Shown here piece by piece: positions 1 through 47,920 of a stretch of 47,920 nt of DNA. The stretch is taken from the UHGV virus genome UHGV-0243102; one strand, 5' to 3'. This DNA is from a virus. A program made the translations under genes and the position numbers. Numbering within the stretch: position 1 is the stretch's first letter; each line of letters opens with the position of its first letter. Below the pieces are notes generated by a model. It made no database searches and was not told where the DNA came from. It saw only the letters and a program-made list of their open reading frames with translations.

Positions 1-1
1 A

Positions 2-2026
2 AACCTGGGTTCAGGCGAAGGCTTTAAACTGATTGGACAATTTTCCAGTGTCGCATCGCTCGCAGCGACATCCGGTAGCCACGGAGACCGTGTGCTGGTC
101 AGGAGCTACCATGAAGGCGGCAGTGAGGGTGGCGGGCAGTTTGTCTATGACGAGGCAAGGGCCGCCGAAAATGACGGAGTAACGGTCTTTAATGGCTGGG
201 TGCGTCAGATAGTTAATAATACCCTGACGAATTACGACGCGGGAATTATCCCGTTTGATGGGTCAGACGCGACAAGCAGATTAAGTGCATTATTTAATAA
301 TGCACCTGATGGAACACATCTATATATAATTGGGCATCACCAGATATCTGGCCCTGTTACAATAAAGGGTAAAAATGCGCTAACATTTCATAGTGATTAC
401 GGTGCAATCTCTGGTTACGAACGCAGGGAGTCATGGGTTTGGGGCGCTGATTCTGATTTTGAATATGGTTCTGGAAACCTTGGCATTTTGTCTTTTTTTA
501 ACTGTCACAAAATTATTGTAGATGGGCTATTCATTGACGGCGCTCATTTGCAACGCCCCGACTCTAAAGAATGGGGTGATTGCATGGTCAGGTATGAGCA
601 TTGTACCTACATGACAATTCGGAACTGTAAAGGTGACGGTTTTGGCGGGTGGGGTATTTTTGGTCTTTACTCTGACTATGCAGATATCCACAACAATGTG
701 ATATCACGAGTGTCCCGCCAGAGCGGAATTAACGCATTTGCCTGCTCAAGCTATAGCAAAGTTTACAACAATACTTTAAATGACGTGGGTCTGTACGGTG
801 TCGAATTTGAAACATTTGATTCTAAAGCCGACTCAGTTACCTATGGAAATCAGGCTTACAATAACGAGATTCGGGGGGCAAAATTTGGGCTTACTGTGGT
901 AGGGAACCATAACGATGCCCTTATTTACAGTAACAAATGCTATGGGTGCCAGACTGGTGTATTTGCCATTAAATATACCGGAAAAAATATCGTCATCAGG
1001 GATAACTCAAGCCTGGATTGCATGCGCGGCGTGCAGGTCAATGCATCAAAGAATGTCCTTACGCTCAGAAATACCCTGACGGTTAACGAGGTTCCCGCGT
1101 TTATAATCGATGACCAGTACAATGCGGTGCTTGATATTACTGCGGACAGAATGGCGTTTTACAGCATCAACTCCGTTCGCGCCGGTTATCAGATTCAGAT
1201 ACGCGGCGTAACGTATACCGTAGCGTCGTCAGTACAGGACCCGACGAGAACCGATTACCAGGCACAGTCTGGCGGTCTGTACCTGAATACGCTGACTGCT
1301 GCCCTGGCAGCTGATGTGGAGCATTGCGATAACGTTTATGTGTCAACAACCAGCCTCGGAATGACACCTTACGGCTTTGGCCTGAATGTCGAGCGCTCAT
1401 CGTCTACGCTAACAGACAGTTCGTCAAATAACCGGTTCATCGGCAATCTGGCGGCGGGTAAAGTGGCGGCGGGCTGCTTCACCAGTTCTGTTTATACGGA
1501 TGTTTCAGCCATCAAAGAGTGGTGGATTGATAATCAGACTTCACCATCAACGGATAACCCTTATACGTGCCGGTGGATGCGTTTTAATCAGGGAGCAAAT
1601 GCGGCCATTAATGTGCAGGGAGCGCGCCACGATAAACTGTCGAGCATATTTTCATCAGCAACTAACGGCTCCACCCTGAATATTTTCGGCAACCGTATTT
1701 TACAGTACGGGTCAAATCTGGCCGTTGCATCAGGCGGACAATTCCCGCCGCATTATTATATTTCTGAAAGCCCGTTTGCGATTGTCAGCATTAAAGTGGT
1801 GCTGACCAACTATTCCTCATCGGAGGATGTATACCTGCGGATAAACGGGACAGAGAACATGGTGAAGGTAGCCGATGCAAATACCTCTGAAACCGCAGTG
1901 GTCAGCTACACATCGAGGAAATTATTTTTCACCTTATCCACTGTGGGCCTGATGTATTTCAGGCTGGCTACCGCCAGCAATACCGCGAAGGTCAGTGGTT
2001 ACTCAATTGAAATCGAAATCATGTGA
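2..2026 (+). CDS. Tailspike / receptor-binding protein with a right-handed parallel beta-helix (pectate-lyase fold). The N-terminus is truncated by the window edge.
   Basis: The reading frame is open from position 2, and the first ATG at 92 is not the true start. Repetitive N/G/I/V-rich rungs (NNVISRVS.., NNTLNDVG.., NNEIRGAK.., GNHNDALIYSNKCYG..) are typical of beta-helix tailspikes. It is convergent with the second tailspike. Confidence 0.55.
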   Translation, partial: NLGSGEGFKLIGQFSSVASLAATSGSHGDRVLVRSYHEGGSEGGGQFVYDEARAAENDGVTVFNGWVRQIVNNTLTNYDAGIIPFDGSDATSRLSALFNNAPDGTHLYIIGHHQISGPVTIKGKNALTFHSDYGAISGYERRESWVWGADSDFEYGSGNLGILSFFNCHKIIVDGLFIDGAHLQRPDSKEWGDCMVRYEHCTYMTIRNCKGDGFGGWGIFGLYSDYADIHNNVISRVSRQSGINAFACSSYSKVYNNTLNDVGLYGVEFETFDSKADSVTYGNQAYNNEIRGAKFGLTVVGNHNDALIYSNKCYGCQTGVFAIKYTGKNIVIRDNSSLDCMRGVQVNASKNVLTLRNTLTVNEVPAFIIDDQYNAVLDITADRMAFYSINSVRAGYQIQIRGVTYTVASSVQDPTRTDYQAQSGGLYLNTLTAALAADVEHCDNVYVSTTSLGMTPYGFGLNVERSSSTLTDSSSNNRFIGNLAAGKVAAGCFTSSVYTDVSAIKEWWIDNQTSPSTDNPYTCRWMRFNQGANAAINVQGARHDKLSSIFSSATNGSTLNIFGNRILQYGSNLAVASGGQFPPHYYISESPFAIVSIKVVLTNYSSSEDVYLRINGTENMVKVADANTSETAVVSYTSRKLFFTLSTVGLMYFRLATASNTAKVSGYSIEIEIM

Positions 2027-2034
2027 GGTTACAG

Positions 2035-2301
2035 ATGGCATTTACCCTGGTTAAATCAGTTACCGTGCTGAAACAGTGCCCGTCACTGTGTAATGCGACC
2101 CTGGCGCCTGAACAGGAAGATATCACTATTACTGTCAGCGTCACCTCGCTGGAATCGTTATCGGGTACGTTCGGAACGGTCAACTATTCCATTACCCCGG
2201 AAGGCGGAACGGCTGGACACGGAATGTTTGACTTCACCTATTCAGGCACGGGCAATCCGATTGATGAAGCGGAAGCGGCATTAAAAGAATCACTTTCCTG
2301 A
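2035..2301 (+). CDS. Small beta-rich protein (88 aa) immediately downstream of tailspike 1. Paralog of 2333..2620.
   Basis: ATG at 2035 has a GAGG 7 nt upstream. The ORF-track GTG at 2023 overlaps the tailspike stop. It starts MAFTLVKSVTVL..ITITVSVTSLESLSGT, versus MAFKITKEVQVSL..LIMTVTSVSVYPDGSGT in the minus-strand copy. Confidence 0.5.
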   Translation: MAFTLVKSVTVLKQCPSLCNATLAPEQEDITITVSVTSLESLSGTFGTVNYSITPEGGTAGHGMFDFTYSGTGNPIDEAEAALKESLS

Positions 2302-2332
2302 GGAAGGAACCCGCCATTACTGGTGGGAATAC

Positions 2333-2620
2333 TCACACCACAACTGCGCCGGAAAACTCAGCCAGCCCCATGATTTGCGCTTGCGCCTGGCTGAAAATAT
2401 CTCCATTCAGCCAGGTTATCGGGAATGAGCGCACATCGCCGTTAGATGCACCATTTACCGTGGTTTCCAGGTATGCTGTCCCCGATCCGTCCGGGTAAAC
2501 CGATACACTGGTAACAGTCATGATGAGCTCCGCGCTCTGGGCCTGAGAGCCAATCACAACGCCGTTTGATACCAGGCTCACCTGAACCTCTTTCGTGATT
2601 TTAAATGCCATAGTTTTCAC
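2333..2620 (-). CDS. Small beta-rich protein (95 aa) downstream of tailspike 2. Paralog of 2035..2301.
   Basis: Its start lies 2 nt after the tailspike stop (2622). It shares the MAF N-terminus with the + strand copy. Confidence 0.5.
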   Translation of the reverse strand: MKTMAFKITKEVQVSLVSNGVVIGSQAQSAELIMTVTSVSVYPDGSGTAYLETTVNGASNGDVRSFPITWLNGDIFSQAQAQIMGLAEFSGAVVV

Positions 2621-2621
2621 C

Positions 2622-5069
2622 TTATGAATACGGGACTTGTTTAACCGGGGTAGCTGTACTTACCGTACCACTTATAAAGTTCGTACCAGCTTTCTTTATC
2701 TCTGCGGCACTTCCGGATGCTGGCAGCGGCGCACTTATGGCGGTAGCGCCGATGACATCGCAGCTATCCAGATCAACGGTAGTACCGGCATAGCAGAATA
2801 ATGCCGTACCCGCAGCGCACTGGATAAACGAATCCGCGAACTTGAGGCGAGCGCTGTTATTGGTGTATACGGCCCTCCCGTTTCCGGTGTTATTTGCCGT
2901 AAATCCGGAGAAAATGTTTTTAAGACCGCCATCAACATAAACCAGGTCGTCTGACGTTGCGCCGTTAACGGTAACGTCGCGAAATTTGCCGTAGTTGGCG
3001 TTAATGTAAACTGCCCTGCCTGTGCTTCCCGTATAGCGCACAGTGTCATCTTTAACTGAAAACCAGAAGTTGATGACGTTAGGCGTAACGTGATGGTTGT
3101 CTTTCCAGGTTCTGTCCGTCTGTGTATTGCTCGGGATGGATACCGACTGGGCCTGAGAACTAAATAACTTGTTACTGTGGAATGACATTCGTGAGACAGG
3201 CATAGAGCCGCCTTCCTGGTAGGCAGTCCCTTTGGTAATAATCCGGTTATCGTGGATGTTTACATCCGTTGACACGAAGCCCTGATACATACCGGCAGAC
3301 AACGTTATTCTGTTGATAATGACGTTATCATGTATTTTGCAGTCTGCCGCAAATGTACAATATATTCCTACACCATTATTATCCCGTATCATATTGTCTG
3401 CGCAGACATAATCGGTAACATTACGCAGGGTGACGCCGGAACCATCAGCTGTTGGTTTAGTCGTATCAGAATTAAAAAATCCGTTACGTCGACAAATATT
3501 CCCCTTAATAACCCCCGTAATCGGGACTGGCGAAGACCCTGTGTAGTTAATATCAATACCGTCCGCAGCGTTTTCCCGGCAGGTGTTATCGGAAATGTTC
3601 ACGCCATCATAATCCGGGTGTGGCCCATACTGCATACCGGATGTGCCATTCCTGAGGCACCAGTTAGTCGTGAAGGTTAAATCCCCGACACCGTAACACC
3701 AGAACCCGTTTCCGCCGTTATCAATCAGTGAAAGCCCGCGAACGGTCAGCCCCCGGATACCTCCGCTATCAATACCATTACCGTAGCGCCCGGTAATCCC
3801 CGTGCTAGAGCTATTTACATAAGTCCCTTTGCTGCCGTTATTTGCAATCAGGCAATTCAACACACTGACGTTAGTTACGTTGTAAATAGATAACCCAACC
3901 GATTTCGAACGGTCAGGATTAGAAATCGTTACCCCTTCAAATTTAAAGTTATCGCCACCTGCATCTACAGACACAGCCTCATATTTATTTTCAATTCTCC
4001 CTGAGCCTTTAATGGCTACATCACTTTCTGTAACCAGAAATAATGAGTAATCAGAACGCCGATTACTTTCAGACCACGTGAAATCACCGACAGGATTATG
4101 CTTAATAACGCCATCAATGATGAGCGTTACTCCCTGCGACGGAAGATGGGTATCAAACAGTTCATAATCACCAGGGGCCCACGCCGTTCTCGTTGGGTGC
4201 ACGGCGGCCGCAGCAAGCATCAGCCGAAAAGCTTCATCGTGGGTTATATCACCCCGGCTTGAGCCGAACATCTCAGGAGTAACAAAAGGCAGGCCGCCGA
4301 TGAGATTTGTGCCGTCGCTTGAACCCAGGTTTGAGCGAAGAGTCGCATCGGTGACATCCAGCCACTTTCCTTTACCCCGTCCGCCAGCCGTATCCGGTGT
4401 GCTACCTGGTAAAACGATCTTCGGCATTGCCCCATCCCAGCGCCAGTATTCATCCGTGGATTCCCACAGAAGAACCTCAAAGCGTTGAGTGAGTAGCGAC
4501 CCTTTTTCAAACGAGCCGATTGCCGGAACATACCCCCATAAGCCAGTTCCCGCAGGATCCTGCAGTTTTGGCTGCCCGGCACCATCAAAGCCAAGCCCCT
4601 TCCATGCCCGCTCCCCTGCTGAAGGCAAAACATTTACCGAGGCTTCAGGGACTCGTAACGTACGCTGGAGTATGTCCAGATTTGCTTCAAACGGGTAAGT
4701 TGGCCGGAAGTGAATAGCAGACTTACCGATGACTACGGGATCATCAGCCTCAACCTGCCAGCAGTCACCATTAATCGAAAAAACCAGCGTACCGTTGACC
4801 GCGTCCCGGGGTCCGTTAAAATCAGTCGCCCTGACCCAGAACGAACGGCGCGCTACCCAGATACCGTTTTCGACGGGGTTATCCTGCCCTAAAAGCAGAA
4901 CACGCATCCCTTCCGTGGTAGTGATCGTCCGCTCATCCGTTGGCGTTTTGGACGTAATAGTCTGCTCGCCGAAACGGGTGATTTCATAATCAGCTGAAAT
5001 ATAGACCGGTGGCTTTACAGCAACACTCGTGGTCAGTCCATAAAGGCGGTCTTGAGGAGTCGCGGGCAT
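2622..5069 (-). CDS. Tailspike protein (815 aa), beta-helix / pectin-lyase fold.
   Basis: It is the last large gene of the late operon. Beta-helix rungs include NPDRSKSVGLSIYNVTNVSVLNCLIANNGSKGTYVNSS, GNGIDSGGIRGLTVRGLSLIDNGGNGFWCYG and IHDNVIINRITL. The N-terminal ~120 aa probably form a particle-binding adaptor. Confidence 0.65.
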   Translation of the reverse strand: MPATPQDRLYGLTTSVAVKPPVYISADYEITRFGEQTITSKTPTDERTITTTEGMRVLLLGQDNPVENGIWVARRSFWVRATDFNGPRDAVNGTLVFSINGDCWQVEADDPVVIGKSAIHFRPTYPFEANLDILQRTLRVPEASVNVLPSAGERAWKGLGFDGAGQPKLQDPAGTGLWGYVPAIGSFEKGSLLTQRFEVLLWESTDEYWRWDGAMPKIVLPGSTPDTAGGRGKGKWLDVTDATLRSNLGSSDGTNLIGGLPFVTPEMFGSSRGDITHDEAFRLMLAAAAVHPTRTAWAPGDYELFDTHLPSQGVTLIIDGVIKHNPVGDFTWSESNRRSDYSLFLVTESDVAIKGSGRIENKYEAVSVDAGGDNFKFEGVTISNPDRSKSVGLSIYNVTNVSVLNCLIANNGSKGTYVNSSSTGITGRYGNGIDSGGIRGLTVRGLSLIDNGGNGFWCYGVGDLTFTTNWCLRNGTSGMQYGPHPDYDGVNISDNTCRENAADGIDINYTGSSPVPITGVIKGNICRRNGFFNSDTTKPTADGSGVTLRNVTDYVCADNMIRDNNGVGIYCTFAADCKIHDNVIINRITLSAGMYQGFVSTDVNIHDNRIITKGTAYQEGGSMPVSRMSFHSNKLFSSQAQSVSIPSNTQTDRTWKDNHHVTPNVINFWFSVKDDTVRYTGSTGRAVYINANYGKFRDVTVNGATSDDLVYVDGGLKNIFSGFTANNTGNGRAVYTNNSARLKFADSFIQCAAGTALFCYAGTTVDLDSCDVIGATAISAPLPASGSAAEIKKAGTNFISGTVSTATPVKQVPYS

Positions 5070-5163
5070 TTACTTTTCTCCGGACGTGAATAATCCCCGC
5101 AGGGCAAGGCCTGCGGTATGTGCAACGAAAGCCCGGTGCTTGCACGGGCTGGATTTTAGAGAT

Positions 5164-5196
5164 AAAAAAACCCGCATTCGCGGGCTTGTTTGTTTA
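5164..5196. terminator. Bidirectional rho-independent terminator (CCCGC-ATTC-GCGGG, with an A-run on one side and a T-run on the other).
   Basis: The sequence aaaaaaaCCCGCattcGCGGGcttgtttgttt has a GC stem flanked by poly-A/poly-T, so it terminates on both strands. Confidence 0.6.
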
Positions 5197-5219
5197 TGAA
5201 TCTTGAACTAACTTTTCAT

Positions 5220-5237
5220 GGCTATCAGCTGATAGCC
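5220..5237. promoter_or_regulatory. Perfect 18-bp palindrome GGCTATCAGCTGATAGCC, 24 bp upstream of the small secreted-peptide ORF.
   Basis: An exact 9+9 inverted repeat with a TTGAAC -35-like hexamer just upstream (5211-5216). It is a candidate operator for a dimeric regulator. Confidence 0.4.
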
Positions 5238-5260
5238 ACACTACACACAAGGTATTAAAC

Positions 5261-5413
5261 ATGAAAAAAGCATTTGCAGTGCTGTTTGTTCTGCTTTCTC
5301 TGGGATCGGTAACACAAGCCTACGCTGGCAATTGCCAGAGTCCGGATGATCGCGCCTCTGATGGTTCGCGTTGTGGTGGTCGTTCTGCTGATTCCCGGCC
5401 TGGTGGTCAGTAA
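5261..5413 (+). CDS. Small secreted peptide (50 aa): a Sec signal peptide (MKKAFAVLFVLLSLGSVTQAYA) plus a 28-aa Gly/Ser/Asp/Arg-rich mature part with 2 Cys.
   Basis: It is not in the ORF track because it is under 60 aa. There is a clear n-h-c signal peptide with an AYA-G cleavage site. Its own terminator hairpin (GGCTGC-GAAA-GCGGCC + TATTTA) lies at 5417-5440. It sits in an AT-rich moron island. Confidence 0.45.
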   Translation: MKKAFAVLFVLLSLGSVTQAYAGNCQSPDDRASDGSRCGGRSADSRPGGQ

Positions 5414-5494
5414 TAATTAAGGCTGCGAAAGCGGCCTATTTAATGAGATGCATTCTGAGTGCAGAAGAAGATGAACCCACCTAAATGAGCTATG

Positions 5495-5800
5495 TTATCT
5501 CTGTTTAAAAAACGAAGTTATTCTCTTCCACGCTTGGTGTGGATTCTCACTGGCAACTACATAAGCAGGGATGCAGAGAACACAGCCTACAATGAACAAA
5601 ATACCAGCCGCCATAGTGCTGTTTTGCTGATAGTAGACGAACGAAGAAAGAAAAATTGTCAGCGGCCATAAAAATGTAAACAGCCATTTAACTGAGAACT
5701 CAAACTTACGCCTTGCTCTGTCGTGCTTCCCCATAAAGCTCAGGAACGCCCATACAACAAGGCCAAAAATAATGTATGAAATATAATCTATATCTGACAT
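5495..5800 (-). CDS. Small integral membrane protein (101 aa, ~3 TM), probable moron.
   Basis: It is markedly AT-rich compared with the flanking virion genes. It has three hydrophobic segments and is inserted between the internal-protein genes and the tailspike. Confidence 0.5.
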   Translation of the reverse strand: MSDIDYISYIIFGLVVWAFLSFMGKHDRARRKFEFSVKWLFTFLWPLTIFLSSFVYYQQNSTMAAGILFIVGCVLCIPAYVVASENPHQAWKRITSFFKQR

Positions 5801-5803
5801 TAG

Positions 5804-8278
5804 TTACCTCGGTACTGTGTCCTGTGGGCGCCACCAGTATGTTTGGTTAAACTCTTTGCGGGAACGCTGTTCCATTTTATGAAGATAGCCAGGGGAAAAA
5901 TACTCCTGCAACTGGTTAAAAATCATATGATCAAGAGCCGCTTTTGCATACCACAGATTTGCCCCCGGAATAAGGCCTTTACCCAGTTTAACCAGATCCC
6001 CTCCTGTCTGCTCTGGTTTCCCTTCTACGGCATTTAGTGGGATACCTTGGGCCAGTTTAACTACATCATCAACTAGCCCCGCAACCGGCCCTAGCATTGA
6101 TGCAAGCGCGCCACCACCATAGCGGGTGTGATCAGAGAGAAGGAAATCTCCATATAATCCGAGTCCTCCACCTTTAAGCAACGCCCCCAACCAGAATTTT
6201 CCTGCATCCTTTCCGATCATTTCACGAGGATTTCGGCCAGACGCCATGTCGTTTAATTGCTGAGAAAGCGCACCAAGTAACGTGGTGCTGGCAATAAATG
6301 CTGATACATAAGCTGCACGCCCACCGGCTGAAGGCATTCCCATAGCTCTGGACCAATGACGCATAACTACAGATATTGGAAAGGATTTGAACAAAAATAC
6401 ACTTCGGGTCAATTCACCTTTCCACGTCCCACGCTGAAGCCCACCACCAGTGACCATCTGTTCACGAGCCCCGGGGGTAATCACCGCCATATCAACTTCT
6501 TCGGCAACAGCGCCAAGCAAACGCCGCATAGCCTCAAACTTGACTCGCTCGGGTGGGCCAATGTGAGAAACGGCTGCATCTGGAATGCGCATAATGCTCT
6601 CAGGCGTAAGCATTGTATTATTCCCCTTGCCCCAATCCTCCTGATCGGCCAGTTTCCAGACGGCAAAGTCTTGCTCTGTCACGCCCTTGTTTTTTAAAAT
6701 TCGAAAATCATTATCGTCCAAGCTGCGGAGGTCTGGCGTTCGACTAATGACATCTCCTAGGCTTCCCATCATCGTAACGCCATATGCCCGTTTATGGGCA
6801 TCTGACCACGCTGTCAAACCACTGGCTCGCATAACAGCAGTCGCAGCCCAGCGAGCCTTCGACGGCCCCATGTTATCCATCGCCCAACGATTGACACTGC
6901 CAAGAAGTGACTCCATTGCTAGCCCCGCTCGACGTGCACGTGCTAGCTCTGTACGATTCGTCGGGTCCATCGCCTCCAGCTGGTTACGGAGTAGCTGGCT
7001 CATTGGCAGATTAGTGACCTTTGCCGACAGATACATCGTGCCGAGATCAGAGAAGGAAGCTAGCAGGGCGGAGCCAAGACGGCTGGCCACCAGCCAGTTA
7101 CGGATATTGTCGGACCATCTGGCGATATGCGGATTCGCTATCGGTTGCGTCTTGCCCGAAATGAAGTTGTAAAGATTTTCGGTGCTGTTAGCCAGGCGCT
7201 TAACCCGGCCGGCGCGTCGCGGGTTCGCGATAGCTGTTTCCGCCCTTACTTCGTCGAGAATAGAACGAAATACGTGATCCGGGTTCGGCCCGTAAGTTTC
7301 CACCAGCGCAATATCTTTGCTGATGCTTTCCAGATGATGCACCATAATTTCCCACAACGAACGGTCGCCATACTGACGCTGGTATTCAAGGTACGCCTCA
7401 CCATCTCTGAAATGGATCTGCCGGGAAGCATTTCCCCGGTTGGCTCTCGCCCCGGAAATACGCAAACCTGTCTCGCTGAGTTTATTTAAACCACCGGTAG
7501 CGATAGTCTCGTATGCCTCACCCAGAAACGCCGTCAGCTCCGCATCGGACATCAGCTGCCCGTCGCTTTTGGTGTAATACTTTCGGTCAAGTTTCCCAAT
7601 GATATCGCTGACCCACTTATCCTTAGAAACCTTGCCAACTTTTTCCATTGAATGGTGCTGAGGCATGCCCCAGTCATCCAGATGCCCAATGTCGCCACCC
7701 GCATCGTTAAACCGGCGGCGGAGCAATTCAGTAACATCCTTCCAGGCTTTTGCACCTGCCCGGGCTTTAGCATTCCCCGTACTTTTCCCCCGAATTTCAT
7801 AAACCAGATCACGAACGCCTTTTTCATCTTCGAACAGGCCGAAAAATCGAGGGTCAACAGCTTCAAAAGCTTCCTGCAGCTGGCTGAGCGCGTAATCTCG
7901 CGTAGCCTTCCCGCGGGATTCAACAGACAGGAAATTTGCTTTGCCATCAGCGTGAAAAGCTATCGTGCGATTCAGTGCCTCCAGCTTTCCGTCTTTCCCT
8001 TTGTAATTATTAATAAATGAATCAAGGCGCTGGCGGGCAGTGATAGTTAAGGCAACGCGACGTTTCTTTAACGCCGCCTCTTGCTTTAACTCATCGGCGG
8101 CAAGTTGCCCGGCCCTGCGCAGACGTTCGGCTTCGGATAACATCCGCCACGACGCAGGGTCGTTACGCGCGAGCGATCGCATGTTTCTGTAGATACGGTC
8201 TTCAATATTCTGAATTTCACGAGCGCTCAGAGTGCGCTGCGCTGCCTTTTGTACTGCCTGAATGCATTCCTGACGCAT
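5804..8278 (-). CDS. Internal virion / ejection protein (824 aa).
   Basis: A large late-operon protein positioned like T7 gp15/gp16-type core proteins. Confidence 0.45.
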   Translation of the reverse strand: MRQECIQAVQKAAQRTLSAREIQNIEDRIYRNMRSLARNDPASWRMLSEAERLRRAGQLAADELKQEAALKKRRVALTITARQRLDSFINNYKGKDGKLEALNRTIAFHADGKANFLSVESRGKATRDYALSQLQEAFEAVDPRFFGLFEDEKGVRDLVYEIRGKSTGNAKARAGAKAWKDVTELLRRRFNDAGGDIGHLDDWGMPQHHSMEKVGKVSKDKWVSDIIGKLDRKYYTKSDGQLMSDAELTAFLGEAYETIATGGLNKLSETGLRISGARANRGNASRQIHFRDGEAYLEYQRQYGDRSLWEIMVHHLESISKDIALVETYGPNPDHVFRSILDEVRAETAIANPRRAGRVKRLANSTENLYNFISGKTQPIANPHIARWSDNIRNWLVASRLGSALLASFSDLGTMYLSAKVTNLPMSQLLRNQLEAMDPTNRTELARARRAGLAMESLLGSVNRWAMDNMGPSKARWAATAVMRASGLTAWSDAHKRAYGVTMMGSLGDVISRTPDLRSLDDNDFRILKNKGVTEQDFAVWKLADQEDWGKGNNTMLTPESIMRIPDAAVSHIGPPERVKFEAMRRLLGAVAEEVDMAVITPGAREQMVTGGGLQRGTWKGELTRSVFLFKSFPISVVMRHWSRAMGMPSAGGRAAYVSAFIASTTLLGALSQQLNDMASGRNPREMIGKDAGKFWLGALLKGGGLGLYGDFLLSDHTRYGGGALASMLGPVAGLVDDVVKLAQGIPLNAVEGKPEQTGGDLVKLGKGLIPGANLWYAKAALDHMIFNQLQEYFSPGYLHKMEQRSRKEFNQTYWWRPQDTVPR

Positions 8279-8281
8279 AAA

Positions 8282-10090
8282 TTATCCCCTCAAGAAACAT
8301 GCAACTGCGACATCAAAAAGGCCGGAATCCTGAATAGCCTGTTCATTTTCACGATTCGCCTCGTCAAGAAATTCACGAGCAGGGCGAGACTGAGGGTTAC
8401 CTTCGTCATCCAGCGTGGTGATCATCATGTCGGGGGCGGTGGTCAGCGATTCCTCAGCAGCTTTCACATCAATGTCGCCCGTTTCGCTTTCGCTCTGTGT
8501 GCGCCGTTGGTCGCTATTACGGACATGAGTAGCGGTATCGGGTGGCGCAGCTTCATCAGCGCTGCGCACTTCGGCCGTTTTGTAATATGAGAGCGCCTGC
8601 GCATTCAGATCGCTTTCTGCCTGCTGTCTGCGGGAAAGTTCAGCGCGCGCCTCATAGAATTGTCCGCCGGGTTCATGGGGCGCCAGAATATTACGCGAAA
8701 ACTCAAGACGCCCCTGCGCCTCTGTGATTCGCTGGTCAAGGTCTCGCAGACGTCCCTGCTTCTCGGCTCTCGCACGTGCCAGCACTTTGCCATTACCCGC
8801 GGATTCCTCGGATAGGATCTGATTGCGCTGCTCAGTCAGGTTATCAATAAGGCGCTGGCTGTTAGCCACTTCAGACTGGTAAACCTGACGTTCGCCGCGA
8901 GGTAGCAACTGCGCTGCCTGCTCTTCAAGCCGGCGCGTATCTGCCGCACGGGCTGCGGTTCCTTCCTCCGCATTAAAAAGTACCTCATCCAGAGACTGCG
9001 CAATCAGGCTGCGGCGCCCGGGTATCTCGCTGAATACTGCCGGGTCGACAATGCTGGCCACATCGACGGGATTACCTTCGCTGACATTGCGCATTGCCTG
9101 CTGTAATGCCTGGGCGTGTGCATCTCGTGACAGAACGTTGACCGGTACTCCGGGAGCAATATCGATTTCTGCATGATGGGCTGCATTAGCCGCCAGCGCC
9201 GCATCGACATCGGACGGAGCAAACTCCGGCGCACGAACATTCTCGCCGCGGGAGTTAACAAAGCGGCCAAGACCGCCGAACGCAACGCCGAGCACTGCAT
9301 CAATCGCCATTGCCTGGCGGTCAAAAACATCGTACTGACCGGCCATATCATCGTAACCGGCGTTGCGCAGGGTTTCTGCCGTCATTCCGCGTAGCGCCAT
9401 ACCAAACGCAAGGTTAGTACCCGCAGCATACGCTACGTCAGGCGCAGCACGCGCTACGGCTGCACTGGCATTGAGTAACGCATTCTCGCCCGTTCTGGAT
9501 ATCTGCGCGCCAACACCTTCCGCCAGCGCGCCACCCGCACGAAGACCGAGACTCATGGGGATCAGTGTACCGGCGCCGGTCGTTATACCGTGAATCAACG
9601 CGACATCCTGCGCCGTTGATAAATCCACGCCTTCCGACCTAAGACGTTCAAACTCAGAAAAGCCCTGCAGTGACGTAACCGCCGCCGCACCGCCCATCGG
9701 CCCCCCGATTGCGGTGCCAGCTACAGCCTGGCCACCCATATCAAAAAGACCAAACAGAATCTGACCCGCGGTTCCGGTTGTACCGGCATCGGGAGTCAGA
9801 CGCTTAACCTGCTGTGTTGCCAGCCTCCTCTGCTCGGCGATGTATTCTTCAGAAGAATCCCGTACGGGTGTATTTTCATTAATAAACCGGGACAGAGGGG
9901 AAACAACTTTATCCATCCCCGCCCAAAGCAACTGATCCGGTTTGGCCACAAGGCCAGAATACAAACCCGATACACCGGCACCCACAGCATTATCGAAAAA
10001 ACCGACATCACTTTTTAAGCCAATGGGACTGGATGCCGCTGTTTCTGACAGTTGGTTTTGATTCGACTGATTTAGCCCGAAATAACTCAT
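8282..10090 (-). CDS. Internal virion protein (602 aa) with Gly-zipper and coiled-coil regions.
   Basis: GxxxG-rich hydrophobic segments (GGPMGGAAAVTSLQG, AGGALAEGVGAQ) and a long C-terminal coiled coil. Positioned in the core-protein block. Confidence 0.4.
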   Translation of the reverse strand: MSYFGLNQSNQNQLSETAASSPIGLKSDVGFFDNAVGAGVSGLYSGLVAKPDQLLWAGMDKVVSPLSRFINENTPVRDSSEEYIAEQRRLATQQVKRLTPDAGTTGTAGQILFGLFDMGGQAVAGTAIGGPMGGAAAVTSLQGFSEFERLRSEGVDLSTAQDVALIHGITTGAGTLIPMSLGLRAGGALAEGVGAQISRTGENALLNASAAVARAAPDVAYAAGTNLAFGMALRGMTAETLRNAGYDDMAGQYDVFDRQAMAIDAVLGVAFGGLGRFVNSRGENVRAPEFAPSDVDAALAANAAHHAEIDIAPGVPVNVLSRDAHAQALQQAMRNVSEGNPVDVASIVDPAVFSEIPGRRSLIAQSLDEVLFNAEEGTAARAADTRRLEEQAAQLLPRGERQVYQSEVANSQRLIDNLTEQRNQILSEESAGNGKVLARARAEKQGRLRDLDQRITEAQGRLEFSRNILAPHEPGGQFYEARAELSRRQQAESDLNAQALSYYKTAEVRSADEAAPPDTATHVRNSDQRRTQSESETGDIDVKAAEESLTTAPDMMITTLDDEGNPQSRPAREFLDEANRENEQAIQDSGLFDVAVACFLRG

Positions 10091-12669
10091 TGCGGTATGC
10101 CCTCTATAAAGCGCTGACGCTTCTGAGTCAGATCCAGTATTACCGGAGAGCCATCAGATTTAAGCAGATACCCTGCACCGAGCTTAACCAGATACTGGCT
10201 GTCACCGTAACTTTGCAGGCCGTATTGTCCCGGTGGAGCTTTGACTCCTGCACCTGTGACCTGTGTTTGCCACGCCTGATCGACTTGTTTATCAAACTGT
10301 TCTGCCGACATTCCCCACGGTAGCAGAACATACCCCATACCGTTATAGTCATGAACACCGCCAGTTGACACATTAACGGCCTGCTTCCAGACATCATTAT
10401 CCAGAACACCGGAGTAATCCCCCTTCTGGGCCATTATTCCCGCGTAGTAATCCTTTGCCACCTCATATGCCATTGCGGCTCCCTGAGCGTCACCGGCAAA
10501 CGCATCCTGCACGGAGTTTGAGAACTCAAGCCGCATATCGTTTTCCTTGGGCATCGACATCCCTTTTGCGTCTTTAGTCCCTTTTCGTGCAGCAGAACCC
10601 GCGAGAATGGTTTTTGACGCTTGCGAAGGTGAAATCGTGATATCAGGATTGATCCAGTTCTCCTGAGCAATTAACGACGAAGGCTTATCCATCAGGACGC
10701 CGGCAACCGCCGCAGAGGGCGCATTTACCGCTATTTGTTTGAGTGTGGCCATGTAAGGTGCACCACCGCCAGTACCTTTATGAATGGCGTCCAACAGTTT
10801 TGATTGGTTATCTGGTGTTGACTGTAATAGAGCCTGAGATAAAGCATCGGCCTGAACTTTTGGTATCACAGCATCACTTTTAATTCCGAGCCGTTTCTTT
10901 TGGATAATGACATTTTTTACATAGTCGCCCATTAAATCAGGGTTATCGGTATAAGCCGCGAATGCTTTTTGGGTCGTCTCATCATTCTGAACCAGCCAAC
11001 CACCTGGATCTGCTTCACGGGCATCCATGATGCGTTGATAGTTCTGTTGGGCCTGCGCATATTGCTGTTTTTTAAACTGTAAATCAGCTGCGTTATCGGC
11101 AGGTTTCAGCGCCTGAACGGCGGCCAGTCCATCGACGGCAGAATTCTGCATCACAAAGTTATTTACCGGCTGAAGCGCCAGCGTATCTTTGTAACGGTTC
11201 CATTGCTGATAAAACTGTGCACGCTCTCCCGGTGTTGCAGAAGAAGGGATCGAACGGATGAACTCAGCTTCGGTCACAGGATTCTCAATATTGAGTCCTG
11301 ATTGCGCGCGTGCAGCATCGTCAGTTATGCGCTGCTGAATATTGACGCGATATGCTGAATCAACCTGATCCTGGATTTGTACTGTGCGTGACGCTATCTG
11401 AGCCTGCTGCTGCCCGTCCAGATTTTTGAATTCCTGCGAATCTATGACGGAACGGACATTTCCCATACGCTGAGCGTTCGCCGAAACGGAGTAAACATAG
11501 TTACGCGTCTCATTGAATGGAATAGATGCCGCAAATTGCTCATTACTCACCTGGCCCGTACGTGGATCGCCAATCTGTTTCAACCAGTCGTCGACTTTAC
11601 CAGGGCCAGCATTGTAAGCGGCAAGAGCTAGGATCTGGTTCCCACTATAGCGTTTGAGCATTGCATTGAGGTAATCACCAGTAAACCGGCGGTTTTCCTG
11701 TTCGCTGTCGTCCTGAAGTGGTTTAACACCAAATCCCGGATCTTTACCCGTGGGGGGCATTATCTGCCCGGCGCCCTGTGCCCCCGCTGGTGACGTAACC
11801 AGGCTACCGTCAGCATTACGATGACGATTACCGCTTTCCTGCTGGTACACGGCCTGCAGCAAAGTGGCCTGGGGCACAGCCAGCACATTCATACCAGCAT
11901 CGCCGGTATACATCTGCAATTGCTGTTGCCCAAGCCTGGTGTTTAACGCCTCATATGACGCGTCTTTAATCATTGCCTGCCGCTGATCTGGCGGAAGAAA
12001 AGACACAATGCCGGTCGGATTCTGTAATGCGGAAAGACGCTGCTCTGGCTGCATCATTTTCAGGGAACCGGTAGCAGCATCGGTGATCCACCGCTGCCCA
12101 AGTTGCTGGGCTTGCGTCTGGTCTATATACCCCTTACTGGCGGCGCCCTGAATCATATTGTTCGTGGCATCAAGAATTTGCTGACGGGTTGCCGGGTCGG
12201 GCGATGTCAGATAAGTAGACCGGCTGGTCTCCAGCGACTGATTAAGCCCGGCAATGCTGGCGTCTTTCTCCTTACTCCACGCCAGAGATCGGATTTGCTC
12301 ACCGCCGCGGATGTTCTGCTGGTTTACCCAGTTATCAAACTCCTGACGCATGCGTCCACTGGTAATCCCGGATGCTGAACTTTCCGTAACCTTCTGCATC
12401 TGCTGGCCATAACGATCCTGCATGGTTGCATAGTCGTTATCTTTCTCAAAGGCAGCATGAGTGTTAGCCTGCCCCTGCAACCACGCAGTTTGCGCTTTAC
12501 CAAAATCCAGCCGGTTCTGGTCATCAGCAACCCCGCCAGCAATTTGCGTTACCTGATTTCCCAGCTGCTGCGCGGCACGAAATGGTGCAGAGAGATCAGG
12601 ACTGGCAACACCGGGCGCCGGGCGCAGGGAAACCCTGCCGAGATCGTTAGCAGATGGTAAACGAGGCAT
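10087..12669 (-). CDS. Internal virion protein with a soluble lytic transglycosylase (SLT) domain (860 aa).
   Basis: SLT motifs are present: QQESGNRH (catalytic Glu-Ser), GAQGAGQIMPPT (the GLMQ-MP-T box) and AAYNAGPGKV (the AYNAG box). Confidence 0.7.
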   Translation of the reverse strand: MPRLPSANDLGRVSLRPAPGVASPDLSAPFRAAQQLGNQVTQIAGGVADDQNRLDFGKAQTAWLQGQANTHAAFEKDNDYATMQDRYGQQMQKVTESSASGITSGRMRQEFDNWVNQQNIRGGEQIRSLAWSKEKDASIAGLNQSLETSRSTYLTSPDPATRQQILDATNNMIQGAASKGYIDQTQAQQLGQRWITDAATGSLKMMQPEQRLSALQNPTGIVSFLPPDQRQAMIKDASYEALNTRLGQQQLQMYTGDAGMNVLAVPQATLLQAVYQQESGNRHRNADGSLVTSPAGAQGAGQIMPPTGKDPGFGVKPLQDDSEQENRRFTGDYLNAMLKRYSGNQILALAAYNAGPGKVDDWLKQIGDPRTGQVSNEQFAASIPFNETRNYVYSVSANAQRMGNVRSVIDSQEFKNLDGQQQAQIASRTVQIQDQVDSAYRVNIQQRITDDAARAQSGLNIENPVTEAEFIRSIPSSATPGERAQFYQQWNRYKDTLALQPVNNFVMQNSAVDGLAAVQALKPADNAADLQFKKQQYAQAQQNYQRIMDAREADPGGWLVQNDETTQKAFAAYTDNPDLMGDYVKNVIIQKKRLGIKSDAVIPKVQADALSQALLQSTPDNQSKLLDAIHKGTGGGAPYMATLKQIAVNAPSAAVAGVLMDKPSSLIAQENWINPDITISPSQASKTILAGSAARKGTKDAKGMSMPKENDMRLEFSNSVQDAFAGDAQGAAMAYEVAKDYYAGIMAQKGDYSGVLDNDVWKQAVNVSTGGVHDYNGMGYVLLPWGMSAEQFDKQVDQAWQTQVTGAGVKAPPGQYGLQSYGDSQYLVKLGAGYLLKSDGSPVILDLTQKRQRFIEGIPQ

Positions 12670-12674
12670 ATTTT

Positions 12675-13295
12675 TTATCCGTAAATTTTATAGAGAGATG
12701 TTCCAGCGCCAAGAATGGAAGTAAGCGAGCCCAAAACGCCGGCTTTTTTAGTCGATTTGGCCTGCGCATCCAGGGCGTTAGCCTGATTTTTTAACTGATT
12801 AGCCTGCTGTTCACCATTCCAGAGAGCGGTCAGGTTATTCAGCTCGCCCTGCTGCGCGATGTCAGCGCGGTTATTGATAGCTGACACGCTATTGGCATTT
12901 GCACCAGAAGCTGCCGCATTCGCCAGTGATGTTGATTCTGCCTGTCGCGCCTTATCAGTTTCAGCCCTTGCCTCAAGTTGCGCCGAGGCATTGACGTTGT
13001 TAGCCTGCGTTCGGAGTTGCCCTGCCTGTTGTCGTAACTGCGCTGATTGCTGTTTTGCTTCACTGGACGCCCCACCAGCACCAAGAATTCCGCCGAGCAA
13101 TGAAGCACCTCCGGCGAGATTTTTCATGGTTCCGGCACCAGCAATCGAGGACATCAATCCAGAGCCTGTGGTTGCTGCGCCAGCTCCGGAAGTTGCAGCT
13201 GCGCCTGTGGCTGCTGCGGTCCCAGTGGTGGCCGCAGCACCGCCGCCTAAAATTGAGCTCAACCCCGTTATTCCTGCGGAGAATGGATCTGCCAT
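12675..13295 (-). CDS. Gly/Ala/Thr-rich internal virion protein (206 aa) with a Q-rich coiled coil.
   Basis: Low-complexity G/A/T N-terminal and C-terminal regions around a QLRQQAGQLRTQANN coiled coil. Analogous to the small core proteins of T7-like virions. Confidence 0.35.
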   Translation of the reverse strand: MADPFSAGITGLSSILGGGAAATTGTAAATGAAATSGAGAATTGSGLMSSIAGAGTMKNLAGGASLLGGILGAGGASSEAKQQSAQLRQQAGQLRTQANNVNASAQLEARAETDKARQAESTSLANAAASGANANSVSAINNRADIAQQGELNNLTALWNGEQQANQLKNQANALDAQAKSTKKAGVLGSLTSILGAGTSLYKIYG

Positions 13296-13639
13296 ACCAT
13301 TACCTTTTCATTACCTTCAACTGGAACAAATCCCAGCCTTTTCAGAAAAGCTGGTGCGGTCTCTAATGACTCACTGACGCGTGCATAAACAGGTATTCGA
13401 CTTTCTGCAATAATTTCCTTCATTGCTTTGAGTGAACCCTTCCAAAGAGAAAAAGGCACGATTTTGGCTTCTGGCTTCATGTCCATAAATGCCATATTGA
13501 ACCCTTCTTTGCGCATCATTCCGCCAATAGCGACAGGGGTACCATTAACCAGCAGTTGCACTGCCTTCATAGTCCCCGGAACCTGTCCAAACCACTCAAT
13601 TACATCAGCCATTGAAGCTGTTTTAATTTCACTTATCAT
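13268..13639 (-). CDS. Hypothetical virion-module protein (123 aa).
   Basis: An ORF in the late operon between the tubular-B-like gene and the core proteins. Confidence 0.35.
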   Translation of the reverse strand: MISEIKTASMADVIEWFGQVPGTMKAVQLLVNGTPVAIGGMMRKEGFNMAFMDMKPEAKIVPFSLWKGSLKAMKEIIAESRIPVYARVSESLETAPAFLKRLGFVPVEGNEKVMVWQIHSPQE

Positions 13640-16313
13640 GCGTTGTCAGACTCACTATTGCCGCCAGAACGGTAACAGGGCGTGGGGCGGCGGCGACAAG
13701 ACAGATCCGGGAATCGGTATCCCAAGAACCATCAAACTCAAATGAATCCCGGTCATACGATTCCCACACCGTGTTACTTGAGGTGGGATTAGCAAACTCT
13801 TCTGCAGGCAAATCGTCCTGAATGTCGAAGTCAGGTCCGTAGGTCATCCCGCGGTAGTGGGTGTTCCTCATGATTAACGCAAGATGGTCCACGCGTTTAC
13901 GCTGCGCCAGTGCGGTGCCCATCCCGGCAGCGTAGGCAAGCTTTGAGCTTTTGTACTTCGCGGTATAACCCAATCCCGCGATAACATTGCTGTATGAAGC
14001 CCCCAGCGATATAGCACCACTGCTTACCGTTCGCGTACCAATATCTTTGCCGTCGGCCCATACCACTACCGCTTTGCCCTCGATATGGTTAAGCCCGGAA
14101 AGAGTGTCTCTGGCGCTTCCGGATCTGGTGATGAAGGAATCAGCCTGTTTATTCAGGCTCCCGCCAATACACTCGGACTCTTTAGCCCACCGCTCCAGGC
14201 ACCGAATACCGTTCCTGTTAACGACGTAATAAACCCGGTCCTCTTCATCGCCTGGCAATGTGACTACATCCTCAACGGTGCCATCGGTTTCCACAACAAC
14301 CCACGCTTTGAGGTCTTCTGCCGGGTCTCGGACCAGGACGGCGACAGTGCCGTTTTCCCGCACACAGTGAATGCGATCATCAGGAAGGCGTTGCGCCGCG
14401 ATGCGGACAATGGGGGAATTTCCGCATTCCGGCCACAGGTCGGTAAGGTCTGTACTGGCGTAGTCGTAGTAATCACTGGTGTAGTTGAGTTCATACACCC
14501 GGCGTCCGCTGCGGTGGATGAAGATGCCGCGGTTATCCAGGACTACAGCACCGGCATGCGTACTTCCCCGCGTGGAAGGATACTTGATATGGAAGTTATC
14601 AGGCGTTACCACTTCACCATAAGAGGACGACTGAATTGATGCCTCACTGCCCTGAGTGCCTGCAATTAAGCGGAGCAGCGGCAACAGCCAGTTGACCTTA
14701 TCGACGGGACCCGAACCGATACTGTAATTAATCGCGCTCGCATCGCCGGCGACTTTATCTTCTGAATTATTACCATCGTCAAATGAATCATAGGCATCAG
14801 AGTAACTGCCATAGATACGGTCACCACCAGCCCACCACAACCGCCCCTCAAAGATGGCCACCGCGCCGGGGAATCCGTTTTTCTCAGAGAAGGCCCCTTC
14901 ATACCAGTCAGCAGTCGCAGATGTTCCGCCCAGGTCAGAAAGGACAATCCCGGTTGCCGACGTCCTGGAATTAACAGCAGTTATCCGCACTGTTCCCGTC
15001 AGGCTGCCGCCAGAATACTCAAGCGAGACCTGCACGGAGCCGGAACTGGTTTCCCAGTCGCCCGCCGCGACACCGATCCGATAGTAGATAGTATTATTGT
15101 CCAGCCCGTCGTCGTAGGTTTCTGACGTTTCACCGGTCCACGTCTTAACATCAGTCCAGGCACCCGGCTCACTTACAGAACGTTGAAGCGTCACGGTCCC
15201 GGACCACGGCGTCGCGGGATCGACGTTAGCAATGCTGACCGTAAACTTGCGCGAGTCATCAATCCCGGTCACCTTCACATACCCGGTAAACTGAGACTCA
15301 CCGTTGATTGCTGACGATACAGTTTGTCCGCTTGAGGTCAAACGGAATAGTGCACCAACATGTCCTGAACGAAACAGGCTGGCGGACGCCGTAAGATTAA
15401 TCAATCCCGTTCTGGCGCCGGGCGTGAGCGTCGTGGGAGAAACGTTCATCACATTGTACGGGCCATCGTTCGAATAATACTTAACGACAGACCACGAACC
15501 GTTATCACGCCGCTCAATACGCCTCTGCTGTATGCCACTACACGCAACAAACAACACATCGGCGCTTTGTGCTACCTGGACTAAATCCAGATCGCTATCT
15601 CTCCACGGGGTATCCAGAACCAGAACACCACCGCTTTCAACTGCCACAGAACCAACGATAACCGGGAACGTCTCAGCACTTTCAAACTGAATGTAAAAGT
15701 CGCCGGCGGGAGTGAACGACAATGAGCTGACGCCCTCCAGCAGAGTAGTTTCAGCGATATAGTCATCCTCACCCTGGCTTGAGCCGATCATTATAGTTAC
15801 CGGCCCGCGAGCGACGCTGACGCGAATAGCATGCTGCACATCCTGATCGGAGGCGGACACACTGACCTGCTGCCAACGAATTGCTGATGTGGAACTGTTA
15901 CCGGTTAACTGCATGCCTGCATCAGTCCACTCAGAGGAGGAATCAGACTCATCGGCATCCGTCCAGCCGGAGAGATCAGACACGAAATCGCCATTGATAA
16001 TTGCAGATGACACCGCATCGCGAGAAATCAGGGCATCATCAACCCACACACGCATTTTGCCGTCAGTAAGTTCAATGAGAGCCGTATCATCAGTCGCGAA
16101 CACAAACGGAATAAACCGGGATCGCTTATTGTCGAGGGTCTGCCCGATATATCCCAGTCCTGGCCGGAGCATCATGGAGCCAAGCAATCGAGGCATCCAG
16201 TTAGTCTGGACCTCCGCCGACAGCGCCAGCCGCTCAATGTCGGTGCGGGCCAGCGCCAGAGGCGAGATAATCCCACGGTTAAAAGCGAGAAGCGGAACGT
16301 TATTACGTGGCAT
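13629..16313 (-). CDS. Tail tubular protein B-like / nozzle protein (894 aa).
   Basis: Its size and position (after the tubular-A-like gene, before the internal proteins) mirror T7 gp12. Confidence 0.4.
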   Translation of the reverse strand: MPRNNVPLLAFNRGIISPLALARTDIERLALSAEVQTNWMPRLLGSMMLRPGLGYIGQTLDNKRSRFIPFVFATDDTALIELTDGKMRVWVDDALISRDAVSSAIINGDFVSDLSGWTDADESDSSSEWTDAGMQLTGNSSTSAIRWQQVSVSASDQDVQHAIRVSVARGPVTIMIGSSQGEDDYIAETTLLEGVSSLSFTPAGDFYIQFESAETFPVIVGSVAVESGGVLVLDTPWRDSDLDLVQVAQSADVLFVACSGIQQRRIERRDNGSWSVVKYYSNDGPYNVMNVSPTTLTPGARTGLINLTASASLFRSGHVGALFRLTSSGQTVSSAINGESQFTGYVKVTGIDDSRKFTVSIANVDPATPWSGTVTLQRSVSEPGAWTDVKTWTGETSETYDDGLDNNTIYYRIGVAAGDWETSSGSVQVSLEYSGGSLTGTVRITAVNSRTSATGIVLSDLGGTSATADWYEGAFSEKNGFPGAVAIFEGRLWWAGGDRIYGSYSDAYDSFDDGNNSEDKVAGDASAINYSIGSGPVDKVNWLLPLLRLIAGTQGSEASIQSSSYGEVVTPDNFHIKYPSTRGSTHAGAVVLDNRGIFIHRSGRRVYELNYTSDYYDYASTDLTDLWPECGNSPIVRIAAQRLPDDRIHCVRENGTVAVLVRDPAEDLKAWVVVETDGTVEDVVTLPGDEEDRVYYVVNRNGIRCLERWAKESECIGGSLNKQADSFITRSGSARDTLSGLNHIEGKAVVVWADGKDIGTRTVSSGAISLGASYSNVIAGLGYTAKYKSSKLAYAAGMGTALAQRKRVDHLALIMRNTHYRGMTYGPDFDIQDDLPAEEFANPTSSNTVWESYDRDSFEFDGSWDTDSRICLVAAAPRPVTVLAAIVSLTTHDK

Positions 16314-16321
16314 GATTTGTC

Positions 16322-16951
16322 CTATCGGGAAAACCGGCTGCGCTGCCCCCTGCGGGAAGTAACAAATGCGCCGGCAGGAACGCGCTTAGTCGGATCCTGT
16401 AGGGCATCCTTGGTGAGAGCATCGCGTTTTCTGGTTTTATACTCATACTCAATAGTCTGAGCATCTGAGCCATTTTTCAGGCGAGGTGAAACGAGTTTCG
16501 CCAGATGCGCCGCAATAAACATTCGGTACGTTTCCGGCCAGGCTGAACCGTTATTACCATAGAACTCACTATCCGAAACGTAGCGGATGTAGATCTCGTC
16601 ATAGTTACAGAACCAGAATGCCGCCTCGTCTGTATAGTCGAGTATGGTGTTATTGAAATAAGGGTCAGAAGCAACAGAGCACGTCCTGATCCAGTCTTCA
16701 GGCTTATCAAATGCCCTGATGTAACCAAACGGCGGTTCTACTGACGGGGAGTAATCCAGGCGCTCAGCTCTTACAGCAAAATTCCACTGGCCCTGTTCGA
16801 GGCAAAACCTTAGCGCGCCCTCCCAGACGACATCGAGCAGGCGGCGGGGTTCCCGGTTTTCTTCCAGTGAAAACAACACCCGCTCACCCGACAGGATCAG
16901 GGCATCGTTGTAGATTGCCAGTCGAATGTTCGGGTCAACGGACATCATCAC
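16322..16951 (-). CDS. Tail tubular protein A-like / adaptor (209 aa).
   Basis: Its position and size (~T7 gp11, 196 aa). Confidence 0.35.
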   Translation of the reverse strand: MMMSVDPNIRLAIYNDALILSGERVLFSLEENREPRRLLDVVWEGALRFCLEQGQWNFAVRAERLDYSPSVEPPFGYIRAFDKPEDWIRTCSVASDPYFNNTILDYTDEAAFWFCNYDEIYIRYVSDSEFYGNNGSAWPETYRMFIAAHLAKLVSPRLKNGSDAQTIEYEYKTRKRDALTKDALQDPTKRVPAGAFVTSRRGQRSRFSR

Positions 16952-17373
16952 ACCTCTTTAATCAGCAATTCCATTCTGGATAAAGCTTCTTCTTTGGTCT
17001 GGATATTTCCTTCCATCACTTCTCCGTCTTCCCTACGGATTACAGACCACTTAGCCTGTCCGCGAAACTTCACAAAATACGGTTTTCCGTCTTCTTTAGT
17101 TTCGGGCTCAATCTCGCCGAATTGCTGATAAATGAAGAATTCAACTTTTGCTGCGAGTTGCTTCACTGATGTCACAACACCTTCGGCGTACCAGGTGCGA
17201 TCGACTGCGAAGACTTCTATTTTGTCGCCAGCTTTTAGCTGGTAAGCGATATGCGCCCAGGCGGCTGGTTGTCTGAACAGGTCAATATTCTGTCCTTCTT
17301 CGGCAATAATGCGAAACGTATTGCGGGCATGCTCGGCAAGTTTTAGCCGGGAAGGAATAATATGGTGCGCCAT
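16948..17373 (-). CDS. Hypothetical head-tail protein (141 aa).
   Basis: An ORF in the late operon downstream of the capsid gene. Confidence 0.3.
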   Translation of the reverse strand: MAHHIIPSRLKLAEHARNTFRIIAEEGQNIDLFRQPAAWAHIAYQLKAGDKIEVFAVDRTWYAEGVVTSVKQLAAKVEFFIYQQFGEIEPETKEDGKPYFVKFRGQAKWSVIRREDGEVMEGNIQTKEEALSRMELLIKEV

Positions 17374-17421
17374 TCTTACCTCACTGAAAGAAAAGCCCTC
17401 ACAATGAGGGCTGAAGTGTTA

Positions 17422-17688
17422 TTACGCCGATGCTGTGGCAGTAGCCAGCTTCAGCGTTGCGCCGGATGCCGTTACAGCCGAAACAAATGCGGAATAAGAC
17501 ATCGGTAATGTGGTGTTATAAACCACTACTGCATCGCCAACTTTCATGCCAAGAGCTTTGCCGTTGGTTATGTAGTTGGCAGCCGTAACGGCTGCAATGA
17601 GGTCCGATGAAGAGTAAGACCAGGCAGCACCACCGCCGCCGATGCGATCCTGAAGTAAAGCCGGTGGGTTGGTTGTTGCGTAAGCCAT
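17422..17688 (-). CDS. Small capsid-associated (decoration/stabilising?) protein (88 aa).
   Basis: It immediately follows the major capsid gene and is Ala/Thr-rich. Confidence 0.3.
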   Translation of the reverse strand: MAYATTNPPALLQDRIGGGGAAWSYSSSDLIAAVTAANYITNGKALGMKVGDAVVVYNTTLPMSYSAFVSAVTASGATLKLATATASA

Positions 17689-17698
17689 TTATTCCCCC

Positions 17699-18550
17699 TT
17701 ATGCATCAGCAACCATTGAAGAACCGTCATGATTCAGCACCACAACGCCATTTGGCTGGAGTAGCGAACCGCCCATGAACATGGAAGTACGCGCCCAATA
17801 GTAATCGTCTTCTTCGTTATAACCGGCTTTTACGTCCATATCCCCGCTGTTGACAGCGTGACCAATGGAGTTGCGGTGGTAGACGAAAAGGTGTTCGTTG
17901 GCAGTGCCAACGCCAGGAACACGCGAATGCACTACCCAGTTAACACCAGCCCAGCGCAGCATTTTGCGCACAGGGCCGTTAAATGGCTTCACATCCACGT
18001 AATCGGCGCTGGTGAACTGGTTGTTCTGGTAAAGGAAAGCGCGAAATGCCGGAGACATAACACCGAACATGTTGCTTTCTTCTTCGACATCCACATCGTT
18101 ATTGCCGAGCACCGCGATCGCTTTGGTTACTGCAACCATGCGTGAATCAGCTGCGGAACCAGTCACGTTAATGGTCTGGGTCGCAGTGTTCAGGTTCGCC
18201 AGAATGACGTCGTCAATCTTGCGGTTCATCACCTTAATGGTGCCCTGCTGCATGATGCGGCGGCCGTCGCCCTGAGAGCCAAAAATATTGAATCGGGTGC
18301 GGCGGGGTTTATCGTGCCATTCGGTCAGAATTGCAGGTTTCTGCGTCAGGTTGTCAGCACGCGCAGGGATCATCCCGTTAACGCCACGGGTAACTGCTTC
18401 CGCGCCACCGGTATCAGCAACAAGGAATGTTGCTTCGTTACCTTTAACCACGGATTCGGTTACAACCGTGCTGCGCAGCATGGACTGGCCGAACTCGAAA
18501 CCGGCGATGAACTCCTGCCGGTACTGTTTTTGAAAAGCGGTATCAGACAT
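17699..18550 (-). CDS. Major capsid protein (283 aa).
   Basis: Canonical position: TerS-TerL-portal-scaffold-capsid. Confidence 0.5.
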   Translation of the reverse strand: MSDTAFQKQYRQEFIAGFEFGQSMLRSTVVTESVVKGNEATFLVADTGGAEAVTRGVNGMIPARADNLTQKPAILTEWHDKPRRTRFNIFGSQGDGRRIMQQGTIKVMNRKIDDVILANLNTATQTINVTGSAADSRMVAVTKAIAVLGNNDVDVEEESNMFGVMSPAFRAFLYQNNQFTSADYVDVKPFNGPVRKMLRWAGVNWVVHSRVPGVGTANEHLFVYHRNSIGHAVNSGDMDVKAGYNEEDDYYWARTSMFMGGSLLQPNGVVVLNHDGSSMVADA

Positions 18551-18687
18551 AAATTGTCTCCATCGGATTGTTTTATTGCCGCTCCGACGAGGTATCCATT
18601 CCGGCAGACAATAGCGGGGTGTCCTCTGTTAAGAGGGGCCGGTTATCTGTGAAAGGGGTCGTGCTGCGCGGTTACTACTTAAAGGGA

Positions 18688-19653
18688 TTAGCCCAGGCGT
18701 TCCTGAGCTTCGTAAAGTTGACGCAGGCGGGTCTGAGATGCTTCATCTTTGAACCAACCCTCATAATCGTCACGCATGCGTTTTTCGAGAGTTGCAATTT
18801 CGTCGGTAATCGCCTGTGGATTGCTGGCACCCGGAACCACTGTTGCCACCGGGTTCACCGCGCGGGCGACATCAACCAGCCATTTCGCCACGTCAGGATT
18901 ATTGAAAATGCTGACTCCGTCTCCGGTCTGTGCGCCAAGGAACAAATCCTTCGCATCCTTCGACAGACCATCCAGCATGCCGTTAATCAGGTTGATATTT
19001 CGGCGGTATTCCGGCCCCCACTCCTGGCGCAATGCATCTTCCGTCTTCTGTTGGGCTTCGACATTGCGCTCATAGCGGGCCTGCATCTCCTGCTCGACCA
19101 TCTGCTGGTTCCACTCAATGGCGGCCTGCACATGTTCTTTGGAAACGTTCTTGCCGTGCATCGCTTCGAGGAAGGACGATACACGCTCTTTATCTTCATC
19201 CCCCAGAACTATGCCTGACGGCAAATCAGCCAGGTAATCATCGGCCTTCTCTGGCACACCGTTATCTTTGCGCCATTGCGCCAGCTCTTCATTGGTCGGA
19301 TTTTCCGGCAACTTAGCAGCGCGGAATTCACCAGAGCTCATCTTGGATTGTAGTTCGCGATGAGCTTTTGCCAGCGCTTCAGGTGAAGCGTAGCGTTCCA
19401 GCTGTTTACGATACTTCGCATCATCGCCGGCAAGCTGATCGCGCCAGTTATCAGGAAACTTTTGTGGTGCTGCTGGCGGCTGTGGATCATCCGTATTTAG
19501 CGGATTAGGGTTGGGGTTAGGCTTACCTTGTTCGCCTTGCTGACCACTTTCAGGCGGTTCCTCCCCATCCGGACTACCACCAGCGGGAGCGCCGGGGTCA
19601 CCGTTTCCATCATCTGGGGCGTAGTATTTTAAGAACATGTTGCGGAATAGCAT
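18688..19653 (-). CDS. Scaffolding protein (321 aa).
   Basis: Acidic, Pro/Gly-rich N-terminus and extensive coiled coil. It lies between the portal and capsid genes. Confidence 0.5.
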   Translation of the reverse strand: MLFRNMFLKYYAPDDGNGDPGAPAGGSPDGEEPPESGQQGEQGKPNPNPNPLNTDDPQPPAAPQKFPDNWRDQLAGDDAKYRKQLERYASPEALAKAHRELQSKMSSGEFRAAKLPENPTNEELAQWRKDNGVPEKADDYLADLPSGIVLGDEDKERVSSFLEAMHGKNVSKEHVQAAIEWNQQMVEQEMQARYERNVEAQQKTEDALRQEWGPEYRRNINLINGMLDGLSKDAKDLFLGAQTGDGVSIFNNPDVAKWLVDVARAVNPVATVVPGASNPQAITDEIATLEKRMRDDYEGWFKDEASQTRLRQLYEAQERLG

Positions 19654-19688
19654 TGGAATTCCTCAATAAAAAACCCGCACGAAGCGGG

Positions 19689-19982
19689 TTATTTTTGTTT
19701 CCGTTTGGCTTTCGCCTCTTCAACTTCCTTCGACGAAAGATTATTCATCTTCACCACTTGAGCCCCGACGAATCGTTTACCCTCAGCAAATGCCGTGTCG
19801 CGATCGCTATCTGGCCTGTAACTCAGGTCGTAATAGCCGGTCAGATTCATAAGCTCATGCAGAATTAACTTTTGTTGCTCTGGCGTGGCCTCGCCTTTGT
19901 TTAGCGCCTTTATCGCATAAACGAAGGGGATATTGTCACCCCACGGATACGGCAAATAAGGTTCAGGAGCTTTTATGCTCAT
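19689..19982 (-). CDS. Hypothetical protein (97 aa) between the portal and scaffold genes.
   Basis: An ORF only. Its 4-nt overlap with the portal stop suggests translational coupling. Confidence 0.3.
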   Translation of the reverse strand: MSIKAPEPYLPYPWGDNIPFVYAIKALNKGEATPEQQKLILHELMNLTGYYDLSYRPDSDRDTAFAEGKRFVGAQVVKMNNLSSKEVEEAKAKRKQK

Positions 19983-21595
19983 GCGGCTGCCTCCCTGAAG
20001 GACTGAGCGGCATCAGCCACATTTTGCAGCGTTTGGGCTCCCTGCGCCACTTGCTGCATCTCTGCGGCGCCTTGCTGCTGCTGAGCCTGTTGCTGGAGAA
20101 TTTGATTCGCATCATCTTCGCTACGCAGCCACTTAGCCGGTACACCTGAACCATCCATTGCGTCCCTAAACGCTGTACGAATATCAACGTCAGCATCGAC
20201 AGAAGGATCAATGTTTCTCGCAATCCCAAGCATCTCGGCGGTTACCTGCAGTTTGCCTTGCTTCTCCTGCCCGATAGCAGACTGGAGCGGGCTCTCGAAG
20301 GAGAACTGCACATCCTGCCCCTGAAGGGATTCAGGAATGTCATAGCGGGAACCGAACGCACCGGATTGCATCAGCAGGTTAAACGTCATATCGCAGAGCT
20401 CGCCGTTGTACTCCTGCTCTACCGGAGAGAACAGCGGCAGCGCCTGACGAATGTACTCTTGCACCCGCTGGCTGACCTCATACGCCGTCATGCCAGACAT
20501 CTGCGGCAATGTCAGGGTGTTGAGATAAAACGCCTGATGAATCATTGCCTGGACATCATTGCGGATGTTCATGCCGGCAGGGAGTTGCGTTGGCTTCGTA
20601 AACTCGCCGATAACTTGCCTGATGTCCTGATCCGCCTCAAGGTCTGCCCAGGTGATACCACCTGCCATCAGGTTAAAGTCATCGCGAAATACAGACTTGT
20701 TCGCCACCAGCGGCGGGTCAACAGCCTTTTCGCCAGCTTCGAGAAGGACACGAGTGATTGACTGAATCAGGCGCGCATCCGGCAAAGCCACGATAGTGGC
20801 CGGAGAGTAAGCATACTGAGAACCAGATACCGTTTGCCATCGAGGGATACAGTAAATCCGGTTCATTACCGGCGTTTCTTCCATCACATGCTGATTATCA
20901 ACATCAATATAAACCGACGTGTACGGCGCACGGCTTTTCCCCATCTCGTATTGTTCAGACGGAACAACAATATGTCGGCAATTGACCTCTTTGTACGGGT
21001 CTTTCTCCAGATGATTTTTGACCTGCTGACTGATTTTATTGCCGAAAAGCTGCTTCAACTGGGTCGCTGTAGGCTTCCACTTCCGGTGAATGGTGTCGAT
21101 CTCGCCGTCCGCGTTTTCTGCCCACGCCACGTCCCGGAGATGCCAGCAGCGATACAGCAGGCCATTAGCATGTCTGTTAAGTTCAACGCTGATCGCACAC
21201 TGGCCGAATGCTGAGAAGTCGTGATCGCCCTCTTTGGTGGCCCTGACCAGTTGAGTTCCTCTCGCATACATTGCCCGATACTGAACATCTCTGGCCCATT
21301 GCAGCCAGACTTTTGCCTGGTGGTCGGGTTCACTGCCCTGAATATTCAGATTGAACCACTTATCACGCCTCAGCATTGAGCCAAAGGAATCTCCCAGGTC
21401 ACGACGCGCCAGTACGGGGTAGCTGGTCATTAGATGATCCGCGAACTCATTACCCAGCGAACGGCAGATAGTGAAGTCAGCCCGCTCAGGATAAAAGTTA
21501 TCGGCGATTTCCTGCCAGAGCGACAGCAGAGAGGATTTCTTGCTGAACAAGTGATCGCCGTTCTTTATCAGTTGCTGTGCTCTGCTGTCCATCAT
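19979..21595 (-). CDS. Portal protein (538 aa).
   Basis: Its size (~T7 gp8) and its position immediately after terL and the small ORF. Confidence 0.55.
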   Translation of the reverse strand: MMDSRAQQLIKNGDHLFSKKSSLLSLWQEIADNFYPERADFTICRSLGNEFADHLMTSYPVLARRDLGDSFGSMLRRDKWFNLNIQGSEPDHQAKVWLQWARDVQYRAMYARGTQLVRATKEGDHDFSAFGQCAISVELNRHANGLLYRCWHLRDVAWAENADGEIDTIHRKWKPTATQLKQLFGNKISQQVKNHLEKDPYKEVNCRHIVVPSEQYEMGKSRAPYTSVYIDVDNQHVMEETPVMNRIYCIPRWQTVSGSQYAYSPATIVALPDARLIQSITRVLLEAGEKAVDPPLVANKSVFRDDFNLMAGGITWADLEADQDIRQVIGEFTKPTQLPAGMNIRNDVQAMIHQAFYLNTLTLPQMSGMTAYEVSQRVQEYIRQALPLFSPVEQEYNGELCDMTFNLLMQSGAFGSRYDIPESLQGQDVQFSFESPLQSAIGQEKQGKLQVTAEMLGIARNIDPSVDADVDIRTAFRDAMDGSGVPAKWLRSEDDANQILQQQAQQQQGAAEMQQVAQGAQTLQNVADAAQSFREAAA

Positions 21596-21813
21596 CCACC
21601 CAGTTTGTTATTGCTGCTGCCGGTGAGAATTGTGCTACTTCGACCGCTGCGCTGCTGACTCTGAATCATGCTGCGACGTCGCGCAGCCTTTACGGCGTCG
21701 GTATCTTCAGTCGGTGCCGCTGTCTGGTCTTCACTTTCAACCGTTACGCCGCCGCTCTTGGTTCCTAAAATACTACCGACAACACTACCGATAGCGTCTG
21801 TTGCTTTACTCAT
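21592..21813 (-). CDS. Small hypothetical protein (73 aa) coupled between terL and the portal gene.
   Basis: Overlapping start and stop codons on both sides. Confidence 0.3.
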   Translation of the reverse strand: MSKATDAIGSVVGSILGTKSGGVTVESEDQTAAPTEDTDAVKAARRRSMIQSQQRSGRSSTILTGSSNNKLGG

Positions 21814-23406
21814 TTATCGTCTCCTTTTCTGGTTGGAGTGTCCGAGATTAACTTTCGGCGGCGCATTCCGTGCCCGGTAGCCGCCGCGAACATTCGCCTG
21901 CCTTTCACCATCAAACCAACTCATAACCACGGCGTCGCCCCGGTCAGGAGAACGTCCCAGGCGCTTAACGAGATTTTCTTTCGACTCAAGATGAATGACG
22001 CCGCCGCCATTCCCGCCACGCTTAACCTCATAGGTTGGTGCGGTAAGGTCAGAGAGTAATGTTGGATCGTTTGGGAGGCAGATTGTTGAGCCGCCTGGCT
22101 GGTCAGGATTCAATGCCTCACGTAGTTTCCAGTAAGCCTCGGTTCGAATATTTCTGAACTTCAGCAGGCCATCATGTGTACGTCTGACGGAATCCTTGAT
22201 CCCCATGTACGAAACAGCATCAACGCCGTTTTCACGCAAGTGCGCATAGGCGTCACCACCCCAGCCGCCGCCAATATCAACAATGCATTTGGCGCCATCA
22301 CGGCGCTTGGAGATAACCAGACCAGCAACATCAGTTCCTCCGGGAGTCTCTTTCCCCGGAACTGTGAGCAATTCAGCAAACCAGCCGTCATGGCGGGGAG
22401 ATATCACCGTGTTGTCAGAACCACCCTGCGCAACGTCCACGCCAATGGCACACATTGGAACGCCCGCGGGAGGTTGCGCCGTCCAGCGAGACATTGCCGC
22501 CTGCACCCAGGCTGTGGGGATGCATTGGTTGGGTTCATCCTGAAGCGATGCCCGGAACTGCCCATCGCGGTATGCATCCCGTAATTCTTTTGGAAGGTTG
22601 TTAAGGATACGGGCATATTCACCATCAGCAGCCAGATCGGGATTGTCGCTTAACTTTGCCGGGATGAATGTTCTCGACTTAGCCTCAACCATGAAACCAC
22701 CGATCAAGTGCGGCCCCCGGCCTTCAACCTCCATTTCTTCGCCGACTTCATTTCGAAGATACCAGCGAAGTTCGCCGGGTTTCGCGGGGTTAGGATGCGA
22801 TGGATCAAGCCATGCCCCCCACCGCCGAATAACCCATAGCCCTGTAGCGCTGGTCGGTGGGTTACCAGTAGCCACAACCCGGCATTTTTGCCCCGGAGTC
22901 GTGGAACGGTTCCAGATCGTGATGAACTCGTACTGAGTTTCGAGGAAGTCAGTCACCTCATCGAAACAAATTAAATCGTGAGGATCACCTTTATAGCGCT
23001 GCTTGTCCTCTTCCTGCTCACAGCCGCCGTACTGGATTAGCTGTTTGCCATTCCTCCAGACCAGATCCGAACCATTCCACCCATCACGACCGCCGTCGAA
23101 CAACTTACCGATAAGTTCAGACTCGGCCAGTTTCTTGGCATCTTCGCGGATACGTCGCAAGATGAGTGATCGCTCGTGGCTTGTGACAGCCAGGCCGTTT
23201 ATCAGCGCAGATTTACCACCGCCCGCCTGTCCGCCGTAAAACAGTTCATCGGCATCACAGTAATAAGCGTCAGTCTGAGGGCCAGGATTCGGCACCCAGA
23301 GCATATCTTTTGTCGCGGCCATTACATCATGCTCGACAGCCTTCAATTCTTCAGGGGAAAGAGACTTCAGGCGTTCGAGAACTTCATCAAAAGAAATCCC
23401 GCTCAT
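21814..23406 (-). CDS. terL: Terminase large subunit (530 aa).
   Basis: A Walker A-like YGGQAGGGKS. Its position after terS. A C-terminal acidic nuclease-like region. Confidence 0.75.
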   Translation of the reverse strand: MSGISFDEVLERLKSLSPEELKAVEHDVMAATKDMLWVPNPGPQTDAYYCDADELFYGGQAGGGKSALINGLAVTSHERSLILRRIREDAKKLAESELIGKLFDGGRDGWNGSDLVWRNGKQLIQYGGCEQEEDKQRYKGDPHDLICFDEVTDFLETQYEFITIWNRSTTPGQKCRVVATGNPPTSATGLWVIRRWGAWLDPSHPNPAKPGELRWYLRNEVGEEMEVEGRGPHLIGGFMVEAKSRTFIPAKLSDNPDLAADGEYARILNNLPKELRDAYRDGQFRASLQDEPNQCIPTAWVQAAMSRWTAQPPAGVPMCAIGVDVAQGGSDNTVISPRHDGWFAELLTVPGKETPGGTDVAGLVISKRRDGAKCIVDIGGGWGGDAYAHLRENGVDAVSYMGIKDSVRRTHDGLLKFRNIRTEAYWKLREALNPDQPGGSTICLPNDPTLLSDLTAPTYEVKRGGNGGGVIHLESKENLVKRLGRSPDRGDAVVMSWFDGERQANVRGGYRARNAPPKVNLGHSNQKRRR

Positions 23407-23407
23407 A

Positions 23408-24400
23408 TCATTTCATCGCTTTAGTCAGGGCAAACGCCAGGCGACGCGCAAGCACGTTGAGATCGACAACCTCCCCCTCTTTTTTCTCAGGAGGTTCAAG
23501 TTGTTTGCGGATTTTGTCTACTTCCAGTTGGCGGCGCTCAATCTCCACCTGCTGGATGCGCTGCGCATTCTCCGCATCAGCCAGGCCCAGACGCTTAGCG
23601 ACAGCCTCAAACATCCGTTCACGGCTGATTGAGGTTATTTCGATACCGGCCTTGCCGACCTTCACACCGGAATAAGCCAGCGCGGCCGCATCATCCAATT
23701 TTGTCGAGTCTTGCAGCACTACGCGGCTCACTCCTTCGCCATTACAGCGCGGGCAATCTGGATTAGGATCGAGTGTATGGTTATAGCCATAACCGCCAAC
23801 ATCAACAGGCTCGCGACGTTTGCGCTCAAGCGCTTCAAGCCTCTTCTCTTCGTACTCAACGGCATCACGCCATTGGTACTGGTGACCGAAGCCCCAGCAG
23901 TGACGGCAACAACCGCGGCGATGTTGCGATATCTGGTTGGCGTCGAAGGTGGCCAGTCGCCACATCTGCTCAAGCACTTCGTCAGCGCTGCCGAGTGTGC
24001 GCACAATGGATGCTTTCTGCTGCTGCGTAATTGCCTGCGCAATCTCAACTTTCTTCAACAGACGTTGACCAATTGAGTAAGCAGTCTTTTTGCTGTACCC
24101 GGCACGGATGGCGGCCTGTGTGGCGTTGTTATCCTTCAGGTACTCCGCGACAAATAAACGCTGTTGAACAGTAAGGCCGTCATCATCCACCAACTCTTCT
24201 GCGCACTGTTCCTTTTGCGCAGTGCGCAATTTCTTCTGCGCAGTTTTTTGCGCAGTTTGCGCAGTGGGTTTCTTGATATATCGACGGGCGGTTGCGTAAT
24301 TCAGTCCCTGCGCTTCACACCAATCCTTCGGTGATACGCCGGTTGCGGCATGATCGGACAGGAACCGTTGCTGAAGATCGCCCCAGTCCGGTTTTGCCAT
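23408..24400 (-). CDS. terS: Terminase small subunit (330 aa) with an N-terminal HTH and a C-terminal Cys-rich region.
   Basis: The N-terminus MAKPDWGDLQQRFLSDHAATGVSPKDWCEAQGLNYATARRYIKK is typical of HTH TerS proteins. It lies directly upstream of terL. Confidence 0.65.
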   Translation of the reverse strand: MAKPDWGDLQQRFLSDHAATGVSPKDWCEAQGLNYATARRYIKKPTAQTAQKTAQKKLRTAQKEQCAEELVDDDGLTVQQRLFVAEYLKDNNATQAAIRAGYSKKTAYSIGQRLLKKVEIAQAITQQQKASIVRTLGSADEVLEQMWRLATFDANQISQHRRGCCRHCWGFGHQYQWRDAVEYEEKRLEALERKRREPVDVGGYGYNHTLDPNPDCPRCNGEGVSRVVLQDSTKLDDAAALAYSGVKVGKAGIEITSISRERMFEAVAKRLGLADAENAQRIQQVEIERRQLEVDKIRKQLEPPEKKEGEVVDLNVLARRLAFALTKAMK

Positions 24401-24473
24401 GATGTTTTCCCTGAATTCTGAACATTATCGAAGCCACTCATTGTGAATAGCTTCTGTAATGCCTATGTCATGG

Positions 24474-24983
24474 TTAAACGATTTGCCAGTCTTCGGCCAT
24501 CAGGTCGCCCGTAGACGGTACCCAAGCGCACAATTCATTCTGTGAATTTCTCAGCACAAACATGTCATTGAACGTTGGCTCGCCAACATATTCGCCAAAG
24601 TCATAACCCAGTGCCGACGCTAATTTTTCGCCTTTCACGAGATAAACAAATTGTTCTTTCCCGTTCCATCCCGCCCGCAGCAAACTCTTCCCCTGCTTGA
24701 GCGCTTCAATGGCAAGGCCGAAACTCAGCCCTGATACCGGACGGTAAGCCTTTTCGAATACTTCTTTCGGGCTCCAGCTAACGTAGCCATCAAAGCGATC
24801 GGTGTTAGGTTTTCCGCCGTCCAGATATTCAACCAGATAGCCTTCGTCCGCGCCGTTCTCGTCGGCAGGAAGCTGCCAGCCGCGAAAATCGTTATATGCC
24901 TGTCTCGTCATCGGAAAGGCGTTAATCAGTTTCACGCCAATATGTTGGGTCATTGAACCACCTTCAAGATTAATAATCCCCAT
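24474..24983 (-). CDS. DUF2829-family protein (Tad2-like, candidate anti-Thoeris signal sponge) with an extra ~75-aa N-terminal region.
   Basis: The C-terminal half ALKQGKSLLRAGWNGKEQFVYLVKG ... WVPSTGDLMAEDWQIV matches the DUF2829 pattern as I recall it (ALKxGKKVxRxGWNGKG ... DLLAEDWEIV). The likely real start is 24953. Confidence 0.55.
   Translation of the reverse strand: MGIINLEGGSMTQHIGVKLINAFPMTRQAYNDFRGWQLPADENGADEGYLVEYLDGGKPNTDRFDGYVSWSPKEVFEKAYRPVSGLSFGLAIEALKQGKSLLRAGWNGKEQFVYLVKGEKLASALGYDFGEYVGEPTFNDMFVLRNSQNELCAWVPSTGDLMAEDWQIV
24953..24983 (-). other. Possible 5' leader of the DUF2829 gene, if translation starts at M11 (24953) rather than at 24983.
   Basis: The ORF-track ATG at 24983 is buried in the 3' arm of a 12-bp hairpin. 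The ATG at 24953 has an AAGGTGG Shine-Dalgarno 5 nt upstream. Confidence 0.3.
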
Positions 24984-25016
24984 TAAGGGATAGTGAATGA
25001 TGCCCCCTTAATGGGG
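24978..25016 (-). terminator. 12-bp perfect inverted repeat CCCCATTAAGGG-N15-CCCTTAATGGGG, followed on the minus strand by a U-rich tract. A terminator or attenuator between the lysis operon and the DUF2829 gene.
   Basis: A perfect 12-bp stem directly after the stop of the 25017..25331 ORF. ATTATTAATCTT follows on the transcribed strand. Confidence 0.45.
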
Positions 25017-25301
25017 TTAGCAATCAGAGTCAGGACGGGCTACAGCACGGCACGCCCACATACAGGCCTCTTGCATTTTGGTGCGGGCGATTGCCAGACA
25101 GCGCAAAGCCTCTGCTCTCTCGGTTTCGGCCTGACTACCACGCTCGACAACTTCAGCCGTTGCAACCTCTCGCTCAGTATCGAGCAGACTGCAAAAATGC
25201 CGGCTTACACCTTTGAGGCGGTTCATGCGCTCAATCTCGCCCGCGGTTAATGTGCGGTAGCCCTTTACTGTGGTGCCGTCCTGCGGTTTTGCTTCACTCA
25301 T
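25017..25301 (-). CDS. Hypothetical protein (~94 aa) at the end of the lysis operon.
   Basis: An ORF whose start MSEAKPQ overlaps the Rz1 stop by ATGA. No function recognised. Confidence 0.35.
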   Translation of the reverse strand: MSEAKPQDGTTVKGYRTLTAGEIERMNRLKGVSRHFCSLLDTEREVATAEVVERGSQAETERAEALRCLAIARTKMQEACMWACRAVARPDSDC

Positions 25302-25528
25302 TTCGTAGCCTTTTCGGTTGATTGCGGGCAATTGGCCTGCACTGCTTTGTTGTGCGCCAGAATGTCGCGTTTGGTCTGCTTGTCCAGCGCGTCGATATCA
25401 TGATCTGTCAGGTAGATGATCCGCACCCAGCTGCAGGCGGTATCAACCACCACCGGGGCGGGTAAACTTTTCGCGCAGCTCGCGATCAACATCGTCATCA
25501 CGCATATGGCTAACAGTCTGCTGTGCAT
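25298..25528 (-). CDS. o-spanin (Rz1-like outer-membrane lipoprotein).
   Basis: The internal start MHSRLLAICVMTMLIASCAK carries a lipobox LIAS-C. It overlaps the 3' part of the i-spanin gene in another frame. Confidence 0.55.
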   Translation of the reverse strand: MHSRLLAICVMTMLIASCAKSLPAPVVVDTACSWVRIIYLTDHDIDALDKQTKRDILAHNKAVQANCPQSTEKATK

Positions 25529-25718
25529 TGCTGGCCTCTTGAATAACATCTGCTTTACGTTCTGCCGCGGCGATGCTGGCGGCCGCGTTCTCTTCGGTGC
25601 GCTGCTGTTCGGCTTTGGCTTCCGCCTTGCTGGTCCCGCGCGCATGGCCTAACCCAAACGCGCCTACGATTAAGCCAAGCAGAACGACTACCAACCCGCT
25701 TATAAATTCAAGGCTCAT
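25443..25718 (-). CDS. i-spanin (Rz-like).
   Basis: An N-terminal TM segment followed by a charged coiled coil. It overlaps Rz1. Confidence 0.55.
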   Translation of the reverse strand: MSLEFISGLVVVLLGLIVGAFGLGHARGTSKAEAKAEQQRTEENAAASIAAAERKADVIQEASNAQQTVSHMRDDDVDRELREKFTRPGGG

Positions 25719-26059
25719 TGCACCTCCTGCTGCTCATCGGCTTTTTCTTTCAGCTTTGGCTGTCTGACGTATTGAGAGAGGATGGCGAGCACCACCAGAG
25801 CCGGGCTAATCATCGCCACAACGTTGGGCGGCAAAATACCCTTGATATCCGGCGGCAACATCGCCCAGGCATGAAGAGCTGCGTCAGGAAATGATTGGGC
25901 CCATACACCGACCAACGCGCCGGCAGCGCCTAAGCGGACAGACCATGTTTTAAGCAGTAACCGGGCATGACCAACAAACTCCAGCCGGGAATATTTGCGC
26001 AATAGCAACAGAACGAGCACGGCCACCAGCGCCAGCAGAGCGAAAATAATCATCTTCAT
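25715..26059 (-). CDS. LysA-like membrane protein (putative antiholin / lysis regulator).
   Basis: A 114-aa protein with 2-3 TM segments between the endolysin and the spanins. Its order matches the P2 Y-K-lysA-lysB-lysC cassette. Confidence 0.45.
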   Translation of the reverse strand: MKMIIFALLALVAVLVLLLLRKYSRLEFVGHARLLLKTWSVRLGAAGALVGVWAQSFPDAALHAWAMLPPDIKGILPPNVVAMISPALVVLAILSQYVRQPKLKEKADEQQEVQ

Positions 26060-26598
26060 AGGCTCACCCGCTCTTTAACCCAGCCGTATAGAAACGCTTC
26101 GTTCGCCGGCCTCGCTTCGGCCAACTCAAGATAGCGAGCCCCCTGGCTGCAATTCAGCGCCTTTAGCAGCGTGGCTTCGCCGTCTTTACCACGAACGGCG
26201 AGATAACTTTTCAGGGCGGCGATGGTGAGATTGCCGATTGCACCGTCCGGCTTCAGGTCCGGATAGAGCTTGCCCTGCATATTCAGCGCTGATAACCAGC
26301 GCTGCAGGAATGTACTTGCGACACGCGGCCCCATGTTCACGCCGGTATCACATAACTCCTGCGCAATGGATGGCGACAACTCGGCGATGCGGTCAAACTT
26401 CGGTTCTGTCCAGTATTGCGACAGGTAAATGGCTTTGGCGGTTTCCCGTGGTAACGCCTTCATATCACCTGCGTAACCATATGCGCGGGCGGTAGTCTGC
26501 GTGATACCCCAGCGAGTTGGGCCGCCTTTATCATTCGGGTTATTTACGTAACCCCCTTCTTTGCCGAGAATCCCCTCGATAATCTGATCTGCTGTCAT
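26056..26598 (-). CDS. Endolysin: glycoside hydrolase family 108 N-acetylmuramidase with a C-terminal peptidoglycan-binding domain.
   Basis: MTADQIIEGILGKEGGYVNNPNDKGGPTRWGIT is the hallmark GH108 N-terminus. Confidence 0.8.
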   Translation of the reverse strand: MTADQIIEGILGKEGGYVNNPNDKGGPTRWGITQTTARAYGYAGDMKALPRETAKAIYLSQYWTEPKFDRIAELSPSIAQELCDTGVNMGPRVASTFLQRWLSALNMQGKLYPDLKPDGAIGNLTIAALKSYLAVRGKDGEATLLKALNCSQGARYLELAEARPANEAFLYGWVKERVSL

Positions 26599-26906
26599 GG
26601 CGCCTTAACTCCGGTAATGCGCTCCCAGAAATAGGTCAAAGCAACAGACCCCATTGCCCCGCTAATTCCGGAAGTGGCCAGTATCATGTAAATGCTCAGT
26701 CCGCTTTCAATGCTCACCAGGCCAGCAATAACGCCGGTAAACCCTGAAACCACCATTTGGGCAAGAGCATTGATCAAGCTCCATGTTGCCTTGCTCTGCT
26801 TCACATCTATCAGGTAGCGGACAAGTCCACCCCAGCAAGCAATGATCAGCAGAACCAGCCAGGACATCCCGGCAATGCTCTCTTTGTCTTGCATACGTTT
26901 AGCCAT
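26595..26906 (-). CDS. Holin (~103 aa, 3 TM).
   Basis: The start MAKRMQDKESIAGMSWLVLLIIACWGG sits inside a longer ORF-track ORF. Hydrophobic helices with a charged C-terminus. Its 4-nt overlap with the endolysin start. Confidence 0.55.
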   Translation of the reverse strand: MAKRMQDKESIAGMSWLVLLIIACWGGLVRYLIDVKQSKATWSLINALAQMVVSGFTGVIAGLVSIESGLSIYMILATSGISGAMGSVALTYFWERITGVKAP

Positions 26907-27202
26907 AGTTACCGCCTCCGATGAAAGATCGGGAAGCTGTGTGAATAAATCGGCGGGCTCTGCGCAAGCGCCCTGCGATTGGGTTATGAACCGTCGCAGG
27001 TGAGCCCTGTATGGGGAATGGCCGCCAGTTGGAACAAGGTGAATAACGTTTTGGCGACCAAAAGAGAAAAGGCCCGCGAATGCGAGCCCTAAATGCAGAA
27101 AGCCCCGACGTTTGTCGAGGCTCTTAAATTTTTTCTTCAACGGTGAACATACAATGCCCATCGTTAGAACAAATTAACACGAATTCGGGAAAAGTAAATA
27201 TC

Positions 27203-28024
27203 TCAGCGCGTTATTTGTTTGAGTTGTGCCTCTGCCCATGCCTCCTCTATATCGAATTTAGTGATCAGCACGTCGAAGAACGGCTTAACCGACTTCTTCC
27301 AGGTATCCAGGGTGATGGCGTCAGTTATCTGGCAAATGGCACTGTGCACAGCAGTTGAGAGGATCCGCTCATAACCGCGCCCACCACAGCGTTTACAGTT
27401 ACCCATGACAGGCGCGCCCTGTTTCTCCGTCTCATCCTGATTCACTACCTTTCCCCTTCCGTGGCAGTCGTTACAGGAAGCACTGACGGTCCCTTTTCCC
27501 TGGCACTTTTGGCAGAGCACCCGAACCTGCTCCCTGACAGACTTTGCCTCCTCCCAGTATGATGGATAGATCCCCTTTGTAACTTTGACCCACTTTGGAG
27601 GTTTGCCATCTGGATAAGTTACTTTGTTAGTGAACACCTCTGCATCGATGAATCCAGACCCATGGCAGCAGTCACATGTTTTTTTACTGGAAGCGCTGCG
27701 GGAGTAATCTTCAAAGGCGAACTCTGCGAGTATCCGGATAACCCGGGGTTTTACGTTTGGTGTGAGTTTGCGCAGCGCAGCTACTTTATCGCACCGGGTT
27801 AATGCGTATTCGGCCAGCAACGCGATCGCCCTTTCCCTATCATTGTTGCTGATACCCATCTTTCCGAGGAAGGCGCTATACCCCATTGCAGCGCGCTCCT
27901 GCGTCATACCCATTGCCGCCATAATATCGGTACCGGTCAGTGAATCAGAGGCGGTAGCACGCGGAGAATCGCTAATCAGCGTGGATTTTGCGAAGTGGTA
28001 TTTCACTGTGTTTTCAAGGTTCAT
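27203..28024 (-). CDS. Putative late-gene regulator (Q-type antiterminator-like) with four DnaJ-type CxxCxGxG zinc-finger repeats.
   Basis: It lies between the nin-like genes and the lysis cassette. The repeats are CDCCHGSG, CQKCQGKG, CNDCHGRG and CKRCGGRG. Confidence 0.45.
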   Translation of the reverse strand: MNLENTVKYHFAKSTLISDSPRATASDSLTGTDIMAAMGMTQERAAMGYSAFLGKMGISNNDRERAIALLAEYALTRCDKVAALRKLTPNVKPRVIRILAEFAFEDYSRSASSKKTCDCCHGSGFIDAEVFTNKVTYPDGKPPKWVKVTKGIYPSYWEEAKSVREQVRVLCQKCQGKGTVSASCNDCHGRGKVVNQDETEKQGAPVMGNCKRCGGRGYERILSTAVHSAICQITDAITLDTWKKSVKPFFDVLITKFDIEEAWAEAQLKQITR

Positions 28025-28157
28025 GCTCTCTCTCCCCGGATCTGACAGGTGCGAATAAAGTTTTTAAGGATGCGATATGCCACCGGGAACGACCCGCGAT
28101 AGCGGACAATGTTCAACTGTAGCCAGCGCTGGCGAATACATTCAGTTGTGTTCATGT

Positions 28158-28451
28158 TCATGCTTTTACCAGCCCTTCTTTTTTCCATATGGCCAGCGTT
28201 CTGAGCACACCTTCCGCATGCATCAGCCGCAGTTCATCATGGGTGTAATCGGTGGTTTTCTTCCGTCCGTCGATCAAGTCGTGGCAACAGCTGCAGGCGA
28301 TAGCCGCCTGAGTATCGTCAGGCTTGCATCCTGTGCCGCACGTACCCGCCAGCCGATAATGCGCCAGCACGCTGGTTTCCGGGTTGCCGTTGCAGTAACC
28401 CGGGATCCTGACTGTACATTCGCGGCCGCGCGCCTCTTTGCGTAGGTTCGC
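28158..28451 (-). CDS. YbcO-like protein (DUF1364; putative nuclease of lambdoid nin regions).
   Basis: MANLRKEARGRECTVRIPGYCNGNPETSVLAHYRL... closely resembles E. coli DLP12 YbcO as remembered. Confidence 0.6.
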   Translation of the reverse strand, partial: ANLRKEARGRECTVRIPGYCNGNPETSVLAHYRLAGTCGTGCKPDDTQAAIACSCCHDLIDGRKKTTDYTHDELRLMHAEGVLRTLAIWKKEGLVKA

Positions 28452-28456
28452 CATAA

Positions 28457-28657
28457 TCACCCCCACATCCGATTTCGGGTGCGAGAAGCGGGCCGGGGAG
28501 GATTTTTGTCCTCCACCAGCTGCGCACTGACGGTCCAGGTGATTAAATCCTGATTCAGGCTGCGCTCGACCCTTACGCCCCGCTGGCGATATTTCGCCAT
28601 CAGCTCATCAGCCTGCTGAGTTGTGCAGTCGTGATGGTGAAACCATGAATATTTCAT
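28457..28657 (-). CDS. Small hypothetical nin-region protein (~66 aa).
   Basis: Start MKYSWFHHHDCTT immediately after the upstream stop. Unknown function. Confidence 0.3.
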   Translation of the reverse strand: MKYSWFHHHDCTTQQADELMAKYRQRGVRVERSLNQDLITWTVSAQLVEDKNPPRPASRTRNRMWG

Positions 28658-28662
28658 CGGCA

Positions 28663-29271
28663 TCACCCCGCGAAGCTTAAAAGCTGGTTTGCGGCGTTCT
28701 CGACTTCCAGCTGGCTGTTGAATGAACGGGAGAGGATCCACCGCCAGAGAACATCAAGCGATGCTTTGTACAATTCCTGAAATTCGCATTCGTCCATGCT
28801 GGCGAAAGAAATGCTGCGAGGGTGTTTTTTCAGCGTGCCGTCCGGCAGCTGTATGGCGTCATAGTGGCCAGCTTCGACAATGACCCACGCCCGGTAGGCA
28901 TCGAAAGATTTGCAGAGGCTGATACTGCCGGCGCGCTTCTCGGCTATACGGTCGAGGTATTGCTCGGCGGCATCAAGCAATGCCGATTCACTCCCGCCAT
29001 ATGCCGCCAGGTATTTGGCGTAACCGGTGATAAGCCTGCGCTCGTTAGACGAGATCGCTCCGCCAGTAGGCTCCCAGTATTCAAAGCCGAGATTGAGTAA
29101 AGCGAAATAGCGGCGATGAAACGCCGGGTTGCGGACAAGCTTATAGTCAGCTTCCAGAACGGCGCCGAGCTTGCATTTTGATTGCAGGAAATCACTGGTC
29201 TCCTGCGTTGCAGGGATCAGAATTCCTTGAGACTGTTTTATAAGGTGTAATTGTTGCGCCATGGGTTTCAC
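28663..29271 (-). CDS. Hypothetical nin-region protein (202 aa).
   Basis: ORF only. Confidence 0.35.
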   Translation of the reverse strand: MKPMAQQLHLIKQSQGILIPATQETSDFLQSKCKLGAVLEADYKLVRNPAFHRRYFALLNLGFEYWEPTGGAISSNERRLITGYAKYLAAYGGSESALLDAAEQYLDRIAEKRAGSISLCKSFDAYRAWVIVEAGHYDAIQLPDGTLKKHPRSISFASMDECEFQELYKASLDVLWRWILSRSFNSQLEVENAANQLLSFAG

Positions 29272-29319
29272 TCCGTGGCGCTGTGATGCTCCGTTGCCGT
29301 TGTTCAGGCGGCAGCTAAA

Positions 29320-29622
29320 TTATTGCAGCTTACTCTCGGTTTCGTCAATGCAACCAGCATCTTTAGACAGTTCTTTAAATTCTTCAATTGTCAGCAAAAA
29401 CTGGTTTTTCCTTACCTTTTCGAGCCCGGTAATTTTTCCTTCCTCACTCGAGATTAAAAACTTCCCACCTTGCCTGATTATGTCTACCACTTCGGCGATA
29501 TCGAGATCCACTTCATCCCCCTGAGCGACATACAGACGCAAAATATAGTCCGGCGACAGCATCAAAGGGACACGCTTATTGCGATACTTTGGGGAATGCC
29601 AGTCACCAAAAAGGTGTATCAA
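29320..29622 (-). CDS. Small protein (100 aa) co-transcribed downstream of the dinI-like gene under a LexA box. Candidate SOS-controlled antirepressor.
   Basis: A 4-nt overlap with the DinI-like stop. The operon is preceded by a canonical LexA box. The prophage repressor has no autocleavage domain. Confidence 0.4.
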   Translation of the reverse strand: MIHLFGDWHSPKYRNKRVPLMLSPDYILRLYVAQGDEVDLDIAEVVDIIRQGGKFLISSEEGKITGLEKVRKNQFLLTIEEFKELSKDAGCIDETESKLQ

Positions 29623-29852
29623 TAAAACCAGTCGTCGGCGCTTTCCCAGGTCTCCTGTAGAATTTCTGCAATGGTTTCTTTATCACCATCTATGCCGCCG
29701 AAAACGCTGAGCCCATCAGCACCCGCGCGACGAATAGATAATTTGCAGTCATCGTATTTTTGATTTAATCGCCGAAGGAATTCGGCCTCTAACGCTGGTT
29801 CAGCACCGTTAGGTAGTTTTTTAGCTTTGTCGATGGTTACTTCGATTCTCAT
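29619..29852 (-). CDS. dinI: DinI-family protein (77 aa).
   Basis: MRIEVTIDKAKKLPNGAEPALEAEFLRRL...SVFGG...ETIAEILQETWESADDWFY matches E. coli DinI (MRIEVTIAK...ISEILQETWESADDWF). Confidence 0.8.
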   Translation of the reverse strand: MRIEVTIDKAKKLPNGAEPALEAEFLRRLNQKYDDCKLSIRRAGADGLSVFGGIDGDKETIAEILQETWESADDWFY

Positions 29853-29871
29853 AGTATCACCCCATTCGATA

Positions 29872-29891
29872 TACTGTATAAATAAACAGTA
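29872..29891. promoter_or_regulatory. LexA (SOS) box TACTGTATAAATAAACAGTA, 20 bp upstream of the dinI-like start.
   Basis: A near-perfect CTGT-N8-ACAG palindrome with flanking TA/TA. Confidence 0.75.
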
Positions 29892-29960
29892 CACCTAACT
29901 TGCTGAATGTTCAATATCTTAAGAGCACAAAATGTTAATTTTTATCAGGGATGATTAAAG

Positions 29961-29982
29961 AAAACCCGCCGTAGCGGGTTGA
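29961..29982 (-). terminator. Rho-independent terminator after the methyltransferase gene.
   Basis: On the transcribed strand, AACCCGCTACGGCGGGTTTTCTTT: a GC stem followed by a T-run. Confidence 0.6.
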
Positions 29983-29997
29983 ATTGACGGAAGTTTA

Positions 29998-31926
29998 TTA
30001 AGCGGCCATTTCTTTTTGCTGACATAACTCAGGCAAATTAGCCCTCACCAGCGCTTCCGCGAACGGTGGTGGGACGGCATTACCACAGCGCGCGACCTGT
30101 TTATCCTTCGCATACTTCACGCCGCGGTAGTCCCGGTCAATGATGTACCACTCCGGAAAGCCCTGCGCCCGGTAAAGTTCATGCGGCTGCAGCATTCGCA
30201 TTCCGATGTCAACAATCCGGTAAACAATGCCCTTAATCGTCACCAGTTCGCTGACGCCAAACGTATTTAGGAACTCTTTGACTTGATCCGCACGGCGCTC
30301 ATCGTAATCATTAGCCGCCAGCAGCGCGCTAACCTCTCCCACATGCTGACCTCCTGCGGTGATTGTCGGCATCGGTTCATCGGTGCGCTGACCATCACGG
30401 CAGGTACCGCGCAGTTTTACCAGGTGCGATGTCACAAGAGCGTGATGATCGACTGTAGTCACTGAGTGAGCTGGCTCATCAAGCCCAACGCCCGGACCGG
30501 TGTAGTTCCCGCCATAGTGTTTTGCCAGGAATGCAGTTGTTACGGCAAACTTATTGCCCCCAGCTGTAACAGTACCCAACGGTTTACCAAGATTTAGAAC
30601 CCGCGGCGATTGCCCCACCCGTTCGCCATACCCCATCTGAATAAGCGTGGCCGTGACTAACTGAGACTTTCCCCCACCCCCAGCGGTAATCGTGGCGCTA
30701 GGCTCATCCGCCCGATGGCCAATGCTGGCACCGAACTGGCGGGCGATAACCGGGGCAACCACGCATGCTCGGGATTGCTTTAGGATGGTATGAACTGGTT
30801 TGTTGAGTGGGCGCGGTTTAGCTTGGTACTGGCTACCACCATTTCCAGCCATAAACGGTGCCAGAGTAGGTACCGCCAACGCGTAACCATGAGTTTTGGT
30901 GATTGTCTGTATTGGCGAATACAACTCCTGTCCACGGAAACAATCATATTTACCGCGTGTCGTGGTATGGTTGCATTTCACGATGAATGGGTTATCGCTA
31001 TCGACCACAAATCTCTGGATACCCCGAGCTATACGCTTCAACGTGTTAACTGCAAGCGGCTTTTTGCGGTCAAATATCGATGGTGCAGGAATGGACCAGT
31101 CGATGCATTCAGCAGCTGTCCGCCATGGCGCCAGTTTACCTGTCAGCACCGACGGTGATTTCGGATCTCCATGAGTGGCTTCCGGCCATACAATCGGCTT
31201 CCCATCGCAGCGCATCACCATGAAGAACCGCTTACGGATGGTCGGCGCGCCATAATCGCATGCGCGCAGCTCTCGATACTCAACGGTGTAACCCAAACCG
31301 TTTACCAGCCGTGCTGCATCCTCGCTATCAAGCGAAATATTCAGAAATTCGCAGCATTCGGCCAGCGCCGGATGATCCGCTGAGATGCCAGTGGTCAGCA
31401 TGCCAATGAATGCCTCAAAAGTTTCGCCAGCGCGGGCAGGATCTGGACGCATTTCACCAGCAAGCAGCGGCCCCCATGTTTTAAACTCTTCAACGTTCTC
31501 CAGCATCAGAACCCGCGGTTCAACATCCAGCCCCCAGCGCAGAACAATCCAAGCCAGCCCGCGAATCGCCTTTTCTACCGGCTTGGCCCCTTTCGCCTTT
31601 GAGAAGTGGCGGCAATCTGGACTAAACCATGCCAGCCCGACCCGGCGGCCAGCGGTCGCAACTTTCGGACGAACCGAATAAACCGACTCGCAGTAATGCA
31701 ACGTGTCGGGGTGATTAGTGGTGTGCATCGCGACAGCATTGGGATCGTGGTTTATAGCAATATCCACGCTGCGCCCCATCGCCAACTCAATGCCCGTTGA
31801 AGCGCCGCCGCCACCAGCGAAGTTATCAACGATGATTTCGCTATCTCTCACGCGTATTTCTCCATGGCGCAGGCCAGCGAACGAGCCGCGGCGATAATTG
31901 ACGGTACCGGCATTTTTTCCAGCCAC
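29998..31926 (-). CDS. DNA (cytosine-5)-methyltransferase, 642 aa, orphan (no cognate restriction enzyme seen).
   Basis: Motif I DNFAGGGGAS, the motif IV PC box (FSPDCRHFS) and motif VI ENVEE. Confidence 0.8.
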   Translation of the reverse strand: MAGKNAGTVNYRRGSFAGLRHGEIRVRDSEIIVDNFAGGGGASTGIELAMGRSVDIAINHDPNAVAMHTTNHPDTLHYCESVYSVRPKVATAGRRVGLAWFSPDCRHFSKAKGAKPVEKAIRGLAWIVLRWGLDVEPRVLMLENVEEFKTWGPLLAGEMRPDPARAGETFEAFIGMLTTGISADHPALAECCEFLNISLDSEDAARLVNGLGYTVEYRELRACDYGAPTIRKRFFMVMRCDGKPIVWPEATHGDPKSPSVLTGKLAPWRTAAECIDWSIPAPSIFDRKKPLAVNTLKRIARGIQRFVVDSDNPFIVKCNHTTTRGKYDCFRGQELYSPIQTITKTHGYALAVPTLAPFMAGNGGSQYQAKPRPLNKPVHTILKQSRACVVAPVIARQFGASIGHRADEPSATITAGGGGKSQLVTATLIQMGYGERVGQSPRVLNLGKPLGTVTAGGNKFAVTTAFLAKHYGGNYTGPGVGLDEPAHSVTTVDHHALVTSHLVKLRGTCRDGQRTDEPMPTITAGGQHVGEVSALLAANDYDERRADQVKEFLNTFGVSELVTIKGIVYRIVDIGMRMLQPHELYRAQGFPEWYIIDRDYRGVKYAKDKQVARCGNAVPPPFAEALVRANLPELCQQKEMAA

Positions 31927-32105
31927 ATCCGGTTGATGTGGTGCTGCAGGCGGCGCTGGTGATGCGCCGGGAGTTTTCCGGCGCTTTCTACCTGAGAAAA
32001 AACCATTGCGACCTCTGCGGGCCAGACGGTTTCAGGTACATCCACCAGCAGCAGGCCTTCCAACTCCACTATGCGTTTGCAGGCGTATTCCAGTGAGGGT
32101 TCCAC
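31848..32105 (-). CDS. Small hypothetical protein (85 aa) overlapping the methyltransferase start.
   Basis: ORF only. Confidence 0.25.
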   Translation of the reverse strand: MEPSLEYACKRIVELEGLLLVDVPETVWPAEVAMVFSQVESAGKLPAHHQRRLQHHINRMWLEKMPVPSIIAAARSLACAMEKYA

Positions 32106-32803
32106 TATTTCACCTCCTGCGGAGCGGCTGGCATCGGCTGCCAGTGGGTTACGTGCTCGCCGTAATAGTTCCAGAATGGGGTAAACGCTTCATCACCCTT
32201 ATCTGGCACATTCCAGTAATCGTGGTTCACTCGATTGTTGAGAGTTTCAAATACCAGGTATTCGTAACTTCCCGGCTTACTCTCCGGCATCTGTTCTCTT
32301 ACCGGAATCCATTTACCCGGCACGGTGGCCGGTTCACTGCCGGGTGACTGCGGTTCGGCTGCTAATGTGGAGTCAATGATATGCTGACGCATCCAGTTAG
32401 CTGCACGCGCAAAAACGTCCACTGGGTCTCCATAGTAATCTCCTATTTCATGTGCCTGCTCTGGTGTCATCTCATCTGGCACTACTGGCACTACCGGCGC
32501 CTGCTGCACTGGCGGCATATCTGGACCTTTGCGAATAGCTTTTGCCAGCTCGATAGGGTCATCGTAAAGCCAGTCTCCGGTCTCAGGGTGATTGGCTTCT
32601 GCCAGTTGGGCGGCCCATTCCAGACCATCTTTGTGTCCCTGCAGGTAGTCGAGAGGCAAACACCCAGACTCGCTGTCCATTGCGGCCAGCGCCATGCGGG
32701 CCACTCGCTTGAGAATCTCTACATCGGCGAGCCCCAATGTGTAGCCGGCTTTTAAATCAAAGACAGCCTGAACATTCTCTTCTCTGGTTAATTTGCTGGT
32801 CAT
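32105..32803 (-). CDS. Hypothetical protein (232 aa) with a C-terminal DUF551-like Trp/Pro-rich domain.
   Basis: The C-terminus ...NHDYWNVPDKGDEAFTPFWNYYGEHVTHWQPMPAAP resembles phage DUF551 as I recall it. Confidence 0.35.
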   Translation of the reverse strand: MTSKLTREENVQAVFDLKAGYTLGLADVEILKRVARMALAAMDSESGCLPLDYLQGHKDGLEWAAQLAEANHPETGDWLYDDPIELAKAIRKGPDMPPVQQAPVVPVVPDEMTPEQAHEIGDYYGDPVDVFARAANWMRQHIIDSTLAAEPQSPGSEPATVPGKWIPVREQMPESKPGSYEYLVFETLNNRVNHDYWNVPDKGDEAFTPFWNYYGEHVTHWQPMPAAPQEVK

Positions 32804-33180
32804 TGGTTGGCTCCTTCTGCCTGATACTTTTCGAACCAGAACACTACCGGCGCGTTAGTTGGTTGAACTAGGCCGAATGATTCAGCTGTGCGGTAGCTTC
32901 TCGATGCCCGGCGAGTCACCTCAACCTGCGTTGCAATGCGATTGCGAAAATCCTCAACCGTGCTGCACATTTTGAACAGGTTGCAGGGTATGCATGCCGG
33001 AACCATGTTGCTGACCGTGTCGTTTTCTGGTCTGTCCATTGCGTAGCCGTTACTGATATTTCTTCGCACCGCTTCGACGTGGTCAGCGTGCCATTTATCG
33101 CTTAGCTCACAGCCACAGTAAGCGCAGCGGCCGCCAAATTTCATGCGCAGCTCTGCGCGCTGTTTTTTGGTCAGTGCCAT
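32800..33180 (-). CDS. HNH endonuclease (126 aa).
   Basis: CAYCGCEL...WHADHV...NMVPACIPCNLFK is an HNH/His-Me finger with Cys zinc ligands. Confidence 0.75.
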   Translation of the reverse strand: MALTKKQRAELRMKFGGRCAYCGCELSDKWHADHVEAVRRNISNGYAMDRPENDTVSNMVPACIPCNLFKMCSTVEDFRNRIATQVEVTRRASRSYRTAESFGLVQPTNAPVVFWFEKYQAEGANQ

Positions 33181-33534
33181 CTACTCAGCCTCCCACTTGA
33201 TGCCAGCGGCTGGGCTATAAGCAGCCATACTCTGTTCATAGCCTTTTTGGTCATCTGTCTGCCCGAGACTAAATCCGTGCTGCAAACCGCTACGAAACGC
33301 ACTGTCCTGTAATTTGTCAGCAGAGCCTAGTCGGGACTCCAGATCGGCGACGCGCTTCTCTGCGGCAGAAATAATCCCATCCAGCCTACGGTTTCGACTT
33401 TTAAGTGTTTTTTCGGTCTGATGCGCCCTCTCCAGCGCCTCTACCAGCTCCATGGTCTCCGCTGGGGAAAGATGCTCACCACACTCAGCGTTGATTCTGG
33501 CTCTCTGCGCCATTTCGGTGATATCAGTTGTCAT
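33181..33534 (-). CDS. Hypothetical coiled-coil protein (117 aa).
   Basis: ORF only. Confidence 0.3.
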   Translation of the reverse strand: MTTDITEMAQRARINAECGEHLSPAETMELVEALERAHQTEKTLKSRNRRLDGIISAAEKRVADLESRLGSADKLQDSAFRSGLQHGFSLGQTDDQKGYEQSMAAYSPAAGIKWEAE

Positions 33535-33800
33535 GCTGCACGCTCCAGACCGATTAGCTCGGCAATCTGCGCCAGCGTGTCCTGGCTTTCGCCAACCGGA
33601 TTATCCATCCAGTCAAACGAAACTAAACTTCCACCTTCAATTACGCCGATGTTGAAATCGTCGCTATCCACAGTCCGAAAACCATGCGAAATAGCATCTT
33701 TACGGGTTTCGTAATGAATCAGGTCAGATGAATATTCGATACCGTGACCACCTTCGTTACACCAGGCGTGCCGGATAATTACGACGTATGACTTGCTCAT
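33531..33800 (-). CDS. Hypothetical protein (89 aa).
   Basis: ORF only. Confidence 0.3.
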   Translation of the reverse strand: MSKSYVVIIRHAWCNEGGHGIEYSSDLIHYETRKDAISHGFRTVDSDDFNIGVIEGGSLVSFDWMDNPVGESQDTLAQIAELIGLERAA

Positions 33801-34375
33801 TTGGCCCCCTCGCGCAGCTGCTGGGCGAAGTCGTCAGCAGCAATTGCAACCCCTTTTGCTAAAGCGTCAAAAAACTGATCATCACCAGGAATTCGAAGTT
33901 TTGCCGCGAACTCCTCCACCCCATCAGCCTTAATCCCGGCTACGATGCGATCGGAGGCGGGAGTTTTGATGCGGATGCTTTCACGGAGGATGAAGTAAGA
34001 GTTGAGCATCCCAGTCTCTGGCATTTCCTCCGCATTAAATGCATCGATCGCAGCGTCCATTGCTGGTCCAAGAGGTTGAGGGTGAGCAGTACGAATGACG
34101 CATAACTCCGCCACGATTTGGTTTATTGCCTCCACCAGATCGGATGGGGAAACATCGTCTGCATCTGGCTTAAAGCCGAGAGCAGAGCGCACAGCGCGAG
34201 ATTCAGCCATCCTCTGGTCGGCATGACCTGCAGACATCGAATATCGTGCATTCTCCGCAGCCAGCTGCTGGTACGCTTTCGCCAGCTTCAGGAACTTCTG
34301 CTCTCTGATCGACAGCTCGCCCGCACTCTCAAGCGACTGAATGAGCTCGTTTACTGCCTGTAGTGTGATAGTCAT
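33797..34375 (-). CDS. Hypothetical protein (192 aa).
   Basis: ORF only. Confidence 0.3.
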   Translation of the reverse strand: MTITLQAVNELIQSLESAGELSIREQKFLKLAKAYQQLAAENARYSMSAGHADQRMAESRAVRSALGFKPDADDVSPSDLVEAINQIVAELCVIRTAHPQPLGPAMDAAIDAFNAEEMPETGMLNSYFILRESIRIKTPASDRIVAGIKADGVEEFAAKLRIPGDDQFFDALAKGVAIAADDFAQQLREGAK

Positions 34376-35157
34376 ACAGCCTCCCCTAGCACCCAGCGCA
34401 GTGCATTAGCGTATTCACCGCTGGCATCGTCGAGGGCTTTTGTGATTTCTTTGCGAGTTTTAAGGCGCGGTTTTTTATCGCCGAGAACCTGACGCTGACG
34501 ACGTGCTTTTTCATGGCCGGTAGTGCCAGCGGTTGCCGCTTCGATTTCTGCTACCTTTTCCCGCTGTTCTTCAGGTTTAAGTGATGCCAGTTGACGCGCC
34601 TGGGTAACGGTCACTGTGCCGGACTCTACCGCGTCTTTGACTGCCTGAGTGGCATCCAGAAGGGATAGCGTTGCGCGTACTGTAGGGATACTGACGCCGA
34701 ACATTAGCGCGAGATCTTCCTCGTCATGACCGCGTTCCAGCGCATCAGCCATCTTTTTGGCTCTGCCCAGTGGTGTATCGGCCTGGCGGATTTCGTTTGC
34801 GCTGACCATTGCCTGAGCCATGCGAACAGCAGAACCGCGTTTAGTGACAGCCGGAACCAGCAGCGGAGTTTTACCCTCTTTGGCCAGGCGTCTGTTAGCC
34901 TCCAGGGTATGACGGACACGCTGACGGCCATCGACCACACAGGACAGCCCCGTTTCTGGGTCTTTCCACACAATAATCGGCTCCAGAACACCCTGGTCCA
35001 CGATGTTCAGCACCATTGCCTCACTGAGAGGTAAGTGAATACGCTCATCGTAAAGTGGGTGGGTCTTATCGGTGACCAGGTGCAGGTTTTCAGGCTCAAA
35101 GTTGAGCACGTTTGTTTTGCCGCTGGCGCCGTATACGTCGATTGAATTTTTAGCCAT
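34372..35157 (-). CDS. ParB-like nuclease domain protein (~261 aa).
   Basis: EPIIVWKD...VVDGRQRVRH is the ParB/Srx GxxR box. It carries a C-terminal HTH-like region. Confidence 0.65.
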   Translation of the reverse strand: MAKNSIDVYGASGKTNVLNFEPENLHLVTDKTHPLYDERIHLPLSEAMVLNIVDQGVLEPIIVWKDPETGLSCVVDGRQRVRHTLEANRRLAKEGKTPLLVPAVTKRGSAVRMAQAMVSANEIRQADTPLGRAKKMADALERGHDEEDLALMFGVSIPTVRATLSLLDATQAVKDAVESGTVTVTQARQLASLKPEEQREKVAEIEAATAGTTGHEKARRQRQVLGDKKPRLKTRKEITKALDDASGEYANALRWVLGEAV

Positions 35158-35485
35158 GCATAGCCTCCTGAACATCTAAAACGCGTTGAAATACTGGACT
35201 ACCGAGCAGGCTGTAATTCATCCCGATCGCTACCTTTGGCGCCATGCCGAATCGTTGCATGTCAAAGTCGATGACGACGCGCTGGTCGCGAAATAACCCC
35301 AATCGTCCGTGACGAACAATCTCGCCGCTGGCCGCCGCCTCGCGGAAATACTTCAGAACGGTATCGCGGCTCAGGCCCAGTTTTTTCATTGCTTCGGTGG
35401 TCGTCAGGCGCCCCTGATGCTTAGTGATACGAATCACGGCACTGACGTACTCACGGCGCTCTGCTGCTGATAATGCTCTAGCCAT
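35150..35485 (-). CDS. Small DNA-binding (HTH-like) protein (~111 aa) downstream of P.
   Basis: LTTTEAMKKLGLSRDTVLKYFREA has a helix-turn-helix character. Confidence 0.3.
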   Translation of the reverse strand: MARALSAAERREYVSAVIRITKHQGRLTTTEAMKKLGLSRDTVLKYFREAAASGEIVRHGRLGLFRDQRVVIDFDMQRFGMAPKVAIGMNYSLLGSPVFQRVLDVQEAMHG

Positions 35486-36221
35486 GGTTACGCCCTCTAC
35501 CAAGGCCAAACTTCGCGCGGATTTCAGCGATTTTGTTTAAGCCCTGCTCCTGTGTTAATGGTCTTCCGCCAAGCTTCTGGATCTGCTTAACCGGCTCCGG
35601 AATAACTTCACCCGCGTTCACCCGACGAACCATGCGCAACAGTTCCTCTGATGCTTTTCGGCGTAATTCGGAGTCGCTTAATCCCTTCGCGCGCATATCG
35701 GTATACAGACCGGTCACCATCCAGTAGCAGGCTTTGTGTTTCAGCGTTATCGGTTCGATTTTGTGTTCAGGCCATGGGTACGACTCAGCGTCCGGATACT
35801 GACCGCGGGTCCGGCAATACTGGTAAACCATATCAACCAGCTCACTCGCGTCTGGCAGGCCTACCGTCACCGCCTCCTCAGAACGGCACCAGGCAACAAA
35901 CTGACCAGGTGATGGCATGAAGGGTTTTTCCTGCTTGCGAGCAACCCGCATCCCGGCGTTAATCTGCTCTACCGTGGTGATGCCGTTTTCCTTGAACGCC
36001 AGGAGCCACTGACGACGCATCTCGTTGAGGTCTTCCGCTGATTTGTTGGCCAGCGCCGGGAATACGGCGAGCAACTGGCGAAACAGTTCGTTGAATACCT
36101 CAGCCGTCTTTGTCGCCTGATGTGCGAAGGTCTGCGCATCCTGCATTTCAGGCATGCCGGCGGCGATACGTTGGAAATTTTTCCGATCGAAGTTATGCAT
36201 GCTATCTGCGATAGATTTCAT
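35478..36221 (-). CDS. P: Replication protein P (DnaB helicase loader), lambda P-like.
   Basis: MKSIADSMHNFDRKNFQRIAAGMPE...NGITTVEQINAGMRVARKQEKPFMPSPGQFVAWCRSEE...DAESYPW...AEIRAKFGL aligns along its length with lambda P as remembered. Confidence 0.85.
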   Translation of the reverse strand: MKSIADSMHNFDRKNFQRIAAGMPEMQDAQTFAHQATKTAEVFNELFRQLLAVFPALANKSAEDLNEMRRQWLLAFKENGITTVEQINAGMRVARKQEKPFMPSPGQFVAWCRSEEAVTVGLPDASELVDMVYQYCRTRGQYPDAESYPWPEHKIEPITLKHKACYWMVTGLYTDMRAKGLSDSELRRKASEELLRMVRRVNAGEVIPEPVKQIQKLGGRPLTQEQGLNKIAEIRAKFGLGRGRNHG

Positions 36222-37159
36222 TCGAGTACCCCGTCGATCCAGTCGGTATTGTTCAGCGCACTGGCGCCTGATGTGGTTTTTGATGGGCCTGAGCTGCGCA
36301 GGCGTTTAGTCGTGAGCGAATCCCACTGCTTGCGTAGTTTTGATGGGCTGAGAATGTTTTCTTGCCAGAAATCGTCTTCATTGGCCCACTTGAACAGTTC
36401 GCAGATTTCATAGTGAGTGCGCTTGTCCTGCAGGCGCATCAGGCGGATGGTGTTTGCCCATTCAACCCAGTTCGGCTCTGAGAGTGAGGCATTCACGGTC
36501 AGGGCTTTATCGAAAATCCATCGCGCGGCTTTGAGGTCGTCAGCTGTTCCCCAGGATTTACCAGATGGGGTGTAAATCCCGTCAGCAGCTTCAGGATGGC
36601 GAGAGAGAAACTCCTGAGTTTTCTTGTTTCGGGATTCTTCAGAATTCCGAGACGAAGATCTTTTAATATTGTTTTTGTTATAGTCTTGGGTGTCTACCGT
36701 TTCCGGGAAGGTTTTTTCCGATTCCGGGAAGGAAATTCCCGTTTTCGGGAAGAGTTTTCCCGTTTTCGGTTTGTCCAAAATCCAGGCGGATAGCTCAGTA
36801 TTTATACCGACGGTTTTCATCACGCCATGCTTGTGACTAAAAATAATCCCCCGCGCCGCGAGTAGTTTTATCGCATCTGAAACATGAGAATCACTCAAAC
36901 CGGTTAACTCAGAAATGACGGTATTTGTTACCCGATCCTGCTTTTTGTTCCATCCGTAGGTAAGCCAGATAACTGCCTCAAGACACTGCCACTCGCGCCC
37001 GGACATGCGCAGCCGCGGTTTGAGTTTCTGAATCTCATTGGCGATCCTGGTATAGCCATTGGACAGGTCGGCCATGCGACCTCCCGTTAGTTCGGTTTTG
37101 ATTGGAAAATTGATAACTTCAGCGGTATTTGACATACTTAATCCCGTGAATTGGTCCAA
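36218..37159 (-). CDS. O: Replication initiator O, lambda O-like. The probable true start is M9, at 37135.
   Basis: The N-terminus NTAEVINFP...LEAVIWLTYGWNK resembles lambda O (NTAKILNF...TYGWNK). It carries iteron repeats internally. A 4-nt overlap with P. Confidence 0.75.
   Translation of the reverse strand: MDQFTGLSMSNTAEVINFPIKTELTGGRMADLSNGYTRIANEIQKLKPRLRMSGREWQCLEAVIWLTYGWNKKQDRVTNTVISELTGLSDSHVSDAIKLLAARGIIFSHKHGVMKTVGINTELSAWILDKPKTGKLFPKTGISFPESEKTFPETVDTQDYNKNNIKRSSSRNSEESRNKKTQEFLSRHPEAADGIYTPSGKSWGTADDLKAARWIFDKALTVNASLSEPNWVEWANTIRLMRLQDKRTHYEICELFKWANEDDFWQENILSPSKLRKQWDSLTTKRLRSSGPSKTTSGASALNNTDWIDGVLE
36690..36778. repeat. Origin of replication: four iteron-like direct repeats (CCGTTTTCGGGAAG / TTCCGGGAAGG) with an adjacent AT-rich tract inside the O gene.
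   Basis: cgTTTCCGGGAAGG, gaTTCCGGGAAGG, cCCGTTTTCGGGAAG and cCCGTTTTCGG, with the AT-rich stretch at 36660-36690. This is the classical lambda-type ori-within-O arrangement. Confidence 0.65.
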
Positions 37160-37209
37160 TTAATTCACCCGAAGACCGGCTGTGTTCGAGCACAACGGTC
37201 TTCACCCTT

Positions 37210-37443
37210 TCAGAACAAAGCAGCCTGATTGCTGCCCTTTCGCACGGAGCGCTTTGCTTCCCGGCGTTCGGCTGCGCTTGTCTGCTTCTCTGCCCATAAC
37301 TTTGCGTGTCGCATAACATCGTCAAACATTCCCCCTTTTCGGCTTGCCTGTGACATCCGCTTGTACATATCGACCGCCTGGTATGCCCCCCCCCTGAGCC
37401 ACTGCCTGCGTGAAGCCCTGGCGAAGCAGTTCCTCGCGGACAT
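37210..37443 (-). CDS. Small basic hypothetical protein (77 aa) between cII-like and O.
   Basis: ORF only. An alternative overlapping ORF (37119..37502) exists. Confidence 0.2.
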   Translation of the reverse strand: MSARNCFARASRRQWLRGGAYQAVDMYKRMSQASRKGGMFDDVMRHAKLWAEKQTSAAERREAKRSVRKGSNQAALF

Positions 37444-37471
37444 TCTTCTCGATGAACTCGATGTGATTCAT

Positions 37472-37816
37472 TCAGTCCCATCCCAGCGGACCCGGGCGGC
37501 ACCGCTCAGCACGCAGGCCTATATCAGCGAGCGTTTCAACAGACTGCAGGTAATGCCTGGACACAACGACTGCTTCCGGCGGTACAACCTGCAATCCGAG
37601 TATTGAGAGTTCTTTCGCCACATCAGCAAAATGGCCCTCCCCTTTACGCCTGCTTGCCGTTGACTCACTGATCCCCAAAAGTTCGGCGTAAACCTTTTGG
37701 CCGACCGATGAAAGCCGGTTGAGTAAGACGCTTTCAATCTCAACCGGGTTGAGAATTGGTGGATCTAACTTTCGTGCTATTGCGTTTTGCATTGGTGATA
37801 ATCCTTTTGAAGTCAT
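37472..37816 (-). CDS. cII: CII-like transcriptional activator.
   Basis: Its position immediately after cro with an ATGA overlap. NPVEIESVLLNRLSSVGQKVYAELLGISESTASRRK parallels lambda CII (ALRIESALLNKIAMLGTEKTAEAVGVDKSQISRWKR). Confidence 0.6.
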   Translation of the reverse strand: MTSKGLSPMQNAIARKLDPPILNPVEIESVLLNRLSSVGQKVYAELLGISESTASRRKGEGHFADVAKELSILGLQVVPPEAVVVSRHYLQSVETLADIGLRAERCRPGPLGWD

Positions 37817-38064
37817 TGATTTATTGATGCTTCATCAGTTGCTCTTGGAGGTGTGAATTCGGGCCAAATGTTCATCCAGCGATCTGGAAGACAATCAGCT
37901 CTCGTAACAACGCCTTTTGTGTGATTTTCAATCTCTATGGCCCGTTCTGGTGATATGGCGGATTTTCCAGAAGCCATCTGAGATAGATATGATTTTGATA
38001 TTCCGAGTTTTTCAGCTAGGAACTTCGCGTTACCGCGCTCTAAAAAATATTGACTAAGTTGCAT
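37813..38064 (-). CDS. cro: Cro-like HTH regulator (83 aa).
   Basis: FLAEKLGISKSYLSQMASGK is an HTH. It is divergent from the repressor gene. Confidence 0.65.
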   Translation of the reverse strand: MQLSQYFLERGNAKFLAEKLGISKSYLSQMASGKSAISPERAIEIENHTKGVVTRADCLPDRWMNIWPEFTPPRATDEASINQ

Positions 38065-38096
38065 TTGTGCTTCCTGTCCGAGGTGTATCGCTATGA

Positions 38097-38114
38097 GTTT
38101 ATATCTTTATAAAC
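38097..38114. promoter_or_regulatory. Operator (OR): 18-bp palindrome GTTTATATCTTTATAAAC between cro and the repressor gene.
   Basis: GTTTAT-N6-ATAAAC, repeated as GTTTATATTTTCATAAAC at 38673. Confidence 0.6.
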
Positions 38115-38164
38115 AAAAAAGTAAAGAATTTGATTGTTTAGATTTTACTAATCACAATGGCGGC

Positions 38165-38536
38165 ATGAGCATAAAAGAAATAAGAAGCAAGCGACTGGCT
38201 GACTGGTTTGCTGAGCGCACTCTTCCTGAGAGAGAGAAAAGCTATTTATCACAACTGATAAATGGTAAGACTTCTTTTGGCGAAAGAGCAGCACGGCGGA
38301 TAGAAAGGGATTACAATATGCCCCCAGGTTATCTGGATGCTATGGATGGCGGTAACGAGCATGACGGCTCTATGCCTTCAGTGCTTTCGTCAATGCTTAC
38401 AGCTGATGAAGTTAATCTTATTAAGTTTTATCGTGGTTTTCCGGATTCTGAGAAAAAAACAGTACTAATTGAATTCGAAACAAAGTTCAAAAAATACAAT
38501 CAGTTATTCGCTGAACTACTCGCCTCCCGTAAATAA
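38165..38536 (+). CDS. CI-like prophage repressor without an S24 autopeptidase domain (~123 aa from MSIKEI).
   Basis: It is divergent from cro. The ORF-track start at 38093 would place the operator palindrome inside the coding sequence, so an internal start is likely. There is no Ser/Lys dyad or Ala-Gly cleavage region. Confidence 0.5.
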   Translation: MSIKEIRSKRLADWFAERTLPEREKSYLSQLINGKTSFGERAARRIERDYNMPPGYLDAMDGGNEHDGSMPSVLSSMLTADEVNLIKFYRGFPDSEKKTVLIEFETKFKKYNQLFAELLASRK

Positions 38537-38553
38537 CATACCTCTTCTTTGTT

Positions 38554-38580
38554 AAGCCGCCTTCTTGGCGGCTTTTTAGT
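38554..38580 (+). terminator. Rho-independent terminator after the repressor gene.
   Basis: AAGCCGCC-ttctt-GGCGGCTT followed by TTTTAGTTT. Confidence 0.7.
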
Positions 38581-38672
38581 TTCACGCTTAACCCATCGAA
38601 AATTTAAAACCAATACAATCAATTGTTTACAGAAAAATTAACTTTTTTGTTCATAAAAGAGTTTACATAAAG

Positions 38673-38690
38673 GTTTATATTTTCATAAAC
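38673..38690. promoter_or_regulatory. Operator (OL) GTTTATATTTTCATAAAC in the AT-rich leftward-operon promoter region. An adjacent half-site-like GTTTACATAAAG lies at 38661.
   Basis: The same 18-bp palindrome as OR. It is embedded in a promoter-like AT-rich tract upstream of the first + operon gene. Confidence 0.55.
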
Positions 38691-38761
38691 TCACTCCATC
38701 AACAACGCGCTGCGTTGCTCCGATAAACGTTCCGCTGGCCGGCGACAAGGCAGAGGTTGAA

Positions 38762-38863
38762 ATGAGTAAGCAAGGCATCAGAGCCCTGATCATTTCGGCA
38801 GTTATAGGGTTCACCTTCTGGGTTTTATTCATCATATGCATTGCGGGGGTTATCTATGGCTAA
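38762..38863 (+). CDS. 33-aa single-TM hydrophobic peptide (MSKQGIRALIISAVIGFTFWVLFIICIAGVIYG), first ORF of the early-left operon.
   Basis: GAGG 6 nt upstream of the ATG. Its stop TAA overlaps the next gene's ATG (ATGGCTAA). Not in the ORF track because it is under 60 aa. Confidence 0.4.
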   Translation: MSKQGIRALIISAVIGFTFWVLFIICIAGVIYG

Positions 38864-39050
38864 TCCAGTTCCAAACAGCGGTCGCGCAATACCAATGCGT
38901 AATCCGCGCACCGGCGCGCCCTGGTCTGTTTCATACGACCATGTTCGCAAAACCTATTTCCATGAACCGCAGGGAAATCTGCGCTTTATCCGTCAACCCT
39001 TTTACTCAAGGGAACTTGCGCCCTATCTCGTTCCGGCAGGTACCCACTGA
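38856..39050 (+). CDS. Small hypothetical early protein (65 aa).
   Basis: Translationally coupled on both sides. Confidence 0.35.
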   Translation: MANPVPNSGRAIPMRNPRTGAPWSVSYDHVRKTYFHEPQGNLRFIRQPFYSRELAPYLVPAGTH

Positions 39051-39241
39051 TGAGCACAATGTTCGCACTGGTGATAACCGTCGGCATGCTAATTGGCGGT
39101 AATCAGGATGTTTTGCTGGGTGTTTATGGCAGCGAGAAAGCATGTCAGGAAGCTGCTGTTGAACAAGGTGTAAAGGGCGAATGCCTGCCGTTGAAAGGCG
39201 TTCTGGCTGAACACCCCGCCGGGTTCACCGCACAGATGTAG
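39050..39241 (+). CDS. Small membrane/secreted early protein (63 aa).
   Basis: N-terminal hydrophobic segment MSTMFALVITVGMLIGG. ATGA coupling. Confidence 0.35.
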   Translation: MSTMFALVITVGMLIGGNQDVLLGVYGSEKACQEAAVEQGVKGECLPLKGVLAEHPAGFTAQM

Positions 39242-39249
39242 GAGGCGTT

Positions 39250-39408
39250 ATGCAGAAACGATGTGCGTATTGCCGCAAGGCACTGGAGGAAGGAAAAGTT
39301 GTGAAGATGACCATTCTCATCATTCACGGCACGCAGTTAGTACCACGTGAAAGAACGTATTGCTCGAAACGTTGTGGCGAATACGACGCCATGGCGAACG
39401 AGGCCTAA
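39250..39408 (+). CDS. 52-aa zinc-ribbon peptide (CAYC...CSKRC).
   Basis: Two CxxC pairs. Not in the ORF track. Confidence 0.3.
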   Translation: MQKRCAYCRKALEEGKVVKMTILIIHGTQLVPRERTYCSKRCGEYDAMANEA

Positions 39409-39544
39409 CGTAAAACCCGCCGAAGCGGGCTGTACGTCCGGTGCCACCGACCAAAGTTACACCGGAAATTACCAAAACCAATGAACACCCGATGGGCGCT
39501 ATCAATGGCCTGGGGATTCTAACACCCAAAATTGAGGCTATCAC

Positions 39545-42484
39545 ATGGAATATTTTTATCTGATAAAGGCAACTCAAAAATCGGGTAAAGCCGATGCCAT
39601 TATCTGGCGTTCCGCAAAATCTGAAGCTCGCGCGCAGCTGCAGTTAGACGTTGATCTGGAAGATGCAGAAATCGAAACCGGGCGCGGCAAAGACTACCTG
39701 AAACCAATCCGGACCGATTTCCCGGTATTTAATGACCTTCCCGCTGAAGGTGTTCTCGATTACTCCTGGTGCGAACGCTACCAGCTCGCCGACGATGGTC
39801 GCACCTGGGCACTGAAGCCAGGACAAGAGCCTGCAGACGTTCATCACACCGATGATGCTGAAGTATCCTCTGGGCCTGTCACTGGCGAGTTGGTTGATGA
39901 CAATAGTGGTGACGATGCTAGTGATGCTGGTGATGTCGATACCGTGGAGTCGTTCGGCAATGCTGAATACGAAAACGATAAAAACGCCCTGTTCAATATT
40001 GCTGAGCAGCCGTTCCGCATTAAGCTGCTGGCGCAGTACATGGCGAATGATAACCACGTCTATCAAATCAGTATTCCTCACCGTAAAGAGCTCGCAGTTC
40101 TGGAAATGGATACCGAGAACTCCGCAGTGCAGGATCTGATTCTCTCAACAGAGAACGAACCTGAAATTAAAAAATTCGACATGCCTTCTCTCTGGAAGTA
40201 CACAAGCGCCTGTAAAAAAGTATTCCCGGAAGGCAAACGGCATGAGCTCGGCAAACGCATTGAGTTTGCGAAGTTGTGGGTGAAGACAGCTTATGTTGAT
40301 CGCGGCATTCTCGTAAAAGAATGGGCTTCCGGTAATCGCATTACCTCAGTACAACGCACTGATGCCGGAACCAATGCCGGAGGCGGTAACAAAACAGACC
40401 GTAATCCGGATTATGTCCACGCACTGGATACCCTGGATCAAGAAATCGCGCTGGCCACGTTGCCAATGGATTTCGATATCTACGATTTCCCGGCATCTAT
40501 TCACCGTCGTGCGAAAGAAATCATCGCGGCCAAAGAAAGCCCCTGGAAAGAATGGTCGGTGGCACTTCGTAGTGTCCCTGGAATCCTTGATTATTCCCGC
40601 GCGGCAATATTTGCCATGATCCGCAGTGCTGGTGATAACGTACATCATTTCCCGGACAGCCTGCGCCGGTACATCAACTCCTGCCTCACTGAAAGCGTAC
40701 ACGATAAACCGTCAGCGGAAACAATAGCTGCTGCGCGTCATTCATCGAAAAATGATTCAGATGAAGAAGTTGGGCGCCAGCTTGCCGCCGACCGTGGTGA
40801 ATACGTCGAAGGCATCAGCGACCCCAACGATCCAAAATGGGTACACGAAGACCTGACCAAAAAGAGGCAGCCTGAAATTGCCAGGGTTACTGCTGGCGTG
40901 TTCTCCATTGAAGGCCTTATGGCCTCTCCTGCCCCAAAAAGCGACAACGAAGAGGCCACCAGTGATGTGCAGATGGAAGAGACTCAGCAGGTCAAAAACG
41001 AAGCTGATAATCCGGTACCGCCAGGCGAAAGCGCTGATGCGGATGCTGAAAAAACAGATGTCGTAAACGCACGCAAAATTTTAACTGAGCGCTGTCCTGA
41101 CCTGGCCGCTGCGGTTCTGCAGGACCAGGAATCAACAATCACGCCTGAAGGTTCCGCCGAAGAACCAGATCAGGAGCTTACAGCGACAGTATGGCCAGAA
41201 TACTTCGAGCCTGGCCGCTATGAAGGTGTACCGAACGAGGTTTACCACGCGGCGAACGGCATCAGTTCGACTCAGGTTAAAGATGCCCGTATATCTCTGA
41301 TGTATTTCGAAAAGCGTCACGTCTCGAAAGTCATTGAAAAAACGCGCTCCCCTGTTCTGGATATGGGCAATCTGGTCCATGCGTTGGCGCTGCAGCCCGA
41401 GCAATTGGAAAAAGAATTCAGCATCGAGCCGGAAATCCCGGAAGGCGCCTTCACCACGGCTTCGACGATCCGCGCGTTTATCGACGAGTACAACGCCGGG
41501 CTTCCGCCGCTGTTGAGTGCTGATGACATCAAGGCGCAACTGGAGGCGCACAACGCCACACTACCGCAGCCGGTTCCTATGGGTGATGACGTTACCCAAA
41601 CAGGTGAAAACTACATGGCCTTACCCGCTGAATTTCAGCGCATCGAAGAAGGCCAGAAAGTTACCGCAGTCAAAATGAAGGCATGCATCAAAGAATATAA
41701 CGCCACTCTGCCCGCCCTGGTGAAAACCAGCGGCAGCCGTGATGCCCTGTTAGAGCAACTGGCGATTATCAATCCTGACATGGTCGCTCAGGAGGCCCAG
41801 AAGGCGCAGCCGCTGAAAGTATCAGGCACTAAAACGGATCTGATTCAGGCCGTGAAATCGGTTAAACCGGATGCCGTGTTTGCCGACGAACTGCTGGATG
41901 CATGGCGCGAAAACCCGGAAGGAAAAATACTGGTTACCCGCCAGCAGATGAGCACTGCGCTGGACATTCAGAAAGCACTATTGAATCACCCTACCGCAGG
42001 CAAGCTGCTCCAGCATCCGAGTCGCGCCGTCGAGGTGAGCTATTTCGGTATTGATGAGGAAACCGGGCTGGAAGTTCGCGTGCGCCCTGACCTTGAGATA
42101 GACATGAGCGGCCTGCGCATTGGTGCGGACCTGAAGACCATCAGCATGTGGAACATCAAGCAGGAAGGTCTGCGCGCGAAATTGCACAGGGAAATCACCG
42201 AACGCGATTACCACCTGAGCGCGGCTATGTACTGCGAAACAGCAGCGCTGGATCAGTTCTTCTGGATTTTCGTAAACAAAGACGAGAGCTACCACTGGAT
42301 CGCCATCATCGAGGCATCCGAAGAACTGCTGGAACTCGGCATGCTGGAATACCGCAAAGCAATGCGCGCCATAGCTAACGGTTTCGACACAGGCGAATGG
42401 CCGGCGCCGATAACCGAAGACTACGCCGAAGAACTTAACGATTTTGATGTGCGCCGTCTCGAAGCGCTGCGCGTACAGGCATAA
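39545..42484 (+). CDS. recE: RecE-like exonuclease VIII: a C-terminal PD-(D/E)XK nuclease domain with a long acidic N-terminal extension (979 aa).
   Basis: The C-terminal motifs RPDLEID...GADLKT (PD...D/E-x-K). It is followed by an annealing-protein gene. Its position in the leftward operon is equivalent to lambda exo/bet. Confidence 0.55.
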   Translation: MEYFYLIKATQKSGKADAIIWRSAKSEARAQLQLDVDLEDAEIETGRGKDYLKPIRTDFPVFNDLPAEGVLDYSWCERYQLADDGRTWALKPGQEPADVHHTDDAEVSSGPVTGELVDDNSGDDASDAGDVDTVESFGNAEYENDKNALFNIAEQPFRIKLLAQYMANDNHVYQISIPHRKELAVLEMDTENSAVQDLILSTENEPEIKKFDMPSLWKYTSACKKVFPEGKRHELGKRIEFAKLWVKTAYVDRGILVKEWASGNRITSVQRTDAGTNAGGGNKTDRNPDYVHALDTLDQEIALATLPMDFDIYDFPASIHRRAKEIIAAKESPWKEWSVALRSVPGILDYSRAAIFAMIRSAGDNVHHFPDSLRRYINSCLTESVHDKPSAETIAAARHSSKNDSDEEVGRQLAADRGEYVEGISDPNDPKWVHEDLTKKRQPEIARVTAGVFSIEGLMASPAPKSDNEEATSDVQMEETQQVKNEADNPVPPGESADADAEKTDVVNARKILTERCPDLAAAVLQDQESTITPEGSAEEPDQELTATVWPEYFEPGRYEGVPNEVYHAANGISSTQVKDARISLMYFEKRHVSKVIEKTRSPVLDMGNLVHALALQPEQLEKEFSIEPEIPEGAFTTASTIRAFIDEYNAGLPPLLSADDIKAQLEAHNATLPQPVPMGDDVTQTGENYMALPAEFQRIEEGQKVTAVKMKACIKEYNATLPALVKTSGSRDALLEQLAIINPDMVAQEAQKAQPLKVSGTKTDLIQAVKSVKPDAVFADELLDAWRENPEGKILVTRQQMSTALDIQKALLNHPTAGKLLQHPSRAVEVSYFGIDEETGLEVRVRPDLEIDMSGLRIGADLKTISMWNIKQEGLRAKLHREITERDYHLSAAMYCETAALDQFFWIFVNKDESYHWIAIIEASEELLELGMLEYRKAMRAIANGFDTGEWPAPITEDYAEELNDFDVRRLEALRVQA

Positions 42485-42497
42485 GGGGGATATGACG

Positions 42498-43607
42498 ATG
42501 GAAAACACCAATATTGTTACCACTGAGCAACAAGCTCCAAATACCATTTCTGCAAGTAACGCCATCTTCAACGTGCAGGCGCTCGGCCAGCTAACGGCGT
42601 TTGCAAACCTGATGGCAGATTCACAGGTGACGGTGCCAGCACATCTTGCGGGTAAACCAGCCGATTGCATGGCAATCGTTATGCAGGCGATGCAATGGGG
42701 CATGAATCCCTACGCAGTAGCGCAAAAAACACATCTGGTAAACGGTGTTCTCGGATATGAGGCCCAGCTTATAAACGCGGTAATCGCCAGTTCCAGCGCT
42801 ATTAAAGGTCGATTCCATTACCGTTACGGTGGCGACTGGGAGCGCTGCACCAGGACTCAAGAGGTCACCCGGGAAAAGCACGGCAAAAACGGGAAATACA
42901 ATGTCACGGAGCGTGTACGAGGATGGACAGATGAGGACGAAATTGGGTTATTCGTCCAGGTCGGAGCGATTCTTCGCGGTGAATCAGAAATCACCTGGGG
43001 GGAGCCGCTTTATCTCTCGGGTGTTGTAACTCGTAATTCCCCTTTGTGGGTTTCTAACCCGAAGCAGCAGATCGCTTATCTGGGCGTGAAATACTGGGCT
43101 CGCCTGTACTGCCCGGAAGTGATTCTGGGTGTTTATAGCCCGGATGAAGTTGAGCAACGAACAGAGCGAGAAATCAATCCGGCGCCGGTGCAAAGAATGT
43201 CTGTAGCTGAGATTACCAGCAACTCTGACACCACCTCCAGCGAACAGGGCACAGGTATCAGCATTGATTCACTTGCTGATGATTTCCGTGACCGCATTGA
43301 GCGCGCCGAATCGGTCGATGCAGCAAAAGCCATCAGAGCTGATCTGGATAAAGAGAAAGCTGTGCTGGGTACTGTTCTCTTCACCGAACTGAAAGGTAAA
43401 GCAGTGCAGCGCTACTTCATGGTTGATGCCAAAAACAAAGTTGAGGCTGCCATAAATTCACTTCCTAACCCGGGAGATCCGGAAGCCGAAGCATTATTCG
43501 CGAAGGCAGAAAGCACCCTGACCTCATCGCGCCGACACCTCGGTGATGAACTGTATGACCAGTTCCGCATCACCCTTGACGACATGAAACCGGAATACGT
43601 GGGCTAA
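42498..43607 (+). CDS. recT: RecT-like single-strand annealing protein (~370 aa).
   Basis: It immediately follows the exonuclease gene. The best start is ATG 42498, 7 nt after GGGGGA. Its size and context are typical of RecT partners of RecE. Confidence 0.45.
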   Translation: MENTNIVTTEQQAPNTISASNAIFNVQALGQLTAFANLMADSQVTVPAHLAGKPADCMAIVMQAMQWGMNPYAVAQKTHLVNGVLGYEAQLINAVIASSSAIKGRFHYRYGGDWERCTRTQEVTREKHGKNGKYNVTERVRGWTDEDEIGLFVQVGAILRGESEITWGEPLYLSGVVTRNSPLWVSNPKQQIAYLGVKYWARLYCPEVILGVYSPDEVEQRTEREINPAPVQRMSVAEITSNSDTTSSEQGTGISIDSLADDFRDRIERAESVDAAKAIRADLDKEKAVLGTVLFTELKGKAVQRYFMVDAKNKVEAAINSLPNPGDPEAEALFAKAESTLTSSRRHLGDELYDQFRITLDDMKPEYVG

Positions 43608-43641
43608 GGGAGGCGGGAGGGTTCGCCCTCCCGGTAATCAA

Positions 43642-44124
43642 ATGAGCAAAATCACTGACGGTAAAAAATACTGCTACCGCTACGACGATGGTCATGATGG
43701 CGAAGGTCGCCCGGTCGTAACACTTTGGAAGCGGGTCATTATTCGTGAGACGGAGAAAACCTTCTGGCATGTCGAAGATATGCCGCAAATGACGTTTGAG
43801 CAGCTTGTGCAGTATCGCAACACCGGCCGGAAAGAGAATCAAAAATATCACGTAAAGCGCTGCTTAAAAGGTGCTGACCGTTCTCGTTACCACTACACGC
43901 GAGAAGAGGCTTTGCGAGCGTTTGTGTACCGGAAAATGTATCAGCTTGAAAAAATCCAGCTTACAGCAGAAACGGTGAAAATGTGCCTGACGGGGCTTCA
44001 TGATGCAGGGATGATTACAGGTGGATATCGATGCACGGTTAAGAAATTGCCTGCAGATACAGGGTTTGTGGCTGCCGCGGCTCCAGGCCCGATAGCGTCA
44101 ACTTATAGCTGGGGGGAATACTGA
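43642..44124 (+). CDS. Hypothetical protein (160 aa).
   Basis: ORF only. Confidence 0.3.
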   Translation: MSKITDGKKYCYRYDDGHDGEGRPVVTLWKRVIIRETEKTFWHVEDMPQMTFEQLVQYRNTGRKENQKYHVKRCLKGADRSRYHYTREEALRAFVYRKMYQLEKIQLTAETVKMCLTGLHDAGMITGGYRCTVKKLPADTGFVAAAAPGPIASTYSWGEY

Positions 44125-44432
44125 TGAGCCTTAAACACCGTTTATCCGAACTGGAAGCCAGCATTGACCCGGCAGCATTGCGCGCGGCCGCCGATGAGTA
44201 TTCTGATCTGCTGTTGACATTATGCCTGTGCATGAAAATGTCCGGCCCCACCCGGGCGAACGTGCGCGCATGCGCCACCGAGCTTAAAAAACGACTGACA
44301 ACCTGGCATAGCCAGAAGGAGCTCAACGCGATTCTGTCCAGTTGGGATCCCGTTGGTTATGTTCTCGGCCTCCGCCGTGAAGCTAACGACAACGCGCGTG
44401 CAGCTGGCGATCCGGTTGATGTATTTGTGTGA
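44124..44432 (+). CDS. Hypothetical protein (102 aa).
   Basis: ORF with ATGA coupling to the upstream gene. Confidence 0.3.
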   Translation: MSLKHRLSELEASIDPAALRAAADEYSDLLLTLCLCMKMSGPTRANVRACATELKKRLTTWHSQKELNAILSSWDPVGYVLGLRREANDNARAAGDPVDVFV

Positions 44433-44439
44433 GGTGAAT

Positions 44440-44679
44440 ATGCGACTGATAAACCGAAGCAAACAATCTCCGCTGGGGCGTCAGGCATGCGATGCGGCAC
44501 TGGCGAAGCATTTTGAGCGTTATGGGAATTATGGACACTGCGAAAGAAAAGTGACTTACACCGTAGAAGTTGAAGGAGTGAAAGTCTGGGTTGAGGTAGT
44601 CAATCGCCATAAAAGCTACGTCGCCACAGCGATGACAGGAATGCGCAGACTGAGAAGTCTCCCGGGCCAGACTGACTGA
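44440..44679 (+). CDS. Hypothetical protein (79 aa; start MRLINRS with a GAGGTG Shine-Dalgarno).
   Basis: An internal start of the ORF-track 44353..44679 ORF with a good ribosome-binding site. Confidence 0.3.
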   Translation: MRLINRSKQSPLGRQACDAALAKHFERYGNYGHCERKVTYTVEVEGVKVWVEVVNRHKSYVATAMTGMRRLRSLPGQTD

Positions 44680-44704
44680 TTAGAGATGGCCCTGTAAAGG
44701 GCCA

Positions 44705-44995
44705 GTGGAGGAAATGATGGGCAACGAACTCGAATTAATGAAAACTCGCGATATTTGCGAACAACTGAGCATCACACCGCGGACACTCGATCGCTACCGG
44801 AAGCGAAAGAAAAATGATAATCCATTCCCTGCACCGGACTGCTCCTATATGGGCGGTCCAAATAAGTGGCTAAAGAGCAAGGTCACCGAGTGGCAGGAGA
44901 AAGAGATGCGACGCAGAACGCGCCGCCCTATGTCACACCTCAACGATCTGGTAAGGGATGTAAAGGGGCGCCTTACCCGGCATGCCTCGGCGTGA
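44705..44995 (+). CDS. xis: Excisionase / AlpA-family HTH protein.
   Basis: LMKTRDICEQLSITPRTLDRYRK...NPFPAPDCSYMGGPNKW is AlpA/Xis-like. It overlaps the integrase 3' end convergently. Confidence 0.6.
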   Translation: MEEMMGNELELMKTRDICEQLSITPRTLDRYRKRKKNDNPFPAPDCSYMGGPNKWLKSKVTEWQEKEMRRRTRRPMSHLNDLVRDVKGRLTRHASA

Positions 44996-46202
44996 ACTCC
45001 AGCACATCGGGCTCGATGATGCTCATCAGTCGAGCCCACCATCTGCTATAGGCATCACGCATTTCTTCGATATAAGTATGCTTGTCATAGACTGACCAGA
45101 CGCCGGGCAATTTATGCCCCAGCATGATTTCTGCAATATGCGGCTGCGTCAGCTCTGAAAAGTTAGTTCTCGCCGTTCTGCGCAGATCGTGAACGGTAAA
45201 GTGAGGGACCTGCTCACTATATGACTTCAGCATAAACTTAACCAGGTTGCTGCTGATGCTTAAGTGGAAACCTTCACTCATCGGCTTATCCTCGTACCTT
45301 GAGAAGACATACCGACCGGGTGCCAGTTCAATGGCCCTTTTTAGCAATGGTAACATTTCTGGGATGATCGGCCTTATAAGCGGCTTTTTGGTCTTGCGGC
45401 CAGTCTTGTGGTTTTCCCATGGCACTGTCCAGACACCTTCCTCAAAGTCAAAATGCTGAACTTCTGCTAAACGGATCTCCCCAACCCGGCAAGCCCAAAC
45501 CAGGCATAGCTTGTACATTATCTTGTTTCTTTCCATGAGGCGCGAATCTTCAATGGCACGCCAGACAATGGCCAGTTCTTTGCGATTAAGCGTCCGCTCC
45601 CCCATCTTTTTCTGAATGCCAAAGTCGCGCCCGGAAAGCTCTGACAGTGGGTTATTTTCCAGTAACTGGCGCTTAACTGCCCAGGAGTAGCACTGCCGGC
45701 CGTTACTGATCACCCGCTTCGTTATTTCTGTGTAACCTTCGGCGAGTCGGTCCAGAACGGTTAGCCAATTATGTAACGTGAGTTGGTTAGCCGGGTACTT
45801 CCCGAGCTTTGGGAATACATGAAGTTCGAACGTTCTGAGGATCTGGTCAGCTGTTTCCTTTTGAATACAGACCATCTCATGCCATTCACGAAATAATTCT
45901 TCAAACGTGTGCTGACTGTTTATTTTTGCTTTGTCCAGACTCTGGCGGATTCGGGGATTCTCACCCCGGGCAAGGATAGCCGACCATTTAACGACCTCTT
46001 CACGAGCGGCCTTTAGCCCAAACTCAGGGTAACTACCGATTGTCATCTTGTCCTGCTTACCAAGAAAACGGTAACGGTAGAAAAAGGTTACCGCCCCCTT
46101 CCGGGATATGCGAACCCATAGGCCATCGCGGTCTGATTTCTCTTCGACCCTCTCTCTTTCACGCCCGAGGCAAGACTTTAGATAACTATCTGAAATAGCC
46201 AT
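44973..46202 (-). CDS. int: Tyrosine integrase (P4-type).
   Basis: The C-terminal catalytic region HDLRRT...GH...Y and the N-terminal SAM-like arm-binding domain. The likely start MAISDSYL is at 46202, because the ORF-track start at 46277 would translate through the upstream repeats. Confidence 0.8.
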   Translation of the reverse strand: MAISDSYLKSCLGRERERVEEKSDRDGLWVRISRKGAVTFFYRYRFLGKQDKMTIGSYPEFGLKAAREEVVKWSAILARGENPRIRQSLDKAKINSQHTFEELFREWHEMVCIQKETADQILRTFELHVFPKLGKYPANQLTLHNWLTVLDRLAEGYTEITKRVISNGRQCYSWAVKRQLLENNPLSELSGRDFGIQKKMGERTLNRKELAIVWRAIEDSRLMERNKIMYKLCLVWACRVGEIRLAEVQHFDFEEGVWTVPWENHKTGRKTKKPLIRPIIPEMLPLLKRAIELAPGRYVFSRYEDKPMSEGFHLSISSNLVKFMLKSYSEQVPHFTVHDLRRTARTNFSELTQPHIAEIMLGHKLPGVWSVYDKHTYIEEMRDAYSRWWARLMSIIEPDVLEFTPRHAG

Positions 46203-46216
46203 ACAAAATAATCCAC

Positions 46217-46511
46217 CGTGTCCATCAGAAATATTGTGATCGTGTCCATCATAGTTCATGGACGCGGCTATGGACACAAAAAGAGTGGCTTACGTTGTCT
46301 TGGGTTGTCTGTATATGTAAACAGTAGTTTTTCGAAGAGGGTTGATTCTGGCGGGTCTTGAGCAGGAAATTGTCTAAGGTTGGCTTAGGGTGTCTTGGTA
46401 TCAATTATCGATGTGAGCGATGATTGAAAAGTTTCTTATATTCTTCATATATAAGGATTTTTTAACCTTATTTCGTAACGTTTTCTATTTAATGGACACA
46501 TCGGTGGACAC
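46217..46511. repeat. Six copies of (A)TGGACAC, two on the minus strand and four on the plus strand, flanking an AT-rich ~200-bp tract. Candidate integrase arm-type / att-flanking sites.
   Basis: Copies at 46217-27, 46241-52, 46258-64, 46270-77, 46492-99 and 46505-11. Internal direct repeats of TGTCTTGG lie at ~46296 and ~46350. Confidence 0.4.
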
Positions 46512-46652
46512 TATCGCAAACCTACCTGTCCGTATGCTGGCCTGCATATTACACTGTAGCGCCTTAATCGTCAGCAAGGGATACGTTACAGGAACGAACC
46601 AGGATTATCGCAAGGCTCTTCTAATGTTTTATCGAGAAACTAAATCCTTTCG

Positions 46653-46970
46653 TTAAACAGGAGCATCATCGTGCCGCATATCGTTGATCACGTGCGTTGC
46701 GACTCCGAGCACTTCAACCTCATCCATGGCATCACCTTCAATCGATTCTCCCTCAACAGTGATAAATGAACGGCCCATAAGTTTTGCAAACTGAAGTTCT
46801 CCAGCAGAGCGGATAAGCAGAATACTCCCCTGCTTCACTTTCATGGACAAATCAAGAACAACATACCCACGGTCAGTTGCAATAACTCGTGAGTTTGCTG
46901 TGATGTTGCACAGAGAATTCACTGTCAAAGCAGTTTCAATGTAATCCGCAGCCGGTGACGGGAATCCCAC
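46653..46970 (-). CDS. UmuD'/HumD-like protein (S24 peptidase fold) that natively starts at the UmuD' cleavage position.
   Basis: GTG-GFPSPAADYIE... begins exactly where E. coli UmuD is cleaved (Cys24-Gly25, GFPSPAADYVE). DLSM (Ser) and FAKL (Lys) are in the expected places. A GGAGGG Shine-Dalgarno lies 8 nt upstream. Confidence 0.55.
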   Translation of the reverse strand: MGFPSPAADYIETALTVNSLCNITANSRVIATDRGYVVLDLSMKVKQGSILLIRSAGELQFAKLMGRSFITVEGESIEGDAMDEVEVLGVATHVINDMRHDDAPV

Positions 46971-46972
46971 GA

Positions 46973-47212
46973 TTACAGCCCTCCGTTCTGGTTATAAAGC
47001 TGGAATGTTCGCTCGTCCCCCTCTTTCGTTGAGACATCCCGGAACGTCGTCACATAATGCTCTATCCACTGGTTTGCCTGACGCGGTGACCATATCCAGT
47101 TAACTTTTGCGAGTTCACGGAGAAACCTGGAAGTTGTCACCGTGCGGCGGCCATTTGGCTCAATGACAATTGCCTGACGCCAGGCCATTTCGATATCTGA
47201 GTTTCGCGGCAT
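46973..47212 (-). CDS. Hypothetical 79-aa protein, first gene of the LexA-box operon.
   Basis: A GAGGTG Shine-Dalgarno. The LexA box lies 19 bp upstream. It is followed 2 nt later by the UmuD'-like gene. Confidence 0.4.
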   Translation of the reverse strand: MPRNSDIEMAWRQAIVIEPNGRRTVTTSRFLRELAKVNWIWSPRQANQWIEHYVTTFRDVSTKEGDERTFQLYNQNGGL

Positions 47213-47230
47213 AATTTCACCTCACATAAA

Positions 47231-47250
47231 TACTGTTTTTATATACAGTA
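47231..47250. promoter_or_regulatory. LexA (SOS) box TACTGTTTTTATATACAGTA.
   Basis: CTGT-N8-ACAG with TA flanks, immediately upstream of the 47212 start codon. Confidence 0.75.
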
Positions 47251-47318
47251 GTAATGTTCGTTAATCTGATCAATAGAGATTGCAGCTATCAATCAGGCAC
47301 ACCGACGCAAGATAATGA

Positions 47319-47870
47319 TTATTCAGCAGCTGGCAGGTACTTATAGATCGTCTTCACGTCTACCCCGATCACTCCCGCCACCTGCTGACGGGTAGCACCT
47401 GCATCCAACATCCGGCGGCAGCGTTCCACTACTTCTTCGGTCATTACCCGGCGGCGTCCGCCGATGCGGCCCTGCTCTCTCGCCGCGGCTAATCCTGCCC
47501 GGGTACGTTCCACTATCAACTCGCGCTCCATTTCAGCTAATGCGCTCATGACATGAAAGAAGAATCGGCCGGCAGGTGTCGAAGTATCGATCGAGTCGGT
47601 CAAGCTGCGAAAATGGATTCCCCTCTCCTGCAGTTCAGATACCAACGTTATGAGGTCACGGACACTGCGACCGAGGCGATCCAGCTTCCAGACCACCAGC
47701 GAATCACCAGGTCGAAGACGGCGTATCGCTTTCCGTAATCCTGGCCTTTTAGCATTCTTACCGCTGGCGGTGTCTTCGAAAATCAGTTCACATTCTGCGC
47801 GAACCAGCGCGTTTTTCTGTAAATCGAGGTTTTGATCGCCGGTAGATACCCGCGCGTAGCCAATCAGCAT
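47319..47870 (-). CDS. Serine recombinase: a Hin/Gin/Cin/Pin-family DNA invertase (183 aa).
   Basis: MLIGYARVSTGDQNLDLQ...VVWKLDRLGRS...SLTDSIDTS...GRFFFHVMSALAEMERELI is a near-canonical invertase. It has a C-terminal HTH. Confidence 0.85.
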   Translation of the reverse strand: MLIGYARVSTGDQNLDLQKNALVRAECELIFEDTASGKNAKRPGLRKAIRRLRPGDSLVVWKLDRLGRSVRDLITLVSELQERGIHFRSLTDSIDTSTPAGRFFFHVMSALAEMERELIVERTRAGLAAAREQGRIGGRRRVMTEEVVERCRRMLDAGATRQQVAGVIGVDVKTIYKYLPAAE

Positions 47871-47920
47871 TATGCAACCCTTTGAAATAGCTGATTGTAA
47901 ATTGCCGGGATTGTTCGTGT

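What the first reader, a model, noticed from the sequence alone, without database searches (positions are those of the whole stretch)
5090..5800. AT-rich moron island in the virion operon: 3-TM membrane protein plus a convergent 50-aa secreted Cys peptide with a perfect 18-bp palindrome
An AT-rich insert sits between the internal-core genes and the tailspike gene. It encodes a 101-aa 3-TM protein on the minus strand. On the plus strand is an unannotated 50-aa ORF with a textbook Sec signal peptide and a 28-aa mature part (GNCQSPDDRASDGSRCGGRSADSRPGGQ, 2 Cys, Gly/Ser/Asp/Arg-rich). The peptide ORF has its own promoter-like region containing the exact palindrome GGCTATCAGCTGATAGCC, a GNRA-loop terminator, and a bidirectional terminator (5164-5196). 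Together these isolate it from late transcription. It behaves like an independently regulated lysogen-expressed module. Possible roles include superinfection exclusion, receptor masking, a signalling peptide or a bacteriocin-like peptide.
Basis: seen in the sequence. Interest (0 to 1): 0.65.

Follow-up and report, generated by a model that had tools for sequence, protein, structure and literature searches.

The report
Small secreted-peptide moron in a prophage
Between the DNA-ejection genes and the tailspike gene of a Klebsiella-type prophage sits a tiny self-contained gene for an exported 28-residue peptide of a widespread but unstudied family. The striking palindrome in front of it is most likely just an mRNA hairpin, so this is an ordinary kind of phage accessory gene whose function is unknown.

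Summary
The sequence features are real. The window is a Uetakevirus (epsilon15/SPN1S)-like prophage.

**The 50-aa ORF (5261-5413, +).** It is a genuine gene (dN/dS about 0.1) and is not unannotated: it matches PHROG 14503, which NCBI names "transmembrane anchored protein". Its signal peptide varies, but the mature part is almost invariant (C-x4-D-x-A-x-DGSRCG-x-RSADSRPGG). A profile of it finds 587 cluster representatives. Related genes occur in Rhizobiales, cyanobacteria and other groups. The domain has no Pfam, NCBIfam, PADLOC or PDB match.

**A portable cassette.** The unit is a weak promoter, a 5' stem-loop, a CUACACA motif, a Shine-Dalgarno site, the ORF and a GC hairpin. In other prophages it sits in other classical moron slots: after Rz, after Q, next to CI.

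**The palindrome.** It is 20 bp long (5219-5238). Its centre is polymorphic in near-identical relatives. Distant relatives have unrelated hairpins at the same place, some with G·U pairs. It is therefore an RNA stem-loop rather than a conserved operator.

**The 101-aa 3-TM gene.** It is a separate, Klebsiella-restricted accessory gene. It starts 3 nt after the stop of the 824-aa virion gene and can occur without the peptide gene.

The peptide's function remains unknown. My best guess is a periplasmic peptide, made in the lysogen, that acts on the cell envelope.

The parts
2622..5069 (-). Tailspike gene (815 aa). Context: the downstream end of the late operon, reached only by reading through the peptide cassette.
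   Evidence: Pfam Tail_spike_N and Beta_helix; PHROG tail families. The body of this gene varies between otherwise identical relatives.
5168..5187 (.). Bidirectional intrinsic terminator hairpin. T7 run at 5161-5167 for the minus strand; CTTGTTTGTTT for the plus strand.
   Evidence: Terminator scan; RNAfold gives -12.5 and -12.8 kcal/mol; invariant in 10 close relatives.
5186..5214 (+). Inferred weak promoter of the peptide gene: -35 TTGTTT (5186-5191), 17-nt spacer, -10 TAACTT (5209-5214). The predicted start, near 5221, is the first base of the stem-loop.
   Evidence: Inference. The consensus scan did not call it. Allelic variants read TAACTT, TAATTT and TAGTTT, which keeps TAnnTT. The other cassette type has TACAAT 6 nt before its hairpin.
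5219..5238 (+). 20-bp perfect palindrome, read as the 5'-terminal mRNA stem-loop: 8 bp with an AGCU loop, -11.7 kcal/mol.
   Evidence: The loop is polymorphic in relatives. Hairpins of different sequence sit at the same position in 17 of 18 enteric loci, mean z -2.1, some with G·U pairs. It folds as an isolated element.
5241..5247 (+). Conserved single-stranded CTACACA motif between the stem-loop and the Shine-Dalgarno site (AAGGT, 5249-5253).
   Evidence: Present in nearly all cassette variants whatever the hairpin type. Role unknown.
5261..5413 (+). 50-aa precursor gene. Signal peptide codons 5261-5326 (MKK + hydrophobic core + AYA|G); mature 28-aa peptide 5327-5410 with Cys25 and Cys38; stop 5411-5413.
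   Evidence: PHROG 14503 E 2e-26; 51 homologue clusters; invariant mature motif; dN/dS 0.10; the exact protein is listed in about 1905 index blocks; 307 IMG/VR contigs.
5420..5437 (+). 3' GC hairpin (7 bp, GAAA loop) ending the peptide transcript; weak U-tract.
   Evidence: Relatives all have a GC hairpin right after the stop, with GAAA or UUCG loops or other stems. The window's C-to-T change keeps a G·U pair on the plus strand only: -13.4 versus -7.5 kcal/mol.
5495..5800 (-). 101-aa membrane protein with three hydrophobic segments. A separate AT-rich accessory gene coupled to the late operon: the ATG lies 3 nt after the stop of the 824-aa gene, with SD GAGG.
   Evidence: Only Klebsiella homologues, 63-91% identical. 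No phage-database, Pfam, NCBIfam or PADLOC family. It always directly follows the 824/825-aa gene, with or without the peptide gene.
5804..8278 (-). 824-aa virion (internal/ejection) protein. Context: the last conserved gene before the accessory slot.
   Evidence: PHROG 684 'virion structural protein', E 0; 75% nt identity to SPN1S/SPC32H Uetakeviruses.
27203..28024 (-). Q-like antiterminator gene. Context: it explains how late transcription can pass the terminators at 5420-5437 and 5168-5187 to reach the tailspike gene.
   Evidence: PHROG 127 E 3e-107. Read-through itself is inferred from established Q biology.

Best explanation
The 50-codon ORF is a self-contained, horizontally mobile phage 'moron' cassette.

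**Layout.** It consists of a weak promoter, an mRNA that begins with a stable stem-loop (the 'palindrome'), a single-stranded CUACACA motif, a Shine-Dalgarno site, the ORF and a GC hairpin terminator.

**Position.** It lies antisense inside the Q-dependent late operon of a Uetakevirus-like prophage, between the ejection-protein genes and the tailspike gene. This is the same kind of slot that holds sieA, orf59a and mnt in phage P22.

**Product.**
1. The precursor is exported by Sec.
2. Signal peptidase I cuts it after AYA.
3. This releases a 28-residue peptide of about 2.79 kDa into the periplasm.
4. Its two invariant cysteines probably form a 14-residue disulfide loop.

**Family.** The peptide belongs to an uncharacterised extracytoplasmic mini-domain family with the motif C-x4-D-x-A-x-DGSRCG-x-R-[SA][AS]-x-x-R-P-GG. 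The family is found from enteric prophages to Rhizobiales and cyanobacteria.

**Likely action.** It most likely acts alone in the periplasm, on a component of the cell envelope that is itself widely conserved. This would change the lysogen's envelope, as lysogenic conversion or exclusion.

**What the other features are.** The stem-loop stabilises or tunes the mRNA; it is not an operator. The neighbouring 101-aa membrane protein is an unrelated accessory gene expressed with the late operon.

**Status of each step.** Shown here: gene reality, family membership, cassette anatomy, mobility and hairpin conservation. Inferred: promoter position, export and cleavage, disulfide, expression in the lysogen, and the envelope target.
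For: **A real, selected gene**
- dN/dS is 0.10 overall and 0.08 for the mature part.
- The mature part is nearly invariant while the signal peptide varies.

**Family**
- PHROG 14503 E 2e-26; 51 clusters named 'transmembrane anchored protein'.
- The profile finds 587 representatives at E<=1e-3.
- Genome hits fall in Rhizobiales, cyanobacteria, Vibrio and Bacteriovorax.

**Extracytoplasmic location**
- 97 of 102 members with an N-terminal domain have a small-x-small site no more than 3 aa before the first Cys.
- Cyanobacterial members carry lipoboxes instead.
- The few fusions found are to PG_binding and SH3 domains.
- Both Cys are invariant.

**Cassette anatomy**
- The terminator upstream is confirmed.
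- A GC hairpin follows the stop codon in 17 of the 18 distinct relatives listed (not in L020).
- A 5' hairpin is present in 17 of 18 loci, with at least 7 different stem sequences.
- These hairpins include G·U pairs and one GCCAC/GUGGC to GCCGC/GCGGC double change.

**Mobility**
- The same cassette lies after Rz (L017), after Q (L020), beside a CI-like repressor (L025) and near a tape-measure gene (L024).
- It is absent from SPN1S, 66FD and L073-75.

**Late read-through and positional analogy**
- A Q-like antiterminator is present.
- P22 carries lysogen-expressed genes antisense between gene 16 and gene 9.
Against: - There are no expression data.
- No promoter reaches the consensus threshold.
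- The 3' U-tract is weak.
- No signal-peptide predictor was available; cleavage is judged from the AXA rule only.
- The AlphaFold model of the mature part has low confidence: pLDDT 67, mostly coil.
- No partner, target or phenotype is known, and no neighbour is conserved outside enteric prophages.
- The peptide ORF does not differ in GC content from the phage.
- An operator role for the palindrome is not strictly excluded, because regulators and operators can co-vary between phages.
Confidence: 0.6

Rival explanations
1. The palindrome is the operator of a dedicated repressor, and the peptide gene plus the 101-aa membrane gene form one independently regulated, lysogen-expressed module (exclusion, receptor masking, signalling or bacteriocin).
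For: - The palindrome is perfect, 20 bp long, and overlaps the inferred transcription start.
- The pattern search, allowing up to 3 mismatches, found only this site, against 0.02 expected by chance.
- The two genes are adjacent and converge on a shared hairpin.
- P22 has operators in the equivalent region.
Against: - The centre varies (AGCT, AGCA, AGTT, ATCT) among near-identical relatives, and only a minority are perfect palindromes.
- Relatives carry unrelated hairpins with G·U pairs, which make sense only in RNA.
- No candidate regulator gene lies in the cassette.
- The 101-aa gene is translationally coupled to the late operon and occurs without the peptide gene.
- No immunity or receptor partner is conserved.
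Confidence: 0.1
2. The N-terminal helix is not cleaved. The product is a membrane-anchored small protein, as its database name says, with a short periplasmic Cys-loop tail. It would modulate an inner-membrane protein (in the way MgrB acts on PhoQ) or block DNA entry at the inner membrane (Sie-like).
For: - NCBI and phage annotations call it 'transmembrane anchored protein'.
- Its architecture (about 20 hydrophobic residues, then a tail of about 28 residues with two Cys) resembles small membrane regulators. This comparison rests on my own knowledge of MgrB.
- Some family members carry the same domain tethered by a downstream TM helix.
Against: - The small-x-small site just before the domain is conserved in 97 of 102 members.
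- The hydrophobic segment is the least conserved part.
- Other members replace it with a lipobox or place the domain at the C-terminus of larger secreted proteins.

The conserved functional unit is therefore the soluble domain, not the helix.
Confidence: 0.15
3. The cassette is a hitch-hiking bacterial small gene with no role in phage biology. It would be carried neutrally or selfishly in the variable slots of prophages.
For: - The family is widespread in non-phage chromosomal contexts with no conserved neighbours.
- Related phages do without it.
Against: - Strong purifying selection acts within prophages.
- 307 IMG/VR contigs carry a relative, and the exact protein is listed in about 1905 index blocks.
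- Its own expression signals have been retained across different prophage types.
Confidence: 0.1
4. It is a type I toxin-like small hydrophobic peptide, whose structured 5' UTR and convergent transcription provide RNA-level control.
For: Small size, an N-terminal hydrophobic helix, a structured 5' end, and antisense transcription from the late operon.
Against: - The conserved part is the hydrophilic C-terminal domain.
- Lipoprotein and multi-domain versions exist.
- No antisense sRNA signals or Rfam family were found.
- PADLOC gave no hit.
Confidence: 0.03

Closest known systems
PHROG 14503 / PHROG 3117, NCBI 'transmembrane anchored protein' (e.g. TL-2011b gp43, BUCT711 WCS67836, ST512-KPC3phi13.3 QBQ71877)
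   Same: Direct sequence family: E 2e-26, 66-100% identity. It occupies the same slot in Uetakevirus-like (pro)phages and has the same 3' hairpin.
   Different: Nothing is known about these proteins beyond the name, which comes from a predicted N-terminal helix. In those phages the gene is the last of a longer plus-strand accessory region (BRO-N/Ant, YafO, DUF2335). Here it stands alone.
Phage P22 immI / sieA accessory region between ejection gene 16 and tailspike gene 9
   Same: It has the same position in a podovirus late operon. Small genes lie antisense to the late transcript with their own promoters and terminators. Late transcription must read through them to reach the tailspike gene.
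   Different: There is no sequence similarity to SieA, Mnt, Arc or Ant. No regulator or operator was identified here. P22 SieA is an inner-membrane protein, not a cleaved periplasmic peptide.
Lambdoid 'morons' (bor, lom, HK97 gp15; Juhala/Hendrix definition, from my own knowledge)
   Same: An autonomous small transcription unit flanked by a promoter and a terminator. It is present in some phages and absent between the same genes in relatives. It is found in several classical moron slots and encodes an envelope-targeted product.
   Different: The peptide ORF has no deviant GC content. Expression from the prophage is not shown.
Small phage-encoded periplasmic or lipoprotein exclusion factors (T4 Spackle, T5 Llp, phi80/N15 Cor; from my own knowledge)
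   Same: Signal-peptide-bearing small proteins that act in the envelope of the infected or lysogenic cell. In this family a soluble version and lipoprotein versions coexist.
   Different: There is no sequence similarity. At 28 mature residues this peptide is far smaller. It is also widespread in non-phage chromosomes. No target is known.
5'-terminal stem-loop mRNA stabilisers (ompA-type; Emory, Bouvet & Belasco 1992, from my own knowledge)
   Same: A stable hairpin lies at or within a few nt of the inferred 5' end, followed by a single-stranded leader and the SD site. The stem is conserved as structure, not as sequence.
   Different: The transcription start has not been mapped, and a stabilising effect has not been measured.

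Membership tests
PHROG 14503 / 'transmembrane anchored protein' family | Significant full-length sequence similarity to the family profile | tested here: met
   E 2.2e-26 over residues 1-49 of 50; 51 clusters with E down to 5e-25.
Moron (autonomous accessory transcription unit in a phage genome) | Present between two genes that are adjacent in related phages | tested here: met
   Absent from SPN1S, 66FD and L073-75, which share the 824-aa gene. Present in other slots in other prophages.
Moron | Own terminator | tested here: met
   A GC hairpin follows the stop codon in 17 of the 18 distinct relatives listed (not in L020), and the U-tract here is weak. A canonical terminator also lies directly upstream.
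Moron | Own promoter | tested here: inconclusive
   No hit in the consensus scan. A conserved TAnnTT/TACAAT element lies 5-6 nt before the hairpin in every cassette type.
Moron | Base composition different from the surrounding phage genes | tested here: not met
   Peptide ORF GC 0.523 against 0.518 for the window. The criterion is met only by the separate 101-aa gene, at 0.402.
Moron | Expressed from the repressed prophage | not testable with these tools
   Needs RNA-seq or 5'-RACE in a lysogen.
Sec / signal peptidase I substrate | Positively charged n-region, hydrophobic h-region, small residues at -3 and -1 | tested here: met
   MKK, then AFAVLFVLLSLGSV, then TQAYA|G. 97 of 102 family members keep small-x-small just before the domain. 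No dedicated predictor was available.
Bacterial lipoprotein (SPase II substrate) | Lipobox [LVI][ASTVI][GAS]C | tested here: not met
   The window has A-G-N-C, with Asn at -1. Cyanobacterial relatives do carry lipobox-like T-S-C or T-A-C.
Repressor operator (palindromic protein-binding site) | Half-sites and symmetry conserved among phages that share the element; usually repeated in the genome | tested here: not met
   The centre is polymorphic in relatives more than 96% identical. Unrelated stems and G·U pairs occur elsewhere. The window has no second copy at 3 or fewer mismatches.
Intrinsic terminator (the 'GNRA-loop terminator', 5420-5437) | GC-rich stem-loop followed by a U-tract | tested here: inconclusive
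   The stem is met (7 bp, GAAA loop). The U-tract AUUUAAU is below the scan's threshold. Relatives have better tracts, for example CCUUUUUUA in L015, L017 and L018.
P22 SieA-type superinfection exclusion | Sequence similarity to SieA, or a demonstrated block of DNA entry | tested here: not met
   Neither ORF gives a PHROG, Pfam or PADLOC hit to Sie proteins. Only the genomic position is analogous. Function is not testable here.
Colicin TolB box (DGSGW / DGTGW) | Pentapeptide with the essential Trp, plus a second anchoring Trp (PMC2821528) | tested here: not met
   The family has DGSRC. No Trp occurs anywhere in the mature peptide.
Excalibur / DxDxDG calcium-binding domain | Match to Pfam PF05901; Asp at positions 1, 3 and 5 of the loop | tested here: not met
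   No Pfam hit for the window protein or for 144 family members. Position 3 is an invariant Ala.

The most novel reading that the evidence does not exclude
The 'DGSRCG' peptide is the founding phage example of a new extracytoplasmic mini-domain spanning several phyla. Despite having no partner gene, it would bind a universally conserved envelope component, such as peptidoglycan or a cell-wall enzyme like a lytic transglycosylase. Temperate phages would then spread it as a portable cassette to remodel or protect the lysogen's envelope, for example by blunting the wall-degrading ejection proteins of superinfecting phages.
Probability: 0.15. Interest if true: 0.65.

Novelty: new member of a known kind. 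Interest (0 to 1): 0.35.

Why it matters
If the peptide has an envelope target, this 28-residue domain would be one of the smallest conserved bacterial extracytoplasmic modules. It has no Pfam, NCBIfam or PDB representative, although the profile finds 587 cluster representatives and 307 viral contigs carry a relative. It would also be a compact, easily synthesised handle on lysogenic conversion or phage exclusion in Klebsiella, Enterobacter and E. coli prophages. The cassette is in addition a clean natural example of a portable expression unit, and its 5' stem-loop is conserved as structure only. As it stands, it is a well-delimited but ordinary moron of unknown function. The eye-catching palindrome does not indicate a new regulatory system.

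Tried and rejected
**Searches that gave nothing**
- Megablast of 5070-5810 found no phage match. In complete E. coli genomes it gave only one partial hit, which led to the family name.
- For the peptide, Pfam, NCBIfam and PADLOC scans and a PDB profile search gave no family. For the 101-aa protein, Pfam, NCBIfam and PADLOC gave only sub-threshold hits or none.
- Pfam scans of 144 distant family members (plus NCBIfam on 10) showed no model covering the domain. A few carry PG_binding or SH3 domains.
- The AlphaFold2 model of the precursor had pLDDT 67 with the mature part as coil, so no fold search was run.
- Rfam gave only sub-threshold terminator-like hits on the minus strand.
- Neighbour analysis of 58 genome loci and a Pfam scan of 150 neighbours found no conserved partner outside enteric prophages.
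- Literature searches for the family name and for the peptide motifs found no paper. The ZX5 Uetakevirus paper covers only the BRO-N anti-repressor in this region.

**Ideas considered and dropped**
- A TolB-box resemblance (ASDGS versus colicin E9 DGSGW) was rejected because the essential Trp residues are absent.
- An Excalibur or EF-hand-like calcium loop was rejected: no HMM hit, and the third ligand position is an invariant Ala.
- RNAalifold on a simple MAFFT alignment of the 5' UTRs gave only a weak consensus, because stem and loop lengths differ. Per-sequence folding with shuffles was used instead.
- An inverted repeat at 1-36 / 4297-4332 first looked like a Mu G-segment-type invertible tailspike switch. 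It is the conserved NLGSxxGxxLIG motif of two convergent tailspike genes, and the left one simply runs off the window edge.
Full report
**What the window is.** The window is a temperate podovirus prophage of the epsilon15/SPN1S (Uetakevirus) type.
- The 824-aa and 602-aa proteins next to the finding are PHROG 684 and PHROG 1145 virion proteins.
- This part of the window is about 75% identical in DNA to Salmonella phages SPN1S, SPC32H and 66FD.
- Klebsiella phage BUCT711 has the same gene order.
- Further along the minus strand lie an SLT-domain internal protein, tail and head genes, an endolysin and a Q-like antiterminator (27203-28024). An integrase (minus strand) and RecT (plus strand) lie at the far end.
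- The late operon therefore runs on the minus strand, from Q through the virion genes to the tailspike gene (2622-5069). The finding sits inside it.

**Check of the observation.** All the sequence features exist at or near the stated coordinates.
- The 50-aa plus-strand ORF is at 5261-5413 and the 101-aa minus-strand ORF at 5495-5800.
- The palindrome is at 5220-5237, and is actually a 20-bp perfect palindrome at 5219-5238.
- A GC hairpin at 5168-5187 has T-runs on both sides.
- An AGGCTGC-GAAA-GCGGCCT hairpin lies at 5420-5437.
- The 101-aa product has three hydrophobic segments.
- Low GC applies to the 101-aa gene (0.402, lowest 2% of the window) and to the spacers. It does not apply to the peptide ORF (0.523 against 0.518 for the window).
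- By length alone the palindrome is not extraordinary: 19% of random 48-kb sequences contain one of 18 bp or more.
- The consensus scan finds no sigma-70 promoter in 4900-6000. It does not call the GAAA hairpin a terminator, because the U-tract is poor.

**The 50-aa ORF is a real, already named, widely distributed gene.**
- It matches PHROG 14503 ('membrane associated protein', moron category) at E 2e-26 and PHROG 3117 at 4e-24.
- The protein database holds 51 homologous clusters from Klebsiella, Enterobacter, Escherichia, Cronobacter, Kosakonia and others. Most that carry a name are called 'transmembrane anchored protein'.
- Phage records TL-2011b, BUCT711 and ST512-KPC3phi13.3 annotate it the same way.
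- The exact 50-aa sequence is listed in about 1905 index blocks. Those inspected are genomes of 4.6-6.1 Mb.
- 307 IMG/VR viral contigs encode a relative.
- Pairwise dN/dS across 16 enteric alleles is 0.10, and 0.08 for the mature part.
- The N-terminal 22 residues vary but keep the n/h/c layout and an AXA site. The mature part is nearly invariant: C25, A32, G35, S36, C38, G39, R41, S42, S45-G49.

**A broader, undescribed mini-domain.**
- A profile of the family finds 587 cluster representatives at E<=1e-3 among 1.84 billion.
- Genome hits include Mesorhizobium, Rhizobium, Bradyrhizobium, Devosia, Methylobacterium, Dolichospermum/Anabaena/Nostoc, Vibrio and Bacteriovorax.
- The shared motif is C-x4-D-[RT]-A-[SA]-DGSRCG-x-R-[SA][AS]-x-x-R-P-GG, usually at the very C-terminus.
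- Several architectures occur:
  - signal peptide plus domain, the commonest;
  - lipobox plus domain, in cyanobacteria;
  - tandem copies;
  - signal peptide, domain, 'RNPDTDW', a TM helix and a cytoplasmic domain;
  - a four-Cys variant at the end of larger proteins.
- Among 144 such proteins the only recurring Pfam partners are peptidoglycan-binding and bacterial SH3 domains, two proteins each.
- No Pfam, NCBIfam, PADLOC or PDB entry covers the domain.
- The AlphaFold model has low confidence.
- Outside enteric prophages no neighbour is conserved. The domain therefore appears to work without a dedicated partner.
- I found no paper that mentions it.

**The cassette and its mobility.** In all enteric loci the gene has the same compact layout.
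1. A -10-like element comes first: TACAAT/TACACT in the common type, TAACTT/TAATTT/TAGTTT in the window's type.
2. A hairpin follows 5-6 nt later.
3. Then comes a single-stranded CUACACA motif.
4. Then the Shine-Dalgarno site and the ORF.
5. A GC-rich hairpin follows within a few nt of the stop codon.

In Uetakevirus-like prophages the cassette always lies antisense between the ejection genes and the tailspike gene, alone or at the end of a variable plus-strand region (BRO-N/Ant, YafO, DUF2335). The ZX5 paper shows that this region's BRO-N protein acts as an anti-repressor (PMC9782041). In other prophage types the same cassette lies after the Rz spanin (L017), after a Q-like antiterminator (L020), beside a CI-like repressor (L025) or near a tape-measure gene (L024). 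It is missing from SPN1S, 66FD and L073-75. This presence/absence pattern, together with its own expression signals, is what defines a moron. The positional analogue is the P22 region between gene 16 and gene 9, where sieA, orf59a and mnt lie antisense to the late operon with their own promoters.

**What the palindrome is.**
- Among ten loci more than 96% identical to the window, four have the AGCT centre and six have AGCA.
- In IMG/VR the same stem occurs with AGCA, AGCT, AGTT and ATCT loops.
- Symmetry is therefore kept only in the 7-8-bp arms, as expected for a stem-loop.
- Other alleles carry unrelated stems at the same position: GCCAC/GUGGC, GCCGC/GCGGC (a double, compensatory difference), GCCGUC/GAUGGC, GCCAU/GUGGC (both with G·U pairs), GCCACA/UGUGGC and UUGCC/GGCAA.
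- 17 of 18 loci have such a hairpin, with a mean z of -2.1 against shuffles.
- G·U pairs argue for RNA rather than a DNA dyad.
- The pattern search found no second copy in the window even with 3 mismatches.
- The element folds on its own and leaves the leader open.
- With the inferred -10 at 5209-5214, transcription would start at the first base of the stem. That is the arrangement of 5'-terminal stabilising stem-loops such as ompA's (established knowledge, not tested here).
- The window's C-to-T change in the 3' hairpin also keeps pairing on the plus strand only.

**The 101-aa gene is a different matter.**
- Its ATG lies 3 nt after the stop of the 824-aa gene, behind GAGG.
- This junction is identical in every relative.
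- Its homologues are 63-91% identical and restricted to Klebsiella.
- dN/dS is 0.11-0.48.
- It has no family hit.
- In L073-75 it occurs without the peptide gene.
- The same slot in other Uetakeviruses holds other small envelope-directed proteins, though not always. SPN1S and 66FD have a 46-55-aa 2-TM protein. BUCT711 has a 98-aa 3-TM protein. CH468 has a 186-aa secreted protein, and ST512phi13.3 a soluble one.
- By anatomy it is a variable accessory gene of the late operon, not part of a lysogen-expressed pair.
- Whether it also has an internal promoter cannot be told from sequence.

**How it most likely works.**
- In the lysogen, the weak promoter would make a short, hairpin-capped, terminator-ended mRNA. 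This is inferred.
- The precursor would be exported and cleaved after Ala22. This is inferred from the AXA rule and from family architecture.
- The 28-residue peptide would be oxidised to a Cys25-Cys38 loop. This is inferred from the invariance of both Cys.
- It would then act in the periplasm on a conserved envelope component. This is inferred from its phylum-wide conservation without a partner gene and from the few cell-wall-binding fusions.
- During lytic growth, Q-modified polymerase reading the minus strand would cross the cassette to reach the tailspike gene. It would pass the hairpin at 5437-5420 and the strong minus-strand terminator at 5187-5161. This is inferred from the presence of Q.
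- What the peptide does for the phage is open. My ranking is envelope conversion or exclusion first, a membrane-anchored regulator next, and a neutral passenger last.

**Verdict.** The regulatory reading of the palindrome and the pairing of the two genes are not supported. The feature is a new member of a known kind of element. Its one notable aspect is a very small, very conserved and entirely uncharacterised extracytoplasmic domain.

Noticed in passing
window 1-2026 (+), 2023-2301 (+), 2333-2620 (-), 2622-5069 (-): A second tailspike gene (beta-helix, PHROG 23909) runs off the left edge of the window and converges on the annotated tailspike. Each is followed by a small ORF of the same PHROG 7836 (92 and 95 aa). 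The ORF list's start at 92 is an edge artefact, because the frame is open from base 2. The 36-nt inverted repeat 1-36 / 4297-4332 is the shared NLGSxxGxxLIG motif, not an invertase site. In L165-L167 the same C-terminal module is part of a full-length tailspike.
   Followed up: yes
window 5241-5247; the same position in L001-L004, L015-L027, L085-L164: A CUACACA motif between the 5' hairpin and the Shine-Dalgarno site is conserved in nearly all cassette variants, whatever the hairpin sequence. It stays single-stranded in folds. Its role is unknown; it could be a translation enhancer, an RNA-binding-protein site or a processing site.
   Followed up: partly
window 5097-5116 and 5131-5149: Two further GC hairpins lie in the 90-nt leader between the minus-strand terminator and the tailspike start codon. 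They are nearly invariant in ten relatives. The few polymorphisms keep pairing on one strand or the other, inconsistently, so the strand on which they act is unclear.
   Followed up: partly
L001 6187-6200, L002 6179-6190, L003 6189-6200, L016, L019, L027 (just after the 3' hairpin): A 12-bp palindrome, GTGACATGTCAC or GTGACGTGTCAC, directly follows the peptide gene's 3' hairpin in several relatives. It is absent from the window.
   Followed up: no
P0084, P0090, P0091, P0110, P0111, P0121, P0127 and others: One subfamily places the same mini-domain after a signal peptide or lipobox. A conserved RNPDTDW, one TM helix and a cytoplasmic domain of about 150 aa with a GGN-x-YDAA motif follow. This may be a transmembrane signalling or anchoring version of the domain. 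A four-Cys variant (CxCPY...CGGRSAYSRPGG..PxCY) ends larger proteins that contain SH3 or PG-binding domains.
   Followed up: partly
L010 434-3809: In one otherwise identical prophage the tailspike gene is cut down to 302 aa by an insertion sequence (rve/DDE_Tnp_IS240). Two aminoglycoside phosphotransferase (APH) genes sit next to it. This is a resistance island inserted into the prophage.
   Followed up: no
window 5325-5338: A 14-bp perfect palindrome, CTGGCAATTGCCAG, spans the codons around the predicted signal-peptide cleavage site. Three palindromes with arms of 7 or more occur in the window against 3.4 expected, so this one is at chance level.
   Followed up: yes
slot after the 824-aa gene in L001, L003, L004, L082, L083: The position directly after the last ejection-protein gene is a variable accessory slot across Uetakeviruses. 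It is usually filled by small membrane or secreted proteins of unrelated families.
   Followed up: partly

Follow-up and report, generated by a model that had tools for sequence, protein, structure and literature searches.

Genes and features of the locus

The window, that is, the whole stretch of viral DNA analysed here, spans 47,920 nucleotides (47.9 kb), and its relevant features are collected in Table 1. The genes from Q to terL all lie on one strand, and Q heads a late operon that contains the lysis genes, an Acb2-family gene, the gene under study and the terminase genes. The last but one of these, referred to as the NTD-Tad2 gene, joins an N-terminal sponge-associated domain (NTD) to a Tad2-like sponge domain. 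The intrinsic terminator close to Q would correspond in position to the tR' of lambdoid phages. An earlier sequence-only reading had drawn attention to the NTD-Tad2 gene, and its observation as a whole is confirmed: every element it names can be found on the minus strand. As stated there, the gene is located between the lysis cassette and terS, although the Acb2-family gene that separates it from the spanins had gone unreported.

Table 1. Predicted genes, domains and signals around the NTD-Tad2 gene (positions in the window)
Feature	Position	Strand	Description
terS	23408..24400		PF03592
NTD-Tad2 gene	24474..24953	-	159 aa + stop; NTD followed by Tad2-like sponge domain
Tad2-like (PF11195/DUF2829) domain	24474..24728	-	residues 76-159 + stop codon
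NTD	24729..24953	-	residues 1-75; predicted beta-alpha-beta-beta-alpha module, curated family absent
Shine-Dalgarno-like GAAGGTGG	24958..24965	-	4-nt spacer to ATG 24953; read directly from the sequence
Intercistronic stem-loop	24978..25016	-	starts immediately behind the Acb2 stop codon; contains non-functional ATG 24983
Acb2-family sponge gene (putative specificity)	25017..25301	-	94 aa; start codon and o-spanin stop codon overlap as ATGA
tR'-like intrinsic terminator	27069..27090	-	just downstream of Q; 9-bp stem with 6 GC pairs, then TTCTCTTTTG
Q antiterminator	27203..28024	-	PF03589 Antiterm, E=5.5e-43

The open reading frame of the gene (24474..24983, minus strand) encodes 169 aa, the C-terminal part of which reads ...ALKQGKSLLRAGWNGKEQFVYLVKG...WVPSTGDLMAEDWQIV. 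Three observations place the start further downstream, at ATG 24953: homologues of 154-162 aa begin at the equivalent residue, homology with the genes of Kapi1 and Louie sets in exactly at this codon, and a Shine-Dalgarno-like sequence precedes it. They point to ATG 24953 as the true start, with a predicted product of 159 aa, and bear out the start that the sequence-only reading had favoured. The profile phrog_872 matches the protein over its full length (E=7e-69), and the AF2 model of the monomer has a pLDDT of 85.5. The two-module architecture proposed earlier is recovered as well, as the NTD and the Tad2 domain can both be distinguished.

The gene directly upstream encodes a product that matches PF24729 (Acb2_Tad1_hairpin) with E=6e-18 and 65.2 bits (cut-off 27), and the structures of T4 Vs.4 (7uq2, E=4.9e-8) and PaMx33 p26 (8h2j, E=1.2e-7), with about 82 aa aligned. 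It is assigned by homology to the Acb2-family sponges, with a putative specificity; certain Acb2 homologues bind 3'cADPR instead of CBASS signals. Given its position directly before the NTD-Tad2 gene, both would form a two-gene anti-signalling islet within the Q-dependent late operon.

The Tad2-like sponge domain

The profile PF11195 ('Tad2-like') matches residues 87-169 of the 169-aa frame with E=1e-21 and 77.6 bits, well above the gathering threshold of 25 bits, and is covered at positions 2-73 of 73. Among solved structures, a PDB sequence search finds Tad2 of phage SPO1 (8sme and 8wje) with E=2e-25 and about 55% identity, and a Foldseek comparison of the AF2 model with this protein gives a target-normalised TM of 0.78-0.90 at a probability of 1.0. 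The model shows the Tad2 fold, in which an N-terminal helix precedes an antiparallel sheet bearing helical inserts, and its best 24 PDB matches all correspond to Tad2 proteins (SPO1, ModTad2, HgmTad2 and SptTad2; probability 1.0, target-normalised TM 0.61-0.90). Furthermore, the residues that contact gcADPR in SPO1 Tad2, namely W25, N26, W73 and D79 (10.1101/2023.05.01.538930), align here with W96, N97, W144 and D150; none of the four varies among 34 full-length homologues. The profile match, the similarity to solved structures, the predicted fold and the ligand-contact residues identify the C-terminal half as a bona fide member of the Tad2 family, in line with the DUF2829/Tad2 fold that had been read into the last ~85 aa. 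This half is ordinary in itself.

By analogy with SPO1 Tad2, the Tad2 half would form a homotetramer with pockets located between the protomers. These pockets would sequester ADP-ribose-derived signals made by TIR proteins, so that Thoeris effectors would stay inactive. The ~55% identity to SPO1 Tad2 and the identical contact residues make 1''-3' gcADPR (3'cADPR) the most likely ligand, although this assignment is only a best guess, since specificity differs among Tad2 proteins (His-ADPR, N7-cADPR, cUMP or cGG).

Homologues in phages Louie, Huey and Mimir124 are annotated as 'anti-CRISPR protein', and the AcrIIA7 entries 8kbi and 9kzr match weakly, with E=6e-6 and 3e-5, over the N-terminal helix only. 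That the protein is an AcrIIA7-like anti-CRISPR is nevertheless scarcely credible, as it is far nearer to SPO1 Tad2 than to either entry. The literature has already largely refuted such an identity: AcrIIA7 is HgmTad2, and its inhibition of Cas9 was not reproducible, the protein acting instead as a sponge for gcADPR and cyclic dinucleotides (Li et al.).

The N-terminal domain

The NTD, of about 75 aa, finds no match in Pfam even at E<=10, none in NCBIfam and none in a PDB profile search, and comparison with Tad1, Tad2, Acb2, Acb4, Sequestin and Lockin yields neither a sequence nor a structure match. The sequence-only reading was thus right to call this region unrecognised, but the region is not peculiar to this copy, and its spread had been overlooked: it is part of phrog_872 and of N4 gp49, and comprises 2,619 representative clusters at 50% identity. 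N4, P22-like and lambdoid phages as well as crAss-like contigs contain members. The module is also encoded on its own, in proteins of 73-80 aa. In phiEaP8, an N4-like Erwinia phage, it stands by itself at the hotspot position beside vRNAP. One stand-alone lineage is surrounded by genes for RNR, glutaredoxin and PhoH, and no sponge can be recognised next to it, which makes it less likely that the stand-alone genes are fragments of split sponge genes.

At least one known sponge domain is present in 94 of 143 NTD representatives, in either order of domains. The partners belong to at least six unrelated sponge families (Tad2, Sequestin, Acb4, Acb2/Tad1, Lockin and RyR Tad), and triple fusions occur in the form of NTD-Acb4-Sequestin and NTD-Tad2-Sequestin. 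Fusions with Sequestin and with Lockin are contained in Tables S1 and S4 of Tal et al. In about 40 further fusions the NTD is joined to segments that match no assigned family; when clustered, these segments proved to be mostly singletons, together with some frameshifted Tad2 fragments.

Within the same proteins, the NTD is more conserved than the Tad2 half, with a mean pairwise identity of 71% vs 52% and 23 vs 11 invariant columns. Conservation in this subfamily is highest in loops (R24-G25-W26, P29, E32, D45-G46-G47 and N50). From its sequences, the NTD can be described as an autonomous, highly conserved and mobile module that phages repeatedly fuse to sponges.

Lockin, TadIV-1 and Acb5 were considered as possible identities of the NTD. 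Lockin was rejected because published accounts present it as a family of curved hexamers, largely made of beta-sheet, that the complete phage genomes of INPHARED do not contain, and because it stands beside the NTD in fusions rather than in its place. TadIV-1 is reported as confined to Straboviridae, and Acb5 is reported to be an enzyme that degrades 3'3'-cGAMP by cleavage instead of binding it as a sponge. A literature search on the N-terminal domain of Tad2 and on N4 gp49 returned the N-domain of RyR Tad as the sole mention, and no report of gp49 or its NTD being tested. The association of the NTD with many sponge families appears to be undescribed.

The intercistronic hairpin and late expression

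The perfect 12-bp inverted repeat noticed in the sequence-only reading is exact, with one arm at 24978-24989 (CCCCATTAAGGG), the other at 25005-25016 (CCCTTAATGGGG) and a 15-nt gap, and no other spaced perfect inverted repeat of at least 12 bp occurs in the window. As RNA it is predicted to form a 13-bp stem of -21.7 kcal/mol, with a probability of ~1.0 in every sequence context tried; its fold z-score is only -2.3. The 3' arm covers the first ATG (24983-24981), whose occlusion that reading had noted. ATG 24953 lies about 24 nt downstream of the hairpin, and the Shine-Dalgarno sequence 12 nt downstream.

An Rfam scan of 23300-28200 returned no family at E<=1. Compared with the consensus of intrinsic terminators (a GC-rich stem, a loop of 3-8 nt and a U run), the hairpin has 8 GC pairs, but its loop is of 13 nt and its tail, AUUAUUAAUCUU, lacks a U run; a consensus terminator scan lists here only a 6-bp sub-hairpin (24991-24976). 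At the equivalent place, Kapi1 and Louie bear terminators made of a GC stem and a T run, in which the consensus can be recognised by eye, and P22-like phages carry canonical terminators in place of the hairpin. It is missing from the Acb2 locus of E. coli SCU-308, where only the 5' arm is homologous. The hairpin, a stable structure located where the Acb2 module meets the NTD-Tad2 gene, may be viewed as a functional analogue of the terminators that P22-like phages have there. The NTD-Tad2 gene would be transcribed in the Q-antiterminated late operon, directly after the Acb2-family gene, and the Q-modified polymerase would have to read through the hairpin, since the gene follows too closely for a promoter to fit in between.

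A dedicated translational or attenuation switch for the NTD-Tad2 gene would be a more specific role, and the stability of the stem-loop and its closeness to the Shine-Dalgarno sequence are in its favour. Folding of a 111-nt context, moreover, places the Shine-Dalgarno sequence in a duplex with the terminal part of the Acb2 open reading frame at a probability of 0.85-1.0, which would give translational coupling. This pairing depends on the size of the window folded: the minimum free energy structure of the 111-nt segment pairs AGGUGG with 25032-25038, whereas the partner switches in the 181- and 281-nt windows (24917-24921 instead of 25032-25038) and the probability falls to ~0.6 in 281 nt, and therefore no coupling with acb2 is claimed. 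In addition, translation does not start at the occluded ATG, the fold z-score is modest and other contexts of the gene (Kapi1/Louie and SCU-308) do not share the hairpin, so that a dedicated switch is unlikely. The regulated or attenuated read-through proposed in the sequence-only reading is likewise not established, given that the occluded ATG is not used as a start, that no consensus terminator is present and that the Shine-Dalgarno pairing varies with context.

Possible roles of the N-terminal domain

The only relative of the NTD characterised experimentally is the N-domain of RyR Tad, which is gp68 of Pectobacterium phage vB_PatP_CB1. Both are linked by hhalign (97.4%, E=1.4e-11, 72 aligned columns) and by a BFVD match, with 29% identity, which makes them distant relatives. 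The RyR Tad N-domain is a dimeriser that swaps strand beta1, showed no activity against type I Thoeris on its own (gp68_N), and is presented by its authors as a fold to which no function is assigned and which frequently forms an ORF by itself (Fedorova et al. 2026 preprint). On the grounds of this relative being a strand-swapped dimer inactive on type I Thoeris, the NTD is best read as an accessory dimerising module, which would pair protomers of even-numbered sponge oligomers and whose conserved loop surface may add a further binding function. The known partner families of the NTD are all reported as even-numbered oligomers (dimers, tetramers or hexamers), which fits a dimeric add-on role. 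In the overall interpretation, to which a probability of about 0.6 is given, a lambdoid prophage would thus encode a bipartite protein, consisting of a Tad2 sponge and an accessory-dimeriser NTD, in a late operon read by Q-modified polymerase through the hairpin. Against the dimeriser, the RyR Tad N-domain is distant and lacks the conserved loops of the subfamily, so its behaviour may not carry over, and both the frequency of stand-alone NTD genes and the strong conservation of the loops exceed what a passive dimerisation tag would need.

Alternatively, two sponges would be combined in one chain, with the NTD as a new family that sequesters or manipulates a signal other than gcADPR and the gene neutralising two signals, in the manner of Acb4-Tad2 and Acb4-Sequestin fusions. 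The NTD is short, restricted to phages, often encoded alone and fused to known sponges, the same combination of traits by which Tal et al. arrived at Sequestin, here with six partner families. Its solitary presence at the hotspot in phiEaP8, its participation in triple fusions that already contain two sponges and its conservation above that of the attached Tad2 domain agree with such a role. Its invariant residues include K8, R17 and R24 together with W26, Y43, Y57 and W60, which could line a nucleotide pocket. Conversely, gp68_N was inactive in the reported type I Thoeris assay, and the conserved acidic residues E32, D36, E42 and D45 would be unusual in the positively charged pockets of known sponges. 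The 124 candidates that Tal et al. screened include no NTD protein. This alternative is possible but doubtful, and the second counter-defence activity that the sequence-only reading had attributed to the N-terminal module is not established, its distant homologue gp68_N being inactive on type I Thoeris. The NTD might otherwise protect the sponge, either by countering host systems that detect sponges, such as Panoptes-type guards with decoy signals, or by stabilising or localising it. Panoptes is reported to be triggered by sponges including Acb2, Tad1/2 and Acb4, and a protective role would account for attachment to structurally unrelated but mechanistically similar sponges and for the lack of anti-Thoeris activity of gp68_N alone. 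A protector is nonetheless improbable, considerably more so than a second sponge: it is purely inferential, the sequence points to no target, and some stand-alone NTD genes have no recognisable sponge beside them.

Beyond the accessory dimeriser preferred here, it can be suggested tentatively, at clearly less than even odds, that the NTD represents a widespread and previously unrecognised anti-defence module, be it a seventh family of signal binders or a universal sponge accessory. If so, the gene would encode a dual-function counter-defence protein, and the ~40 unassigned NTD fusions would hint at further sponge families. Fusion to known sponges has lately served to discover new sponge families, in a search that ran through Pfam and was therefore blind to a domain with no Pfam entry, such as the NTD.

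Sponges are the main known route by which phages defeat signalling immunity (Thoeris, CBASS and Pycsar). The function of the NTD would make sense of a design that recurs in phage counter-defence, whether it consists in a new ligand specificity, in bracing of the oligomer or in evasion of sponge-sensing systems, and the model phage N4, through gp49, and P22-like coliphages are directly amenable to such a test. Judging from the present locus, the region that separates lysis from terminase genes in lambdoid and P22-like prophages would constitute a late-expressed anti-signalling islet with Acb2, Tad2 and Acb4 as cargo.

Comparison with known systems

SPO1 Tad2 (Gp34.65; PDB 8SME/8SMF/8WJE) is the founding Thoeris anti-defence 2 sponge. 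The C-terminal 85 aa of the protein described here align with it end to end, at the identity and E value given above, share its predicted fold (TM up to 0.90), have identical contact residues in the GWNG and W...D motifs, and contain a beta2-beta3 insert of the same type. SPO1 Tad2, however, is a single domain of 89 aa from a virulent Bacillus phage, while the present protein bears 75 additional residues at its N-terminus and its gene belongs to the late operon of a temperate phage of enterobacteria. Regarding the upstream gene, the PF24729 hairpin domain spans nearly the whole product, as in the Acb2 proteins T4 Vs.4 and PaMx33 p26, in contrast to which the gene is here joined to the end of the lysis cassette through its overlap with the o-spanin gene.

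Published sponge-sponge fusions include Acb4-Tad2 (Pasteurella phage Pm86), Tad2-Sequestin and Acb4-Sequestin (Ab09/YH6). Like the present protein, these are short products of phage genes in which independent oligomeric modules are combined, and the NTD is found in the same chains. Both halves are demonstrated sponges in the published cases, in which the partner served to predict function, whereas the NTD is at most a candidate sponge. RyR Tad is likewise a two-module sponge with a homologous N-terminal domain, and the motifs K-x-V-x-A-x-P-M-T, EGYLV-Y and SWSP-x-x-VF are common to both. They differ in the C-terminal sponge, which is an all-helical RyR Repeat12-like domain in RyR Tad and Tad2 here, and in the RGW...P-DE-G and DGGKPN loops, invariant in the NTD subfamily described here and absent from the gp68 N-domain.

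The closest parallel in architecture is gp49 of coliphage N4 (YP_950527, 160 aa, annotated as 'DUF2829 domain-containing protein'), a full-length orthologue made of NTD and Tad2, with 45% identity over 159 aa (E=4e-45). As in the present locus, gp49 adjoins another sponge gene, gp48 (Acb4/PF13876), and both lie in a documented anti-signalling hotspot beside vRNAP; orthologous NTD-Tad2 genes adjoin Acb4 (PF13876) also in P22-like E. coli prophages and in Klebsiella prophages. The N4 gene differs from the one described here in belonging to a virulent N4-like phage, in occupying another genomic slot and in having Acb4 rather than Acb2 as its neighbour.

The C-terminal Tad2 domain

The assignment of the C-terminal half of the protein to the Tad2 family is solid at every computable level, as it is carried by a domain match, a solved relative, the predicted fold and the ligand-holding residues. 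The sequence-only reading had claimed both a DUF2829 (Tad2-like) domain and a structural likeness to Tad2, and both claims hold. In a Pfam HMM search, PF11195 'Tad2-like' (DUF2829) matches the C-terminal half of the ORF with E=1e-21 (77.6 bits; gathering score 25). Tad2 from Bacillus phage SPO1 (8SME, 8WJE) gives a gap-free alignment with residues 75-159, counted from ATG 24953 (E=2e-25, ~55% identity), with ModTad2, SptTad2 and HgmTad2/AcrIIA7 being weaker sequence matches among the solved structures. An AlphaFold2 model of the whole protein, built with 34 homologues as input, has a pLDDT of 85.5, and a Foldseek search of the PDB with it gave Tad2 structures for each of the top 24 hits (probability 1.0, target-normalised TM up to 0.90). 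In SPO1 Tad2, 1''-3' gcADPR is held by W25, N26, W73 and D79 (Yirmiya et al., 10.1101/2023.05.01.538930); the window protein shares these residues as W96, N97, W144 and D150, which are invariant across the 34-sequence alignment.

The domain is predicted, with a probability of about 0.8, to form a Tad2 tetramer that would bind away a TIR-derived ADPR-type signal. Specificity differs between members of the family, and the proximity to SPO1 Tad2 makes 1''-3' gcADPR the best guess for the putative ligand. This half of the protein adds one more member to a well-known family; its orthologues are already labelled DUF2829 in RefSeq.

The N-terminal domain is widespread and recombines

The N-terminal ~75 aa (NTD) had been regarded as an unrecognised region of this copy. 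It is indeed without a match in Pfam (39 sequences, even at E<=10), in NCBIfam or among PDB sequences, but it occurs far beyond this copy: an exhaustive profile search returned 2,619 cluster representatives at E<=1e-3, 1,294 of them at E<=1e-10. Proteins of 73-354 aa carry the domain at either end or internally, and stand-alone copies of it are 73-80 aa long. Sequenced phages with the domain number 132, among them N4-like, P22-like, Vibrio, Pseudomonas, Clostridium and crAss-like ones. The two-domain NTD-Tad2 architecture is common, and phrog_872 represents this full-length family. A literature search found no description of the NTD as an uncurated domain tied to many sponge families.

The NTD is a clearly delimited domain, modelled by AF2 with a pLDDT of 94.5 and a beta-alpha-beta-beta-alpha topology. 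Within the full-length family it is better conserved than the Tad2 half, both in mean pairwise identity (71% vs 52%) and in invariant columns (23 vs 11). The Kapi1 protein is ~97% identical to the window protein up to residue 89 and diverges sharply beyond it, so a conserved NTD appears to have been recombined onto variable Tad2 bodies. A mosaic joint lies inside the gene (window 24686-24953 vs 2747-3268 of the Kapi1 locus, L002). Kapi1, IME10 and Louie keep 93-97% identity from the NTD to the end of the first Tad2 helix, while the central Tad2 insert diverges within a retained frame of GWNG and W..S..D.LAEDW; the comparison suggests that sponge bodies were swapped as modules, or diversified, while the NTD stayed constant.

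Fusion partners of the NTD

Fusion partners were surveyed in the best 143 of the 2,619 NTD representatives, a sample biased to the proteobacterial subfamily. A Pfam scan of these found a Tad2-like partner in 45 proteins, PF21825 (Sequestin, a 3'cADPR sponge; Tal et al.) in 40, PF13876 (Acb4, a 3'3'-cGAMP sponge; Chang et al.) in 15, and Acb2_Tad1_hairpin, WDGH, AP2 and HNH_3 in one protein each. An iterative HMM census of the same proteins, to which Lockin and RyR probes were added, placed at least one known sponge domain in 94 of the 143. The domain orders include NTD-Tad2, Tad2-NTD, NTD-Sequestin, Sequestin-NTD, Acb4-NTD-Sequestin, NTD-Tad2-Sequestin, NTD-Lockin and NTD-RyR. The NTD stands alone in seven representatives, and 42 (among P0240-P0382) carry at least 40 aa matching no known sponge or Pfam family, some of these 'unassigned' tails being debris of frameshifted Tad2. 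By the published fusion logic, the unmatched tails are candidate new anti-defence domains. One of these 42 proteins (P0267) has a MazG-like N-terminal part.

Sequestin itself was discovered through a Pfam query for unknown families fused to Tad2 or Acb4 (Tal et al.). Since that search ran on Pfam, the NTD, which has no Pfam entry, was invisible to it. The Sequestin homologue list of the same study contains at least 85 NTD-Sequestin fusions and its Lockin list two fusions of an NTD-like domain to Lockin; no NTD fusion was found in its list of tested candidates.

Genomic context in the late operon

The minus-strand order is Q, holin, GH108 endolysin, DUF7940, i-spanin, o-spanin, Acb2, hairpin, NTD-Tad2, terS and terL (coordinates in the table). 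The placement between the lysis cassette and terS noted earlier is correct, but it overlooked the Acb2-family gene directly upstream (PF24729 Acb2_Tad1_hairpin, E=6e-18; T4 Vs.4, E=5e-8, and PaMx33 p26, E=1e-7, among solved Acb2 proteins). Two sponge genes thus adjoin within the late operon.

Features of the late region and its surroundings
Feature	Position	Strand	Description
C-5 cytosine DNA methylase domain protein	29998-31926	-	642 aa; upstream of late region
Q antiterminator	27203-28024	-	PF03589, E=5.5e-43; heads operon
tR'-like terminator	27090-27069	-	just after Q; strong terminator-like hairpin
'Holin' ORF	26595-27202	-	188 aa; LydA holin domain in residues 103-179
DUF7940 gene	25715-26059	-	membrane protein; between endolysin and i-spanin
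Acb2-family gene	25017-25301	-	94 aa; ATG overlaps o-spanin stop as ATGA
Hairpin arms	24978-24989 / 25005-25016		exact match, 15-nt gap
NTD-Tad2 ORF	24474..24983	-	169 aa from first ATG
TGCGCAG cluster	24199-24264		six copies, both orientations, within 66 bp; 5' end of terS

Comparable pairs occur elsewhere: gp48 (Acb4, PF13876) precedes gp49 (NTD-Tad2) in N4, NTD-Tad2 precedes Acb4 between the spanins and terS of P22-like E. coli prophages, and Klebsiella prophages carry an NTD-Tad2 and Acb4 pair within the head module. The block of lysis cassette and Acb2 recurs in over 10 E. coli prophages, with other cargo ahead of terS. Acb2 and NTD-Tad2 are likely a late-expressed anti-signalling pair, a timing that makes sense because several signalling immune systems reportedly respond to structural proteins made late.

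Some further features of the region deserve mention. The terminator-like hairpin after Q resembles a lambdoid pR'-tR' leader and is overlapped by the 5' part of the 'holin' ORF, whose true start is probably an internal Met near 26906, given the extent of its LydA domain. TGCGCAG is found 34 times in the window (11 expected; reached in 0 of 100 shuffles), and its cluster could be of the pac recognition type or merely a repeated TAQK-coding stretch of TerS. The methylase protein may have an anti-restriction function.

Intercistronic hairpin and start codon

As had been noted from the sequence, a perfect 12-bp inverted repeat covers the first ATG (24983), which sits in its 3' arm; it is the sole spaced perfect inverted repeat of at least 12 bp in the 47.9-kb window. 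Its first base directly follows the Acb2 stop codon, and the RNA folds into a stem of 13 bp capped by a 13-nt loop (dG -21.7 kcal/mol), the stem being fully paired in all contexts folded. At the equivalent position, Kapi1 and Louie have, by eye, a canonical terminator (GC stem of 6-7 bp, loop of 3-4 nt, T run), whereas a consensus scan did not recognise the window hairpin as one, its loop being long and the U run absent. No Rfam family matched the region. In E. coli SCU-308 (L001, ~4000) only the Acb2-proximal arm is homologous, so the perfect stem of the window lineage spans a recombination joint. Shine-Dalgarno sequestration by the 3' end of the Acb2 ORF was tested, but the result shifted with folding window size.

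ATG 24983 was rejected as the start codon, since it lacks a Shine-Dalgarno sequence, whereas GAAGGTGG precedes ATG 24953 with a 4-nt spacer, more than 100 homologous clusters (154-162 aa) start at the equivalent of 24953, and the DNA homology with Kapi1 and Louie sets in just past the hairpin and is unbroken from this ATG onward. The downstream start proposed earlier is therefore borne out. Only ~24 nt separate it from the hairpin, which leaves no space for a promoter. With Q heading the operon and a tR'-like terminator after it, we infer that the hairpin, at a module joint between two cistrons, serves as a terminator-like or an RNA-stabilising element, and that Q-modified polymerase would transcribe through it into the NTD-Tad2 gene.

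Possible roles of the NTD and comparison with known systems

The NTD and the N-domain of RyR Tad, gp68 of Pectobacterium phage CB1 (Fedorova et al., bioRxiv, June 2026), are the same module, distantly related. This is based on an hhalign match between gp68 and the NTD profile (probability 97.4%, E=1.4e-11, 72 columns), on the common motifs K-x-V-x-A-x-P-M-T, EGYLV-Y and SWSP-x-x-VF, and on a Foldseek search of viral models, which independently returned the RyR-domain protein of Yersinia phage TG1. In the crystal, the gp68 N-domain, the one relative with experimental data, forms a beta1 strand-swapped dimer (Fedorova et al.). The preferred reading is that the NTD is an accessory dimerising module, whose strand swap would pair protomers of the attached sponge; this fits its partner families, which are even-numbered oligomers (dimers, tetramers and hexamers).

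The main rival, that the NTD is itself a signal binder with a ligand other than gcADPR, appears less likely. An autonomous function is favoured by the stand-alone NTD genes, by the strongly conserved loops and by the pattern of fusion to sponges. Residues 1-86 of gp68 (gp68_N) had no apparent activity in a type I Thoeris assay (Fedorova et al.). However, gp68 lacks loops that are invariant in the window subfamily (R24-G25-W26, P29, E32, D45-G46-G47 and N50), and these may have a function that would have escaped an experiment on gp68. If the NTD did provide a new anti-defence activity, the locus would gain importance. Two minor alternatives are that the NTD shields the sponge from sponge-sensing systems such as Panoptes, and that the protein has anti-CRISPR activity, which derives solely from annotation and is contradicted by the literature.

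Phage N4, together with Erwinia phage phiEaP8, makes the NTD accessible in a model phage. N4 gp49 (L009 2609-3462, with gp48) is a full-length orthologue with 45% identity that directly adjoins vRNAP, and a stand-alone NTD gene of phiEaP8 (L029 2468-2704) occupies the same slot. N4 gp49 and the window protein have the same NTD and Tad2 architecture, but the partner sponge is Acb4 in N4 and Acb2 in the window.

What the first reader, a model, noticed from the sequence alone, without database searches (positions are those of the whole stretch)
29320..29891. Gifsy-type SOS induction circuit: LexA box, dinI-like gene, small antirepressor candidate, and a repressor lacking S24
The cI-like repressor (38165..38536) has no LexA-like autocleavage domain. 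A canonical LexA box (TACTGTATAAATAAACAGTA) sits 20 bp upstream of a dinI homologue, and a 100-aa gene is translationally coupled behind it. That matches the architecture described for Salmonella Gifsy prophages, where LexA controls a dinI-antirepressor operon that inactivates a non-cleavable repressor. The 100-aa protein is therefore a candidate trans-acting antirepressor. The terminator at 29961-29982 insulates this operon from the methyltransferase gene above it.
Basis: partly seen in the sequence, partly recalled or inferred. Interest (0 to 1): 0.6.

Follow-up and report, generated by a model that had tools for sequence, protein, structure and literature searches.

The report
SOS-controlled dinI–antirepressor prophage induction module
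This prophage carries the known Gifsy-type DNA-damage switch, in which the host LexA repressor holds down a dinI gene and a small protein predicted to switch off a non-cleavable phage repressor; it is a new member of a known system, not a new kind of system.

Summary
They are a near-consensus LexA box (29872-29891), a dinI homologue (29619-29852, minus strand), a small downstream gene, and a 123-aa immunity repressor without a peptidase S24 domain (38165-38536).

The Gifsy reading holds. The order terminator, LexA box, dinI, small ORF, DUF1367 gene is collinear with Gifsy-2. The small protein falls in phrog_340 together with a GfoA-like protein and E. coli Rem, a proven antirepressor of DicA. 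Across related loci this antirepressor class occurs only with this repressor family (7 of 7). Two relatives that lack dinI still carry a LexA box upstream.

Two details are wrong. The gene is 63 aa and starts at GTG 29511, not 100 aa from TTG 29622. It is not translationally coupled to dinI: a 107-nt non-coding leader lies between them, and this leader is more conserved than dinI itself.

The repressor is a chimera. Its CI-type N-terminal domain is fused to S24 in Burkholderia and Pseudomonas phages, but here it carries a DicA-like C-terminal module.

Verdict: new member of a known kind, of modest interest. Binding and induction remain untested.

The parts
29963..29980 (-). Intrinsic-terminator-like hairpin (AACCCGC TACG GCGGGTT followed by TTCTTT). 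It lies after the methyltransferase gene and upstream of the SOS promoter.
   Evidence: Found by the consensus scan. The same hairpin sequence is conserved in Gifsy-2, mEp237 and SPN3UB (alignment A1). Lemire et al. describe terminator-like palindromes preceding the LexA box in all Gifsy phages.
29909..29914 (-). Putative -35 hexamer TTGAAC. After a 17-nt spacer comes TACTGT (29886-29891) as the putative -10, which is the first half of the LexA box.
   Evidence: Read from the sequence. TTGAAC/TTGAAT is conserved in alignment A1. The simple promoter scan did not call it because the -10 is weak. This part is inferred.
29872..29891 (.). LexA box. It reads TACTGTTTATTTATACAGTA in gene orientation and matches CTGT-N8-ACAG.
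   Evidence: It is unique in the window and 0 are expected by chance. A box at the same fixed distance is present in 107 of 113 related loci, and this exact variant occurs in 13 of them.
29619..29852 (-). dinI homologue (77 aa), the first gene of the SOS operon.
   Evidence: Pfam DinI E=4.8e-24. phrog_189 E=2.6e-25. 62% identical to Gifsy-2 DinI by tblastn.
29512..29618 (-). Conserved non-coding leader of 107 nt between dinI and the antirepressor gene. It contains UCCCUUUGA (29562-29570), which could pair with the Shine-Dalgarno sequence AGGGGGA (29516-29522).
   Evidence: It is 94% identical to Klebsiella phages, against 73% for the dinI CDS. Its core is 78-82% identical to Gifsy-2, against 64% for dinI. 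Indels in the T-run show it is not coding. The SD pairing is predicted with p=0.98 in the window, but the fold z-score is -0.23 and there are no compensatory pairs.
29320..29511 (-). Candidate trans-acting antirepressor, 63 aa, GTG start ('class C').
   Evidence: phrog_340 E=1.4e-14, and all 11 family members match it. The same PHROG holds GfoA-like mEp237 gp49 and E. coli Rem. hhalign against Rem gives E=4e-6 and against the GfoA/GftA alignment E=1e-4. The start is supported.
28663..29262 (-). DUF1367 gene at the position of the Gifsy irsA homologue (STM1020 in Gifsy-2).
   Evidence: Pfam DUF1367 E=1.7e-88. Collinear with STM1020 in Gifsy-2.
38165..38536 (+). Immunity repressor of 123 aa. It combines a CI-type N-terminal DNA-binding domain with a DicA/GtgR-like C-terminal module and has no S24 domain.
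   Evidence: No Peptidase_S24 match at E<=10. Residues 2-60 match PDB 7nkv 'Phage repressor protein CI' at 2.8e-21. The C-terminal part is 34% identical to DicA, E=1e-10, and matches GtgR at E=1e-4. The start codon is conserved in homologues.
38097..38114 (.). Putative operator palindrome GTTTATATCTTTATAAAC, between the cro-like gene and the repressor gene.
   Evidence: The two perfect GTTTAT-N6-ATAAAC sites in the window flank the repressor gene. They sit in inverted repeats of about 50 nt.
38673..38690 (.). Putative operator palindrome GTTTATATTTTCATAAAC, upstream of the leftward early operon (recE/recT side).
37813..38064 (-). cro-like gene (YdaS/HTH_3), divergent from the repressor gene.
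   Evidence: Pfam YdaS_toxin 4.3e-11 and HTH_3 2.3e-8.

Best explanation
This is a Gifsy-type SOS induction module in an apparently complete lambdoid prophage, probably of the Klebsiella oxytoca complex.

1. In undamaged cells, host LexA binds the box at 29872-29891. The box overlaps the -10 of a promoter that an upstream terminator insulates from the replication/methylase operon.
2. After DNA damage, RecA-stimulated LexA cleavage opens this promoter. A transcript is made that covers dinI, a 107-nt leader, a 63-aa protein (29320-29511) and probably the DUF1367 gene.
3. The 63-aa protein acts as an antirepressor. It binds the 123-aa immunity repressor (38165-38536), which has no autocleavage domain, and removes it from the GTTTAT-N6-ATAAAC operators on both sides of its gene. 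This derepresses both early operons.

Shown here: the sequence elements, their conservation, homology to proven antirepressors, absence of S24, and strict co-occurrence of this antirepressor class with this repressor family.

Inferred: LexA binding, the protein-protein interaction, its target on the repressor (I favour the DicA-like C-terminal module), and any role of the leader in limiting translation.
For: 1. Architecture. The terminator, -35, LexA box, dinI, leader, small ORF and DUF1367 gene are collinear with Gifsy-2. The small ORF's GTG aligns with the gftA GTG, which the paper's primer pp864 confirms.

2. Published precedent. Lemire et al. 2011 (PMC3121763) showed that the ORF between dinI and irsA is the antirepressor, that it starts with a non-canonical codon, and that LexA controls the operon.

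3. Homology.
- The window protein matches phrog_340 at 1.4e-14, and all 11 members of its family match.
- phrog_340 is also matched by mEp237 gp49 at 1.4e-20. I infer that gp49 is GfoA-like because its N- and C-termini match the sequences implied by the gfoA primers pp866/867.
- phrog_340 is also matched by Rem of Qin at 4.4e-21. Rem derepresses DicA-controlled dicBp 165-fold (PMC10448788).
- Profile comparisons give E=4e-6 and probability 87% against Rem, and E=1e-4 against the GfoA/GftA alignment.

4. SOS linkage is conserved.
- 107 of 113 loci with the leader have CTGT-N8-ACAG at a fixed position.
- A family member at 51% identity has dinI and a LexA box upstream, and one at 44% identity (BLASTP; 47% by phmmer) does too.
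- Two members without dinI have a box 170-190 nt upstream. One box is a perfect consensus; the other deviates by one base from CTGT-N8-ACAG.

5. Partner co-occurrence.
- All 7 class C loci that include the immunity region carry a homologue of the window's repressor.
- All 8 GftA-class loci carry GtgR homologues.
- All 11 GfoA-class loci carry a third type of repressor.
- There are no cross-combinations.

6. Repressor.
- It has no S24 domain.
- Proteins with the same N-terminal domain do carry S24 in Burkholderia phage vB_E177 and Pseudomonas phage PG1.
- Its C-terminal module is shared with DicA and GtgR.
- Operators are found only around its gene.

7. No other antirepressor-annotated family was found among the 20 ORFs scanned in two PHROG searches, most of them early-region.
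Against: - There is no pairwise BLASTP similarity to GftA or to the GfoA-like protein. Homology rests on profile methods, and the hhalign probability against GfoA/GftA is only 57%.
- The 63-aa protein lacks the N-terminal beta-hairpin segment present in GfoA and GftA (alignments).
- Fold searches found no informative match in PDB or BFVD.
- The co-occurrence counts are not phylogenetically independent.
- Six related loci, including class C ones, have lost the LexA box, so SOS control is not obligatory in the family.
- Nothing here measures LexA binding, protein binding or induction.
Confidence: 0.78

Rival explanations
1. The module is a genuine LexA-controlled dinI operon, but the small ORF is not the inducer of this prophage. 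Induction would depend on something else, such as an antirepressor from another resident prophage (the paper shows a Fels-1 antirepressor, FsoA, acting in trans on the Gifsy-2 repressor), a protease, or loss of repressor synthesis. The small protein would then have another role, for example modulating RecA or the SOS response, or acting on a different repressor.
For: - Cross-talk is documented: the Fels-1 antirepressor FsoA inactivates the Gifsy-2 repressor GtgR (PMC3121763).
- The identical class C protein occurs with repressors that are only 32-36% identical to each other and differ in architecture: 118 aa in L127 and about 190 aa in L021/L031.
- There is no pairwise similarity to proven antirepressors.
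Against: - Class and family co-occur strictly in 7 of 7 loci.
- The protein belongs to phrog_340 together with Rem and a GfoA-like protein.
- No alternative antirepressor family was found among the 20 ORFs scanned, most of them early-region.
- The repressor has no cleavage domain.
Confidence: 0.12
2. One reading: a 100-aa protein is translated from TTG 29622, overlapping the dinI stop codon (ATTGA), and is translationally coupled to dinI.
For: The ORF is open for 100 codons in this window, and the TTG overlaps the TGA of dinI. Some database annotations extend to 73-81 aa.
Against: - The TTG is CTG in the nearest relatives.
- Indels in the T-run shift the frame upstream of the GTG (P0004 against P0005; leaders).
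- The same leader precedes a different ORF class in another frame.
- Homologues at 35-57% identity are 61-68 aa and start at the GTG position, one of them with ATG.
- A strong SD, AGGGGGA, lies 4 nt before the GTG.
- The phrog_340 match covers only residues 40-99 of the 100-aa ORF.
Confidence: 0.03
3. The LexA-box-like palindrome, dinI and the small ORF are a decayed or non-functional remnant. The box would not be a working operator, and the prophage would not be SOS-inducible through this locus.
For: The putative -10 (TACTGT) is weak and was not called by the promoter scan. Some relatives have replaced the box region.
Against: - The box has both CTGT/ACAG arms and is conserved at a fixed position in 107 of 113 loci, while its spacer varies.
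- All ORFs in the module are intact.
- The leader and the SD are highly conserved.
- The same -35 to box geometry was shown to be functional in Gifsy-2.
Confidence: 0.05

Closest known systems
Gifsy-1/Gifsy-3 GfoA/GfhA antirepressors with GfoR/GfhR repressors, and Gifsy-2 GftA with GtgR (Salmonella; Lemire, Figueroa-Bossi & Bossi 2011, PMC3121763)
   Same: - The same operon layout and position in the genome: terminator, LexA box over the promoter, dinI, a small ORF with a non-canonical start, then the irsA/DUF1367 gene, downstream of the replication genes.
- The same conserved leader between dinI and the antirepressor gene.
- A short repressor without S24.
- The antirepressor gene lies outside the immunity region.
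   Different: - The small protein is a distinct sequence class: 63 aa against 73-82 aa. It has no BLASTP similarity to these proteins and lacks their N-terminal beta segment.
- GftA is in a different PHROG (phrog_4847).
- The repressor has a different N-terminal DNA-binding domain (PDB 7nkv type) and shares only the C-terminal module with GtgR (E=1e-4).
Rem/DicA of the E. coli cryptic prophage Qin (Ragunathan et al. 2023, PMC10448788)
   Same: - Rem is in the same PHROG (phrog_340) and is the best profile match to the window family (E=4e-6).
- The DicA C-terminal module is 34% identical to that of the window's repressor.
- Rem is a proven antirepressor of a short, non-cleavable repressor.
   Different: - According to that paper, the signal that induces Rem is unknown.
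- In the Qin annotation rem lies between hokD and ydfU with no dinI listed. I did not scan its upstream region for a LexA box.
- DicA has a classical HTH_3 N-terminal domain, unlike the window's repressor.
Tum of coliphage 186 and the split tumA/tumB of PSP3 and Fels-2
   Same: A LexA-controlled antirepressor associated with DinI-like sequence. The window's DinI hits the DinI-like part of Tum at 25% identity by tblastn.
   Different: In 186, the antirepressor and DinI are one polypeptide with the antirepressor part first. Here they are two genes in the reverse order, as in the Gifsy phages (PMC3121763 discussion). These are P2-like phages rather than lambdoid ones.
Lambda CI / P22 C2 / LexA-type autocleavable repressors
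   Same: The repressor occupies the same position, divergent from cro and between two operator regions. Its N-terminal domain is of a CI type that is fused to S24 in other phages.
   Different: There is no S24 domain and no Ala-Gly site. Inactivation is predicted to occur through binding of an antirepressor rather than through RecA-stimulated self-cleavage.

Membership tests
Gifsy-type LexA/dinI/antirepressor induction module | A LexA box overlaps a promoter that is preceded by a terminator-like palindrome, lies directly upstream of a dinI homologue, and sits downstream of the replication genes. | tested here: met
   Box at 29872-29891. Terminator at 29963-29980. dinI matches Pfam DinI at 4.8e-24. 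O/P replication genes lie at 35478-37159. The region aligns with Gifsy-2.
Gifsy-type LexA/dinI/antirepressor induction module | A small ORF (about 60-85 aa) with a non-canonical start codon lies between dinI and the irsA (DUF1367) homologue. | tested here: met
   The 63-aa GTG-start ORF at 29320-29511 lies between dinI and DUF1367. It aligns with the gftA start.
Gifsy-type LexA/dinI/antirepressor induction module | The small protein is homologous to experimentally proven antirepressors (GfoA, GftA, FsoA, Rem). | tested here: met
   Met at profile level only. phrog_340 at 1.4e-14 is shared with GfoA-like gp49 and Rem. hhalign gives E=4e-6 against Rem and 1e-4 against GfoA/GftA. Pairwise BLASTP is negative.
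Gifsy-type LexA/dinI/antirepressor induction module | A short immunity repressor without a cleavage domain, related to GfoR, GtgR or DicA. | tested here: met
   123 aa with no S24. The C-terminal module matches DicA at E=1e-10, GtgR at 1e-4 and the NCBIfam DicA model at 1.7e-9. The N-terminal domain is different from theirs.
Gifsy-type LexA/dinI/antirepressor induction module | LexA binds the box and represses the operon, and induction requires LexA cleavage. | not testable with these tools
   Only the sequence match and its conservation are available.
Gifsy-type LexA/dinI/antirepressor induction module | The antirepressor binds the repressor and releases it from operator DNA. | not testable with these tools
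   Indirect support only: co-occurrence of class C with this repressor family in 7 of 7 loci, with no cross-combinations.
LexA/CI autocleavable repressors (peptidase S24) | A C-terminal Peptidase_S24 domain with a Ser/Lys dyad and an Ala-Gly cleavage site. | tested here: not met
   No S24 hit at E<=10 and no AG dipeptide in the sequence. Positive controls with the same N-terminal domain do score S24, at 2e-15 and 3e-17.
DinI family | A match to the DinI-like domain over the full length of an approximately 80-aa protein. | tested here: met
   Pfam PF06183 at 4.8e-24, covering 63 of 63 profile positions. NCBIfam DinI scores 96.8 bits, below the equivalog cut-off of 111. It is therefore a family member and not the chromosomal orthologue.
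Tum-type fused antirepressor-DinI (phage 186) | The antirepressor and DinI-like parts form one polypeptide, or are adjacent with the antirepressor first. | tested here: not met
   There are two separate genes 107 nt apart, with dinI first.
Large Ant/BRO/KilAC-type antirepressors (P22 Ant and similar) | Presence of Ant, BRO-N or KilA-C domains. | tested here: not met
   No Pfam family at E<=10. There is only a faint phrog_4792 match (0.0035) to a 37-residue stretch.

The most novel reading that the evidence does not exclude
The DicA-like C-terminal module of about 55 aa (consensus roughly L-x2-E-x2-L-x3-F-x2-[FL]-P-x-S/A-E/K-K) may be a portable antirepressor-receptor domain. In this lineage it would have replaced the S24 autocleavage domain on a CI-type DNA-binding domain. 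Small phrog_340/4847 antirepressors would co-diversify with it. Antirepressor cassettes would be exchanged precisely at the Shine-Dalgarno sequence of a conserved non-coding leader, and that leader would itself gate antirepressor translation through the UCCCUUUGA:UCAGGGGGA hairpin. This would set the SOS threshold for induction.
Probability: 0.25. Interest if true: 0.55.

Novelty: new member of a known kind. Interest (0 to 1): 0.3.

Why it matters
The finding extends the Gifsy/Rem antirepression mechanism of prophage induction to a Klebsiella-type prophage. It does so with a previously unnamed 63-aa antirepressor class and a cognate repressor family that current annotation calls 'hypothetical'.

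In practice, it corrects the gene model that an experimenter would clone: 63 aa from the GTG, not 100 aa.

It also offers a natural three-way set of antirepressor and repressor pairs behind one conserved leader. That set could be used to map how specificity is encoded. Because antirepressors act in trans, it is relevant to predicting which prophages in a polylysogen are induced together by DNA-damaging antibiotics.

It does not change the understanding of the mechanism.

Tried and rejected
- **Pairwise BLASTP** of the small protein against GftA and against GfoA-like gp49 gave no alignment.
- **hhalign with shallow class alignments** (Neff about 1) had no power. Even GfoA against GftA gave only P=0.0012. 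I repeated the comparison with a more diverse alignment.
- **Structure.** The single-sequence AF2 model was poor, with pLDDT 54. With an alignment the model reached pLDDT 80 and showed an alpha-beta-beta-alpha fold. Foldseek against PDB and BFVD then gave nothing below E=0.4. A PDB sequence search with the family profile also found nothing.
- **YuzE/DUF2283.** One JGI record names a homologue 'YuzE', but there is no Pfam match at E<=10. Rejected.
- **Leader as a known RNA.** There was no credible Rfam match, even with the lenient E<=1 search.
- **Leader as a structured RNA.** An SD-sequestering hairpin is predicted. However, the fold z-score is -0.23 and there are 0 compensatory pairs among 11 diverse leaders. 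I keep it only as a weak hypothesis.
- **The 100-aa TTG gene model.** Rejected (see observation check).
- **Homologue search with the repressor N-terminal domain** returned only 4 close hits. I established the S24 fusion from phage records instead.
- **PDB codes 7NKV, 8C3K and 8C3L** were not found in the paper library. The source organism of that structure remains unidentified here.
Full report
**1. Observation**

- The 20-mer TACTGTATAAATAAACAGTA occurs once in the window, at 29872-29891, and none is expected by chance.
- On the minus strand it lies 19 nt upstream of an ATG at 29852. That ATG opens a 77-aa ORF (29619-29852) that matches Pfam DinI at E=4.8e-24 over the whole profile and phrog_189 'RecA filament binding protein DinI'.
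- Upstream, just after the stop codon of a 642-aa C-5 cytosine methyltransferase (Pfam DNA_methylase), the scan finds a terminator-like hairpin at 29963-29980.
- A TTGAAC hexamer (29909-29914) lies 17 nt before TACTGT, the first half of the box. The box therefore overlaps the likely -10. This is read; the simple promoter scan did not call this promoter.
- The ORF at 38165-38536 encodes 123 aa with no Peptidase_S24 match even at E<=10.
- These parts of the observation are confirmed.

**2. The gene model needs correcting**

The '100-aa' ORF (29320-29622, TTG) is the longest mechanical ORF, but its first 37 codons are not coding:

- In the closest relatives the TTG is CTG (alignment A1).
- A T-run upstream of the conserved part varies from about 4 to 9 T among homologues and shifts the frame. 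Compare P0004 and P0005 and the leaders.
- The same upstream nucleotides precede a different ORF class read in another frame.
- The phrog_340 match covers only residues 40-99 of the 100-aa ORF.
- An exhaustive HMMER search of 1.84 billion representative proteins found only 14 relatives. The divergent ones (35-57% identity by BLASTP) are 61-68 aa and start at the position of the window's GTG 29511. One of them uses ATG at that position (L133).
- This GTG is preceded by AGGGGGA with a 4-nt spacer.
- It aligns with the GTG start of gftA in Gifsy-2. The expression primer pp864 of Lemire et al. confirms that start.

The gene is therefore 29320-29511 (63 aa). It is separated from dinI by a 107-nt leader, and there is no translational coupling.

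**3. Comparison with Gifsy**

Lemire, Figueroa-Bossi and Bossi (PMC3121763) reported the following:

- In the Gifsy prophages a LexA box, preceded by a terminator-like palindrome, sits next to a dinI homologue about 1.3 kb downstream of the replication genes.
- The interval between dinI and the irsA homologue encodes a small antirepressor with a non-canonical start codon.
- This protein binds short, non-cleavable repressors and removes them from DNA.

In the Gifsy-2 record the order is terminator, LexA box, dinI (STM1019), gftA (STM1020.1n), then STM1020. The window has the same order. Its gene at 28663-29262 is DUF1367 (E=1.7e-88), like STM1020.

The rest of the early region is also Gifsy-like: int, xis, recT, recE/exoVIII, repressor, cro (YdaS type), cII-like, O, P, ParB-like, methylase, then the SOS module, the nin-type genes and Q.

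**4. Is the small protein an antirepressor homologue?**

- Pairwise BLASTP against GftA and against mEp237 gp49 is negative.
- mEp237 gp49 is GfoA-like. Its N- and C-termini match the sequences implied by the gfoA primers pp866/pp867.
- At profile level the answer is yes. The window protein matches phrog_340 at 1.4e-14, and all 11 diverse members of its family match it. gp49 matches the same PHROG at 1.4e-20, and E. coli Qin Rem matches it at 4.4e-21.
- Rem is an experimentally shown antirepressor of DicA, giving 165-fold derepression of dicBp (PMC10448788).
- Profile comparison of the window family gives E=4e-6 and probability 87% against Rem. Against a GfoA/GftA alignment it gives E=1e-4 and probability 57%.
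- The aligned part is the C-terminal two-thirds. The window family lacks the N-terminal beta segment of GfoA and GftA.
- An AF2 model built with the family alignment (pLDDT 80) has an alpha-beta-beta-alpha fold. It has no informative match in PDB or BFVD.

**5. Comparative genomics of the module**

- Of the 113 loci with enough upstream sequence, 107 have CTGT-N8-ACAG at a fixed distance of 305-308 nt upstream of the leader core. The spacer of the box varies while its arms are kept.
- Three unrelated-looking cassettes follow the same leader: GfoA-like (81 loci), GftA-like (20) and the window's class (19). The junction falls at the Shine-Dalgarno sequence and start codon.
- More distant members of the window's class keep the SOS link. 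P0031 (51% identity) has dinI and a box upstream, and so does P0033 (44% by BLASTP, 47% by phmmer).
- P0035 (38%) has no dinI but has a perfect TACTGTTTATATATACAGTA 171 nt upstream. P0032 (44% by BLASTP, 47% by phmmer) has AACTGGATATGCATACAGTT about 190 nt upstream.

**6. Partner co-occurrence**

Where the fetched locus reaches the immunity region:

- All 7 loci of the window's class, including the three distant ones, encode a homologue of the window's repressor (32-67% identity).
- All 8 GftA-class loci encode GtgR homologues (46-100%).
- All 11 GfoA-class loci encode a third repressor type that is about 27% identical to GtgR.
- There are no cross-combinations.

These counts are not phylogenetically independent, but they are what a cognate pair would show.

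The identical 63-aa protein occurs with a 118-aa repressor (Klebsiella phage 5 LV-2017). It also occurs with a repressor of about 190 aa that carries an extra N-terminal HTH in front of a 32-36% identical copy of the module (L021, L031). This recalls GfoA acting on both GfoR and GfhR.

**7. The repressor**

- Residues 2-60 match the solved 'Phage repressor protein CI' N-terminal domain, PDB 7nkv, at 2.8e-21.
- The same domain is 62% identical in Burkholderia phage vB_E177 and 41% identical in Pseudomonas phage PG1. There it is fused to a Peptidase_S24 domain (E=2e-15 and 3e-17) and sits in the same position, divergent from a YdaS-type cro in PG1.
- In the window, residues 63-123 are instead 34% identical to the C-terminal part of DicA (E=1e-10) and related to that of GtgR (E=1e-4; NCBIfam DicA 1.7e-9).
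- The protein is therefore a chimera in which a DicA-type module stands where S24 stands in its relatives. This fits a change from self-cleavage to antirepressor control.
- The only two perfect GTTTAT-N6-ATAAAC palindromes in the window flank the gene (38097-38114 and 38673-38690). They lie inside inverted repeats of about 50 nt, consistent with operators for both early operons.
- The start codon at 38165 is conserved in homologues and was called the same way by an independent gene caller.

**8. The leader**

- The 107 nt between dinI and the GTG are more conserved than dinI itself. Against Klebsiella phages the figures are 94% for the leader and 73% for dinI. Against Gifsy-2 the leader core is 78-82% identical, against 64% for dinI.
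- Thermodynamic folding pairs UCCCUUUGA (29562-29570) with the SD UCAGGGGGA at probability 0.98 in the window. The probability is 0.72-1.0 across the GftA-class and window-class leaders. RNAalifold picks the same helix.
- Against this, the fold z-score is -0.23. None of the 20 predicted pairs shows a compensatory change. No credible Rfam family matches.
- I record SD sequestration as a weak hypothesis. The reason for the leader's conservation is unexplained.

**9. Verdict**

The locus is a member of the Gifsy-type LexA/dinI/antirepressor kind. It has a new antirepressor subfamily and a chimeric repressor, and it has a corrected gene model. LexA binding, the protein-protein interaction and the effect on induction are inferred. 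Novelty: new member of a known kind. Interest is modest (0.3).

Noticed in passing
window 47229-47248 (box), 46973-47212 and 46653-46970 (minus strand): There is a second strong LexA box, TACTGTATATAAAAACAGTA. It lies about 20 nt upstream of a 79-aa ORF (phrog_3893, unknown function). A 105-aa ORF follows directly and matches the PHROGs annotated 'UmuD-like protein' (phrog_3469, E=1e-44). Both lie beyond the integrase end of the prophage, next to a resolvase/invertase gene (47319-47870). This looks like a separate small SOS operon.
   Followed up: partly
window 46309-46324: A third CTGT-N8-ACAG box (TACTGTTTACATATACAGAC on the minus strand) lies about 30 nt upstream of the integrase ORF start (46277). 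In total the window has four such boxes, against 0.42 expected by chance. Whether int is SOS-regulated was not examined.
   Followed up: no
window 29512-29618; loci L002, L003, L001, L128, L133: The non-coding leader between dinI and the antirepressor gene is more conserved than the dinI coding sequence. It is shared by phages that carry three different antirepressor cassettes, with the recombination junction at the SD and start codon. The reason for this conservation is unexplained. The SD-hairpin idea is not supported by covariation.
   Followed up: partly
loci L030, L053, L065, L083, L091 (and L045): In six related IMG/VR loci, including some with the window's antirepressor class, the LexA-box region upstream of dinI is replaced by an unrelated GC-rich sequence (CACGCCGGGATCTGTGCGGGGGGTATCCGG...). 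These modules may have left the SOS regulon.
   Followed up: no
L130 9272-9291 and 8409-9005: In a metagenomic relative, a second perfect LexA box (TACTGTTTTAATATACAGTA) lies a few hundred bases upstream of a divergently oriented KwaA/KwaB (Kiwa defence) gene pair. That pair is inserted where dinI normally sits.
   Followed up: no
L001 1619-2457 (Klebsiella phage ST13-OXA48phi12.4): In this relative, an XRE-family regulator plus an ImmA/IrrE metallopeptidase pair is annotated immediately upstream of the LexA-dinI-antirepressor module. In the window a methyltransferase occupies that position.
   Followed up: no
L005 1796-2035 (Salmonella phage SPN3UB): SPN3UB has dinI and DUF1367 but lacks the conserved leader. 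A different small ORF sits between them (…SGRALMYRRGDEISFVPL…KAGYRIT…). It looks like a further GfoA-like variant.
   Followed up: no
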